From: Ophelia neglecta
Taxonomy: Eukaryota
Reading direction: 5' to 3'
DNA: 64,000 nucleotides
Assembly: GCA_965285935.1 (NCBI GenBank)
Contig: OZ260663.1
Location: 111,538,001 to 111,602,000 of the forward strand
The notes below the pieces were generated by a model, which searched no databases, was not told the origin of the DNA, and saw only the letters and a list, made by a program, of their open reading frames with translations. Both the position numbers and the translations under genes were made by a program. Positions 1 through 64,000 of the stretch are shown here, piece by piece (position 1 is the stretch's first letter; every line of letters starts with the position of its first letter).

Positions 1-3000
1 AAAAAACGTGTTCACCCGGAGGCGGCATGTTCTTTGTGAGCATATGGGTGTGGCACATTAGTTGAAGCTCCTCAGATATCGGGACACAGGCCGATTGTAA
101 CTATACAGGCTCGGGAAACTTGATAATCGCTATTACCGTATCCGGCCGCTTTCACTGAGGAAGCCAGTTGATATTAACCTAAACGAAAATTTCACCCGCA
201 GAGTCAAAGAATGTAGATTGCGAGCATAGAATGCTGTTTCGGCATATTAGAGAAAAACATTACAATCAGAAACGATGAATCGATATTGATGTGGATCCGG
301 TAAAAGAACGCGCTCAAGTGTAAGCAGATTGAACCTCCATGCTACGCTAGACCAAGTCATAAAGGCGGTGATACAAAAAGCAAAATAGACATTGGCACTG
401 CTATTCTTCTCATGGTGTATTGGATTTGGCCTTCAGTAAAGCGAAAAAATTGTGGTCAATCATGTTTCGTTCCCAAAACTCCTTATTTTATAGATATATA
501 ATAGCAATGTAAAATATGTGCATTCAAAGTATCCATGGAGGAGAAACACGACGGGAGACTGTTTATGCATTCAATGTCTGGTCTGTTCAATCTCGAAAAA
601 GCTACCTGCTGAAGCCCAGTTGGCCATGATATTTTTGGGCTCATGTTTCTTCGTCCTAAGGTGTTTCACATGAGACGTTCGGCCTGTAATGGACAATCTG
701 TGATTTGAAAATGCCATCTATTTGTACCTAGCGCAAATTTCAATGCTTCATATAACAATGATTGTAAAAGTTGTGTGCTTTTATTGAAGCTTCAGAAATA
801 CTTCATCGGTACATTTTGCAAGTGACGGACCATTAAATATAAACCGGGGGCTTTATAGTTCGTTCATATTAATATGCATACAGCATGCATTTTGATTGTT
901 ATAACGTGACCATGCCAGAGAATTTCGGCAGCATACTGGACCTTAGAATGACTGACATTAACAATTGACCTAGCATAGGCACTAGAGGGAGTCGGGATTT
1001 CGTGGATGCTGTAGCATTATACACATCATATGATGTGAGCTGGAATTTTCCTAAAAGCGCGGTGCAAGTCGGGAAGGTTAATTGATCCTAATTGACAAAG
1101 TCGGTTTAGGCGACAAATGCTTTCCGGCTGCGCTATCGATAACACATTCAGGCGTTATTAATTAATACTCCGAACAATCTGCTTTCCGTTTGTTTGAACC
1201 ATAACGCCATTACTGGTCTCAAGTTTCACAGCTTTATCCCAAAAATCAATAGCAGCGTGTAAAGTCGATTGAACTGAGTATGGTAGTTTGCCTGTATTAT
1301 GTGCATATTGGTATTTTCAAGCAAGAAAGGGGGTAACTGGTAAACACGACAGATTCATTTCATTTATCTACATGCACTGTATGTTTCCCGGGTTTTAATG
1401 AGGTGTGTAGTTACAGCATTGTGATAATTGTCCTTCGCTTGATCTAGTTATTTTTACAGATTTGGAAAATAAACCTCCGGAATCTGTAGATAAAACTCCC
1501 AGTCTTCGACGATTGTAAATAAAATGATTGATTTATGGCACTCGGTGGCTAATGTCGAACTAACACAATTCCTTCAGGTTCTCGAGTTGGGTTGGAGTAA
1601 TCCTATAATGTAGGTTATGAGTAATTCCTTTTAGCACTGTATTGTTCCTTGCATATAAGTATACTATTATGCATCACCTTACACGGCGGACACATTGACC
1701 CATGCCTGACCTTTTAGTTTATGGAGTTTTAATATATGATGCCATGGACTTATCGCATTGAAAACAAACAATCAATACTAGGCATGAAGACAGCGGCAGT
1801 GACCTTTCAACGGAGATAGGCCTTTTGTTAAACACGTATCGGGCACGTCCCAAAGGAGCTATGATGACGTCAAGAGTACCCATTCTAAGACGCTTGTCAT
1901 TAGAACAGCCTGTCTACTGGCCAGTGGTTATCATTGGCAAGTAGGCCTTCAAATCATCTGAGACGCCCCTATTGGCTACACATTGATCATCCGGCGAAAA
2001 CACAGTATATAGGCCAGCTAGTCCCAATACAGATTCGTGTCAGACCATATAACCTGTAGAAGAGAATCCGGGTGCACAGTTTGAGTAGCAAGGGTCTGTT
2101 GGAAAACCAAATATGCCATTTTTAAAGTTGTGTTTGCAGCTCAGGCCAGTTGCGCTGCACACAAAGTATCGTTTCTAGGCATTGTTCCTTGTAGCTTCGG
2201 TTAAGTCTGGATAACTCACAGTTATACAGAGGATAGGTTAAGCGCACCTCATTTAATATATAGTGATTATTCCTGAGTCATAAAGAGCTTATTTAACATT
2301 GATGCATAAACTGCCAATGCCCAATAGTTGTACATGTAGCATGATAATCGATGGACGCATATATAGTTGCAAGGCACAAGTCTACAATGGAACGTGATAC
2401 TTCACAGGGCAGTAGAAGTTAGTGGCGCAATCACTTCTGTAAGTCTCACTCGAACGACAGAATGAAATTATTTGATCACTTTTTGATATTTTTCTGAAAC
2501 AAGCCATTCATTGGAAGAGAAGCTCATTGTGTTTTTGTCATCTTTACGTCTCGGTTCATGACTCAAGCACATGGGTATGGGTACTGGTACCTGCCCATCA
2601 ACTTCCATGGACAAAGAGGAAAGACTGTATATCAGATGGGCATGGCCAGCATGGCAAAACCTTGTCGCCATAAGCCTGCTTCATGAGGCCAGACCGTGTA
2701 AGCTCATCCCGTGCCTGGCTGGCGTCGATTTATCCCTGTGGTTAGAAATATGACATTACTCTAGTCTTCTCAGAAAGTGTTTTGTAGAGCCGCCTGGCCA
2801 CTTCCTGCCACGTAGCTGTCTATCTCGTACATGGCTTTTGCCTAAATCCACTAAGCGGGAGTATCTGATACGAATCCGTTTCCCTTGGGATAATTGACAA
2901 ACCATTAGTCTACCTCGCTAATTTGTTTCCGATGGTCCTTCTAGACCATTAGACTGGCGTTTGTGACAAGAATATCCCCATAGCGCTTTGTCTAAGGAGA

Positions 3001-4734
3001 GCTTCACCACCTAATAACGATAGGATATTGTGCATTCGAACAATTGAAACCATTGGTTGCCTAAACTGCATACGTTTGCTCGAATAGGTAATGTGTTCGG
3101 TGTCGGGTAAGATAATAACGGAAAATATACCTTACCAGTCTACAAAGCTACAAAACAAGCAGATGTTGTGGGAACCGTAATAAGCTAGACTTGGTTTATG
3201 CTTCACATAATGAGCAATACAACGTCCATGGTACAAGAGACACACATTAAGTAGTTTTCAATTTCATAAGCACCATCTACGGGAGGCCCACAAGACATCA
3301 GTATCTGTTCACGAAATACATGCAAGTTTACAATTAGATGAGAACGAATATATAACTGATTTCAGTCACAATATTCTGGTTTCGTGGCGTAATCAGGCTT
3401 CATAAAAACTATCAGTACGTGATCATAGCAGGACGGGGTTGGCATGTACCGTGGTTGTGTGGCTTTCCTCTCTCTTTAAAACTAGGGACCAGAGTTGAAA
3501 ATATGTGAACAACCGATAAAAGAAGAAAAAAAGTCCTTTTTGATTTGTTTTACATGTCTATTTACTGGTTGGGAGCTGGTGATTGTTGTATGTGGATATG
3601 TGGCTGGTGCTTCATCGATTGCCGACTAATTCAATGGACTTTTCCTGATTGTTGCCTTTGTTATGTTTATCGGGTATCGAGTAAACACATGTTTGCATCT
3701 CACCGTTTTATATCAGAAAGACCCAGTTCAACATTGTCTCAACATAGCAAACAACAAACGGGAGTTGATACCCTGCAGACAAATGCTGAATCGTTAATCA
3801 AAAATAGTCTATTTAATTGATTTCTATTTAATATTGCCCCAAGCCCAGCCCAGCCCCACCCACCCCTCACCCCCAACCGCCACCAAATCCCACACCCCAT
3901 TTCCGAAGTAAGGTATCTGTCCCCTTAGCACGCCACCTAGTCATGTTCCTCACCATACACACCAAAGCTGATTTAAATACACGTATTAGAATGCCCATAG
4001 CTTCGTTCTGGAGCCATGTTCCGTCCCCCGCTAGACTGATTTTTGGACAATAATGAAATAGCTTGCTTTTTCCGGCATGCCATCCATGCAGTCGATGATA
4101 TAACTGGTAAGTATATTCCGTTAATCTAGCTTTTTACTGCAAAAAGACTGAAATGATTGGCCATTGGTGAATCGCTCGGGTTTGAACGAATATGAATCGC
4201 CCCGCCAGTCCCATTGCTGCCTTATCTTGGTATAACGTTAACATTTTCTAAATTTCAGCATTCATGGTAATTATAGAGTTATAAAATGTCCGCGCCTTTA
4301 AAGACTGTACCGTGTGCGTCTATTTCATACTGATAACCATTTGTTCGTTACCGGTACATATGTACAATGACAATACAATTTGGACTGGTTGTTTTCGCCC
4401 AATTACCCCGATTGAATTCACTTGAATAACCATCCCTATAACTTTGCAGAAACTAATTAACATTTTCATTTAGCCATTTTTGCTTCAGCAAGCGAATTAC
4501 AAAACTTCATTCAGTAATAATACCCTTAGCATTCCCGACTATAAAACAAAGAGCTGATACCCTGCAAACACTTGCCCTAGCCCTTTACAACAGCTTTAGC
4601 TTAATGACATATTTACATGATCTAACCCTTAACCCAAGCCTCCTGAACTTCCAACCTCTTACTACTGTTCTTTGGTTGTTGTTTTATAAGCTCACAAATC
4701 ACGATAATAAGCAGTAAAACAAGGTATCAATGGA

Positions 4735-5173
4735 TGTTGTTGTTTGGGCTTTTTACGTGGCTTTCAACACTTATCGGTCATATCGCCACAGTGCCTACTT
4801 GTGACAGTGGGCTCAATGCCTTTTTTAGAGTGCTGCCTCACTGGAGTACCTGTCGTAGACACCAGACAGGGAACCCCACCCAGTCACATTATACTGACAC
4901 CGGGTCACTGGAGTACCTGCCGTAGACACCAGACAGGGAAACCCTCCCAGTCACATTATACTGACACCCGGTCACTGGAGTACCTGCCGGAAACACCAGA
5001 CAGGGAACCCCACCCAGTCACATTATAGTGACACCGGGTCACTGGAGTACCTGCCGTAGACACCAGACAGGGAACTTCACCCAGTCACATTATACTGACA
5101 CCGGGTCACTAGAGTACCTGCCGTAGACACCAGACAGGGAACCCCACCCAGTCACATTATACTGACACCGGGT
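4735..5173 (-). mobile_element. 5'-truncated SINE copy (same family as 5970-6298) with internal 5 x 67-bp tandem array
   Basis: 4735-4905 is the reverse complement of 6126-6297, including the tail GTTGTTGTTTGGG..TTTTACGTGGCTTTCAACACTTATCGGTCATATCGCCACAGTGCCTACTTGTGACAG. The tRNA head is missing. Confidence 0.9.
4839..5173. repeat. Tandem array, 67-bp unit x5, SINE-derived
   Basis: Unit CACTGGAGTACCTGCCGTAGACACCAGACAGGGAACCCCACCCAGTCACATTATACTGACACCGGGT starts at 4839, 4906, 4973, 5040 and 5107. Confidence 0.97.
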
Positions 5174-5969
5174 AGATATAGAATCTCAGTGCCACTCATT
5201 ACATCCTGGCATGTCTCGGCAGACGATGCAATATAAGTTTGCCCCCGGTTTCCACTGTCTTTATTGGACCTCCATTTCTATTTCCAGATAGGAATAGTAA
5301 TTGTTTGAACAACATGAACTATTCGAAAATAAATGCCTCAAATTGAGCGCAGCATGGAATCTCTGAACAACGCATATGTTCCAAAGATTGTTTGAGACAC
5401 AAAACCCATGCGATTGGCAGATGTGCCCCATGATATCAGTAAACGATATTTTAGATTTGTATCTTGGAAAAAACGGCCCTCAGATAATAATCATTTGCAA
5501 GAATATCCGTCTTACTTATTTCATGTTAATAAAAAAAAATCCTAGATTCGGTTTAAGAGAGTTACCAAGGGAACCATTGGCAGCATAAAGTCCATTGAAA
5601 CTTATTGGATAGTCTTATAAATATAGATGCACCAAAATTTGAAGGCTGGCGGAGAAACGTTTATGTTAATTTTGCTTATTTTTGATTAGCATGGAAAGGG
5701 GCCTACTAAACAGGTAGCTTGGCTCCACTTTACCAACGGGGTTTCATACAAGTTTAGCATATCTACAACTGCACTTGGTAATAACAAGGAATAATTCATG
5801 AATCCGACAATTGAATGCCGATGCGTGTCTATGATTTTTCGATACCCTCATCCATATCTATTTATCAGTCTATATAATAGATAGAAACGTTTGAAGGCCG
5901 AGTTAGTTTTTAACGCAAAAATATAAATGAATAATTCACAGTTGTTACATTACATTGTTACATTAAACG

Positions 5970-6298
5970 CCCACCGAAGCGTGGCCGAGTGGTTAGGGTG
6001 TCCGCCTCGCAAGTGGGAGATCGGGGTTCGCTTCTCGATCGCGGCATACCTAAGACGTAAAAATAGGTACAGATAGCTCCCCTGCCAGGCGCCCGGTATT
6101 TCGGGGGTAGTCTCAGGACAAGTCAACCCGGTGTCATTATAATGTGACGGGGAGGGGTTCCCTGTCTGGTGTCTACGGCAGTTACTCCAGTGAGACAGCA
6201 CTCTAAAGAGGGCATTGAGCCCACTGTCACAAGTAGGCACTGTGGCGATATGACCGATAAGTGTTGAAAGCCACGTAAAACCCCAAACAACAACAACA
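5970..6298 (+). mobile_element. Full-length tRNA-derived SINE, MetaSINE-like central domain, (AAC)n tail
   Basis: Pol III A box TGGCCGAGTGG at 5982-5992. B-box-like GGTTCGCTTCT at 6025-6035 inside a GATCG..CGATC stem. The head is followed by CATACCTAAGACGTAAAAATAGGTAC...CCTGCCAGGCGCCCGGTATT, resembling the Meta domain. The 3' end is GTTGAAAGCCACGTAAAACCCCAAACAACAACAAC. Possible decayed TSD ACATTAAACG (5960-5969) / ACAGTACACG (6296-6305). Confidence 0.88.
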
Positions 6299-6461
6299 GT
6301 ACACGTAAAAACAGGCGGTCAGTGGTGATCCTCTTGAAATGGCGGCTAGCCACTAGCGGAACTTTGTTCTCATGCATGAATCATGCACAGTAACTGATAT
6401 GAGTCGGTGTACCTTTTGTACCCCACTATACTGTCAGCATGCATTCTGACAATAGGAGACA

Positions 6462-6562
6462 ATTAAAAGACGCCACATATTAATCAGCTAGGTGAGTGTG
6501 TGTCTATGGGTGTCTATTAAAAGACGCCACATATTAATCAACTAGGTGAGTGTGTGTCTATG
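6462..6562. repeat. Tandem duplication, period 54 bp
   Basis: ATTAAAAGACGCCACATATTAATCA(G/A)CTAGGTGAGTGTGTGTCTATG at 6462 and 6516. Confidence 0.9.
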
Positions 6563-6644
6563 TGACCTGCATTGTAATGCTTTCCATCATAATTCGTTAT
6601 TAATGTTTGTCAGAGCACACCCCAAAAGGCTCACGTCCTGCACC

Positions 6645-7179
6645 TTACGTCTGTAGAGCCAATCCCACACACAAGCGTAGGCCTTTTGACCGACTAATTA
6701 CTCAAACACGATCGTAAGTCTGTAGACCGAACCCGTATTCCTCCGAGAGACCGTAGGTCTGAAGACCAACACCATAAACTCGCCTGTAGGCCTCCGAGAG
6801 ACCGTAGGTCTGAAGACCAACACCTTACTCTCGCCCGACCGGAAGTCTAAAGACCGAAACCTTATCAATACCATACCGTAGGCCTGTAGACCGACACAAT
6901 ATCCCTACTCGACCCTAGGTACACCGCGGTTTCTCCCCAAATGCCTGTAAGTCTGCAGAACGACACCTTACTCTCGCACGACCGACTGATACCTTTTCAG
7001 TACCAGACCGTAGGCCTGTAGACCGACACAATGTCCCCACACGACCCTAGGTAGACCTACAGCTTCTCCCTAAATGCCTGTAAGTCTGTAGAACGACACC
7101 TTATCTCCTGGCGACCTTTTGTCTGTTGACCGACAGCTTAACCCAACAAGATCGTGTGTCTGTTGAACGATCCCTTGTG
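6645..7179. repeat. Degenerate ~37-bp minisatellite (left part, interrupted by the LINE)
   Basis: Recurring core CGTAGG(T/C)CTGTAGACCGACACC. Higher-order duplication 6876-6975 vs 7008-7105. The array resumes at 11871-12010. Confidence 0.8.
7140..7179. repeat. Left target-site duplication (40 bp) of the LINE
   Basis: AACCCAACAAGATCGTGTGTCTGTTGAACGATCCCTTGTG, identical to 11868-11907. Confidence 0.9.
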
Positions 7180-7196
7180 AACACAGAAAGTCAAAA

Positions 7197-8171
7197 GTGG
7201 ATCTTTCGGATGGTGAAGGGGATGTGGATGACATGGCATTTACAACGGATGATGAGGATTTTGATACGAGAGACTTATGCAAACAGCTAATGTCCCAAAA
7301 TAAACAACTGCATATGCATATCATAAATTTAATAAAGGAAAATAACTCCCTTAGAGAAGAGAACAGAAAATGTCATACAAGCTTTGATAAGTTAGAAATT
7401 GAAATTAAACAGTTGAGAACAGCAAGAGACAAGGACAATGATGAACGAGACAATGAGCAAAAAACGATTGGAGAGATGAAAAAGGATTTCGATAGAATGA
7501 ATGATTCAATCAATGCCATTCTATACATGATGTATGCTCCCAAGGGACAAAAACCAGTCGGGGTACAAAACGAGTTGGGACAGTGGGAAAAACCAACCTT
7601 AGCGGAGGTCGTTAAAATAGACGAACCTCTGCAAACACAATTAGCACCAAGCCAGAGGAGCATAAAAGATCCGAGTGCCAGCCAAACTGTTCAAAACACC
7701 AGAAACCCAGAAACAGTGTTCCAGTTGATGTCAACCTTGAACAACAATGGTCAAAATGTCAGTGATCCCGAGTACAATTCAACCTCCAGGGACACCAGCG
7801 TGGACCGGGAGGATGATGCACAAAACGTAGGCACTGAAATCGTACAAACTGACCAAAACAGACCAACGTCTGGTGCTGACCATGACAAGGACACCCTTGA
7901 AGGCTTCCAGGTGGTTATGAGAAGGCCACGCTCTCGTGCCTTTTATATAGGGAGTGTCCGAATCAAAGGGTCCAATGAGCATACAGCAGAACTGTTGAAT
8001 AAATATTTAGTAGATAACCAAGTGAAGGTCACCCATTGCATAATTCTAAAAAGGTCTGGTTCCTACCTGTCGTTTAAACTGAATGTAGATAGTGAAGATG
8101 CTGAGAAAGTATCTGATACATACTTCTGGCCCACCGGAGTCCACGTTCGTCCCTGGGACTACAGACCCTAA
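7197..8171 (+). CDS. LINE ORF1 protein (coiled coil plus C-terminal RRM-like domain); true start uncertain
   Basis: 324-aa ORF with a heptad-rich N-terminal half (LIKENNSLREEN...LEIEIKQLR) and C-terminal SFKLNV...FWPTGVHVRPW, typical of LINE ORF1. The frame is open back to the element boundary; the first ATG is at 7233. Confidence 0.85.
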   Translation: MDLSDGEGDVDDMAFTTDDEDFDTRDLCKQLMSQNKQLHMHIINLIKENNSLREENRKCHTSFDKLEIEIKQLRTARDKDNDERDNEQKTIGEMKKDFDRMNDSINAILYMMYAPKGQKPVGVQNELGQWEKPTLAEVVKIDEPLQTQLAPSQRSIKDPSASQTVQNTRNPETVFQLMSTLNNNGQNVSDPEYNSTSRDTSVDREDDAQNVGTEIVQTDQNRPTSGADHDKDTLEGFQVVMRRPRSRAFYIGSVRIKGSNEHTAELLNKYLVDNQVKVTHCIILKRSGSYLSFKLNVDSEDAEKVSDTYFWPTGVHVRPWDYRP

Positions 8172-8180
8172 TACTAGATT

Positions 8181-8942
8181 ATGGAGCCACGTTCGTTACC
8201 AGTGCAAAACTCTCTTAAACTCAGCGCATTTAATTGTCAAGGTCTGTTAAGGACAATAAATTATGTTGAAAACTTTTTAAATGAATATGTTCCGGATATC
8301 CTATTTTTGTCAGAGCACTGGTTACGCGGCAGCCTGCTGCCCGCATTAGGACAAGTTCATGGTAGATACTGTGCAAGGGGTAAGTCAGATCCAAGGAGTG
8401 ATATCCTTGATCCCAGCCACCCTGGAAAAAGGTATATGGGTGGGACAGCATTTCTCTGGAAAACTGAATTGGACAAATATATAAAGCATGTTCCTCATGA
8501 AAACCCTGGAATACAGATTCTTAAAGTGTCAGCACCCATGGAAATTGTCGTGATAGGTGTTTATATGCCATCGGTGGATAAGGGAGTTTCTGCGTTTGAA
8601 GAAGTGCTGAGAGACGTAGAAGCGGCCTACGATACATTTAGCCATGCTACAGAAACTGTTATACTTGGCGACCTCAATTGCACATTATTTGGCCCGAGAC
8701 TCCCAAAACCTCCAATGGAATATTATGCGACCTCTAAAAGAAGAACTCTGTTAACATCTTCCTTGAGTGTTCGTGGATTGACCTCGTGGATGGTGGAGCT
8801 GTGCTGTGATGGCCCAGCGTTCACTCGAGAGCCGTATCAGTATGGCCCACAGACCCTTATAGACCACATTATAGCTAGAAGAAGATTAAAAGATCTTATT
8901 TGCTATTGTAAAGTTGTGGACGACCACCACCTGAACACCTGA
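8181..8942 (+). CDS. LINE ORF2 N-terminal part: APE-type endonuclease (ends at a frameshift)
   Basis: Motifs FNCQGL, DILFLSEHWL, GGTAFLWK, IGVYMPS, ILGDLN and LIDHII. The final catalytic (S)DHLPV motif continues in the +1 frame from 8941. Confidence 0.92.
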   Translation: MEPRSLPVQNSLKLSAFNCQGLLRTINYVENFLNEYVPDILFLSEHWLRGSLLPALGQVHGRYCARGKSDPRSDILDPSHPGKRYMGGTAFLWKTELDKYIKHVPHENPGIQILKVSAPMEIVVIGVYMPSVDKGVSAFEEVLRDVEAAYDTFSHATETVILGDLNCTLFGPRLPKPPMEYYATSKRRTLLTSSLSVRGLTSWMVELCCDGPAFTREPYQYGPQTLIDHIIARRRLKDLICYCKVVDDHHLNT

Positions 8943-8946
8943 TCAT

Positions 8947-11718
8947 TTGCCGGTTATGATCGCCATTAAACGTAAGCCATGCACTGATAAATTCCAACAA
9001 TCTTTCCAACGGCAAACGTACAACTGGCGTAAAGGTATGGAAACGGGGAAAGAAAAGGACTACCGGCACCAGGCTTCCCAAAAACTGTCCAACCTCACTG
9101 CATTGAAATGGAACTCTAAAGATGAACTAGAGCAGAGTTATTCCCATATAGTAGATTGTCTAAGTGAAGCTGCAAGAAACAATATTCCAATAAAACAGTA
9201 CCGACCCTACATTAAACCCTATTGGAAAAGAGCTGCTCTTCCCGACTTACACGGCGATATGAAGCGGCTAAGAATTATTTGGATAGAGGAAGGGCAACCA
9301 CGTGGTGTACAGCATGCCTCCTTCAGGAACTATAAAGAGGCAAAACGAAAGTTTCGCAATGTTCAACGTACCCTCATAAACGAAATGGTATCGGAATACT
9401 ACCTTGAAGTAGACAAAGCCGCTGAGTGCGACCAAGAACAATTATGGAGATTAATAAATGCTCGAAAATCAAAGAAGCCGCCTGCCCTCTCTGAACTTAA
9501 TATAGGAGAGGAAACAATAAGGGATCCTTACAAAATATTAGACAAGTGGGCAGAACATTTTGCTTTGTTGTTCGCACCCCTTCAGGACCCTAGTTTTGAT
9601 GAGGAACATGCTTGCGCCATCGAACGTGCGGTGGGGGCCTTGAGGGTGAGGGCATCTGATGAGAATGACCCTGTTATGTCATGCCCGTTAACACGCTCAG
9701 AAATACAATCAGCTATTTCTCACTCAAAGAACGGTAAAGCCGGTGGTCATGACAAGCTGGTGTATGAACATCTGAAGCATGGCGGTCCTATTCTCGTTGA
9801 TGTGTTGATTAAATTGTTTAGTAGTATGTATGAACTGAGCTATGTTCCTACAGGCATGAAGCGAAGCGTAATTATACCAATATATAAGGGTGCGCGGAAA
9901 TTCGAAGACGATCGTGAAAATTTCCGAGGGATCTCACTATTGCCCGTCCTGTACAAGATTTGGGAACGGGTTGTTCTTAATAGATGGCTTTCGTGGTTGG
10001 AGGCTAACTCTTGTGAAGAGACCAGTAGCTTCCCTGTCGAGTCACAGAATGGTTTTCGAAGGGGGAGAAGTTCTATGATGACTTCGTTTGCATTGCAAGA
10101 GGTAATACATTGGGCCTCTGAGAGAGGTAGTAAAGTGTATGTTTGCCTATTAGATTCGTCCACAGCGTTTGACTGTGTTTGGAAAAATGGACTCTTTGTT
10201 AAGTTACACAAATATGGAATAAAGGGGAAATTATGGACGCTTCTCTTCGAAGCTTACACAGATATGTGTGCTATCGTGGGACATGACGGGAGATACTCTA
10301 GAGAATTTCCGGTATTGCAGTCGGTTCGACAAGGTAGTGTACTGGGCCCACATGCTTATATTGCCTTCATTAACGATCTCCCACTACAATTAGAAGAGTC
10401 TGGAATGGGGGTGCATATTGGTGATTTATATTGTGGTGCCTTGCTACAGGCGGACGATGTCGCCCTCCTGGCTCTAACCCCGAAATCGCTTCAGGTAATG
10501 ATGAACACTTGCCTTGCCTACAGTAGAACCTGGCGCTTTAGATTTAACCGTGAAAAAACCCAAATTCTCGTCTTCGGGCCATCAGCCAAGGTACAGTCAG
10601 GCCTGGAACTAACTTGGGACCTTGGTGGTGCTAAAATCTCACCGGTCGACCAGGCTTCCCACGTTGGCATAAATCTCTCCCCACGTGGAACCGGTGACAG
10701 AGCTCGAACAGTGGCCATCTCTCTGCGATCTCAGTTGGCAGGCCTGGTAGGCATTGGGATCCATCCTGCTGGGCTGACTCCACTCACATCTGTAAAACTG
10801 TACAGAAATGTTGTTCTTCCACGTGCGTTATATGGAACAGAGCTATGGACAAATGTCACATTGGCGGAAACTACGATATTGGAAGTTGCACATCATTTCT
10901 GTATTAAAACAATGCAGAATCTGCCTCTCCGATGTCGGTCAGCCAAGGCCATCTCTCTATTGGGATTAGGCAACATCATTGTGGAGATAAATCGTCGACG
11001 TCTTCAATTGTTTGGGACGCTCGCGGCCTTACCCGAGACAGCATTTCCTGTAAGACTGCTGCGCCTACGATTCGTGGACCTCTTGAATGGTAATGTCAAA
11101 CATCCAAGGGGGTTCGCTGTAGAGGTCATGTCACTCACCAGAATGTTGGGACTGGACGCCCAGGTCATGGGCCTCGTTGCTCAGGGGAGGTGGTGTGGAA
11201 AATATGCGTGGCGCAGGATGTCCAGAGAGGCTTTTAATTCATACAACCAGAGGTGTTTTGGTGCGGTCTTTGAATCAGACCCTGACTTTGCTGCATTTCG
11301 ACGTTTCCACCCAGAGGCCACGATTCCAAGCATTATATGGACCGTGTGCCGTCGCACCAGCGGGCTCAGGATACAGTTGGCATTTCTAGTTAAACTTTCC
11401 ACTAGAAACACTGGGGTCTGTCGCGAATGCATACTCTGCAGCGAGCAGTATCAAGATTGTGTGGAACATTTCGTTTGTTACTGCTCACGCTTCTCCGATT
11501 TGCGTCACGCATACTGGGATGCCCTTATTGACAACCTGGATGTACATGATAGCGTAAAGCTGTTTTGGATGTCAAGTGAAAATTTTGTGGACGCCTTCTT
11601 CAGCGGAAAACATTTAAATTGTAATCCATCTATTTTCTTGACAATCAATGGTCGATATTGGTACACCCTCAGACATTATGTAACAAATGACATACTTTAT
11701 AACTATAGTATTGAGTAG
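8947..11718 (+). CDS. LINE ORF2 C-terminal part: reverse transcriptase plus C-terminal zinc knuckle
   Basis: 923-aa frame with KAGGHD, IIPIYKG, NFRGISLL, QNGFRRGRS, LDSSTAFDCV, VRQGSVLGP, FINDL, LQADD, KTQIL, HVGI, LYGTELW and CILC-x9-H-x4-C. It is the continuation of the 8181 ORF across a frameshift at ~8940. Confidence 0.95.
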   Translation: MPVMIAIKRKPCTDKFQQSFQRQTYNWRKGMETGKEKDYRHQASQKLSNLTALKWNSKDELEQSYSHIVDCLSEAARNNIPIKQYRPYIKPYWKRAALPDLHGDMKRLRIIWIEEGQPRGVQHASFRNYKEAKRKFRNVQRTLINEMVSEYYLEVDKAAECDQEQLWRLINARKSKKPPALSELNIGEETIRDPYKILDKWAEHFALLFAPLQDPSFDEEHACAIERAVGALRVRASDENDPVMSCPLTRSEIQSAISHSKNGKAGGHDKLVYEHLKHGGPILVDVLIKLFSSMYELSYVPTGMKRSVIIPIYKGARKFEDDRENFRGISLLPVLYKIWERVVLNRWLSWLEANSCEETSSFPVESQNGFRRGRSSMMTSFALQEVIHWASERGSKVYVCLLDSSTAFDCVWKNGLFVKLHKYGIKGKLWTLLFEAYTDMCAIVGHDGRYSREFPVLQSVRQGSVLGPHAYIAFINDLPLQLEESGMGVHIGDLYCGALLQADDVALLALTPKSLQVMMNTCLAYSRTWRFRFNREKTQILVFGPSAKVQSGLELTWDLGGAKISPVDQASHVGINLSPRGTGDRARTVAISLRSQLAGLVGIGIHPAGLTPLTSVKLYRNVVLPRALYGTELWTNVTLAETTILEVAHHFCIKTMQNLPLRCRSAKAISLLGLGNIIVEINRRRLQLFGTLAALPETAFPVRLLRLRFVDLLNGNVKHPRGFAVEVMSLTRMLGLDAQVMGLVAQGRWCGKYAWRRMSREAFNSYNQRCFGAVFESDPDFAAFRRFHPEATIPSIIWTVCRRTSGLRIQLAFLVKLSTRNTGVCRECILCSEQYQDCVEHFVCYCSRFSDLRHAYWDALIDNLDVHDSVKLFWMSSENFVDAFFSGKHLNCNPSIFLTINGRYWYTLRHYVTNDILYNYSIE

Positions 11719-11867
11719 TTGCAGATGGTCTGTGGACCGAAATACAGTGAAATGAAGAATCATTTATCAGTCACGTCCACGTATATATACATGAGTATGA
11801 ATTTATAACATTGAAATATTTGTTGTACTCTCCAAATATGGGGGAATAAAAGGTTAACAACAACAAC

Positions 11868-12010
11868 AACCCAACAAGATCGTGTGTCTGTTGAACGATC
11901 CCTTGTGCCAACAAGACCGCGAGTCTGTAACCGACACCTTATTCTAACAAAACAGAAGGTCTGTAGACCGACACATTCTAAACCGTCGGTTTGTAGACCG
12001 AACCTTTGTC
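11868..12010. repeat. Right TSD (11868-11907) and continuation of the 37-bp minisatellite
   Basis: Exact copy of 7140-7179, followed by diverged units containing GTCTGTAGACCGACAC. Confidence 0.85.
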
Positions 12011-12800
12011 CCCCGTGTTCAGTGAATTACGTATATATCTCAAACACACACGATCCTCTATTTTGAGATTTCATGTATATGTCCAATTAACTGATCTCCT
12101 GGGAAAAGCGCAGGCATGTATTCGATACTGACGATTTCTTTTTCACTTATTGCCTAGCTTACACGGACTGTTTAGGGGATATTATTAAAATGTACACACA
12201 ATATATAACAAAATAAAATACTGTTATTTACCACCTTCTGAAGATATGTGGTTCACAGTTTTATTGTACCCTCAGGCTTATCGGTAGTGTCGAATACTTT
12301 AGTGTGTTTCGGGTTTAAATTATGAGAATAAGTGTAGCTCCCGGTGAACTGTTTACTTATATATAATAAAAATGTTTATATCTGTTTATATAATATCTGG
12401 TAGCATGCCTGTCATGATTATTAGCTACTGTAAATATCAAATTACCTGTGTTTGTGAGTGGGGGGGGGGGGGGGGGTTGGTTGCTAGTTCCTGATGATTT
12501 CGGGCGGATTTTATGGAATATGGCCGACTATTTATTAGGCTTTGTCTGCCGAATACCGTTCTTCAGACAGGATTCGCAGATAGGTTTCTTCCATCTACGA
12601 TTTAATATGGCTAGATTCGGTCAGGGCACTTCTTATTAACTAAAACGTATATCATTTAGAAAACCCCAAACAACTTGGGTATGCAGCAACCCGATCAATA
12701 ACTTAATTGTTATTTTCCAGATGTAAAACATAAAAGTACATCTACTGGTGTGTTCCGAATATTCCATTATGGCTTTGACCTTGGCCTTGTTCATCTACTG

Positions 12801-13034
12801 GGGCCGGTTTCAGGAAGCGATGTTAAGGTTTGGGATTAGAATAGGCTATTAGTGATAAGCCAAGACTGCGGTAAGCATTGTTTCTGTTGAACATAATTAA
12901 ATTTCATGGCAAAATGGCTGGATTTAAGACCAAACCCAGCTTCCATAAAAAGCCAATAAGAAAATTAAGACCGATTAAGCACTTTGATACTGATTTTAAT
13001 CCGAAATTAGGCTGAAGACTGCAGAAACCGGGCC
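12801..13034. mobile_element. Old MITE, PIF/Harbinger-like termini
   Basis: GGGCCGGTTTC at 12801 and GAAACCGGGCC at 13024-13034 form 11-bp TIRs with 1 mismatch. Flanks are CTG / TAG. Confidence 0.5.
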
Positions 13035-13090
13035 TAGAACGTTTTTTTGCGTGTAAATTGAGCATGCCTTTTTTTGCAGACTCCAGGGTG

Positions 13091-13172
13091 GTAAAATTGC
13101 CAGTTCTGGTCTAACTCTGACCTTCAATAGGTATAATTGCCAGTTATAGTCTGACTCTGACCTTCAATATGT
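13091..13172. repeat. Tandem duplication, period 40 bp
   Basis: GTA(A/T)AATTGCCAGTT..GTCT(A/G)ACTCTGACCTTCAATA occurs twice. Confidence 0.85.
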
Positions 13173-13589
13173 CTAACACGCAGCCGTTGTTGTCATTGAG
13201 CCTGCTTGAGTGCTCCGTCTGTCAATGGGGATCAACGGGAACGGATGCCCGGTAGAAGAAGCAAAATCATCATACAATGAATATTCCATTACATCGGTCC
13301 GATATGATCATCATAAGGGCTCTGTTTACCTTTGGTGGGCGTCCTTCCTGCTCGTCGTTTGTAAATCGCTTATGTTACATTATTGTACTATTTTGCCGAA
13401 GATTTGCAAATAAGATAGGATTTTGCATATAAAGTTCATAGCGCCATGAGAGATGCCAGCATGTTTAATATACAAGACTCGATTTCAGCGTTTATGGTTG
13501 GAGAAACGGAAGTTTTTATTGTCAACTCACTAACATCCAAACGTTTTGTCACTTTTTTACTCTAAAAGGCTCTTATCTCCAAAGCGAAT

Positions 13590-13757
13590 CCCATTCCTGT
13601 ATTGTGTTCTTAAAGGTCATCTGCTTATTAAGGTTATTCTTTTTCAGCCATTTCTCCAATTAAGACCATGTAACTTCACTTGTTTAGTCAGGTCACCTTG
13701 CTAATGTGGCCACTTTTTGCCAGTCCCTTGGCTGCCCTTAATAGACAGGTTTCACTG
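13590..13757 (-). mobile_element. Tc1/mariner-pogo-like MITE remnant (family of 15592-15763)
   Basis: Terminus TAGACAGGTTTCACTG at 13742-13757. The reverse complement (AAGGGCAGCCAAGGGACTGG...GGTGACC) aligns with 15596-15650. Confidence 0.6.
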
Positions 13758-13879
13758 TCACTGTAACGCATCAGAGATAATAACTAGGGTAGTTCAGTAA
13801 TTGTGGTCAAATAAGTTTAGGCCCGCGTTTACCCACTCTCCCCTAGTAGATTTAGAGTTCAAATAGTCAGCCTGTTAGC

Positions 13880-14577
13880 CACAGGAACCAGCAGATATCA
13901 ACAAAGGCAGGAGCAGTTTGTAGGCGTTCAGTGGAGGACACATTGTTTTATATGTCTTACAATTTATGTAGCCCCCATAGAAGGTAAAGTTGTCAAATAT
14001 GTTTAATCTAACAGTTAAGGTGTTATCAAATAATTTCTTATATTCTAGTAAAGTTAGGTTGTGTGTAATTTGTATTTCATGAGTTAAGTATATAACTTGC
14101 CAGACTGGCTCGGTGTATGTATGTATGTGTATTGGTGTGCAGTATATCAGCACATGTGATTTCAAGTTGTCCGAGAGTCGTCATTACGCATATGTATGGT
14201 GTTTAAATTGAACAGCTTATATAAGTGTTATATATATATATTCTTGGGGTGGCTGTCATGCTAGCGTCTTTTCCAAGACTTAATGGCAGTCTCCCTGACC
14301 ATATTCCTTAACTGTATATATCTACATCTAGTTACGCGCATGTTGGGGATTCGCTGGGGGTCGCGGGTGCTTCTCGGCCTCGGGGGGCATGGTGCGGGGT
14401 CTCATATTTGGTGGTGACCTTGCGTCCTGTCCTGCGTGGCTGGGGGGTTCCCGTCGCGTCTCGGTGGTTTCTCGGCATGCGTGTTGGTTTATAATTAGCA
14501 TAATGACTTAGTTTCTTGTGTTATGTATTATTGTTTTTTGGTCAAATAAAATGTTCTGACTCTGAATCTGAATCTGA
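13880..14577 (+). mobile_element. Decayed LINE 3' end
   Basis: Degenerate CRRSVED..H..C-like knuckle near 13920-13965, a GC-rich 3' UTR, GGTCAAATAAA and a (TCTGAA)n tail at 14561-14577. The 3' UTR is homologous to the minus strand of 51870-52070. Confidence 0.55.
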
Positions 14578-15591
14578 CCATGTCATTATTTGGCCCATTG
14601 TATGTGATTTATGAGGTATTAATGAGCATTTATATTCCAACTAAATAATCTAAGACATAAACATAATTCCCCCTTTTTATATTTTTTATTTTACAGTTTA
14701 ACCGTCACCATTCCGACAACTGTGTACACTAGGCCTATTGAGTCAATAACAAATGACTGTATGTTCCAAAAATTAATGAAAGGAGACATCAAGACAAATG
14801 ACGCGTTTAGCTTGTATCAAGGGCTACCAAAGGCTATAGTTACAGTATGCGCCTTTTCACAACACTGGGTTTCGCGCCTCCATAAGACAGCATACATAGG
14901 TCAGGAAAACAATGGGTCGAGAATATGCATGTGAAGAGGGCGAGGACGGAAGGAAATCAACAACATTCCACAACTCTGCCGCTGTCAGTTTTTCACAAGC
15001 CTTCCTTGCCAAACCTCTGGCTTGTGCCTCTAATAATAACCTATTCCTCCATAGACTCTCCTCGATCATATTTCATCATTTTCCTATGTTGTCTGCCGAC
15101 TTGTTGGGTTAGTGCTCTGATTTGCATCTTAGAAAACTATTTCAACTTGTCATTGCAAGTCAATATCAAGCCTAATTTTCTTATTATTAATTTCATTCCC
15201 GCCTTATTTACACTACTGGAACTGGTGAGATTTAGCCGGTGATTGTGATTCTCCCTTCAAGGCAAACCCAATGTATGTTTTGACGTGAGATCAACTTTTT
15301 AAAGGAACAATTCGACGAACAATATGCAGAGGCGTCGTCGGCAGCTTTCGTCTAGGCACAAAAACTAAAATGAATTTTCGTTCGGCTCGTCTTAAAATTT
15401 ACTGTCTGCTATCGAGTTTTTGTTCACGTCCCAGGACACAACTTCCCAATTTGAGTACCGTGTTCGGTATGTTATTAACTAAACGATAGGGGGAGGAATG
15501 CTCTCTGTTTCGCGATGCGTAGATGGCAAACGGCTCCAATAGTCGTTATAATAAGTAATATTCTACACTGTAGTTTGCGAAAGTTTGTAGT

Positions 15592-15763
15592 TTGTGGAAC
15601 CTGTCTAATCAGGTCAGTCAAGGGACTGGTATAAATATTAGGCAGGTGACCTTATTAAGGAGGTCATTTAATACAGGGATAGATGAGGAGAAGGCTATTA
15701 TGAAGTGGCCTTAGTTGGCAGGTGACCTCATTACACAGGTGACCACAAACACAGGTTTCACTG
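15592..15763 (+). mobile_element. Tc1/mariner-pogo-like MITE
   Basis: Left end GTGGAACCTGTCTAA; right end ACAGGTTTCACTG followed by TA; internal CAGGTGACC subrepeats. Confidence 0.65.
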
Positions 15764-18700
15764 TAGTTATACATTATATATAACATTTAATCGAAAGTTT
15801 ACTTCATACATAGTGGTTTACGGCATCTAGTTAGGTGGCTTTACATCGTCTTTATGTAAATGCTCCATATTATTTTGGACCTGTGTACAATTAACGAGAG
15901 AACACTACTTGGAAGATATCCCTCCAGACTAGTCTCACAACCTGTATTCTGAATTGAAACATTAGTACTTTAAGTCCGCCGGTCATTGAACTTAAAGTAT
16001 ACTTAGACCTCGTATCGATGTCTTTGTTTATTACGTCCGCCATTCAAAAAAAGACAACCTGGTATATTACGTTCCTGCTGGTTAATTACCTTAAGAGGTA
16101 GAATCCGGGGCACGTTACAGGGCTCACAATATATTCTTATACCTTTATTATTGGGTAAATATTGCATTAGGAGTAACACCCTCCTAATAACAAACCATAC
16201 TATGATACATTGACTGGCAGGCCGTGACATGGCCGTATCCACGGGCAGACTATAGATTGGTTCCACTACAGAATAATCCAAGTAGCCTCCTTACCTTCAG
16301 AGGATTGCCATGGCAGGCTGTTCCCACAAACGCGTATCTATTTTTCTGGTGCCACAGACAGGGCGTGTAAAAACGCATGCCTATTTGTCCACAAGGCTAC
16401 ATACAGTTTCAAACACATGTATATATACCCCTCAGTTTAGAAGTCCTGTTTGCACTTCGTTAAATCGTTAAGCTGTTTACCTGCTTGTTACGTATTTTCA
16501 TAACTTATATACTGTATAAAACAAATAACCTTTTCAGGAGGTGTACGTGAGACGCAGAAGCATTTTACAGCTAATGATACCCTAAAATACTTGAATTAAT
16601 TCAGGGGCTTTTCGGTTATTCAGGCAGCTTTTTTAAGAGTGGTTCATTTTCGATTCCAACAAATATTTTGCATCGATTCCAGAAATAGTAAAAGGCGGTC
16701 ATGTCATTTGTTTGATTGAAAATTAACACTCTCAATTATGTAACAAATTCTTCTCCAAATACCTAGGGCAGTCAACAATATTTGGCATATTCTCTACATG
16801 TGTTGTCTTAAATAGGTGTTTGTTCTTTGTGCTTTGACGAGAATAGCTCTCTATGACGAAGTCTGTAGAAACCAATATTTTTCAAGCAGATGAAAAGGGG
16901 CACAATGTCTTTAGAAAGCCCTAATGCAGGCCATTCATTTGTTCGCGGTGTCATTGTGGCTTTGGTTCCAAATCGAAACTTTTTCTGATTAAAGCGAAAC
17001 ATGGTGCTATTCTTCAATCTGTTTTTGCCTGCCGAAGAGTGGTGAAAAATATTGAGGCCTACCATGTTTCAAGATAAAAGCCGCCGCTAACGATTCCTGA
17101 TGGGCATGTTTAGTCGATGAATGGTTTGCTCTCTATATTTAGTAAGGTTTAAGGAAATAGCATAACAATCCCCCTTCTAGCTAGAATATGCATCTTTTTG
17201 CCATTGAGCTTATTCTTGTCAAAAAATTCGTTGCCTTATCTTATCGCTGCCTTATCTTTTCCGTCCAGCCCAGCTGTTCAGAGCTCAATGAAGTCCCTTC
17301 GCTATTTCGCTAACCACTACAGACACGTAGACAAGTGCCAAACGACGCCGGCCAGCGCTGCGCCCGGCTGGCTGCCGATAGAGGCCGGCCTTCTCCGCCC
17401 AGTGTTTACAGGGCCGCTCCTGATATCAGTAGACTGTTAAAACCATGTGTTTTCAAGATTGTGAGATTCTAATGAAATATACGGAATTCGTGAAGTCCTG
17501 TTCTCCATTGGTTTCAAACAAACCGAACACTCTTCTATGCAATTAGTCGAATATATCCCTGATGATTCTATAGGAACAGGAGGATTATTTTCCCAATAGA
17601 AAACCCTTTTGCCACGATAATTTCTTAGGAGAAACACCGGTCCATGCTTACGAGGAATACAATGAGTATGAATTCGTCAATATATATACCGGATATAACT
17701 TATTTCCTTCTGGAATTCTTGTGAATATTAAAAGAAACGTTTAAAGTATAAGGAAGATTAGTCTACCGCGCTGACCCAGCCTGCATCGCCCAAAAAGAAC
17801 TGACATTACATTGTGATTTTATATGGCCACGCAAGCTGGTCGTTGGGTCTAACTCAGTAGTTAGCTGTGACCAGGCTGCTCACGAGGCCAGCAGATATAT
17901 ATGTTTGCTCAGACCTCGTGCGTATTCAGATACAAGTGGATTTACAATGAACAGACAATGAATAGCAGGCGCGCCAAGGTAGGTCGTATTTATATATCAG
18001 CACAAGGACCTTACCCTGCAAACGTATTAGCTCTATTGCAAGATATAATCCCATTAGAGGACGCCCATCTTATATATTCTTTATCCGAAACCGCCTGGAA
18101 ATTCAAGACATCTAAGTCTGTTGCAGATAATTCTTGCCATTCACTGTTAATCAATGCATTTTTTTGTTCCTCTCGATCCTCGATGCAATATTTCATTTAG
18201 ACTTATTTCCTTCGTCAAACAATCATGCCGGTTTTGGCAGTTACGACAAACAGTACGCACTGCAAGCCATGGTGAACATTTCAGAAGATGTTTGAAATTT
18301 ATTAGCTAATGCAATAGTTGAATGTGGGAGTGGGGAAACGTTAATGGATTACCACTTGTAAAGCAATTTTATGTTGATGCGTGCGTATGCTCCATACTAC
18401 TAATTTGGTCATATAAATGTCTAGAATCGGAAGCGTTCAAGACAGTATATGGTCGGTTTAAGCAGTGGATTAAATGACATCATCATAGCAAAAGGAATGT
18501 AGCATAAACTAGTGCCAAGCATTCTGCCGGCACTGATTGGATGTTAATCTTTAATGCGATTTTTTTTTTAAAAACACAATTAGTATTGCATTTTATATCA
18601 ATAGATAAGCACAGGTGTCCTCATTGGCCTGTCGATTACACACACGGCTGAAAATAACAATGGCGCCATTCCCAACTAATTGATTACATGGGAACCTAGC

Positions 18701-21700
18701 CATATTTCCGTTCACAAGGATACCTTATGCTTGATTACTCGTTTGCATCTCAATGTGAGTTATCATATTAGTGCTTCGTTCTTTTTTCAAATTCTTTAAG
18801 TAGATCGTGCTATCGTTTTATATTTTGCACCTTAATGTATGCAATGTATTAAATGTATGAACGCTTGTTCTGGCATTCTGCAAAGAACACTCTATCAAAT
18901 GATGCTAATATGTACACTTGTATACAATGCATCATTAATCTGTTCAGTGGCTAATTGACTATTTATCTGTTGGGACATAAATCTGGCAATGACAATTGAT
19001 CCGTAATCTGTCGATGGGCTCAATGGGCACGTTAGACTACATAACAAATATACGCAAAGCTATGATTATGTATATTTCAGGCATGCCTGGTATGCGGATA
19101 TTAATACCAGATATAGAGCTATTCCACTCATAAGACATACACATATACCGAAAGCTGGTGACCCAGTTATTTAACCACAATTGTAACTACCCTCTCCTGA
19201 AAGAACCTCGATCCCTTTTTGTTCCAAGCATGTAATAATGTGATATCCTTATATGGCTTCTGTCGTAAATATAAATAAGGTCATATCTCCTTAGACATCG
19301 AAAATATAAGTGCTACTGACCAATTACTGAGCACCGGGTCATATCTCGACCCAGTTACAATGCTGTCCCATGCAGCTACCCCCACCATAGACACGACGTA
19401 ATAAAACAAATGTCAATTTCCCGTCGGTGAAATGATTCATAGCCTCTTCCGGTCAGGGAGGTCAAAATCCACTTGACATCCCACTAGCAATTTGTTAGCT
19501 ATATCGACATTATGTCACCACAAGGGGACTTACCGGATACTGGCGGTCAATATGACCTTTTCTAATCTAGTAACATTCAATTAGTGACAATGTTTAAGGC
19601 CCGAAGAGCCTCATTAATGCAGGTATAAATCAGGAGGATGTTTGTCTGATTAACTTAGGTTCATATTATTGATACCTACTTCTTGAGGGCCACATTGGGA
19701 CTCAATGACTATGGTGATTGGTGAAATATGTAGACAAAAATCACTCATTCACGCATTAACAAGAAAGAGGCAAGTTTTTACCAGGAAATGTCAGCTCACA
19801 GAAAATAAGTCTTTGATTTTTTACTTTGTTCAAAAATAATTTGTTTGTTTTATCATGTCATCTATTATAATAACCCTGAGCGACTCGGCTTGTCTCTCCT
19901 GGTTAGATTTGCTAATCATCTTTGTTGCTATAACAAGAGCGTTAGTTGGTGTGCTTTGCCCCGAACCTCGATTGTTCCCTCCGAGAGAAAGACCGCCTGT
20001 TATTTATATAGCAGGCTTATAGATTGAGACAATGGAAAATAAATATTTATTGCCGTTTGACTTTTCTATATGCCACCTTTACTAGCTCTGTCATGAAATT
20101 TGTTATTTGAATTATATTTTTATGGGAGGCGCGAGCTGACACTGTGCATTATTTTGCACATTGCACATTGTTATATAGTGAAAAGACTAGCCAGACTTTG
20201 CCGGTGGCAATTTGGTTTTATGCGTTTCAACTCAATCCGATTGTGGTGTGGCAATAAAAGGCGGCGAGGGTGTTGATAATTGTACTCAGTATATCTCTTA
20301 CAGTGACGTTCCTCGAAATCAACACAGACATTCCAATTGGTTTTAAGGATGATCTGGAGTGTCTAATCAAGTCCCCTGTCTCCATCAGGGTGTCATAAAC
20401 TTGCCGGGTCATAAGGTGGCACACAGGATCACGACGATGCATACGGAATGCCATGAAACATTCCTGTTCATTCTGCCTCCGAGTAACACTGTCCAATATG
20501 ACATTACCGAGCTGTGTCTCCTATTAAAAATAGACCCAACCAGTACCTGACATTTCCGTGCTATGTCACATCGATTAAATGGTACCAGTACATGACATCT
20601 GAGGTTTATGGTCAGTGTGTGTACTGTTTCTGTTTATGTTTCTGTTTCTTAGTGCATATAATTGTTGTAGGGCGCCTTTTTAAGAAATTGTGAAGGTGTA
20701 ACTGCTTGGTACTTAATTCGAATATTTAACTTTTTTCTAAACGTTTTATCTCTTTTTCTGCTTTTCCTGTGATACTTCATATTAACAATCAAATATTTAA
20801 TCTGCCCAACTTATCAGACAAATTTCAAAAGTTTTTGTAACGTGAAGCACTTACAAAAAAATCGAAGAAATGAAACATAATTCTTTATCCGGGGTTTCAA
20901 ATTCCTTAGAGCTTCTATTCACCCCTTGTCACAATGTCTGTGCAATAAGGTTTCTCCATTAAGGCTATACGGTATCTTATGCATACGAATGCATTATTCA
21001 CAGTTTATATATTTTTAACGAACTTTTGTGACATAATAAAATTCACTTCACTTAACTATATGCTTGAATGGTTTCAATCTAAATAATTTTTGGTAGTTTC
21101 AATTATTTACCATTTCGTTTTGCTCAGTATATCTCCACTCTATAACGTGCTAGCATATTGATATCCGTGTTGGATAGGACGTTACATTGTTTTCGGTAGA
21201 CTGTTCCCAGTATATCTTAATATGTTTCTGGATGAATTGTATATTCCTATTTCATTCAGCGATATTGCGCAATGAATGTGATGTCCTAATTGCTCGACTT
21301 CTTTGTTTATGGATACATACTAGCATCCTTACCTGCCGAATCGTTTGTATGTTACAAAAAGGCTTATGTATTTTCAGCTCCTTAATTTTATTTATAACGT
21401 TCGGTATAAACGCCCTGGTATAAACTTAACTAGCACACACAAAATGGCAAACCACAAACCCGTTTCTATTATTTTGAGTCGGTAGTCTCATGATTGTGTA
21501 CTAGCTCAGCAAGCAAACGCTTACTAATCTTCATGTTAGCAGGAAAAACGTCGAGGAAATTGGAAATAGGCTCCGTACAATCACAGAGGCAAAAGGATTA
21601 TTACTAGCACTCTAGGCGCTAATTGTATAGGATTTATTTTATGCAACGTAAGGATCCACTTGTTATTTTTTAAGTGCATGATAAATAGCAGCGGATCAAG

Positions 21701-23155
21701 GTGGTTGTGTTTAGTCCTCCGATTACGTGGACTGAAGAGCAATCAAGCTGGGTCTCATCAATCATCACATCAATCATTGCAATCATTACATTCACAACGG
21801 ATGCTTCAACCCGCTCTCAACCCGACAGTGTGTTTGATTAGCAGTAATCAAACATCGATCGGTTAGTTTTAACAATTCATTTTATGGTTTGTTTATACAA
21901 TTGCCATTTATCTCCAAATAAACGCCTCAAAACGTCAGCCTAGATAATATCGTCTCTACATTGTAACTGCTGACTTTAATAATCTTATAAACATAGTATA
22001 GACTCCATTTGAGAAGCAAAATTTATCTTTTATAAGCAGGTGAGGGGTCAATAGTGTACATTTCTCTATTTAGATTGATCGCTTGGCATCTTGGCTTTTA
22101 GACCCCGTTTACCTGACTTATATATGTACGGTCTCTGCAGCTTTATAGCGAGCGCAAGCGAGCGGCCCCGAAGGGGCCGCTCGCGGAGCGAGCTCTATAG
22201 ATAACGTGTATGCGTAGGGAGAAAGTGCATAAGAAATCAAAACAAACTATAGAGATACCAGTACTCGAACCAACTTGGTTTCCTTGGTCAATTTCCGGTA
22301 AAGTGGTAGCCACAGTAGTAGTATTTGAACGTAGTCGTGTTTGTAGTAGTACTTTTTGAAGCGGAATTTGTCAACTTTCAGGTAGTTGCGCAAATTACAA
22401 GGTTAAAAAATCGAAATAAGTCTAAGTGTACACTTAATTCCTCGTAAATAATACTTAATTACATAACCTTATTTATTCGGGGAAAAAAACACCACATCTA
22501 AGATTGTAGGAGCAAATTTTTAAATACGAATTTAAATTTGCAACTCCCGTTGTAGTCTCGTCTGCAATCCCGCAGATCTGATGCCAGTTCCGTATGGATG
22601 AGTGCAAAAAAAGTCAATCACTAGTAGTTGTTTCGATACCGGTTATCTTGTAATCAGGGTATAGTATTGATCTCCATCAAGGTCAAATAAATTGAAAAAC
22701 CCTAAAGCTCGTGAGCTGTGAGCGGCCTGTTCACGGGAAAACAGGTGCAGGCCACAACGAGGCTACAATTGCGCGTCGTCTGCTTTGTTTACATCTGCTA
22801 GTCGGCTGAGCTGAACCCCGGACTGCTTCTGCTGCTCAGGTACAGTAGTCTTGCAATTAATCAATGAACGTAACTCGATCTAGAAATAACAAATTGGTGA
22901 AACACCAGAATATTTCAAACCTAATATCTCGTTCCAATTAAATCCATGAAAATATTGGTACATTTATTGATATCTTCGTAGTGGTCAAGACCAGTCAATG
23001 TCAAGGCCACAACTGTCAAAACGCAAACTGACAGGCCTATCTGTTTTGGTTTGCTTTCACTGCGCGTTAAGACTAGCAACGTTTTTCAGCCTAACATGTG
23101 CTACAAGTTCTCACACTCAGCAGAAGTTTTTCTTTAATTACTTTCTTTCTTGCAG

Positions 23156-23206
23156 CGTTATTCTTGAAGACCTGTTGTGTTTGAACTTTCTATACGTGTC
23201 TCTCAG
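23156..23206 (+). other. Candidate 51-nt micro-exon inside the Helentron-like element
   Basis: Acceptor TTACTTTCTTTCTTGCAG and donor CAG/GTAAGT. Confidence 0.4.
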
Positions 23207-25141
23207 GTAAGTTATCAATGGCAGGCTTCACAGCAGGTCCTATTTTTTATCCTTCCATGGGGAGAGTGAGTACTTACATTACTTAGGAGTACAATTGGAC
23301 AACAAGTGAAGTGCTGAAGGGTATCTTTTTCAGGTTTCTCTCCTTTTAAGGAAATATGTTTCCTAAACCTTGCTATTTTAAAGGATATGCTAAAAGGGGG
23401 ATTTCTCCTGGCAGGGTATTATGTCTATATTCTTAGGTTTGGGCGACCCACTTAGTGTCGAGAATAAGCATGAGCATTTTTCGGCGGACAGGTGCCTTTT
23501 TATCTGCACACCATTACCATAATTTCAACTAAATACCCCCTCCGGGCTTTTGCCACATGATTAGATGTGAAATGAATTATTATCATGAACATCATTTTCC
23601 AGTTCACTTGTCAGTAGGACCAGCAGCAGAATTTCCATTTTTCTTCTTATATATCTTTTTTTTTGAAATATAAAGGGTTTGAAGGCTGAAGCATACAATA
23701 ATAACAATATAAATCCTTCACAAAGTTTACAGATGAAGATTGGCATTTTTCTAAAACATGGCCTAATGAAAAGTGCACTGGAAAATAAAATATATTAAGT
23801 GATATTTTATTCCTTCTTGTATCACTTCAATTTTCATTGTATAGTTAGTGGCTGACATTTTATCTGCAAAATACTTATGAGGAGGATGTATTAATAATCC
23901 AAGTATATGCTATCCATTCCATACTAGTTTTTCTTGATTTCTGTTTTGTATTAATTCTGCATATCTAGTTGACTTTTCTGCAGGGCTTTCTCATGCCTCT
24001 GAAAGCTATCTCTTGTCTTTCAATGTCATTTTCTTTTATAGCACAAACGTGTATAATGAGTCAAATATATGGCACAGGTCAGTTATTATGAATATTGTAC
24101 TATGAATTGCTTTCTGAAGTCAAAGTGACCCTCTAAGTTCCTACTCACACAGTGTTAATGCCTATTTCATCAAAATTATCTTTGTGGCTAGTTTTAACAT
24201 CTTTTAGGGTGGGTGTCATGAGCGTCGCTAACCTAAAGACAATGTTTTAATTGCCCAAAGATAGGATAATTACTCAACCGGTTGGTCAAATTCATGATTA
24301 TGATTCCTCAATGAAATAAATATCTGATAATATTCGTTTTTGCCTCTCTATAAAATTCAATACATGTATAATCAATTTGTCCTGATAACCTAGTACTATA
24401 TATTAATATATTCAATTTTGAATCCAATGTCTGGGACTGTAACCTTTTTATGTGTTTGAAGTCTAAAATAAGTTTATCACACCTACCAATGGATATTTCA
24501 TGGTGAATATGCACATTGGGGTATATATATATATATATATAGAGTGAGATTGTATAAATACATGTATTTATGTGTTCCATGTTCATGATGTATTATGTGA
24601 ATATATTGTCTATTTTAAATGTCATTATGTATCTGTTTTTTCTATGTTGATGTTCAAGCTCCTAGAGAAAATGACTCCCATACTAAATGGAAAAAATATA
24701 ATAAACTTATCCAAGTGCTTCTATATATACACTAGAACCTCATTAGACAATTCATTGGTCCAGATTACTGATAATATTAACTTCGCATTACCCATTGAGG
24801 TTTGGAATATGACCAAATTAAAATATTGAACTGACAAGTAGCATAGGTGAGAGAATAAAGCATTTCATTTATTCAGTTGAAATGTTTTTTACTTGCTCAT
24901 CAACTTCAAGACCACACATTAAACTATCCTTCTGTTTGAAGGTACAATTGAATGTAGGCAAATGTTCACCCAAGCATATAGATTGATTCTTAGAACAGAT
25001 GAGATTATGGTGATTACCCGGTAAATGTAGAAACAGGAGAGAACAGCATAATATATATGTATTATTATGAAGCAGAATGTTTGAACCTAAAATTCATCAA
25101 ATGTCATTGGTAACTACAATGGTCAATGTTTATATTTTCAG

Positions 25142-25180
25142 AGCATGAAGCATGAAAGATGTATATTAGGCATACATCAG
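25142..25180 (+). other. Candidate 39-nt micro-exon inside the Helentron-like element
   Basis: Acceptor TTTATATTTTCAG and donor CAG/GTAACT. Confidence 0.35.
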
Positions 25181-25344
25181 GTAACTTATAACTTGAAAAC
25201 AACCGTACATGCCCTCTTCTAACTCTTGTGTCAAACAATTGTTATTTTTCACCCAATGACTATTTCAATCATCAGTTTTTCTTTCTCACAAAATAAATGT
25301 GTCAGTTGCCTAATATTTTGATATGTGTGGGTAGTGGATGTAGT

Positions 25345-25722
25345 CCCGGGGGGGGGGGGGGTACTCCCATTATCCGGCATACTGGGTATGTGCGGCCGAG
25401 AAGGGTCGTTTTTCCTCAAAACTTCCCTAAACCAAGGGTACCTTTTTGTTGATTTCTTCCCTAATAAAGGGTATGGTTTCTAGAAAAAAATTCATCCTGT
25501 CGGGCATGATTCTGAATTGCCTAGGGCAGTGAATAACCTGTATTCCATTCCACGAGGTTACATGTATGTCATAACAAAGTGCCAAGTTTGAAGTCAAAAT
25601 GTCCCTAAATCAAGGGTAGGTTTGAAGTCATAATGTCCCTAATTCAAGGGTAGGGTTTGCCAGGTACCAGCCGCACACCCCCACCCAAAAATAATGGGAG
25701 TACCCCCCCCCCCCCCCCCGGG
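25345..25722. mobile_element. 378-bp MITE with poly-G TIRs and 8-bp TSD
   Basis: TIR CCC(G)nTACTCCCATTAT / ATAATGGGAGTA(C)nGGG. TSD GATGTAGT at 25337-25344 and 25723-25730. Internal CCCTAA..AAGGGTA subrepeats. Confidence 0.9.
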
Positions 25723-26414
25723 GATGTAGTGTATATGCTCCCAAACCAAATTTTATGTACCCTTTGGCTCTTTGTCATCCTCTGTGGCATGCTAGCTAAC
25801 TTGTAACATAGCCACAAGGTGAGTGGTTGTTGTGTGCATCATAGTTTTTAATCTATCATTCTCTCATGGGCTGAACAATGCCCAATATAATACTTCCCTG
25901 CTGAAATAAAATGAATGAACATACTTCCTCTTAAAACTAACTGGGTAATTCAGGTATGTCAATCCTGACTGCTATAGTAGTATAGGGAGTACTTTCAAGG
26001 TTGGACCATGATCTACCCATGTATATAGTTTTGTGAGTACTAACATGGGGTAGGCCATCTCAAGACATCTTGTAAGTCCTTTTTCTTCTTAATTTCATAT
26101 ACAGGCTGTAAAATTATAGGCCTCACAAAATGAAAAGCTTGTGATGAATAAGTTGAGTGTCTGAACTATAAATATATTAGGATTTTTTGTACAGTATAAC
26201 TTGCAAGTCCCAGGTGCCAATGGAATTCACAAATTGATCTGGGATGATCCCTGGTAGTCCATGGAGGCCTGGCACAAATAATCAAGGCAATAAAACTATC
26301 CAAGATGTTATTAAAGTCCATTCTTAAACCATGATACACACAATATTTCTGTACATGTCCAAATGAGTCATTAGCCAGGACACCTGAGTACAGCAGGACC
26401 TGGGCCTGTAAATA

Positions 26415-26500
26415 CACAGGGGCTTGTGTCAAAGCCTATGTATGTATAAATACTAACCACTACGTTATATAGTAAAGGTATGTTGACACAAGCCCCTGTG
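26415..26500. repeat. 86-bp foldback with perfect 18-bp inverted repeats (mini-MITE-like)
   Basis: CACAGGGGCTTGTGTCAA (26415-26432) / TTGACACAAGCCCCTGTG (26483-26500). Confidence 0.8.
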
Positions 26501-27209
26501 AGTAAATATAGTATTTATATCTATATATATACAGGAGTGAACCTATTACCAGCAAGTCAAGCTCCTGCTTGCTGGTCATTGATTCACTGGTTTTGGCTAG
26601 AAAATACAATCTGTAGCAATCCCTATACTACTACATTTGAAAAAGGTACAATGTTATCTGGTTATGGGTGCATGGGCTGTAGGTAGATCAGTTACTGGTG
26701 CCAGTGATGAGGCAATGAAAACTGGAGCCGGTGGTTCATCACACTTACTATCATTAAATTGATACTGTATACTAAGTTTAATTTATTACCATCTCATAAT
26801 TTGTATGTAACGGGTATTATATATCACATAGATCTCGCTTATGGCATGTTGACACCCATCGTGTGTTCCCCTTGAATACATTGGGAATATCCTATCATAT
26901 ATAAGGGGTATTTTCTCTTGCGCTCGCAAACTAGGCATCGCCTATATATATTAGCTTTAGTATATGCAGCTAACTTGGATCTGTCTGTTTTCCACGAATG
27001 TCAGTTCCATTGTACCTTAGTTCCGAGCCAGCATACAGCTGATTTGTTTTTTTGCAAAATGTTGACAACGTTCATACACTCACTGTGAATCTTAAGTGCG
27101 ACATTTCCTTGAAACATATTGGATCTCATTACTACAGTATAATTGAAAGAACCCCCCCCCCCCTCCCCCACGGAGATGGTAAAACCAATAAAATCTACCA
27201 GATAGATAT

Positions 27210-27316
27210 CATCAGTAGTAGTTGTTGTAAAACCTACCAGAGAGCTAGTAGTAGGAGCAGAAGTAGTAGCATTGTAAGTAGTAGCAGTGGAAGTAGTAGC
27301 AGCAGAAGTAGTGGTG
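27210..27316. repeat. Degenerate (AGT/AGC)n microsatellite
   Basis: AGTAGTAGCAG-type runs; these explain the Ser-rich spurious ORF 27052-27363. Confidence 0.75.
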
Positions 27317-27790
27317 TTCGTTCAGTATTCATGTGGTTTTCGTGTGGTTGTAGTACTACTTAAATGTTGATTTTAAAGTCTAGATAATATATGAAGGACA
27401 GTGCTACAATAATTCTCATAAAGAATATTTTAATACGAAAAGTAGACAAGTATTGCTTGGCGGGTGTCTGGTCTCGGGTACATTTTCGAGACTAATCCGA
27501 ACTTAAATACCCTGAAATGTTTAAGAAACACAGAAGAGGTTTTACTGTGCATCATGTGACACATACGATTACCCAATACGTGTGCAACTTTAAATAAAGC
27601 GGCCTCATCTTCCATTTATCCACCTCTGAATAAACTCGCTGTATACAGAGTATATGAATCGGTCCCACATGGGCCAGTTGACAAGCGCCAAACACAGCTG
27701 GTAGTCTAGACAGAACCAAAAAACGTAAGAGTTGTTTTGCTTTAACATGGCAATCTTTCTTTAGCAGCTGTTCAGTTAGACGTTTGATGA

Positions 27791-27965
27791 TCAGTTATTT
27801 CTACGTATTTAGGTCAATCGCCAAATAACTGACAGTAAAACTACTCCTAGGTGTGTAGTCCTCTGGGTTATCTCTGGGTTATCTCTCAGTTATTTCTACA
27901 TATTTAGGTCAATCGCAAAATAACTGACAGTAAAACTACTCCTAAGTGTGTAGTCCTCTGGGTTA
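27791..27965. repeat. Tandem duplication of an 80-bp unit, period 95 bp
   Basis: TCAGTTATTTCTAC...GTAGTCCTCTGGGTTA at 27791 and 27886, with 3 substitutions; spacer TCTCTGGGTTATCTC. Confidence 0.92.
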
Positions 27966-28441
27966 CGGTTTAATTCCATTGGAAACTTTTCAATTCCTAG
28001 CTTGAACCGATTCTCTGTCTGGCTGCATCCCGCGTGCGGCTCAGGTCCGACCACCGACTGACGTCTCCGTTTATTAGACGTGACATCTGAGCTCTCTCAT
28101 TATTTTAAATCCTCCGATAACATGTCTCGCCTCATTCAGGAGGATGCTGCCTCCCGTGTATTATCGTTTTCGAGATAATTCTGACTAAGATCTATAACAC
28201 CACACAGCGTTTTCAGTAGATTTTCAGAATTGCAGTATTCTGTAAGGCACATCCCGTAATTATTTCAAAGTTTTAGTGCTACCAGTGGGAAGATGTCAAT
28301 TAGTTCTGCGTGGAAAAAAACCCGTCTGGATCAGTCGATAACCTGCTCTGACTATTTCCCTAATAAGCAGCTATTTGACTATGGTAATCAGTCACTTATC
28401 ATCCACGAGAGGCGAAGTAATCGATCCCTGGGCAGAACTCC

Positions 28442-28455
28442 CCACCAGATGGCGG
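28442..28455 (+). promoter_or_regulatory. CTCF-like motif
   Basis: CCACCAGATGGCGG resembles the bilaterian CTCF core CCASYAGRKGGCRS. Motif match only. Confidence 0.35.
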
Positions 28456-29098
28456 CCAGATATCAATACCGATTATATTAATCTTTCCAGGGGTCATATC
28501 ATTCCGTTTAATATAATTTGCTCTTCTTCACCCGTAAATCAATATCTTTCTTCATAAGACATGTTCAGCCACAGGACTGACATGTCACTTTCCCAATGTC
28601 CACAAAATTGAAATCCATTTCCTTATTTCCACATTATTGAGATTGGGTTAGCACTGAATAAGGATATTGTTTTCTAACTAGCATATGAAAACACCGTTAA
28701 AAACTCCTTTTTGACTGGGCAGTTTTATCGTGATGCATAATTGAACAACTTCACTGTCAATTTTGTTCATTTTGCACTGCAAGTTTTGTCTGCTTCCTAT
28801 GCAAGTTGGCACATATATTACGTTTACAGGAAACAAATCGCTCTTCTTCGTTTGTTTGCGTCGCTCCATCAGTACACGGTGGTCCCCCATCTCTATACGG
28901 TGGCCCGTGAGATAAGTCTGAATGCACTCACATTGAATCGGAATCACATATCGGAGCCTACATCAAACCACGTGAAACCTAAGGTAATTTACACGAATAC
29001 TGTATGTTTCCATACAGTTCACTTTTATTCCTGCTCTTACAAAATGCTTATTTATTACGCTAGTTAACGGGTTCAAATAATAGCAAGTAGTTCTGTTT

Positions 29099-29163
29099 TC
29101 AGAAACATTAATACGGGAGTTTCACAGAAACATTAAAACGGGTGTTTCACAGAACAAATACGG
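29099..29163. repeat. 25-bp tandem repeat x~2.5
   Basis: CAGAAACATTAA(T/A)ACGGG(A/T)GTTTCA repeated. Confidence 0.75.
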
Positions 29164-29559
29164 ATTTCCCAGGGGCTAACTAAGTACAGTTGTGTTGCCT
29201 TGTTTTCCACTTTTATTAATGAACAAACTGTATGTAGGTTATGCTAGCGACTTAACATTGACCGTATAGGAGGCGATTCATACGCATGAAGGGGCAAGAT
29301 AATAGGTTGGAAAACCCATGGCATTTTTGTCAATGGTCACCCTAGTTACTGACACTCCGACGAAAGAATATTGCAAGGGCCTCGTGGTAATCAGCAAATG
29401 AAATTCACTATTATCATCGTCAGTTATTTATCAGTGATTTAGATTTTGTACCTATTATATGTATGCATAGTGTAACACCAGTAGTCCCTTGGGTTTTTAA
29501 ATTCAATTGAACTCTACAGCCTGCTTTGATAAACTCTCGAAGACGTAATATACAAATAT

Positions 29560-30010
29560 TGAGAAAGAAGCGGACGTAATGTACTGGGATTTCAAGACCA
29601 GATCATCGCAATACTATAATCTAGAAAGGCGGAATTCAGACAAAAGTATTTCTATACCGGTTGACTCCTTGGGATGTGGTGAGTGTGAAAGGAATCATAG
29701 ATATGGCATTATTATATCCTTTAGTTTGTCTATCAAACCTGAAACAATTGTATGAACTATTATGGCATTGCCTTAATCAGTCAAGATAGTCCGCAAATAT
29801 CTTTTAGTGAACACACTAGAACCGTTTGAAGTATTGATTGAAATTATCATATTTTTATACTCAAACAATCCATAGACTAGTTTCCCTTTCTATGGATTAG
29901 TTCCCCCTCAGTATGTCCCAGCTCTGATATGAGAACAATGTGTGGACTTTCTATATTGCTGACCCGAGATTACTGAGTCCAAATCAATTATGAAAACACT
30001 GACCTCTATT
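29560..30010 (+). pseudogene. Highly decayed LINE endonuclease fragment
   Basis: Relic motifs WDFKTR (cf. GDFNAR) at ~29585 and VDF..IADPRLLS (cf. VDY) at ~29940; many stops. Confidence 0.3.
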
Positions 30011-33000
30011 GCTTGGGGACAGGCTATTAATCAATCTGGCTGATTAGGATAGCATTTTGACACCATGCCTTGGCAGCAGGGCTCGCCGTCCCACAGGAGG
30101 ACGCCGCCGAGGTGGACACAGCCAGGGGGATTTATATCTTAAACCCACTTCAGCTTCTCCTGTGACATCTTAACCATAAAGGAGTTAGGGAGGGAATGAC
30201 AACATTCTAGAAAATAGCCACTCTGAAAGCGAGACGCCTACATTATCTGAAGGACAGTGCAGGGAACAAAGAAAATATTATTTCAAGATCTTAACCTTAA
30301 ACATACCAAGTACAATAGTCCAGGAAAAAAACATCCCAAGGGGAGCGATGGGGAACACAGTAAAAAGCATGTAAAATTATTTGCAAACTACGTTAACTAC
30401 AGACTAATTCTTTATTTAGTATGGCATTAGTGTTGCATTATTTTTTAGCTGCCTCACACTGGATGCCACATGTCATCATTTACGGGGCTGATTTTGGGAC
30501 CATGGACGTGGAAAAGCACTCATCAACTTGATTGATATAACACGCAGGGCGAACGTATTTAATTAACTAGACAGATATAGGTTTCCAGTACGAACAAGTA
30601 ATAAAAAAATGTTAATGCCAATGTTCTTTCAAGCCACTATTGAGGCGACACTTATCCTCGATGATATTTCTCTCACTTGGCAAGTGACCAACCATTCTGA
30701 TCGCGCTTCATGAATACTTTCTGATCGATTAGGTATATAATGTTTCCTTCTTTTTAGACGGGTACTAGCCATTGATTGAAATCTTGTTATTGCCTGTGAG
30801 AATCCAAATGGAAGCACACACTTGCTTTGTATGTTTTATTGTTTCTTTATCTTGGAGCTGGCGCCTTCGAGGTATTTCTAGGCGGATTGTCTGCTTCTAA
30901 TATGGAAGTCAAGTCCTATTATTATCAAGACGTCATTGCTGATTACTTCTCTGTCCAGATTTGATTAACAATATATATATGGCGATGATTTCAAGTTTTG
31001 AATGTTAAGCTGGAGGTTTGATGATGATAGATTGAGGCAAATGCCTCCTTTTCAACATACATTGACCGATGTTTTTCGAAATCCCAATTTCGCTAATTTC
31101 TAACATACCAAGACTAGGGAAACCTGATCATATTACCTGGTAGAGTCTGGGAGCAGGGTAGACAAAGGGCAAACTCTAATAATATAAAGCATCGTTTAAT
31201 TTCGCGTATTCTGCCTCAAGTGTTAGGGTGAGCAGTTCGTGAATCTTTAAATTCCAAGCAATAAGTAGTTATAATCCCCCTCGTTGAATGCTTAGTATGA
31301 AAATTAAACGGTGACCTGGATTGACCGGGTTGACACTAGTCTGTGAATACTGATGACACGCCAATGTTTTTACGGATTATAAATTCGACTGAATGATTAA
31401 ATCTAGAGTGTCCTCAGGCAGTTCGCGCCATCTGGCACTAGGGTCCCGAATTCTCTGTTTCATTGGTTAACTGCCCCAGTTGTTTTTACACGGCGATTAC
31501 CTTGTTAATAGCCGTAATGAAATGCTGGTTTAGCAATCATTGTTTACATTGCTTGCTTAAAATCGTTCAAAGCACATTTATATATCAAAACTGCAATAAG
31601 AGATTCTGGAGTAGAGGCATAGGGCATCGAGGAAATGGCTGTGAGTTAGCTGCTATTGATTAGGCTATACACGTTTTACTTACAAGTAATGGCGCATCTC
31701 AAGCTAATAAAATATGAATGATATTTACAATTGTTTAGGAGTAAAAAGGAATTAATGTTCTAAACTCCTGCTGAGCTGTCATGATCGTAAAATCAGACGA
31801 GGACTATAGCATGTGTTTGGATTATATTATGGCATACCAAGGGGCGAATCCTCGAAGGTAGGTGGGGCGGTGGATTGGATGGGATAAATCATTACCCCAT
31901 TTGGAAAATAGACTTACTAGTACAAACATGATAGAACCAATGTGGTTATCGTGAAAATGTATTAAGCTCCGATCACAATGGTAAAACTGCTTTGGTTTTT
32001 ACTGATTCAAAAGAATATCAATACAGAACACAGGAATGTAAACACCACATGTCGAGAGTATCAATATGGCCTTCAGAGGCGAGAAGCAAGGAGGGAAGGT
32101 TAATTGATCGTAATTGAATAAGTATGTTTGTAGTTTAATATGGTTTCCGGACCCCTTGTCGATATAACAATAAAGCTTTATTGACAAATAATCCCAATAT
32201 TCGGCTTTCTATTTGTTTGAAACATAACGCCACAATTGGTCTCGGGTTCCATAGCTGTATAGCCAAATAAACAATACAAAGTTTTTAAACTGACATCCAT
32301 ACTGGAGACTTGGCTATGCTATGTACAGACATTAAGCATTTTCTGGTATTCCAACTAGCAGTCATCCTGTGCAGGCCAAATGAGATATTGAAGTACTTGA
32401 GTGTCTAAGATCGTCTCCTGCAGGTCTGTCTGGGTATTCATTAACATTGCTGGACAGCGCCCATTTACCAAAAGCTCCGCACACAATGGATGTGCAATGA
32501 CAATGAAGGACAACATTGGAAAAGGCAGGTACTTGGATGTAATAATATGAGTAGGTCCAACTATACGACTCATGCAAGATGCAGGGTAGGTTATTAAGAT
32601 GGTCGAGAGGGGAAGGGTAGGAGGAGGGGCGTATATACGCTAGACTGTAACGGGGAGTGGACACTTACAAGGGCGGGGCTAATAACATCAGGGTATTGCG
32701 TCTTATTTCGGTTAATCGATCCTACCATGCATCAGTACATTTTTCATTATTTTTCGATGGATTGTCATCCATATATAGGGGAGCTTAGATTTTTTTTATG
32801 ATTTGTTCCTTGCATTTATCTTCAGGGCAATTGGAACCTACTGGATGTATTGCATTAATTTCGAGCTGTACTATCCCAGAACTCAGAGGTAACTTTGGAA
32901 ACTGTGATGTCACCAATACCTCTGAAGAGAACTGTTCGCAATATTGATTCGCCTGAATTTTGTGTAGAGATGCATTCTGCCGTGCAAAGACGATGGCTAA

Positions 33001-34050
33001 CTTTCGAGAAAGAAAGGGTTTAAGTGTAAAACCACGCTGACCAGTTAAAAGAGCGTGCCCAAACGCTATATATATTAATCCATACACTGCAACCTACTGA
33101 TACAATACCAAATTTGATTTTCAAGTGATTGGGTTATTTTAACAATAACTCTTTAAAAGATACAACCCTTTGCGTTTGCATCAGTTTAGATAAAGCCATT
33201 TGCCATTACGTTAATCATATGATACTGCCTTTTGCATTTGTGCTGATTAATATGATTTTGCCCTTTGCCTTGGCACGACATCAAAGTGCAAAGGCAAATA
33301 GCAGTAAATCGCATACTGCCTTCTGCATTTGCCTCCTATACAAATTTGGACCAGTAAATGCATTTTGCCACACATGGAAAAATGCCTTTCATTGTGTCCA
33401 ATGTCCAAAAACGAATTGTTAGTAATAGATTTCACCTTATCCATTGCAAACTTGTCGAGATAAAATAAGTCGTTGTTTGAAGCTTGAAGCGTTGCTGCCT
33501 CCTCTATTCCTACGGCAGTATTACCCTGCACTGCATAATTTTTTACTAATAGATGACGATTTCGTCTGCAATTCGTTTTATGTACACTTTGTGCTTTGTG
33601 TATATCCACAGTTTAAACTAAGCCACGAGTTGCGGCTCCGCCATGCCTTCCCTTAAAATTCATTTAATTGAAATGTAGGTAATTCAAAAATATATTAATG
33701 TTGCTTAATCCTGTGAACAATTGGAATTAAAAGCTGAAAGATAAAGGGCCCAAAATAATAGTTCCTGAAAAGAAAAATTGGTGTAAACTGAGTGTAAACT
33801 GAAGTTTCAAATATATGAAATACAACTCTGGCGTTACGACAAATAAATGAAAGAAAGAACAAATGAATATCAGTTTAAGTTTGTACAATACTGAAAACAT
33901 TAAGTTAAGAGCATGAAAGTAATAAATTGCTTACAATTATCATAATTGTAACATTTGGGAGCTCCAATACACATTGATCTAGTCAAAATACTAAATGGGT
34001 AATGGAACTGCAAAGAAATATTTATTACCATTAATGAAGGTTTACAGAAC

Positions 34051-34276
34051 GGCTTTTGATTAAAAGCGGAGGCGCGGAGCCTTGCGGAAATGAATCCAGA
34101 AAATAGAACAGAGCAATAGACCTATCAAACCTGTCCCTAACCCTTCCCCTAACCCTAAAATTAACCCTCCGTCCTAACCCTTTCCTTGCTGACGATTATT
34201 TGCTTCATGCCACTCAGAAATACTCATGACCTCCGCCTCCGTATAGCCTCCGCACCTCCGCGTTTTATCAATAGCC
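34051..34276. mobile_element. 226-bp MITE with ~33-bp TIRs, 8-bp TSD and internal telomere-like CCTAACCC motifs
   Basis: Left end GGCTTTTGATTAAAAGCGGAGGCGCGGAG vs reverse complement of the right end GGCTATTGATAAAACGCGGAGGTGCGGAG. TSD TACAGAAC at 34043-34050 and 34277-34284. Confidence 0.88.
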
Positions 34277-36489
34277 TACAGAACTGTATTGTTGTTGCAA
34301 ATAATCTCAAAAGGTAACTTGGAATAAAGTTAGCACATTAATGCATGTATTGGTTTCCAAGGCATGAATAACATTTCCAATTGACTTATAAATTCTTGCA
34401 GTCGGGCTTGCTCATCCTAGGTGTGGGCTCTGTCTTTATCCTAGCGGCATAATGAGCCGAACAATTTAAGTCCATTGACGAATATCGACCAATGCAACGC
34501 TCAATTTCGTTTCGGACCAATCGTTAACCACTTTTTCCGCCTTTTTTTGATTTGTTTGAGTTCTGCATATAGATTATTCATTCTTACCTTGCTTTAGTCA
34601 GGATAACCTATAGAACTATGTTTCTTCCGGCATACTTAAATCATCAACCATTTCCACACACTCCGGGTTAATAAGCAAAGTGAATTTACGAAGGGTTGAT
34701 GGTCCCCACAAAGCGTTTGCAGTTGGCAAAGTATAGTTTTTATTCATACTTGAGTTGCAAGCAATATTCTTGCTGTATTTTGTTAAGTGCCTATATGGCT
34801 GCGAGCCTGAATATTTTATCGTAGAACATATGAAGGGTGGTCCACCTTGATTGAGCAGACAACGTCGGTTGCAGGCATGTCTGGAACATCACGGTAGAAA
34901 CATTGAAATATGTGACAATATTGTTATTTTTTGGGGGCTTTCGGAGCTTTATGGCAGACAGTCCTGTATGCTCGTGTAAAATAATTTGATTATGTTCTTG
35001 ACAGTTAGAATCTCACAATAGATGTGCCACAGATGCGGCCCGGCAGATTGGTTGCTTATTTCCCAATGAGAAGCTTTTTGCATCATTCACGTTCTTTGTT
35101 AAGTTTTAGAAAGTTTATTTCCAAGCTGTTGTGTTGTTGTTTTTTCCCGTGAAAATAACCCACTGGTCCTGAAAGCAAGAAGTAGTCGCCAGCAGAAAAA
35201 AATATTACAAATATTTTCGACATAAAAAATCATGCCCGACTATGGAGTAATTTCCACTAGAATCTATGGCTACGTGGGGGAATAAATATACAGGACCAAC
35301 TCGCAAGAAGTTACTGGTTTATAGATGCCCTATTATGGCGGGGAAGACCGGGAATTGTATTTTTTTTTTTCATTTCCGTTGCTCATCAAAGCACTCAATG
35401 TCCCAGTGTCATCGATCAGTGGGTGACAAGTGGTGGAGAGACGGTTTACCGCACCAGGTACCTCACCAAATGGATATCTCGGGACCCCTGTCCTGTTAAT
35501 CTTTTGAGTTAGAATTACTCAAATCCTCTGACATTATCCTTAAGAGTCCTGTCTGGCGCCATCTCATTGGCCTGAGTCCAATGTCAAGGACCGCCTCCTC
35601 AGCTTAAAACACTTCTCTGGTAGATTTACATTCCACGACACATACATTGTGTATGTATATTTATCCGAGTATATATGCGTCTATGAGCGTACAGGCGTGC
35701 AGGTACATGTGTTTTCAGCTTATAGCTTATATGCAGTTTGACTGTTGTTTACAGCCATTTAACTTGTGATTTATCTTAAAGATCTGTGGCAAATGTTTTT
35801 CACTTCTTCTCTTGAGGGGGCAGTACTTTGTCAGAGCACCGATTGGCATGCGGTTTTAGTCCCCCCCCCCCCCCCCCCCGTCCGGAATTAGTTAGGATGG
35901 TCGTATCATGTTATCTGCCGGAACCGACAATATAAGCGAATCGTCCTAGAAAAAGTGTAGAGATGCATACGATCTAAGTTAAGTTTTGCAAACACACATT
36001 GTATGCCAACTGACGAGCAGGACCAAACCATTACTATGACCATTGTTCTTTACAGACAGAAAAATAAACTAGTTTTCTGACACTGGAACTCATATAAATT
36101 TCATCATTTTCACTATCACCTAGCCCACAATATGGTAACACGACTACGATGACGTGAATAAGGCAGAAGTAATCACCTGCTACCGTCTGGTGAGGATTGC
36201 GATTCCCAGCGGCTCGATAACCGCGCCCGGACCACTAAACTAGCCCCATGAGAGCTTTCTCATCGTGGGATGGTGTGTTCCAGACCACTGGTCGTAAATA
36301 GATAATGACCACTGCTCACCATAGAATACAATCCTCTATTTAAAAATTATGCTGTGTCATCCGGGATGTTGTTGAATTGTCCATTGTCAGCCTTGTCCCT
36401 ACCTCACTGGAGACCAACGCGTCTGACCTCCGTCTGACCTCAGCTAATGTACATGTTCGTACATTCACTTCGATCAACTGACCTTCCAG

Positions 36490-37100
36490 TATTAACAAAT
36501 GTCCACAACCCTACCGATATTGTCATACATCCATTGATCAAATCCTACAGATATTGCCCTACGCTCATAGATCTACAGATATTGCCATACGCTCATAGAT
36601 CTACAGATATTGCCATACGCTCATAGACCTACAGATATTGCCATACGCTCATAGACGTACAGATATTGCCATAAGCTAATTGACCATAGACGATATATTC
36701 ATTGCTCCCTACAACTCTGGATATTGCCATTAGTTCATAGGCCTCCCCACATCGGCATTAATCAACTTCCTGACATTGCTATTAGTTTATATACCAATTA
36801 GCCCAAAAACCACAAAACCTTCCAACATTGCCATTATTCCATACATCTACAACCTTGCAATAATTTCAAATACCATAGACCTTTTGGTATTGCCATTGGT
36901 TCTTTGATCTTTTGATAATTTATAAGTCCATAGGCCATAGTCCTTTCCAGTTTTCCATTAGTCTATTGACCTCTTGACATTGCTATTAGTCCGAGGAGCT
37001 CTCGACTTTGCCAATAGACCTTCCGATATGTCCCTGAGACCAATGACCTCTTGACATAGCTATTTAGCTCACTATCCTTCTGATATCGTCATTTAGTCCA
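36490..37100. repeat. 28-bp minisatellite, near-perfect core 36545-36672 with degenerate flanks
   Basis: CTACAGATATTGCCATACGCTCATAGAT at 36545, 36573, 36601, 36629 and 36657. Diverged GA(C/T)ATTGC(C/T)ATTAGT units continue to ~37100. Confidence 0.9.
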
Positions 37101-40100
37101 CACTCCATTGACGCTTCGATGTCAGCCTTATCCTTCAGACGATGGACCAATTCAGCTCTCTAAGCGATCGAATTCGTCAAGATTCCATAGGTCTCCTAAT
37201 TTTTCCGTCCATCGACATCCTGGCATCCACACATCCCCAGTTAGCCGCAACCCACCCCCACCCTCACTTTGTTCGGAGCAAGTTCGTGGGCGAAAGAAGC
37301 AGGAAGAAAACACGACAGGGGACTACCATCATTAATGCGCTGTAAATTGTGCTTCATGTGAAGAACTGGTGAGCATCATTGTTATATTTAATGCTTTCCA
37401 ACTGTATTTGTGTCTTGTAACGGCTCTCTGACAAGGTATACCCATTAATTTTAAACTGTTGTGTGTGCAATGCTTTCCATAGGCTTTCCATAGGTATTGG
37501 TCTAAAGCTTTGTGCTGTGTCCATCCGGCGCTGCCGGTGTCAACTGCATGCTTCCAAGCGTTCCATTTATCAGGCGCGCGCATTTCTTCTAATTTCTCCC
37601 ACAGAGTGGCACGGCGCTGATCCCAGCTGGCTGCCGATAATGAGCCGCTGCCTCCTCCGGTTGTCTTGAGGTACTCTACCAGGATTGGGCTCAGTGAGTC
37701 CGAGGATCATGGCATTGTAGAAGGATTGAACCTTTGTGTGTTACATTAGAAAGTCCACACGTGTAGATGTCTTAAATATGTTTATTGTACGTATACATCG
37801 ATCGCTCAAACTTGTCGTGAATATACCAAGTCTTATATTAATGTCCCGAAAGGAAATCGATTTACCCGGATCATCTGCAATAGTCTGTACGACAGAACGG
37901 GGCATTATTTAAATGCTTAGTTTCTCCTTGAATAATCGCCACTTGCACTTGTCGAGAGTCCCAATTTGTGGTGGTATTTTGTCTGGATACGTTATCGAAC
38001 ACTCCGATAGAAGGTGAGTAAGCTGATATCAATAATACACTTCACATTTAACCTGTATTTTAATGGCATGCCTGTGACTTATGATATCTGTCACTGCGGC
38101 CGGTAGCTGTACTAATATACGGCCACTCATTTTGACATAAAGCCATTTTAAAAGCTCGCTATCATCATATCAATACCTTATAGCCTATACTGTCTGGGAA
38201 GTGAGTGCCATTGTCCACTGGTAAATTTCGTAGGTTTGTTGAGTTTGGGTCATAATGGTTTATATATTCTACATCCATTAAACATTAATGTTCAATCAAA
38301 GACACGCCTGCATAGATATGGGTACTTGTGTCTGATTATATACATAACTCCTAAATTGCCTGCGAATTATATCTATAGCAGAAGGAGTGCTGGTCGAGCA
38401 CAGGCCGCCCCACGCTGTTTTTAACATTACTACGTTGAGACCATGTCAGGGTAGTTACACACGTTTTGTTAAGGGGTGGGGGGGGGGGGATTGCCCGTTT
38501 AAATTGAACAGCAAAGACTAAGATAACTTAGGGCTTCCGGTGATTTTTGATTGGACTCTTTCAGGATTCTTATTTGTGTTTATATGTGAAACAAAATATC
38601 CCCCCCCCCACCTCTTCTGTTTTGCTGACGTTTACAGGGAAATACAATGTTAGGGTCAGTTAGTTTTTCTAGTATATATGCGATGTTCTGAGGCGGTGGT
38701 CTATTATAAATGCAGGCTCGTAATGCTATTATATACTCACCTTTGTCTATTAGCTATATGAGTTGAACTTGGCATTATTTGTATCAATGTTGTAGGCTAT
38801 AAACTATCCTTTTCTTTTCTATTCATGAGCACATCGCACCACATATTATATACCTATATCAATATAATGTCACTAATGATGGAACACATGTACTCTTGTG
38901 CCCAGTTCCCTTTGGAATTGCATACTTTATTATTATTATTATTATCATTATATTGTACTATATATTATATTGTACACATGAAATACCAATTTCCAATAGA
39001 TACCTTTGAATTGAACTACCCCGGCTTGCAGTGACTAGACCGACAGCACTTTGAGGCCTACCTTTAGTAGTATAGGCACCCATTCCCGAGCCAAGGCATT
39101 GACCTTGTGATAATAAGTACCTAGTCACAGCGGTCTAATAACTGGTATATAATGGGCTTTAAGAATTGTTATGTGTGGTTTGAAATCGATAGGTTGTGTA
39201 TTTAGGTGGCATATTCCACTTCCAAGTCCAATCTTCCCCCAGGCCCATCCTTTAATAATCAATATTAAAAAACCGTTCATAAGGAATAAACTGAGGTCGG
39301 TTGGCTTATAAGCTTTTAGCTTAAGCTATAATCAGTGTTGCTCTTAAATAAGGCGAGTGTCTACATTGTACATTGTCTGCCCGATGCCTTCTTACCGTCG
39401 CAGTATTATTTTAACCTCTCCTGGAAAGCCTTGCTTCCTTATCGACCGGGGTGCTCGCCCAAATTAGTGCTATGTGATAAGCAAGCCCGTACGTTCGACA
39501 TTGGGAAAACCGTTTATTGCGTTTCCATGGTTATGGTAAATAAGCAAATTTTTCCTACATTTTGTGCTTCACTATGTAGTAAATACATTAGCTGCTCTCC
39601 AGCTTGTTTCGCTACTACCAAAGTATCAATTTGTAAGTTTTACGTATTTGTATAAATTCAGCCAAGTAATATCAACGCTCGTAATTTAAATTAACCAGTT
39701 ATGTATTTAAAGTTACATATCAATGTCAAAAAAATACTTAACTTCCTAAACAGAGAATATATGTCACCGTTTCAAAACTCTGACATATTCAATGAATAAT
39801 TACGAACATCTGATTGAAGAATTGTTGCCCAGATTTCAACTCTTAAGTGTTTATCAGCCCAGGGGTATAGCAAATTATATCCAAAACGTTCTAAATAGTC
39901 ATGGTAAATTTTGAAAAATGGTTTCATTCGACTAAAGGCACATTCTCCCAATTGAAGGAAGGTGCATGAAAGATACGTTCACCCTGGAGGTACGAGAAAG
40001 GCGTTGTTACTTTTAATTTGGCTTATGTTTTATAATTACCCCGCTCCATTGATATATCACCTCCCCGATCAATACGACACTGACCTTAGTGACGTTGACA

Positions 40101-40499
40101 GCAGCAGTTTATCTTCTCATAATACACCTTATGATACATATGGTTCGAACGAGGGACCGTGTTCTGTCTGTAGCAAGCCTTACATGGTGGATGTCATGAG
40201 AGGTCGGTCGGTAATTGGCTTATAAGTAATTAATATAGTATGTCAACAACAAAAATGTTCACCCTATATAAGCTTATGAATAAATAATCCTCTTACTGTC
40301 TGTGTAAGTCAAAATGATCACTTTTGCGTATTCAGATTCGTAACCAGCCCGTTGTATCTGAAAGTTATGCTGCCGGTATTATGTAAGGACTTTTATGTAA
40401 TCGGCGTGATCAATGGACTGGAACAACAACCCGTAGTGTCCAATCGAATAAATATCTTTTTACTGGCATTATGGAAAACATGGAAAATTTCTCATTACA

Positions 40500-40900
40500 A
40501 ATGATATCAATTTATTGTTTTCATTAACTTCTATTTTCATTTCAAGTTTATTTTCTGTCTGGGAGCTGGAGATGAATTATTGGTGTGCGTTGGGACTGTG
40601 GCTGCTGACGAAATTTAAACCATAGTTATTGAATAATAATGACTAAATTGGCTTGTAATTGACTAAGAATTTGACTATTTTTTGACTAAGAAATGGCTAA
40701 TAAATGACTAGAAACAACAAATAGTATTTACAAGTATGCCATTCTAAAAAGTGTGTTTTAAGGTTTCTTTTAAAATGTCCATAGCTTTCAGAGTTTTTAA
40801 GTGGAAATGGGAGCTGGTTCCATAAAACTGAAGCGAAATAACTAAAATGCTTGTTTCCCTCTTTGGTTTTCATGTTTGGTACCGTATTGATGATAAGATT
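40500..40900 (-). mobile_element. Decayed L2/CR1-like LINE 3' end
   Basis: The minus strand of 40735-40860 translates GNKHFSYFASVLWNQLPFPLKNSESYGHFKRNLKTHFL, the typical L2/CR1 ORF2 C-terminus, followed by an AT-rich UTR with AATAAA. Confidence 0.7.
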
Positions 40901-43900
40901 GGTTTAAATACATTCCAAAGGTTCAATTATGTTTGTGATCGCAGGGTACAGGCTGCCCGTAGGTAATATACCGTGCTTTGTCACCTTGCAGTCGTACAGG
41001 TCAGGGCGTTCCGTTGGCCTACTTAGTATTCGTAAGACATTTAACAGCTTTTACTCAATTATTTAGGAGCTGTTTGTCTCGTTTACCGAAGGTGATCCTA
41101 TTGTTAATAATGTACGAGCAGGTCGACCTGAACTATATTCTCCTGTAAAACAGTCTGGCCGACCACTGAGGAGTTCGATATTCAAGTGAATGGATACAGT
41201 AATGACTAATACATGGCAAGTGTGATATAAGACCGAAGTGTTCGCGAGAAACACCATTATACATATTGCTTTACATATTAAAATAACCAGCGAAGGGAAT
41301 GTTTAGGTTTCAACACACATACGTCAACTCGACTCTGAGAATAGGCTGGACTAATTATAAATGCTATGCGATATGTGAATTCTCTCGGAAATTAAGCAGT
41401 GGCATAATTTGTTGGAGGAATATTGAAGATTCGACAGTGTCTTCGTCATACAGTGTAGGTCTCCGTTATTCAATTCGTGCAAGTCAGGCATTTGTACAAG
41501 GAAACAGGTCCAAAATGATGTGAAGTTCCAAAGTATGCTCCCACGGTGATCATGGTAATCATAGGTCACGTCGTGTTTATGGTCATCATCAGATACCCAG
41601 GGTCCCAGTTAACCCATTACCCCAGGACAGTCCTATAAATCTGTACCATCCACTTGACATTTACATTCTGATTCTAATTGAACATATTGTATACGATGCA
41701 ACCATATACATAGAGAAATAAACTGCTATGCAATACGAGGCAGTGATATGAAGTACGAGGATATCAAAGACATGATGGTTGGTTTAGGATTTATTGGGGT
41801 TGGGTTATGTGTAAGTATATGTCTTGAGGTGGGTGTTGACGTTATTATAAGTTTAGGGTTGTTTTAGGAATTATTATATAGTTTGATATGGGGTTGAGAG
41901 TTATTATTTGGACTAACGTGCACTTGTAAATTTCTAATCATTACCCGGCGTACAACGGGGCAATTTCTCTAAAGCTCGCAATTTGTTCTTCTTGTTTTAT
42001 TTCATGTGTAATCAGGTTTTCCAGTATGCCTTGGCCACAGTCTGCAGAAGCCGTACCAATTACACGGACGCTGACCCTTAGCGCACGTTGTAAATCAACC
42101 TTGAGGTTTGTCCTACTCGGACGTTAACTAGTAGCTGGGCTAATCTCCCTTGGAGATGAGCTTTGCCACATAGACGAATGTCTATGCTTTTTTAAGATCC
42201 TAAGATAAATGGGGTAATTAAGTAGCCAGAAGCCCATCCAGCCAGAACTTAAGATTCAAAGGTTATATGGAATTTGGTTTCATTGACAGTCTGTAAGATA
42301 GCAAGGGCAGGAATCAATGGGATTCCAGGCTAACACATTCAAATAACACCGAAATTGTAAAATAAAAAAAAAACGAGTTCACACCATTTGTGATGATATG
42401 CTGTTCTTGCGGTCAATTGGTTTACAATAATGCTAATATCCACACAGTTAGTCAAATATCAGCTAATACTTGTACAATTCGATTGTTTATGTTCATGCTA
42501 TTCGATGAATGAATACTGTCAATGACTGGCCTCTCATTTTTAGTTTGGTTAAGTTACTTAGTATATCGTATGTCAATTAAACCGTTCGTCTGGCCTAGAT
42601 TTGATTAGATTATATCTGAGGTTTGGCCGTTATAAAATATAATTATTCCGGTGATATGGCGGAGATTTGATTTAAATATACTGGGGGTCTGACAGAGATT
42701 TAATTATTCTCCTAGGCTATCGCCTAACATGATACCTCTTTTAGATATATCATATTTCGTGATTACTTATCCCCATACTAACCATACTGACCAACGGTTA
42801 CGCTTCACATACGACTCATCCCTGCAAGACATATATTTGTCAAGATACATAATCAACACATTCAACTATTCAGCCTACAAACTTCTACCGTGTCGTGCAT
42901 TTTGACAATCATCGCGGAATAATGATTAATACTTCCCTTTAAAAGGGACATCTATTTTATTTTGTATTATTAGATTATAACAAGGAAATAGGGATAGATA
43001 GTAGTGGGCTGACAGTTCCTGTTGTATTCGAGCCGTTTGATTGTACCACCATCATCATTATTAAGGATTTGGCTTGCCTGCTGTGTATCCATTCCTGTTG
43101 TTTCTTTATATTGTTACAATCAATATCAAAAGTCGTGGAATGGAGAAATTCACAAAATTCAAAGCATCGGGTTACATAGGCTTCATTAAACAGCACATAG
43201 CAAGCGAATTACAAACTACGTTTTTCAATTCAACCTGATGGAGAGGTTATCGCCCGATTATTTATACACGATCTCATCAATCAACTACAGCTGATGTTTA
43301 ATCTTTCAACGTTCAAGAATGTATCCGTGTCCTTCATTTATTAGGCCTAGCAGCATGGGCGGCAAGGCGGTTGCCTTGTCATTTGCTTTATTAGTGATAT
43401 TAAACGGTATAAAGATCGAGAAACATGTTCCCCATTCATATAAACCGTTACTGATACCTCATATAAACGTTAACATATTATAACTCAAATGATTAAGTAG
43501 CTCTCCAACTACGATCGGAAAGAATGCCAAAACCCGTGAACAATCCCCTTTGTCAATAGTAGGAAGATTGAATGTCAAGCTATACCATACCTTCAACATT
43601 TTTTTCGTTAGGTATATTTGATTATTTGTTTTGAAACAAAAGCTTATGCACTAAGTGTCTGTTTTTAGGTATTGCGGCATGTGATGGAAGAAGCAAGGCT
43701 CCGTCAAAGGCACGTTGGCGTGAACTGGGTTAAATATTAATGGTCGGGGAATTGAACGGCTACAGTTTGTGCATAACTTCCCATAAAACTAAAACTCGAA
43801 TCCCATCTGGCTCAGGGCGCCATCAGTTTCCCAGAGTTTGGCAAAACCACGGCATGAGCAGAATTGGACCCTATATTCACAATAAATAAACGTTAAATAA

Positions 43901-44776
43901 AAGCATTAAAATGTATGTGATGTAATGGACATACTTGTACAACTATATCTTAACGGACACCAAATAGTGTTCCCAGAGAGGGACCTTAGAAGGCAGCTGT
44001 GGGCCTATAAAATGATCGAAGTTGAGGATAAATCGTTTATCTATCTAATCAGGGCACTAATATAAAATAAAATCTATAACAAATTTAAATACAGTTGTGA
44101 ATGTGGTCCAACCATTTTGTAACGGGCACTTGCAGTAATTTCGATCGTATGTTTTATGAGGAACCCAAATTAAGGTTTTTTTTGGCTTATATTTCGTTTT
44201 AGGAAGGAAGCGGAGATGGAATGTGATCCAAAAATATACTAAATGCCTACCCGGTCTACATAAACACACACAAACACACGCGCGCATATATTTTTGTGTA
44301 GCATGGAGCTAAAGCAGTATACGAATACACATATGTCTTCGGTATATAACAATTACACAAATGGATTGAGATTATATGTTTGCTTCAGGCCCTGCCTGTA
44401 ATGCTAATCCTTCCTGCAGGAAGATGGTTGATATTAAAGGGTTGTATCTTTATGAATAGGTCTCCTATATTTAATATCATAAATGGTACTGGGAAAGCTT
44501 TACAGCCACCCACACCGAATGTCTCCTTAATAATCCCTGTCTGTTCTCTATTAACAACACCGGTTAAATGTATCTAGATGGTTACCTATGTAAAGACGCA
44601 ATCCTCTTACTCGTACAAGCCGCTTCCACGTGTCTTCCCCGTGACATTTCGCCCATTATTGATTGAGAAAACGGTTTATGAGTATGTACGAACTTTAGGG
44701 CCGTATTGTAAATCGGTCAAGCTGGTATAAAGTTCGTACGTTTTGCAAAGCGTGCTTTGAAAATAACATGTATCCT

Positions 44777-44916
44777 NNNNNNNNNNNNNNNNNNNNNNNN
44801 NNNNNNNNNNNNNNNNNNNNNNNNNNNNNNNNNNNNNNNNNNNNNNNNNNNNNNNNNNNNNNNNNNNNNNNNNNNNNNNNNNNNNNNNNNNNNNNNNNNN
44901 NNNNNNNNNNNNNNNN
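44777..44916. other. Assembly gap (140 N)
   Basis: Run of N. Confidence 1.
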
Positions 44917-45949
44917 AGCGACGGGGTACTTTCCTGGTGTAAACCATGATGCTAGTATTAACTGAAGCCTGTTTGGAAGGAGGCCTTAATCTAGATGAGC
45001 TATAAGGTTTCTAGCGGAGTTAAAAATGGATAGCCTAGGCGCTCTACTGACTTGAAAAAATCCCTAATTTGAATTTATTCAACAACCGCTAGTCTAGACA
45101 AGTTCTCCGTGTCTTATTGACTAGCACGCACTGCTCCCCTCCTTCGGCCGTTTTCGGCCGTTTAGGTACACGGAACCAGAAAGAGGGAATGTCGGCAATC
45201 ATAGTAAAGTAAATATTTGATGAGCAGTGAATTGTCCTGATGCTCCCTGTGATGCTGTTATTAGTCCGATAGGGATTGTAAGAAGCCTTGCTTCCGTTAG
45301 AACTTATAATGGTCTGCTTTGTTGGTTATTTACCACATAAAGGGACCAAGTGATTGTATGGGTAGTTGAAAAATTCATGATTGTGTCTCCAGCTGACAAG
45401 ATCACGCTGAATAAATGCAGAAGGGATCAAATGGATTTGCATGATCGCTAATCGCTTTTTTTGTACCGGCGCGGTCGGTGTTCGCAGTTATTCCCGATTA
45501 AGTGGCATACCTGGCGCAGTGTCAAGCTGAAGGGAAAGAGGGATGGGGAGGGGGGCTTGCTCAGATGTGCGATAAAAATTGCATGAATCACAGTTTGGTT
45601 AAATTGCAGGCTACATAAACATTGTCTATTTGGACTCGCCAACGCTACAATACATCAATAGAGTACCCGAAACACAAGGCACACTGTAAAATCTAATACC
45701 AACATGCAGGTACAAGGCGCAGACCTGCTATTTAAAACGAAGCTACATGTATATGGGCTAGATTTGGGGTCAGATCTTTGGTCAAGGATTGGACTTTTCT
45801 GTTAGGTTGGGCGCATAACTCTACCCCTAACCCAAACACAACCATTGCTGTAATAATCACTATAAGCACTATGCTTCAGCTCCAATTGCCCTGGGACATT
45901 CTTTTATAGTTATTTTATGGCAACTTCTAACTCTTTTCACTGTTGTTAT

Positions 45950-46155
45950 AGGATGGAGCGGCATCCTGGTCATACTTTACCCTGCTTTAATAGCTGTGAT
46001 TATAAATTTGCCTGTGATACCTTGGTAATCTAATTGAATATTATATATCTTGTTATCTATATATTATGTTATCTGTATATATATATTTCGAGTGTATGTA
46101 TGTCGCTGTATTTTCACCAGGACAATAAAATACTTACTTACTTAATACTTGCTTA
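45950..46155 (+). mobile_element. LINE 3' UTR remnant with (TACT)n tail
   Basis: AATAAAATACTTACTTACTTA at ~46124-46145 after a TA-rich UTR-like stretch. Confidence 0.4.
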
Positions 46156-46649
46156 AAAACCATAACCTATTGATTAAAAGTTATATACCAGGATTCAGCG
46201 AGGCGCGATAGTATGAGAGCAGTTGATAAACAAGAGCTTCCCAGCACGTAGACGTAACAGTAGCTTATCCACTAGGAAAATGTGTAACCTAAAAACATAC
46301 CTGAAGTATGCAAAATGGTAGACCCAAATCCTAAACGTCAGCGCCAATTTTCATAGAGACAGACGGTAGCTTTCATTTCGCCGACAGGCCCGACCTGTTG
46401 ATATCGACCACATCGTCCCGAACAGTGATCTATTTCAAAGGCACCCCATTCACCTCTCCCTAACAAAACCAGGATTCCATGTATGATCCCATCCTCTATA
46501 TTTCCAGCCTAAACACCCAGCGCTCTACCGCATCTGCTTTACCAGTTGTATTATTATACAATTTTCGAATTTAGGCATAATTTAGTAAATGATTTTCAAC
46601 TCGCTGAACTATGGATAAATAGAATGTAATAGCAGAAACCCTTACACAC

Positions 46650-47080
46650 AGAAATAACATAACCACTGATACAGTGGAAGATAAACAATTAAAAAAACAG
46701 GTCATCACATATAATATATTAAATCAAGCCGATGTATTTTGAAGAGACGATACCACATTGATCATCTATGCTTTAAAGCGACACCGTCCACAGCTGTCCC
46801 ACCCTGTTACTAAACCTTGTGTGAGACAAATAAAGCTAGTTCAGAGTTAAGCAGTTAAATACTAGAAATAAAGTAAACACTGATACAGTGGGAGAAAAAC
46901 ATTTTTAAAAAACAGGCCATCACATATAATAACTTAAATCAAGCCGATGTATTTTGAAGAGACACACGGCACATTGGTCATCTATGCTTTAAAGCGACAC
47001 CGTGCACGGCCGTCCCACCTTGTTTATGATTCCTAAACCTTGCGTGAGACAAATGAATCTAGTTCAGAGTTCAGCGGTTT
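46650..47080. repeat. Tandem duplication, period ~214 bp
   Basis: CACTGATACAGTGG...TTAAATCAAGCCGATGTATTTTGAAGAGAC...CATCTATGCTTTAAAGCGACACCGT...CTAGTTCAGAGTT begins at 46664 and 46878. Confidence 0.92.
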
Positions 47081-50000
47081 ATTGAGAGACTGAAGAAGAC
47101 ATCATCGGACCCGTTAACTTTAAAACTGAGATGGATAAACTACATTTCCTTTGACTTTATTATCAATGCATGCATCATCGTGAAAAGCTTTATAATAGTT
47201 TAATTTAATTGGCTGCTAAGCTGTCCAATGGGAAATAATATTGTGTGAGAGAGCGTTCACAAGCGCGATCGACTTGTGCCGTAGCATATATGCGCATGCG
47301 TTTATAAACACAATAATACAGTTTTCAGACACTCAAATACTTTCCTATGACAGAAGCAACATCCCATTTTATGCAAAAATGTCCTGACTCAATGAAATAT
47401 ACCCTTTGATCATAAATTATCAATTCGTCCGTTTGACCTTCCCCTTATTGTAATAAAAGGAAAAAAACAGTCGTTTGTTTACAACATGAATAGCAGCACT
47501 ATACTAGAGACTGATCAACCCCGAAATCCATTGGTTGGCTTTCAGGTTTCTCGTCACCAAATATATCCCATCTGATAGTTTAGGATTAATCTTATCCCTC
47601 TGACCGTTATAATTCATCCAAATTTTATCCTTGAACATTGTAGTGCCACCTACTGGTGGACTTGGAATACAGACCAATAGACTTGGCTGTTGGTACTAAC
47701 GCCAAGTGTAGAGGAGTAGCTAAGGTAACACCGACATTTTCTCAGCCATTCCTATGTACGCCAATGACTGCGGTTATTTGTAAGTTGACGCCCCGGGGCA
47801 CAGAAGCTCAGTCAGAGCAGCCGAATGGGCGGCAGCCTGAAAGATTGCCAGCTGCCAAACGCCAAGTTGACATGCAACCACATAATGGGAAAAATGTTCT
47901 TATTAAGTCAGCAATGTCTAAGGCCGACGCGTCGCGCCGCCATTCGAGGTATTAAAGAATTCATCTTCAATTGATGGTGATTGCTATTATATTCTAAATC
48001 ACTGGGTTAAATGTAACTTAATGTATACTAATTAAACCTTATGTATAATTAACAACTGGCTACAGAATGTTTAAGCCTTAGTGTCTTAAATAATGCACTT
48101 TCTACCAAAAATTAGGGGCGTTTTTTAAATAAGCTTGATGCTTCAAATTTCAAAATCCATGGATTATGTTGAGAACGTTTTGTGGAATATATATGTGCAT
48201 ATTTGGGATTAAAATTTGGGTCAACTCGTATTATAGATTTTGTTGCCATTTAGTTTACAAACAGTTTATGATGGCTATTCGTATCAATACTAAATATTTT
48301 TATTATTGATCATGGCACTTGATACTAGATATAAAACACAAAAATCTTGGTCACCGGGCTTATGTTTTTGTTATGACAAAATGTTGGCCCACTGACTGAG
48401 AACAAATGGCAGTATTAAAGAGCCAATATAGTTATATCTTCAACAAAGTTAAGTGTACTTTTCTTCTAATGAGCCGGGCCTCAAATACCATTGTGAATAA
48501 TAACAAGAAATTGCTAGCTACCCCTATCGAAAAAAAACACCCTTGGCGTAGGGAATAGAGGTATTTTCCGACCCTCAGGATCCGCCTTTTTAATCGACAG
48601 TGATCCGGGAATTGAGTCATTAATTTTGAGTGACTAGATCGGGATTCTACATATATCCGTCCTACGGGATCAAGGACTTTCATTTAGGGCTACTGTGTCC
48701 TTTCTGTTTTAATGTCCCGAAGATCGGGTTTCAATGTTCAGTTTATTTGAAGAGGCCTATGCTAAATATCTTGATCCCTATGATGAGAAACATTATTTTA
48801 ATATATGTGATTCGAAACGAGTCTCCAGTCTCTAACGGTAAACCTGAAAAGGGGACTCCCTCAGCCATCCCACTCCCTCCCCTCTCGTCCCGGGACCCAT
48901 ACGGCAGAGGACAAAACTTTGACGAATTTGTGTAAAGCCATGTACGGGTTTGCATAAAATAAATATTAAAACTAATTAATTAGGAGATTCGCCTAAATTT
49001 TGATCAAACGTGTAAAATCTATAATTTATAAAAAGTATTACCCAAAAAGGGGCCACCATAACCCATGCATTATGAAACATAAATTATGTAGCCTAAGTTT
49101 GAAAAAAAATGCATTCCTAGACGTCTTCAAAAAAGAAATCTTATCGAAGCCATATTACAGGCACCTTCCTTTCAAGCAAGTAATTGTAATTATGCTATGA
49201 AAAATCAAGAGGGCTGTCGTTTACAAAGCCAAACCACCGCTCCCACCCCCTCCCCACCAACCACTACCACCTTGATCCCTATATCAGGATCTAAGGTTGA
49301 TCGATTATTGAAATTCATATTATCTACTATCTTATAAGGTTGAAATTTTGCAGTAGATATGATTTCAAATATATCAAACACTTTTCCCATTGTCACTTTC
49401 AAGACATGTTTTATCGTCTTAATCAGTGGCCTTCTAGGCCCCCTCTCTTAGTTGTTTTTTTATTGCCTTGTCCTAAAATATATTGTTCTGTTGACTGTCT
49501 TTCTATTTGTTTTTGCATATCTGCAAGTTTCATTTATCACTTTATGAACACTATCCTCGGGTAAAAATTACCGAAGTGTCAGGGCGACACATATATGATC
49601 TGATTATTTTTTCTGTGAACCTTCAGAAAGGTAGTAAATAACTCCTCTGTGTGGAGCCTTGTTATATACACAGCAGTGGACGACGACCGCCTTCCGTGTC
49701 AGGCAGTAACTGGCCTACCCTATAATCACGAGGTTTAATGGTGATATTCCTCCAGTGGTTGTCATAAAGTGGCTCCCCGGTGCTTTATAAACGGATGGAG
49801 TTTCTAGTAAGCCTAGAATATGAATAGGGGAATAAAAGCACTCGAGCAAAATGGAAGAAGCATGACTCAGTGAAAGCAATGAGGCCTAGCCGGAGATAAT
49901 AGATACAATTAACCAACAGGCACATCTATCACCTTGAAGCCTGATTGCAATTAAACAAACAGTGGATAGCAAGAGGTTTGTAGGGTGACTTTTAACTATG

Positions 50001-51869
50001 GCCTTTTCTCCACCAGTTTATGTGTCTGAAGCAAAACAAAATCAGGGATGGTTACTATATAGAAGGGCTTTCCAAATATGTAATTTTTGTGTTTGCCCTA
50101 AGCCTATATGAATTCCTGTGGGCATGCAACTCCTGCAGAATCACGATTTTAAAGGCTTCTTATACTGTGAAACTGCCGTATATAGTGCTTTGTTTAGAGG
50201 CTGAACCAGGCTTAGTGAAGTTATCTCCAATGATCAAAGTTCACTGGCAAGCTAGAAGAGTGATTTCTTAGTAAAATTTCACAACAAAGGTAAATATGCA
50301 TTATCCCTCTATATCATTTTCCAATGTGACTTATTAGATCGGTGAATAAGTTGTTAAAGGTAGTGTCGCTAACAAAGCTATGGGTTTAACATGGTTATGC
50401 GATATAGGTTTTTAAGTTGACTAGCAGCTTTAGCCAGCGGCGAATTAGATGACAGTAATTTATGCTAATTAGGTGTTTAATATGTTCCCGTATGCTGTGA
50501 CTCTCAATGTGATTACACAGTGTCATGGCTAATGGGATGAGAATCCTACTACGTTTTATTTGCTCATTTTAAACCCAAGACACATTCGATATTAACTATT
50601 ATAATTCATGAGTAAACTAACGTTTTCAGCCAGCAGCGAAGTAACTGTTAGACGGCGCTGCCTGGTGCTAAACAGATGCCATGTTGGATTAATGTTCTTT
50701 TAGTTTTAGTCAGAAAACTCTTCCCAACGATAAACCTGGTACCTGCCTTTACAATGCATTTAGTTGCTCCAACCCCCGGCAAATGATGGCTACGTTAGAA
50801 GGATAATAACTGGCAAACAATGTTTCTTGTTCAATGACATGCTGCTTACTTGGAGCTAATAGAACCAAGCAAGCGAGATATGTCTCCCAGAAACCATTTA
50901 CTCAATTCTGTTTCATTTCAGATAACAAACCTCATTGGACTGGTGGCAGTTGTTTTAACACTTCCATTTTCACCCTTTATATCGTATTCTAGCAGATTAG
51001 CCATTCCTCTAGTCGGAACTAATGGTCTTAGAAATTGATTCAACCACTCCGGATGATATGGCAGCTATTTTTTCCGTTTTCAGTAATTTCTTAGCCTAGT
51101 GATCGCTGAACGAGTATTTTTGGTACGAAAGCTATTTTTTATTAACTTCAGAACGTTCATACCCGAGAGTGCTTTGATGTAAGGAAAATTGCCTCTGAAA
51201 CTTGTACAAACAAGCGTAATTATTTGCAAGACGAATCTTTCGTGTGAGCATTCTTGAAATAAGTCTCAGGAGTATAGGCCCCATAAAGTGCAGGAGCAAG
51301 TTTGACCTTTTCAGCAAGCTCGTCCTGAGGCTGTGGACATTAGCTACTGTAACCAACTAACGCATAATTAACACGTTTATGTTGCCACTTTCTTACACAG
51401 TGTTATTGTTGACACCTAAGCAATGATCTAAAGGGGTTGTTCGCTACCATATTTGGGGACTAAACATCATGGTGATTTTTACAACCCCTGAGGAAGAGAA
51501 ATGTGCCAGCATTACTGACGCGGGATTTTTATGACAGGTGTGTGCTCCTCAAATAATGCCTTTACGAGACGCTTTGTTGTTGCAATAAGTTGATTTAATC
51601 TGCTTGGAACATATGAACCAGGCTCCTTGTCCGTGTATAACCACAATCAGAAATTGAAAATATCATTTTATTTATATGGTTTTTATTTTTATTCTATAAA
51701 TAGTGCGCCATATGGTTCAGATTATCACAGAGCAGTGTTCTAGGATCAAGTTGAGCCCGTTAACCTACATCTTGGTCGGATTTATTTAATAACACCAAAT
51801 TGAGCTATAACCTACAGTACATACACTGTTTGTAAGAAAGTCAAGAACCCTTTTTGCCCTATGGTAGCC

Positions 51870-52260
51870 ACTAGATAAGATTCAGATAAATAATATTTTA
51901 TTTGACCAAATAATGACAGATACATTTATTTCATTTTTACCTTTTTAGATCTAACTCACATTGTTGGGAATCCACCGAGGTAGTACGAGAAAACCCCAGT
52001 AACGGAGACCAGAACGCGCCACAACCAATATGTAATTCTCCGGGAACCCCCCCCCCCCCCAGCCAGAGTCTATGAGGCTTGTTCACTCTACTGAATGTGA
52101 TAAATTTAGACTAAGTCCAAAGCATATAAATGCTTTTAGTAATGGGAGGCTATATGACAGTTTTTAAGCTTTACGAATAATTCTTGACTTAAACTGAAGC
52201 TTGGTGATCATTATGTCGGTGTAAATGCACTAGGCTCGTATCGAGAACAGTTTTACCTTC
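51870..52260 (-). mobile_element. Decayed LINE 3' end related to 13880-14577
   Basis: The minus strand reads ...CATATTGGTTGTGG...CTCGGTGGATTCCC...TTTGGTCAAATAAAAT..TCTGAATC, matching 14400-14577. Confidence 0.55.
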
Positions 52261-52699
52261 AAATATTATAAAATTGATAAATTTGGAATCCAAGACGGGT
52301 CTATAGGATGGCCTTTGCGCCCAGAGGAGAGAGGTGGGAGGATTTGGTCTGTTTTTGCCTCATATGGTCCAAAGGCTCCGTCTTTTGCCGCTACTGGCCA
52401 AGGCCTCCATAACGAAAATTATTTTATTTATGTTAATTTGATGCATCTGCTGCTGAAAGTTTTTTTGAAAGTATCCTTTTTATTTTGTATAATAGTGTAC
52501 AAGAGGCGATCAACCGCATGTTGAGCAGCCGTGAAGATAAAGGAGGCCATGGTATGTTCGCCGAGGGCTTGTGATGGCCGTATTATTCTGTTAGATATCA
52601 TTCATTTAAAAAAAACCCATACAAATACTGACTGCCTAAACTGCAGACATTTCTGTGGAATTAATAACAATATTCTTCATTGGGATTTATATTTATGAT

Positions 52700-52895
52700 T
52701 GATGTGGCTATGTATGTGGGCCTTAGGCTGGTGTTTCCTATGATTGGATTGGTGTATGTTGGCCTGTGGCTGGTGATTCCTGAGCCGAGGACTGATATAT
52801 GTGGGCTTTGGCTTGTGTTTCCTGATTTGCCTGTGGCTCCTGGTTCCTGAGCTGAGGTTTGGTGTATGTGGGCCTGTGGCTGGTGATTCTGGCCC
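52700..52895. repeat. 42-43-bp minisatellite
   Basis: TATGTGGGCCTGTGGCTGGTGATTCCTGAGC-like units at 52713, 52755, 52798 and 52865. Confidence 0.8.
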
Positions 52896-55800
52896 TAGTG
52901 TTTGGTGCATGCTGCGGGCACCGTGGCATTACAATAAGTCCAAAAGCGAGCCCGCTATAGTCATAACTAATAAACCATACCAAGCTGAGAGCCATTGAAC
53001 TACATGGAGGTCAGCCGTCAAATATAGATCAAGGAGATTAAGTTCATTTACCTTAAATCTTCCCTCGATGCCGTGTACTAGGGCCATGGCAATAGATTCT
53101 GGTCGGAAGTCTTGGAATACACAAGTGATCCGATAAACCGCACTTCCCCCATCTCCAGTGATTTAACTGCTAATATGCCTCGACCAATCAGGCTATTGCT
53201 TGGTAAACTCTTGAAGCCGAGCTCACCAATATAGTTCGGTCTTAGCGATCTAGGTTTAGTGGCATTTCGCTATAGGCTACGTGTTGATTCATGTTGACAC
53301 CCTGAAGATAAGGTGTTTGTGGCTTAATCCTTGCGTGGGATTTACTCGTGGGTTGGAGTCCTGTATAGTTTGACCTCAGCTGGGCTAATCTAATACAATG
53401 GGGCCGATAAGAGCTATATTGCTACACCAAAACCATAAACAGCAAAGTAGCTGTCGTATTCTTAACCAGTTTTCGATTTCAAAAATGGGATGTCCAGGCG
53501 ACATCACTTAGACACATAGACAAATACAAGCGGACGGTCTTCCACTCATTTCTTCAACGCACGATTTCGCAGAAGATGTGTAGTGAAACGAATCTTTCAT
53601 GCGAGAATATTTTGCTACCTTTTTAGTATTTTTTGTGTGCATTGCAGCACATTCTCGTTCAAGGATCTTAGTCACGAACAATTATGGATTAAATATACAT
53701 AAGGTTAACGAATAGACATGGTAAACATTGCTGTTAACAGAAACGTGCTATAAATCGATGAACACATCGATTAATTCAAGACTGTTGGACCTTAGAAGCA
53801 TTTAATATCATGTTAAGAGGCTGAGTTATTACTTTATTTCCACTGAGATTACTGTAATCCATATGATGTTGTATTACCCGATCCCTCAGATATGTGTGAG
53901 ATCAACTCCTGTGAGCAGCCGCTTGCCACTGACGTACGGCCATTAAGCCGGAGTATTGTCGGGAAAGCCTTGTCCATAATGTGCCTCGACAGAACTATGA
54001 CTTTCCTATGACGCACTTGGTGACTTCCTGTGGTGTATTTATAAACAGAGCAGAGTATATAGCTTGGCATATAGAAGATAACGGAACGACTGACAGTAAG
54101 GCACAGCAGGGGCATTGATTACCGTGTCAACAAGAGGTTGAAATCATCATTTGCCGATGTCAATTGCTAAGGTTTAACCCCGTCACCAAAACATGAATTG
54201 AACGTACTCAATATAAGCCATTTTTGGAATCAATCTGTGTGTATCTTAAATGAAGTGAAATCAATTCTTCTAACTTGTAACATGTGAGTAAACGCATTAC
54301 TAATCTTGAAATCGATTAATATTCTTTGTTTTCTTTACGTCTGGTTTTGTGAGCGGGATTTCATTGCTTATTGTAAATTCAGTCTGCCTTCTGGTAATCC
54401 TATTGCAGAAGCTCGCATATCGCTTTTATTTTATCAGTACTGAGATATTATATGACGTAAGCCCCCTAATTTTTCCATCTTTTCATGTCTTCGCTAGACC
54501 GATTCCTAAACCGTTTTATCTAATAATCATTAGTTAAGAATCGCCGGTCCGAAATTACCAGGAACCAGCATCCACTCACCAAAAAATATGCGCAGAGGCT
54601 TCGGCGCCATTTGGCAAAATACCAGTCAACTACTTTTTCAGATGGGATGGATTCCTGATAACCCTGCTGTTATGACTATTCCAGCAGCCTTTGTGAGAAC
54701 GCGGATTTCACAGCATATAGCTGTAATCAATCACCGATCCATCCCTTTGACTTTCCAACGTCTATCTGATGAAAGCATGCGTCTTGCCATATATTTTTTT
54801 TCTGATTATTTTCTAGGTTTGAATTGTGCAAAATTAATATCCCGGGCAGTATGAGTGCACGGTCGGTCCATCTCACTTGCTTTCAAGAGCTCCGTTATGC
54901 CTATTTGACTTTTCAATGCTACACTACCTCCGATCTCTCCGAGGCACCGTATATAAACGGCTGTACTTATCCATAATTAACAGTTGTATAACCCAATGTC
55001 GGAGTTTTCAACATATAATGCTCTGTACCATTCCGAAACCAGCGTGAAATAATTACATTTTTCTGATAGCTTAAATAGGTGGATATCATCGCGGATAATA
55101 TATCTAATAACCTTCATACGCTGGCAATCACTATGCTATGCATAGCACTGTTCGGCATTCCTACAGCTCTAAAGCCAATTTTGCCTACATCATTCATCAT
55201 TCAGTTTTATTAAGTATATAGTATGTACTAGTACAAAACATAATCGCATTGAATAAAAGGTAAAAGGACTATTGTATGTTTTACAGTTATCAAAATCTAC
55301 CCTGGCAAACCAAGCAAATAAGCGCTATCGATCCAACTTATTGTTTGATGTGTGCAACAAGAAGTGCAGAATATTTCTTTCAGCCTGCTTTTCTGTCAAT
55401 TTTGTCGCGTACGACTTAGGCGATGCCGGCTGCCAATATTTTTACATGGTGTATTTTGCCGTAGTCTGCCTGTAATATGGCAAACACGTTGATTACGAAG
55501 ACTGGCTATTGCCAGCCTCCTAAAGGGTATTTTGTACACTGCTTCAACGGTCGATAAAAACAAGGCCGCCATTTAGTGTTCAGGCCACCAAGGATTTACG
55601 CTGCGTAATGTTTCCTTAATTTTGCTCATTCCTCAACTATCGATTGGTGGTATCGTCGAACCCACATGGCACATTTATGTTGCGAAAATTAAGTAAGTTA
55701 AAACTTGCTTCATTACATTCTTTAGTTGGTTATTGAATAACTCATGTGCCGTCTTCCCTATCGAATGAAATTTCATTATTGCAAGGACCACACAGCAGAG

Positions 55801-56559
55801 AGATTAAAAGAAAGCCTGTCTATTCCCTACACTTTAATATTAGTTAAATTCTCACTTCCTGCCTATTCTCTGTCCCACCATAATTGCGCTTTTCATTTCA
55901 TTGCTAAAACACTTTTAAAACTAACAGCTTCGGTTTGTATTAATAATTGCTTTAGAGTGCAATGGCCGTATCTTCGAATATATTCTGTCTGCTTATTGAT
56001 ATATACTACTCATTTCATCTTTAAATTGAGTTTACCACCTTTTACTGGCAGGTCAAGATGCCCTTTCTTCGCAATCGGTGTCAGTCAGTTAAATGGGTAA
56101 CCATTGAAAAAAAATGATCGCAGCATTCACCTGCGATTGTTTTATTGATGGAGTACCGTTAGTAATACACCAGCGGTCACCCGGGTAATGATAACTTCCG
56201 TTCGCCAGTAGTGCAAAACAAAGCAGACAGCCAACCCGGCGGGGACTGTAGATATTAATAACTCCACCTTTTTCAAGAAGTTTGTCTGGGCAATCTATTT
56301 CCTGCATGGAGACTCTGGTATTCCCATTTTGAGACAGTCTAATGACACGTTTGGGTACTTTGTGCTTTTGGATTTATGGCCTTCTAAATGTAATTAACAC
56401 TACAGGCAGTCAGCGGTTTGAATTGACTTTGGTCTTTAAATCCTACTTCTTAAATGGGGGTGGGGTGGGGGTAGGGGGAGGGCGGTGTACGCGGCCAGCA
56501 ATACCAAATTTATTAGTCTGGAGTTATGAACTCTGTCCGAATTTATCAGGTACCATAGC

Positions 56560-57600
56560 CATGCGACAGCATCGTATGATCTTAAGCATGCACCTTAAGC
56601 TTTGGTTTTCATGGGCATGTAGACAGTTAAAGCTTGGTTTCCGGAGGCATGCAGACAGCTGCCATTTTGATGGTAGGTAGCATGTATGCATCTTAAAGTC
56701 TGGGTCCGGTGCCACAGAGTCAAAGATTTGATGTTCGGTGGCATACAGAAAGCTAAAGGTTTTAGGGATTTGTGGCATGCAGAAAATGTTTAATGTTCAG
56801 TAGCATGTAGACAGCTAAAGATTCGTGTCAGGAGGCATGCAGTCAGGAAACTGTTTGGTGTTCTGTGGCACGTAGGCAGTAAAAGGTTTGGTGTTCGATG
56901 GCATGCAGACAGCTTCAAGCTTGGTGTTGTGCGTCATAATGATATTAAAGGTTTATAGTCCGGGGCGTGTACATAGCTAAAGGGATTGGTGTCCGGTTAA
57001 AGGTTTGGTGTCCAATGGCATGCCGACAGCAGAAGGTTTGGTGTCCGATGGCATGCAGAAAGGTCAATGTTTTATGTAGGGCGGTGATATACAGACAGTG
57101 GAATTTTTCATGTGTAATGGCATGCAGACAGTGGTAGTTTGCTGTTCTATCCCATACATACAGCAAAAGGTTTGGTGTCCGGAGATATGCAGACAGTTAC
57201 AATATTTTCGATAGCTAATATCTAAAGGTTTGATGTCTGGTGGCACACAGAAGGAAAATGTTTGATGTTCTGTGCCATGTAGACAATTATAGATTTGCTG
57301 TTCGGTAGTATGCTGACAGATAAATGTTTGGTATTCGGTGGCTTGCAGACAGCTTAAGGTTTGTTGTTCGGTGGCAAGCAGACAACGAAAGGTTTGGTGT
57401 TAGGTGGCAAGCAGACAGCTAAAGGTTTGGTGTTAGGTGGCATACAGACAGTTAAAGATAAAGTGTTTTCAGTGGCATGCTGGCAGTGAAAGGTGTACTG
57501 TTCGGTGGCATGTACACAGACAGAGGTTTGGTTTTGGCTGTCAATAAGACAGATAAGGGTTTGGTGTTTGTTCGGTGAAATGCTCACAGCTATTGTATTG
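56560..57600. repeat. 33-bp minisatellite, ~30 degenerate units
   Basis: Consensus GGCATGCAGACAGCTAAAGGTTTGGTGTTCGGT; the period is exact at 57340, 57373, 57406 and 57439. Confidence 0.92.
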
Positions 57601-58899
57601 GTGTACCATAATGGGGTGTGTGTGGGGGGGGGGGGTTGTGGGGGGGGGGGGGAGTTGTAGGCGGCCATACGACTGCCTCCTATATCAGTCACTGGGGTAA
57701 ATTATCTATGAATGTCTGAATTTGGCAAAACAATCTCTTTTAATAACTGTAACAACAACACAATAGTTTAACGGGTACATTGTGAATGCCAGCATTGTTA
57801 TTCCGCATGGATTAATTGACTAAACATTGATGACCGATTTAAGTTTCACAAAGAAAATGGATACAGACCAAAAAGTCACATGTACAGAATGGAAAAAGCA
57901 ATCTGACGGAACCGGACGTGTTTATAATAAAACTATCATTTGTATGAAACATTCATGACGAGCACTTAGATGAACTCAATGGAAATGTAACCTTCCACAA
58001 CAGTAGATAATCTAAAACTGCTTCAGGGACAACTTTAAGTCATGATACAACCCCTTAATTCCCTTTAAAAAGTATGACTAGAACAATTGTGCACGCTGGG
58101 TATCGACGCTCCATTCAGTCACCAATTGGTTGTTGTAGCTTGAATTATTGTGAGTAGGCCTCCAATATATATTGTTTCTTAACATATTTTTGAAAGTTTC
58201 ATATCTGGACGAAATCATCTGTAGGTCCGCCAGACAGTGTACACAATTAATTATAATGAGCATTGACCGTTTCGCTGCTGAGAAGCCTTAACCATAGTAC
58301 AATAATCCCACTGGTCACTCATCGTAGGTCTCTTCCAAGTCTTATTTCCAGCTGACTCATGGCAGGATTAAAGTCGATATCCCAGGAAGTAAGGTGTTTC
58401 CATTTGCTTTCCAGAGGGTTATAGACGGGAGAGAAAGACGCAAGGAATGGCTGATTAAGTTTGATTGTTTCAGGAAAACCGTGTTTGCCGTTTAGCCTGA
58501 ATGTAGCCCAGTCGCGGTTTACCCAACAGTCAACTATTTCAAAGGATGAACGCTTAGGTATTCTATTACATGGCGGGAAACACGGCGAAGGCATAACTCT
58601 GATTGCACGGTCCGTCGTGACTTATAGCGACATTCCGTTAGTGTGAGGCGTTGATAAAGCACTATGATTGTGGTGTGCGTTGTTATTAACAGCCTCATTC
58701 GTTAGTGTTGGTCCGAGTCCTTGATTTATGATAAATGCGTGATGCCTTACAGTGACATTTCGCTAGCCTGGGTCCAAGATATTTGATAAATGCGTGGTGA
58801 CTAACTTTTTATTACATTGGGATCTACTCTTAATCTAGAAATATTAATGAAACGTTTGATAAATTCGGCATTTTCCGACGTCCCTGCTTAGCCCTATAA

Positions 58900-59146
58900 G
58901 ATATGTGGGCCTGCAGCTGATAGCTCCCAACTGGGGATTGATCTTTTCGGGCCTGCAGCTGTAGGTTATTAACGGAGAATTGATGTTTGTGGGCGTGCAG
59001 CATTTAGTTCGTAACTGGGGATTGATGTTTTGTGACTTTTCAGCTGATAGATCTAGTGGGAGAATGATGTCTGCGGGCCTGCAACTGATGGTTTTTAAGT
59101 TGGGATTGATATCTGTGCATCTACAGCTGATGGTTCCTAACTAGGA
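58900..59146. repeat. 42-bp minisatellite x6
   Basis: GGGCCTGCAGCTGATAGCTCCCAACTGGGGATTGAT-like units at 58907, 58949, 58991, ~59033, 59075 and ~59117. Confidence 0.85.
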
Positions 59147-60399
59147 GGGAGAAGGTGGTTGCTTGATGTGGTTTCTATTTATGAAACAGGCCAAATAGCA
59201 ATATTGGTTTTAAGCTTAGTGGGTAAGGCACATTGCCGGACATAATAAGGCAATACACACGCACAAATTTATGTTTAGTATTGCAATGCTTGGAGAGCTT
59301 TTGTCGTAAAACAGACTTATGCCCAACCTAGCATATTTCATCGAATCTATTTTGTTTTCTAGTGAGTTCTCGCTTTTCATCCAGTAAAGAATTGTCGCTA
59401 TTAAATCATACACGGTAATTGCCATTTATAGGGTAACCATAGAAACCAGTAGTTGCCAGATTTTCTGTGCTGTTAACGATCTGTTTGTTCATTTTACCAG
59501 CGTAGGTTCGTTAAAAATGTAGGATGGGTCTCTCTCGCTTTACAGTGATGCAGACTAGCGAAGGTAGCTCGCTTCACACATGATTTATCAGGGCTCTATT
59601 TGGCGGGCGGTGTCCATGCATTCTAAATATTGGCATTTTCTCCTTCCATTACAGAAAATATCTATTGTACCTACTCCATTTTCTATTTCAAACGCGGTTA
59701 GACCCATAACTCCAGATACTTATCTTTGTAGGCATTATGAATTGTCCATGGGACTACCCACATATTGTTTTGTAGGATCTTTAACATCCATATATCTCGG
59801 AGATGGTACTACTCATGTTGCACTACATGTGTATGGGACCCTACAAGGATGACGCTAAGATTGAAGGGATTATTTATCAACTCGGTTAAGCTATAGTTCT
59901 ATCGGATCTATTACACGTGGTAGAACGAATTCAACTAGGTTTTTGCCTTGATGGCTATGGCAATGGTAGGTTGCTACCATGTTTTATGGATGTGGAAGGT
60001 GCGGATATACTTTTTCCCGAGACGTTAATTAAAATAGTAACGAATGTTCTACCTTGCAAGGCCTGGCTGTGAATGTCACAAGTCTTGAATGTTGTAACGC
60101 CTCGTGGTAATATTTTGTACGACCATCGATTAAGCTATGAAAAGAATGTTCTTTGTGTGCTTTCTTGGCCAAGGTATGTTGTTAGTATAATCGCTGGTCG
60201 CTATTGCTTTGATAAAGACATACATACTGGCATTATCAACGACATTGATAGAACGTCTCTCACACTGGGGGGTAAATCGCTGCCAACGAGCCTGTAAACG
60301 AGCCCTTCCTACTAAACCTGGCTAACGAGACGCTTTCGACAAAGGATAATATTTTGTGGGCCCCCGCTTAGAAATAAAGAATGATTCCAGGCCTCAGAA

Positions 60400-61900
60400 G
60401 GATGCAGTACCTAAGGCTGACAAAGATTTATCTCTTGGAAAAAGGCCAGCCTTGCTACTAGACAGCAATGCATCAGCAAAAATACAACATGCTGATATCT
60501 TAGTTACTCTTTGGGATATAATTACAGCTGCTCGTGACTTTGTTGTTGTAATGCATAGTGCCGGACAGAACACGAAACTAAGTAAGACAGGGGTCAAAGG
60601 TGGAATAAACATATACATTTTAGAATTGGATCTAGTCTAAACTTTTTATTTTTATTCTAAATATTTCTAAACGCTCAACGAAAAGACTATGTTATATTTA
60701 AAAGAAACTATTTAGGGACAGCAATTACTATCATCGCCGAAAAAGATCAAATGCAGAAACTCTTGATGGTCACCAATGAGTCAATTGCATTATAGCAGTT
60801 CAGGGCCTCTTAGTAGTGTATCACTTGCTGAAAGGCACGATTATTTCAATGACTTGCTGAATTTGCAGTCTAAATTGTTCCATTTTTAGCTGGGTGAGTA
60901 ATTAACTTGCCAAATGGTAAGGCGGCTGAAGTTGTTCCTTTATCATACTAGATGTAAAATACAAAGATGACAAAAATAGTATTGATATTTTAGGTCCACA
61001 TATTGTCTTTTGTTTAATTGTGCTATGAATTCCAGAGTTTAACCTGATCAGAGGTGTACTGCAATAATTAGTCATTAACACAAAGCAGTTCAAAATCTGA
61101 CTTAAACAACTGCAGAGGAATTTCTCAACTGTGTACTATTGCTAGATTTTAATAAATAGAATATCTTCTGAAAATAATGATCTGTTAAACGAGTCTTTCG
61201 AATGCCCGCTCAGGGGTATATCTTAGTGAATGTTTTCCGAATATATTCATGGTTATCTCTGCTGTTGATATATCCATGCCGAATAACACTGCTGGTCGAC
61301 TGCATAAAGAGTTGGAAACAAGGCATACATTTTGTTAAAAAATATGCTTTCAAAGTGAATACATTCAAGACTAAATTAATTTCATTAATGAGAGGAAGTG
61401 GCCTTGAATCAAATGAAAGATGGTGTATTAATGGAGCAGAGCTTGTATGCGCGCCATATTATACATACCTAGGAGTGATGTTTTAATGGACCAGAACTTG
61501 AATGTTAGACATATCTGAGTGTAATATTTTAATGGAGCAGAGCTTGTATGCGCGCCATGCTACACATATCTTGATGTGATATTTTAATGGAGCAGAGCTT
61601 GTATGCGCGCCATGCTACACATATCTTGATGTGATATTTTAATGGAGCAGAGCTTGTATGCGCGCCATGCTACACATACCTGGGTGTGATGTTTTATAGC
61701 CACAAAGACATTGGTCAATCAAGCAGGGAAACCTACCAGAGGGATTAGTAAACTACTAACCCCCTATCTGTTAACCAGACGTCTGTTTATCTTGACAATA
61801 TAATCATGCTATCCTGCTATATGGATCAGAAGACAGGGGTTATTATATGTTTTTTTTATTGATATTCTTTATTCCTTCAAATTGGAGAGCATGAAACAAG
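60400..61900 (+). pseudogene. Decayed LINE ORF2 (EN and RT relics, RTEX-like)
   Basis: ADILVTLW and KGGINIYI (EN, 60490-60620); KVNTFKTKLI and YTYLGVMF (RT, 61350-61485); ILLYGSEDRG (cf. LLYGSEVWG, ~61810). Confidence 0.65.
61430..61695. repeat. 55-bp tandem array x5 derived from LINE RT sequence
   Basis: AATGGAGCAGAGCTTGTATGCGCGCCATGCTACACATATCTTGATGTGATATTTT at 61430, 61485 (shortened), 61531, 61586 and 61641. Confidence 0.92.
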
Positions 61901-64000
61901 TTACAATATAACAAAAGGTGCAATGTCACAGAAATGATGTATGGGGAGTGAATATAAGCTATTAGCATAAATGAGAAAAAACATAGTATACATTAAACTG
62001 TGATAGCGCACAGTATCTAGAGCAGTACATAATGCTCCAGTAGTAGATTATATGTTATGAATCGATTTAGAAACACTTAGAAACATTTATATCCAACTCG
62101 GCCAATTCCGTCAGAGATGCTTTTTTACGGTTACGGATTGACACGACTGATGCGTTTTTCTGTTCATTGTTTTGCAGTGAGTTTCTACAAATGTATGCTA
62201 TGCCTCTAGTGGTTAGGTGTTTATGTCTTTCAACCACTTTGGTCTGTGGCATAACAATGAAACGCCGCGAGGGCCATGATCATTATAGTCAGAATATCTG
62301 TCTGTGACATACTAGGTAATAAAGTCAGACAATCCAATTTGCCTCTTGTAAGCCCCGTTTGTTGTTGATGACTTTAAGTCCTATGTCGTTTCAAGGAGGC
62401 TGTAAGCCATCTGTGCCTTTGCTATGAGGCCGGCGAGCCATCGCATAAACGGGTAATTCCTACCGGCGGAGTCATGACCACCAGTTTTATTGTTTCTCTC
62501 AAAATGTTTTAACGGTAAAGCATATGGTTCTTCCTAGTCTATTAGTTTAAACAGCAGTGCCTCTTACAATATGCCCCTTTAAGTTGTCGTCAGTTTTGTT
62601 AAATTTAAATACGCTTATATATCTGTATGCATATTTATACTATGAAGACTGGGACATTTTTATATAACTACATACATATATAATCAATGGCTCATTACCC
62701 ATTTCTTATAACAGAACAAATGAATAGACTATACGCTCAAACAATGAATACCTACACTATATCATGCATTACGGCAATAATCACAATATTGATACAGAAA
62801 GATATATATGTACATGGTCAGGCAAGTCAGTGTCTAATCTGAAAAAATCACTATCGAATGCACACTCAGAATAATAACTTATATTACCATCTAAGTGCCA
62901 GAAGTTGATCAAGGCTAATGGAAAAAGGGTGTTAATCATTTTCCTTGATGTGATTATTTTACACCCAAGAAACTACAATAATCAAAGCAGAAGAAAAATT
63001 CAAGGCAAAAACCATGTATTAGGAATATTTAGAAAAAAAATTTCAACAAACAACAGGCCATGAAACTAGAACATGTTTAAAGAGCTCGCTTTCACCCTGC
63101 CAAGGACGTGCGCGCCTTGCCGAGAGGACACTGACAGGAAACCCGCCGTTGAAAAGAGTAGACATCGCACTTCCTATCACCTAATCAACAAGAAGCAACC
63201 GCCCAAATCCACAGAATCAAAGCAAGGCAAACAATTTGGAACATGACATTTAAATATTTCTCTTTCAAAGTTTGACCCGTGATGAGCCAACCTATTGTTC
63301 GCTTGTATATTCCGGGAAATATTTGATATATTTAAAAATCTATCAGCTTGCGGTATAGCTGCGTATGGTGAAAGGTCGATGTACACTGTAAATTGATGCT
63401 TATAGACCCATTCATAAATGTATATGCTAATACCCGAAGTATTCCTTCTGATAGTATTGCTTAAGGGTGCATAATAGCCATAAGAAACTTGAGTATGATG
63501 GAATCGATACTTAGGGGCAAATGCCCTCTCTATCTTTTAATCTATTCACCGTCTGGTTTAGCTCCTCCATGTCATGTCAATAGCAGCCTTCTAAAAAGAA
63601 TCACCCTTTTTTGTTTTCTATTGAGATTTAGAGTATTTGATGAGTGATATTTTTTACTTACTTACATGGTTTTGTTTAGGTTTGTTATATTCATTGCCTT
63701 ACATTCATTAATTATCGTGCCTTTTTAATTTAGCGTTTAGCTCATTTTATGTAAAACATAAGTCAGTAATTGTTTAAATATGATCTTTATCCAGTCACCA
63801 CATCACGAATGAAGGCATCGCAAATCATAAATCAATGCAAAAATGATTTGATGGTTAAATTCTCCACACATACTTTCATTAATCAACATTCTATTCCTAT
63901 GTTAAGGGTCTTATTTGTAGTGCTGTTATAATTACACAGCATTTGTGAAGCATATGTTGTTATTAATTCAAGCAGCACATGCTTTCATTAAGGACCCAGA

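Follow-up and report, generated by a model that had tools for sequence, protein, structure and literature searches.

The insertion and its ends

The window, i.e. the whole stretch of 64,000 nucleotides from Ophelia neglecta analysed here, contains a transposon insertion, whose features are listed in Table 1. Contigs from one sample (runs X1-X3), which is not necessarily the assembled individual, carry the empty allele. Position 22145 is joined in them to 26952, with four letters fitting either side of the joint, and the net gain of the filled over the empty allele is exactly 4,806 bp. On the right, homology to other copies ends at 26951-26953. The limits follow the 5'-T convention and can slide by +2 throughout the family (TA) and by +4 at this locus (TAGC). 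The window locus is the only one at which presence/absence polymorphism was observed. No host gene was recognised nearby: outside the element and a LINE, none of the 121 frames of at least 68 aa matched Pfam, a search that misses short exons. No Rfam match was obtained in the window or in four stretches of C19.

The earlier note had placed the element at 22142-26977 and had suggested looking for an empty allele. The latter was found and the boundaries are indeed sharp, but both positions shift. The TTTA ahead of 22146 is part of the target, and the element stops at 26951. The GAT on the right flank had been thought to be at odds with a TT target, a concern that came from misplacing the right boundary; the actual target centres on TA.

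Table 1. Features of the insertion (window positions; a dot marks features given without strand).
Feature	Position	Strand	Basis
Left target half TTA	22143..22145	+	With TA 26952-26953 gives empty site TTA^TA
Whole insertion, non-autonomous HLE2 deletion derivative, 4,806 bp	22146..26951	+	Empty-allele joint, homology limits
5' asymmetric terminal inverted repeat GCGAGCGCAAG, 2 nt from 5' end	22148..22158	+	Exact-match search; compensated sister pair
5' hairpin, 12-bp stem, GAA loop	22158..22184	+	Folding z = -4.85
Parent's 5' non-coding region upstream of RepHel	22185..23813	+	About 90% identical to autonomous C8 copy
Deletion junction, CC microhomology	23812..23813	+	Alignment to parent, other junction-bearing loci
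Parent's 3' non-coding region downstream of SGNH-fold gene, split by two MITEs	23814..26916	+	Alignment to C8 and other copies
Nested 377-bp TIR element, poly-G/poly-C ends, 9-bp TSD GGATGTAGT	25345..25721	.	Inverted repeat; joint 25335->25722
Nested 86-bp MITE, 18-bp TIRs, 8-bp TSD with one mismatch	26415..26500	.	Inverted repeat; joint 26407->26502
3' asymmetric inverted repeat CTTGCGCTCGC, 24 nt from 3' end	26917..26927	+	Exact-match search
3' hairpin TAGGC-ATC-GCCTA	26932..26944	+	Fold weak alone; conservation across families
3' terminal TATATAT, then target TA 26952-26953	26945..26951	+	22/35 right ends finish in (TA)nTTA

The inverted-repeat pair and the 12-bp stem with its GAA loop, both pointed out earlier, hold. 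The 5' repeat and its exact complement are the sole two matches in the window (0 expected from 100 shuffles), and a sister family alters both repeats in step (GCGAGCGAAG / CTTCGCTCGC). Their length of 11 bp and their spacing agree with Helitron2/HLE2 elements, in which asymmetric inverted repeats of 8-15 bp lie 0-2 bp from the 5' end and 20-30 bp from the 3' end, the latter upstream of a hairpin; a 5' hairpin and a 5' T are also shared (PMC3627910, PMC11417382). The 3' repeat had been placed about 50 nt inside the right end, a distance that becomes 24 nt from the true one. Differently from Helitron2/HLE2, the 5' repeat and the main stem overlap by one base only. Four of the 12 stem pairs are changed on both sides among six aligned 5' ends.

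As in Helitron2/HLE2, both ends bear hairpins, the 3' one being weak when taken alone: it is not more stable than chance (z = -1.14), and its support comes from conservation across families, not from folding, since two related families preserve the stem, though with other loops (three families in all). The second 3' hairpin of the earlier note (about 26951-26973, z = -0.62) and the CTTG behind it were rejected as the right terminus. Both are host flank, because homology and the empty-allele joint stop at 26951/26952.

Interior and copy family

The interior is the parent's non-coding DNA plus two nested MITEs. Both ends occur in many copies, with 128 left and 138 right first-look candidates (the best 40 scored per end), and are paired at many loci. 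The partner is an autonomous copy on C8 of 14,878 bp (14.9 kb), whose first 70 nt are identical to those of the window copy; it aligns, in unchanged order, with 4,334 of the 4,342 bases of the window core. Missing at 23812/23813 are about 8.2 kb, comprising the genes for RepHel and the SGNH-fold protein as well as what is predicted to be the last splice acceptor. The 5' region contains predicted untranslated exons (donors 22840 and 23207, acceptor 23154-23155; consensus matches only), and these splice-like motifs are kept in both the window and the C8 copies. The only additions particular to the window copy are the two TIR elements, each with its own TSD. Going by TSD length, we take the 377-bp element to be Mutator-like and the 86-bp MITE to be hAT-like. 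The former is missing from the other copies that cover its site.

No ORF of more than 94 aa is present in the element, and 0 of its 48 frames of at least 40 aa match Pfam, as expected from the earlier remark that a long ORF is lacking. The accompanying description as cargo-bearing is not supported. If a cargo-carrying Helitron had taken up host DNA, this would explain a long interior of about 4.2 kb of non-coding DNA with splice-like motifs. Genome searches with three interior pieces returned family copies and, beyond the full copies, some short stretches of weak similarity (76-85%, 50-170 bp) that would speak for such a capture, and the long 3' region of the parent might also represent an ancient capture. 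Against this stand the collinearity with the autonomous copy, the absence of Pfam matches and of a single-copy donor in those searches (best candidates scored), and the origin of the copy-specific additions as nested elements. Host cargo is accordingly very unlikely, and a recent capture is already largely refuted.

The identical deletion junction is spanned at nine loci, and both halves lie 8.1-8.2 kb apart at four; counts of loci and of their ends in this family are not fully independent, flanks being shared through duplication at some loci. The window core shares 96.0-98.3% identity with seven deletion copies and 91.4-91.9% with four RepHel-bearing copies. Short elements of 510-758 bp with the same ends also exist, as they would if independent HINE-like repeats had bracketed unrelated DNA by chance. 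We give this reading almost no credence: the whole interior moves with the ends at other loci, and it is refuted by the nine-locus junction and by the empty allele, which drops all 4,806 bp together. As a deletion derivative, the window copy itself is nothing unusual. In a related third family (C8:0.96 Mb, C12:75.5 Mb), 5' ends were not found. A metagenome scan gave four loci, and no ends were recognised in the two longest, which were examined.

The RepHel-encoding parent and its lineage

The open frame of the C8 copy encodes 2,088 aa with the following order of regions: OTU (below the Pfam cut-off); DUF6570; Helitron_like_N; and PIF1. The HUH, two-Tyr and helicase motifs are all in place. A partner with Rep followed by Pif1, the same ends and the DUF6570 marker is characteristic of Helitron2/HLE2, which likewise have OTU upstream of RepHel and non-autonomous derivatives with common ends (PMC3627910, PMC11417382). 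The interior of this parent diverges from the derivative by about 8%, so that it may not be the actual helper; a sister RepHel, with an open frame of 2,110 aa and 77% identity in the conserved part, would be the alternative.

AP endonuclease is absent in the parent and sister RepHels, present in three other RepHels of this genome scanned alongside, and listed in 0 of 63 homologues, many of them partial. The termini of this genome's endonuclease-bearing Helentrons were not located, which leaves no in-genome comparison with TT targets.

The second parental gene, which the window copy has lost, lies downstream of RepHel in one open frame. It contains the blocks DS, PG, GxCN, and DGxHP, which supply the Ser, Gly, Asn, and Asp-x-x-His of SGNH proteins. 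No Pfam match was obtained for it. A single-sequence fold was poor (pLDDT 42); an alignment-based model was used instead (pLDDT 80), and its top Foldseek matches were mostly GDSL/SGNH (best E 2.7e-7). It is thus a predicted SGNH-fold protein and a putative SGNH/GDSL hydrolase. A likeness to histone H2B in a PDB profile search, with only H2B tails among the matches listed, was an artefact of a basic stretch.

Rep motif 2 of the parent is EFAKSRGMIHWH. Compared with the Helentron motif (V/I)ExQxRGSPHxH, YWYRYEFAKSRGMIHWH has the upstream F/Y-x-x-R triplet and a spacer one residue longer, and lacks the Q and the S. Motifs of this type mark a deep clade including bivalves, a coral, and further sequences. 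In an unrooted FastTree analysis, in which HLE1 was represented by one partial, long-branch row and Repbase or HELIANO references were not included, the RepHel clade comprised 20 rows with support 100 and adjoined a Fusarium protein. The nearest named canonical relative found was F. oxysporum RepHel P0169 (25% over 1,397 columns, 297 bits vs 134 bits for an endonuclease-bearing Helentron of the Ophelia genome). P0169 retains the canonical EWQGRGSSH, lies outside the clade, and is not necessarily FoHeli1/2. The motif string had no match in the literature searched, with Repbase outside the search, nor in the HELIANO supplement text, which may lack sequences.

The window element is best read as a non-autonomous HLE2 derivative of a variant lineage, non-standard in target and Rep motif 2. 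We put forward tentatively, as a possibility short of an even chance, that the parent represents an undescribed deep rolling-circle lineage with an EF-xxx-RG-(Q/M/A)I-HxH Rep motif as its defining mark. It would lack the endonuclease, have OTU plus SGNH hydrolase in animal members, use a T-N-W^TA target and be still moving in this animal.

Target site, movement and known systems

The family target consensus is T-N-W^TA (W = A/T). TNAT precedes AGCG in 19 of the 24 left ends (background 0.094) and is not read in the other five. The distinct flanks of the sister family have T at -3 (27/27) and mostly A at -1 (21/27). The base after TA is non-A in all 22 right ends counted; one right end outside these is followed by A. 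Two more empty/filled pairs inside paralogous repeats gave TAT^TA and TGA^TA, and a further one, checked on the right side only, gave TAA^TA. The usual Helitron2/HLE2 insertion at T^T or TTTT^T/C is therefore not followed here.

Filled and empty sites are explained equally well by a terminal TA without TSD and by a 2-bp TA duplication, and several nick positions within TA fit the sequence, because TA duplication yields identical sequences. The earlier statement that there is no TSD is probably right, as far as sequence tells; the TA at both junctions also fits the duplication. A cut-and-paste or staggered-cut mechanism, with ends GCGAG...TATAT and TA as TSD, would account for TA at both junctions of nearly all copies and for the difference between filled and empty sites, but it is very unlikely. 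Such ends have no terminal inverted repeats, and the parent codes only for an HUH/Pif1 RepHel and an SGNH-fold protein. The target is also asymmetric, with T at -3 and the non-A base after TA; Tc1/mariner TA targets are palindromic. In addition, Helitron2 elements start with T (PMC3627910).

We consider, with a probability of close to nine in ten, that the window copy belongs to the non-autonomous rolling-circle transposons and arose by internal deletion from an endonuclease-less Helitron2/HLE2 element. It retains both ends together with parental non-coding DNA, and an intact relative likely supplies the RepHel that mobilises it in trans. The earlier assignment to non-autonomous Helitron2 elements is upheld by the paired ends, the sharp boundaries, the empty allele, and the RepHel partner with near-identical ends. 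By analogy with Helraiser (PMC4778049), RepHel would nick on the 5' side of the last T (TNA^TAGCG), which it would keep as phosphotyrosine. The circle would then be transferred into a T-N-W^TA site with no duplication. Every left junction would restore a target, so that new copies could stack head-to-tail at the 5' end of an older element. Head-to-tail junctions with a single TA are present at two loci, L016 and L072.

Canonical Helitron (HLE1) ends, i.e. 5'-TC, CTRR-3', a single 3' hairpin and no inverted repeats, are not matched; the element has 5'-TA, TATAT-3' and inverted repeats, and the CTTG is flank. Helentron/HINE/DINE-1 elements (PMC4067079; oyster Cg_HINE, PMC7492417) share subterminal inverted repeats, a 3' stem-loop, deletion derivatives, and F/Y-x-x-R ahead of motif 2. 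They differ in the AP endonuclease, the Ser of G-S-P-H, TT targets with variable T tails (here a TA-centred target and a fixed end), and central tandem repeats, of which the element has none, the nested MITE apart. A Helentron in the strict sense, the other label of the earlier note, does not apply because the partner has no AP endonuclease; motif 2 also deviates. From Helitron2/HLE2 the parent differs in its Rep motif 2 and in the separate downstream SGNH-fold ORF.

FoHeli1 and FoHeli2 of Fusarium oxysporum are a published HLE2 exception with a TNAT target and the only report of Helitron insertion at TNAT in the literature searched (Repbase and subscription papers lay outside it). The available portions of that article (Chellapan et al., 2016; PMC5148889) describe endonuclease-less elements of 5-6 kb with a GAA-loop 5' hairpin, an AT-rich 3' end and multiple 5' termini, and do not mention an OTU or SGNH gene; the target is written TNAT|A in the text and TNAT|T in a figure legend. 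The texim SGNH genes of fish (Tomaszkiewicz et al., 2014; PMC4021074) also travel beside a Helitron transposase. They are multi-exon, lie upstream of the Helitron and have this linkage reported only in fish, in contrast to the single-frame ORF downstream of RepHel in this invertebrate.

According to a proposal by Thomas et al. (2014; PMC4067079), the Helentron endonuclease nicks T-runs, causing variable T tails. An endonuclease-less animal element with a fixed end and a longer T-N-W^TA target, like the fungal FoHeli1/2, agrees with the idea that the Rep domain itself chooses the target. Where annotation relies on TT targets or a GSPH/GLPH motif, the EFAKSRGMIHWH lineage would be given wrong limits or a wrong label. 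A test system is at hand in the open 2,088-aa RepHel with both ends, the compensated sister ends, and the presence/absence polymorphism, and it includes an apparently intact helper. No HLE2 transposition or cleavage assay was found in the literature searched. If the lineage is indeed undescribed, this half of the Helitron superfamily could receive its first mechanistic test with an HLE2-type transposase that is natural and intact.

Ends and boundaries

The 5' hairpin, with its 12-bp stem and GAA loop, is far more stable than in shuffled sequences (z = -4.85), and the inverted repeat GCGAGCGCAAG has just two matches across the window, one at each end, and none in the shuffles. Both features had been recognized in the earlier note and are upheld. 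The 3' hairpin (z = -1.14) and a second 3' hairpin proposed in that note (z = -0.62) are not stable beyond shuffled sequences. The host genome is 762 Mb in size and, going by what its proteins are related to, belongs to an invertebrate animal. Both ends are multicopy in it, as judged from 128 (left) and 138 (right) first-look candidates, 40 of each being scored.

Homology among the copies starts at about 22142-22146, ends at 26951-26953 and never reaches 26977, the previously proposed right boundary. An empty allele was present in Logan contigs (three runs of one sample, which is not necessarily the assembled individual). It joins 22145 to 26952, skipping exactly 4,806 bases, at a depth close to that of the flanks; four letters (TAGC) fit either side of the joint. 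The insertion is real and polymorphic. The homology limits and this joint define the element as 22146-26951; accordingly, the second hairpin and the CTTG motif belong to the flank.

Coordinates and sizes of features in the window
Feature	Position	Length or unit	Remarks
5' inverted-repeat copy	22148-22158	11-mer	GCGAGCGCAAG
5' hairpin	22158-22184
3' inverted-repeat copy	26917-26927		complement of GCGAGCGCAAG
3' hairpin	26932-26944
Imperfect inverted repeat, element's 3' region	26536-26588	21 bp	11-nt spacer
Nested TIR element		377 bp	9-bp TSD; specific to window copy
Nested MITE		86 bp	imperfect 8-bp TSD; specific to window copy
Tandem array	4735-5176 and 6123-6295 (array and inverted pair together)	67 bp x5
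Inverted pair	6123-6295	~170 bp	94% identity
LINE-like element	7167-11715 (+)		in order: 334 aa, endonuclease 254 aa, reverse transcriptase 927 aa; the two enzymes in separate frames
Degenerate tandem array	36544-36685	28 bp
Degenerate tandem array	46650-47079	215 bp
Degenerate tandem array	56597-57658	33 bp
Degenerate tandem array	58904-59142	42 bp
Degenerate tandem array	61428-61696	55 bp

Elsewhere in the window, the 67-bp array and the inverted pair resemble a TIR element with internal repeats.

Interior and autonomous parent

The element contains no frame longer than 94 aa, and none of its 48 frames of at least 40 aa matches Pfam, in agreement with the lack of a long ORF noted earlier. 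At other loci, too, interior and ends occur together. In a survey with all 21 candidates scored, the halves flanking 23812/23813 sit 8.1-8.2 kb apart at four loci, nine loci (including the window) carry the identical junction, and four further loci have the right half alone. The junction shows CC microhomology, and the deletion takes away a predicted splice acceptor directly upstream of the RepHel start. Nearly all core bases (4,334 of 4,342) are alignable to the autonomous relative on contig C8. The core of the window copy shares 91.4-91.9% identity with the four coding copies and 96.0-98.3% with the seven deletion copies compared. When three pieces of the interior were searched against the genome, family copies came up together with a few short, weak matches, and there was no single-copy donor among the best candidates scored; the nested TIR element and MITE are the sole additions private to the window copy. 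The parent alignment, the common junction, the missing donor and the nature of these additions argue for one deletion event, later amplified, and against the host cargo postulated in the earlier note. Short derivatives of 510-758 bp with the same ends also occur in the genome.

At C5:8.59-9.49 Mb, eight clustered loci (L043, L045, L046, L049, L051-L053 and L058) with common upstream flanks join a sequence resembling 22847-23152 to the element's 3' end (77-82% identity); this is an old, locally duplicated derivative. A coding copy (L039, C12:64.49 Mb) and a deletion copy (L041, C9:10.73 Mb) share ~280 bp past the 3' end; either transposition read through this end, or both copies may have landed in one and the same kind of repeat site.

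The gap between the halves at G000:C8:4.31-4.33 Mb holds open frames of 2,088 and 296 aa, so that the anticipated RepHel-encoding partner with the same ends exists. The long frame is split in the two C12 copies, and the C5 copy is decayed. In the C8 copy the frame comprises an OTU-like stretch (E 2.9e-4, which falls short of Pfam's threshold), DUF6570, Helitron_like_N and PIF1, with HUH, two-tyrosine and helicase motifs all in place. The Pfam domain scan revealed no AP endonuclease in this frame; the same scan detected one in three other RepHels of the genome. Although Pfam gave no match for it, the 296-aa frame shares four SGNH blocks with its homologues (five found), and its model (pLDDT 80) matches GDSL/SGNH hydrolases (best E 2.7e-7); it is a predicted SGNH-fold protein. 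The same gene order, RepHel then SGNH, occurs in metagenome record MOXH01000113.1, and SGNH genes alongside fish Helitrons are already known (PMC4021074).

Target site and putative transposition

Among 24 left ends of fetched loci, one of them a head-to-tail junction, TNAT precedes AGCG in 19 and the first target position is T in 23; against a TNAT background of 0.094, 19/23 corresponds to p about 2e-16. Right ends show (TA)nTTA in 22 of 35, followed by T (14), C (5), G (3) and never A; this tally leaves out 13 ends, and A follows at one end outside the pattern. The related sister family, with the start TATGCGAG (42 pattern matches), has T at -3 in 27 of 27 distinct flanks (30 fetched) and A (21), T (5) or G (1) at -1. 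Its two inverted repeats are altered in step and both hairpins are retained; a third family likewise has a GGC/GCC hairpin and ATAT-TA at its end. Across six aligned, related 5' ends, four of the 12 stem pairs of the 5' hairpin are altered on both sides, which is suggestive of conserved pairing.

Paralogous empty sites read TAT^TA (one) and TGA^TA (another). A TAA^TA repeat site (L205-L210) is empty in four paralogues; elsewhere, two different families of the clade adjoin it with their 3' ends, and it is a possible insertion hot spot. The left flank of the own-family copy at this site does not match the empty site.

To the established boundaries, parent, deletion and target of the element, a transposition pathway may be added by analogy with Helraiser (PMC4778049). 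RepHel would cut the strand on the 5' side of the terminal T; the displacement of this strand would terminate at the 3' repeat and hairpin, and the resulting circle would be transferred into T-N-W^TA. The cut would then be mostly A^T, as also reported in PMC4067079 for canonical Helitrons and an endonuclease-less proto-Helentron. A TA duplication at insertion, or a different nick position within TA, would be compatible with the same sequences. Candidate helpers for the Helraiser-like pathway are the C8 copy and the sister RepHel (2,110 aa, open; 77% identity to the C8 RepHel over 1,496 columns). Deleted copies retain predicted untranslated exons, which could splice outward. In the sister autonomous element L152, a distance of 92 bp separates two 5' termini (C9:10411952 and 10412044), a pattern also described in some FoHelis.

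Relatives and placement

Rep motif 2 of the C8 copy, YWYRYEFAKSRGMIHWH, departs from the published diagnosis, ExQxRG(S/L)(P/L)HxH. Most RepHel homologues (59 of 63; named sources Mytilus, Mercenaria, Pinctada and Oculina) share 49-69% identity across the Rep region, and an endonuclease is listed for none of the 63, many of which are partial. The motif pattern was present in 108 of 147 newly returned representatives, 105 of these 108 with the longer spacer. FastTree placed these RepHels in one clade (20 rows, support 100) adjoining a Fusarium oxysporum RepHel, apart from the endonuclease-bearing group. BLASTP scores were 297 bits versus the Fusarium protein and 134 bits versus a Helentron of the same genome. 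Since the trees are unrooted, include HLE1 as one partial row and lack a published reference set, the clade could correspond to subgroup a or subgroup c of HELIANO, or to an unclassified cluster.

Further RepHels in this genome (L117, L119, L121) include one whose N-terminal domain is of the herpes-tegument type, one that has the canonical motif and lacks an endonuclease, and a canonical Helitron. The 529.5-kb contig G000:C19 (L116, L122-L124) carries 15 RepHel genes spaced 27-67 kb apart, 14 of them open at 2,214-2,238 aa, the first nine on the minus and the last six on the plus strand. The one scanned contains OTU and AP endonuclease domains, two units are 100% identical across 9,804 bp, and Rfam gave no match in the C19 stretches. 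This contig may be a large Helentron array, arranged in tandem or as a palindrome, or else an extrachromosomal element.

The element's ends agree with the Helitron2 definition (PMC3627910), and its parent has the HLE2 marker DUF6570 (PMC11417382). The Helentron part of the earlier label does not apply in the strict sense: the AP endonuclease, GSPH motif and TT target described for Helentrons and HINEs (PMC4067079, PMC7492417) are all missing here. The nearest described target to T-N-W^TA is TNAT of Fusarium FoHeli1/2 (PMC5148889). No paper describing the motif or target in animals was found in a literature search that left Repbase and most subscription papers outside; supplement alignments of PMC4067079 and PMC5148889 may already show the motif or settle the FoHeli target. 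The non-autonomous Helitron2-type assignment is supported by the ends, the RepHel partner, the empty allele and the deletion junction. The element is a polymorphic, non-autonomous HLE2 deletion derivative without host cargo, and it comes from a variant lineage whose Rep motif and target are both distinct.
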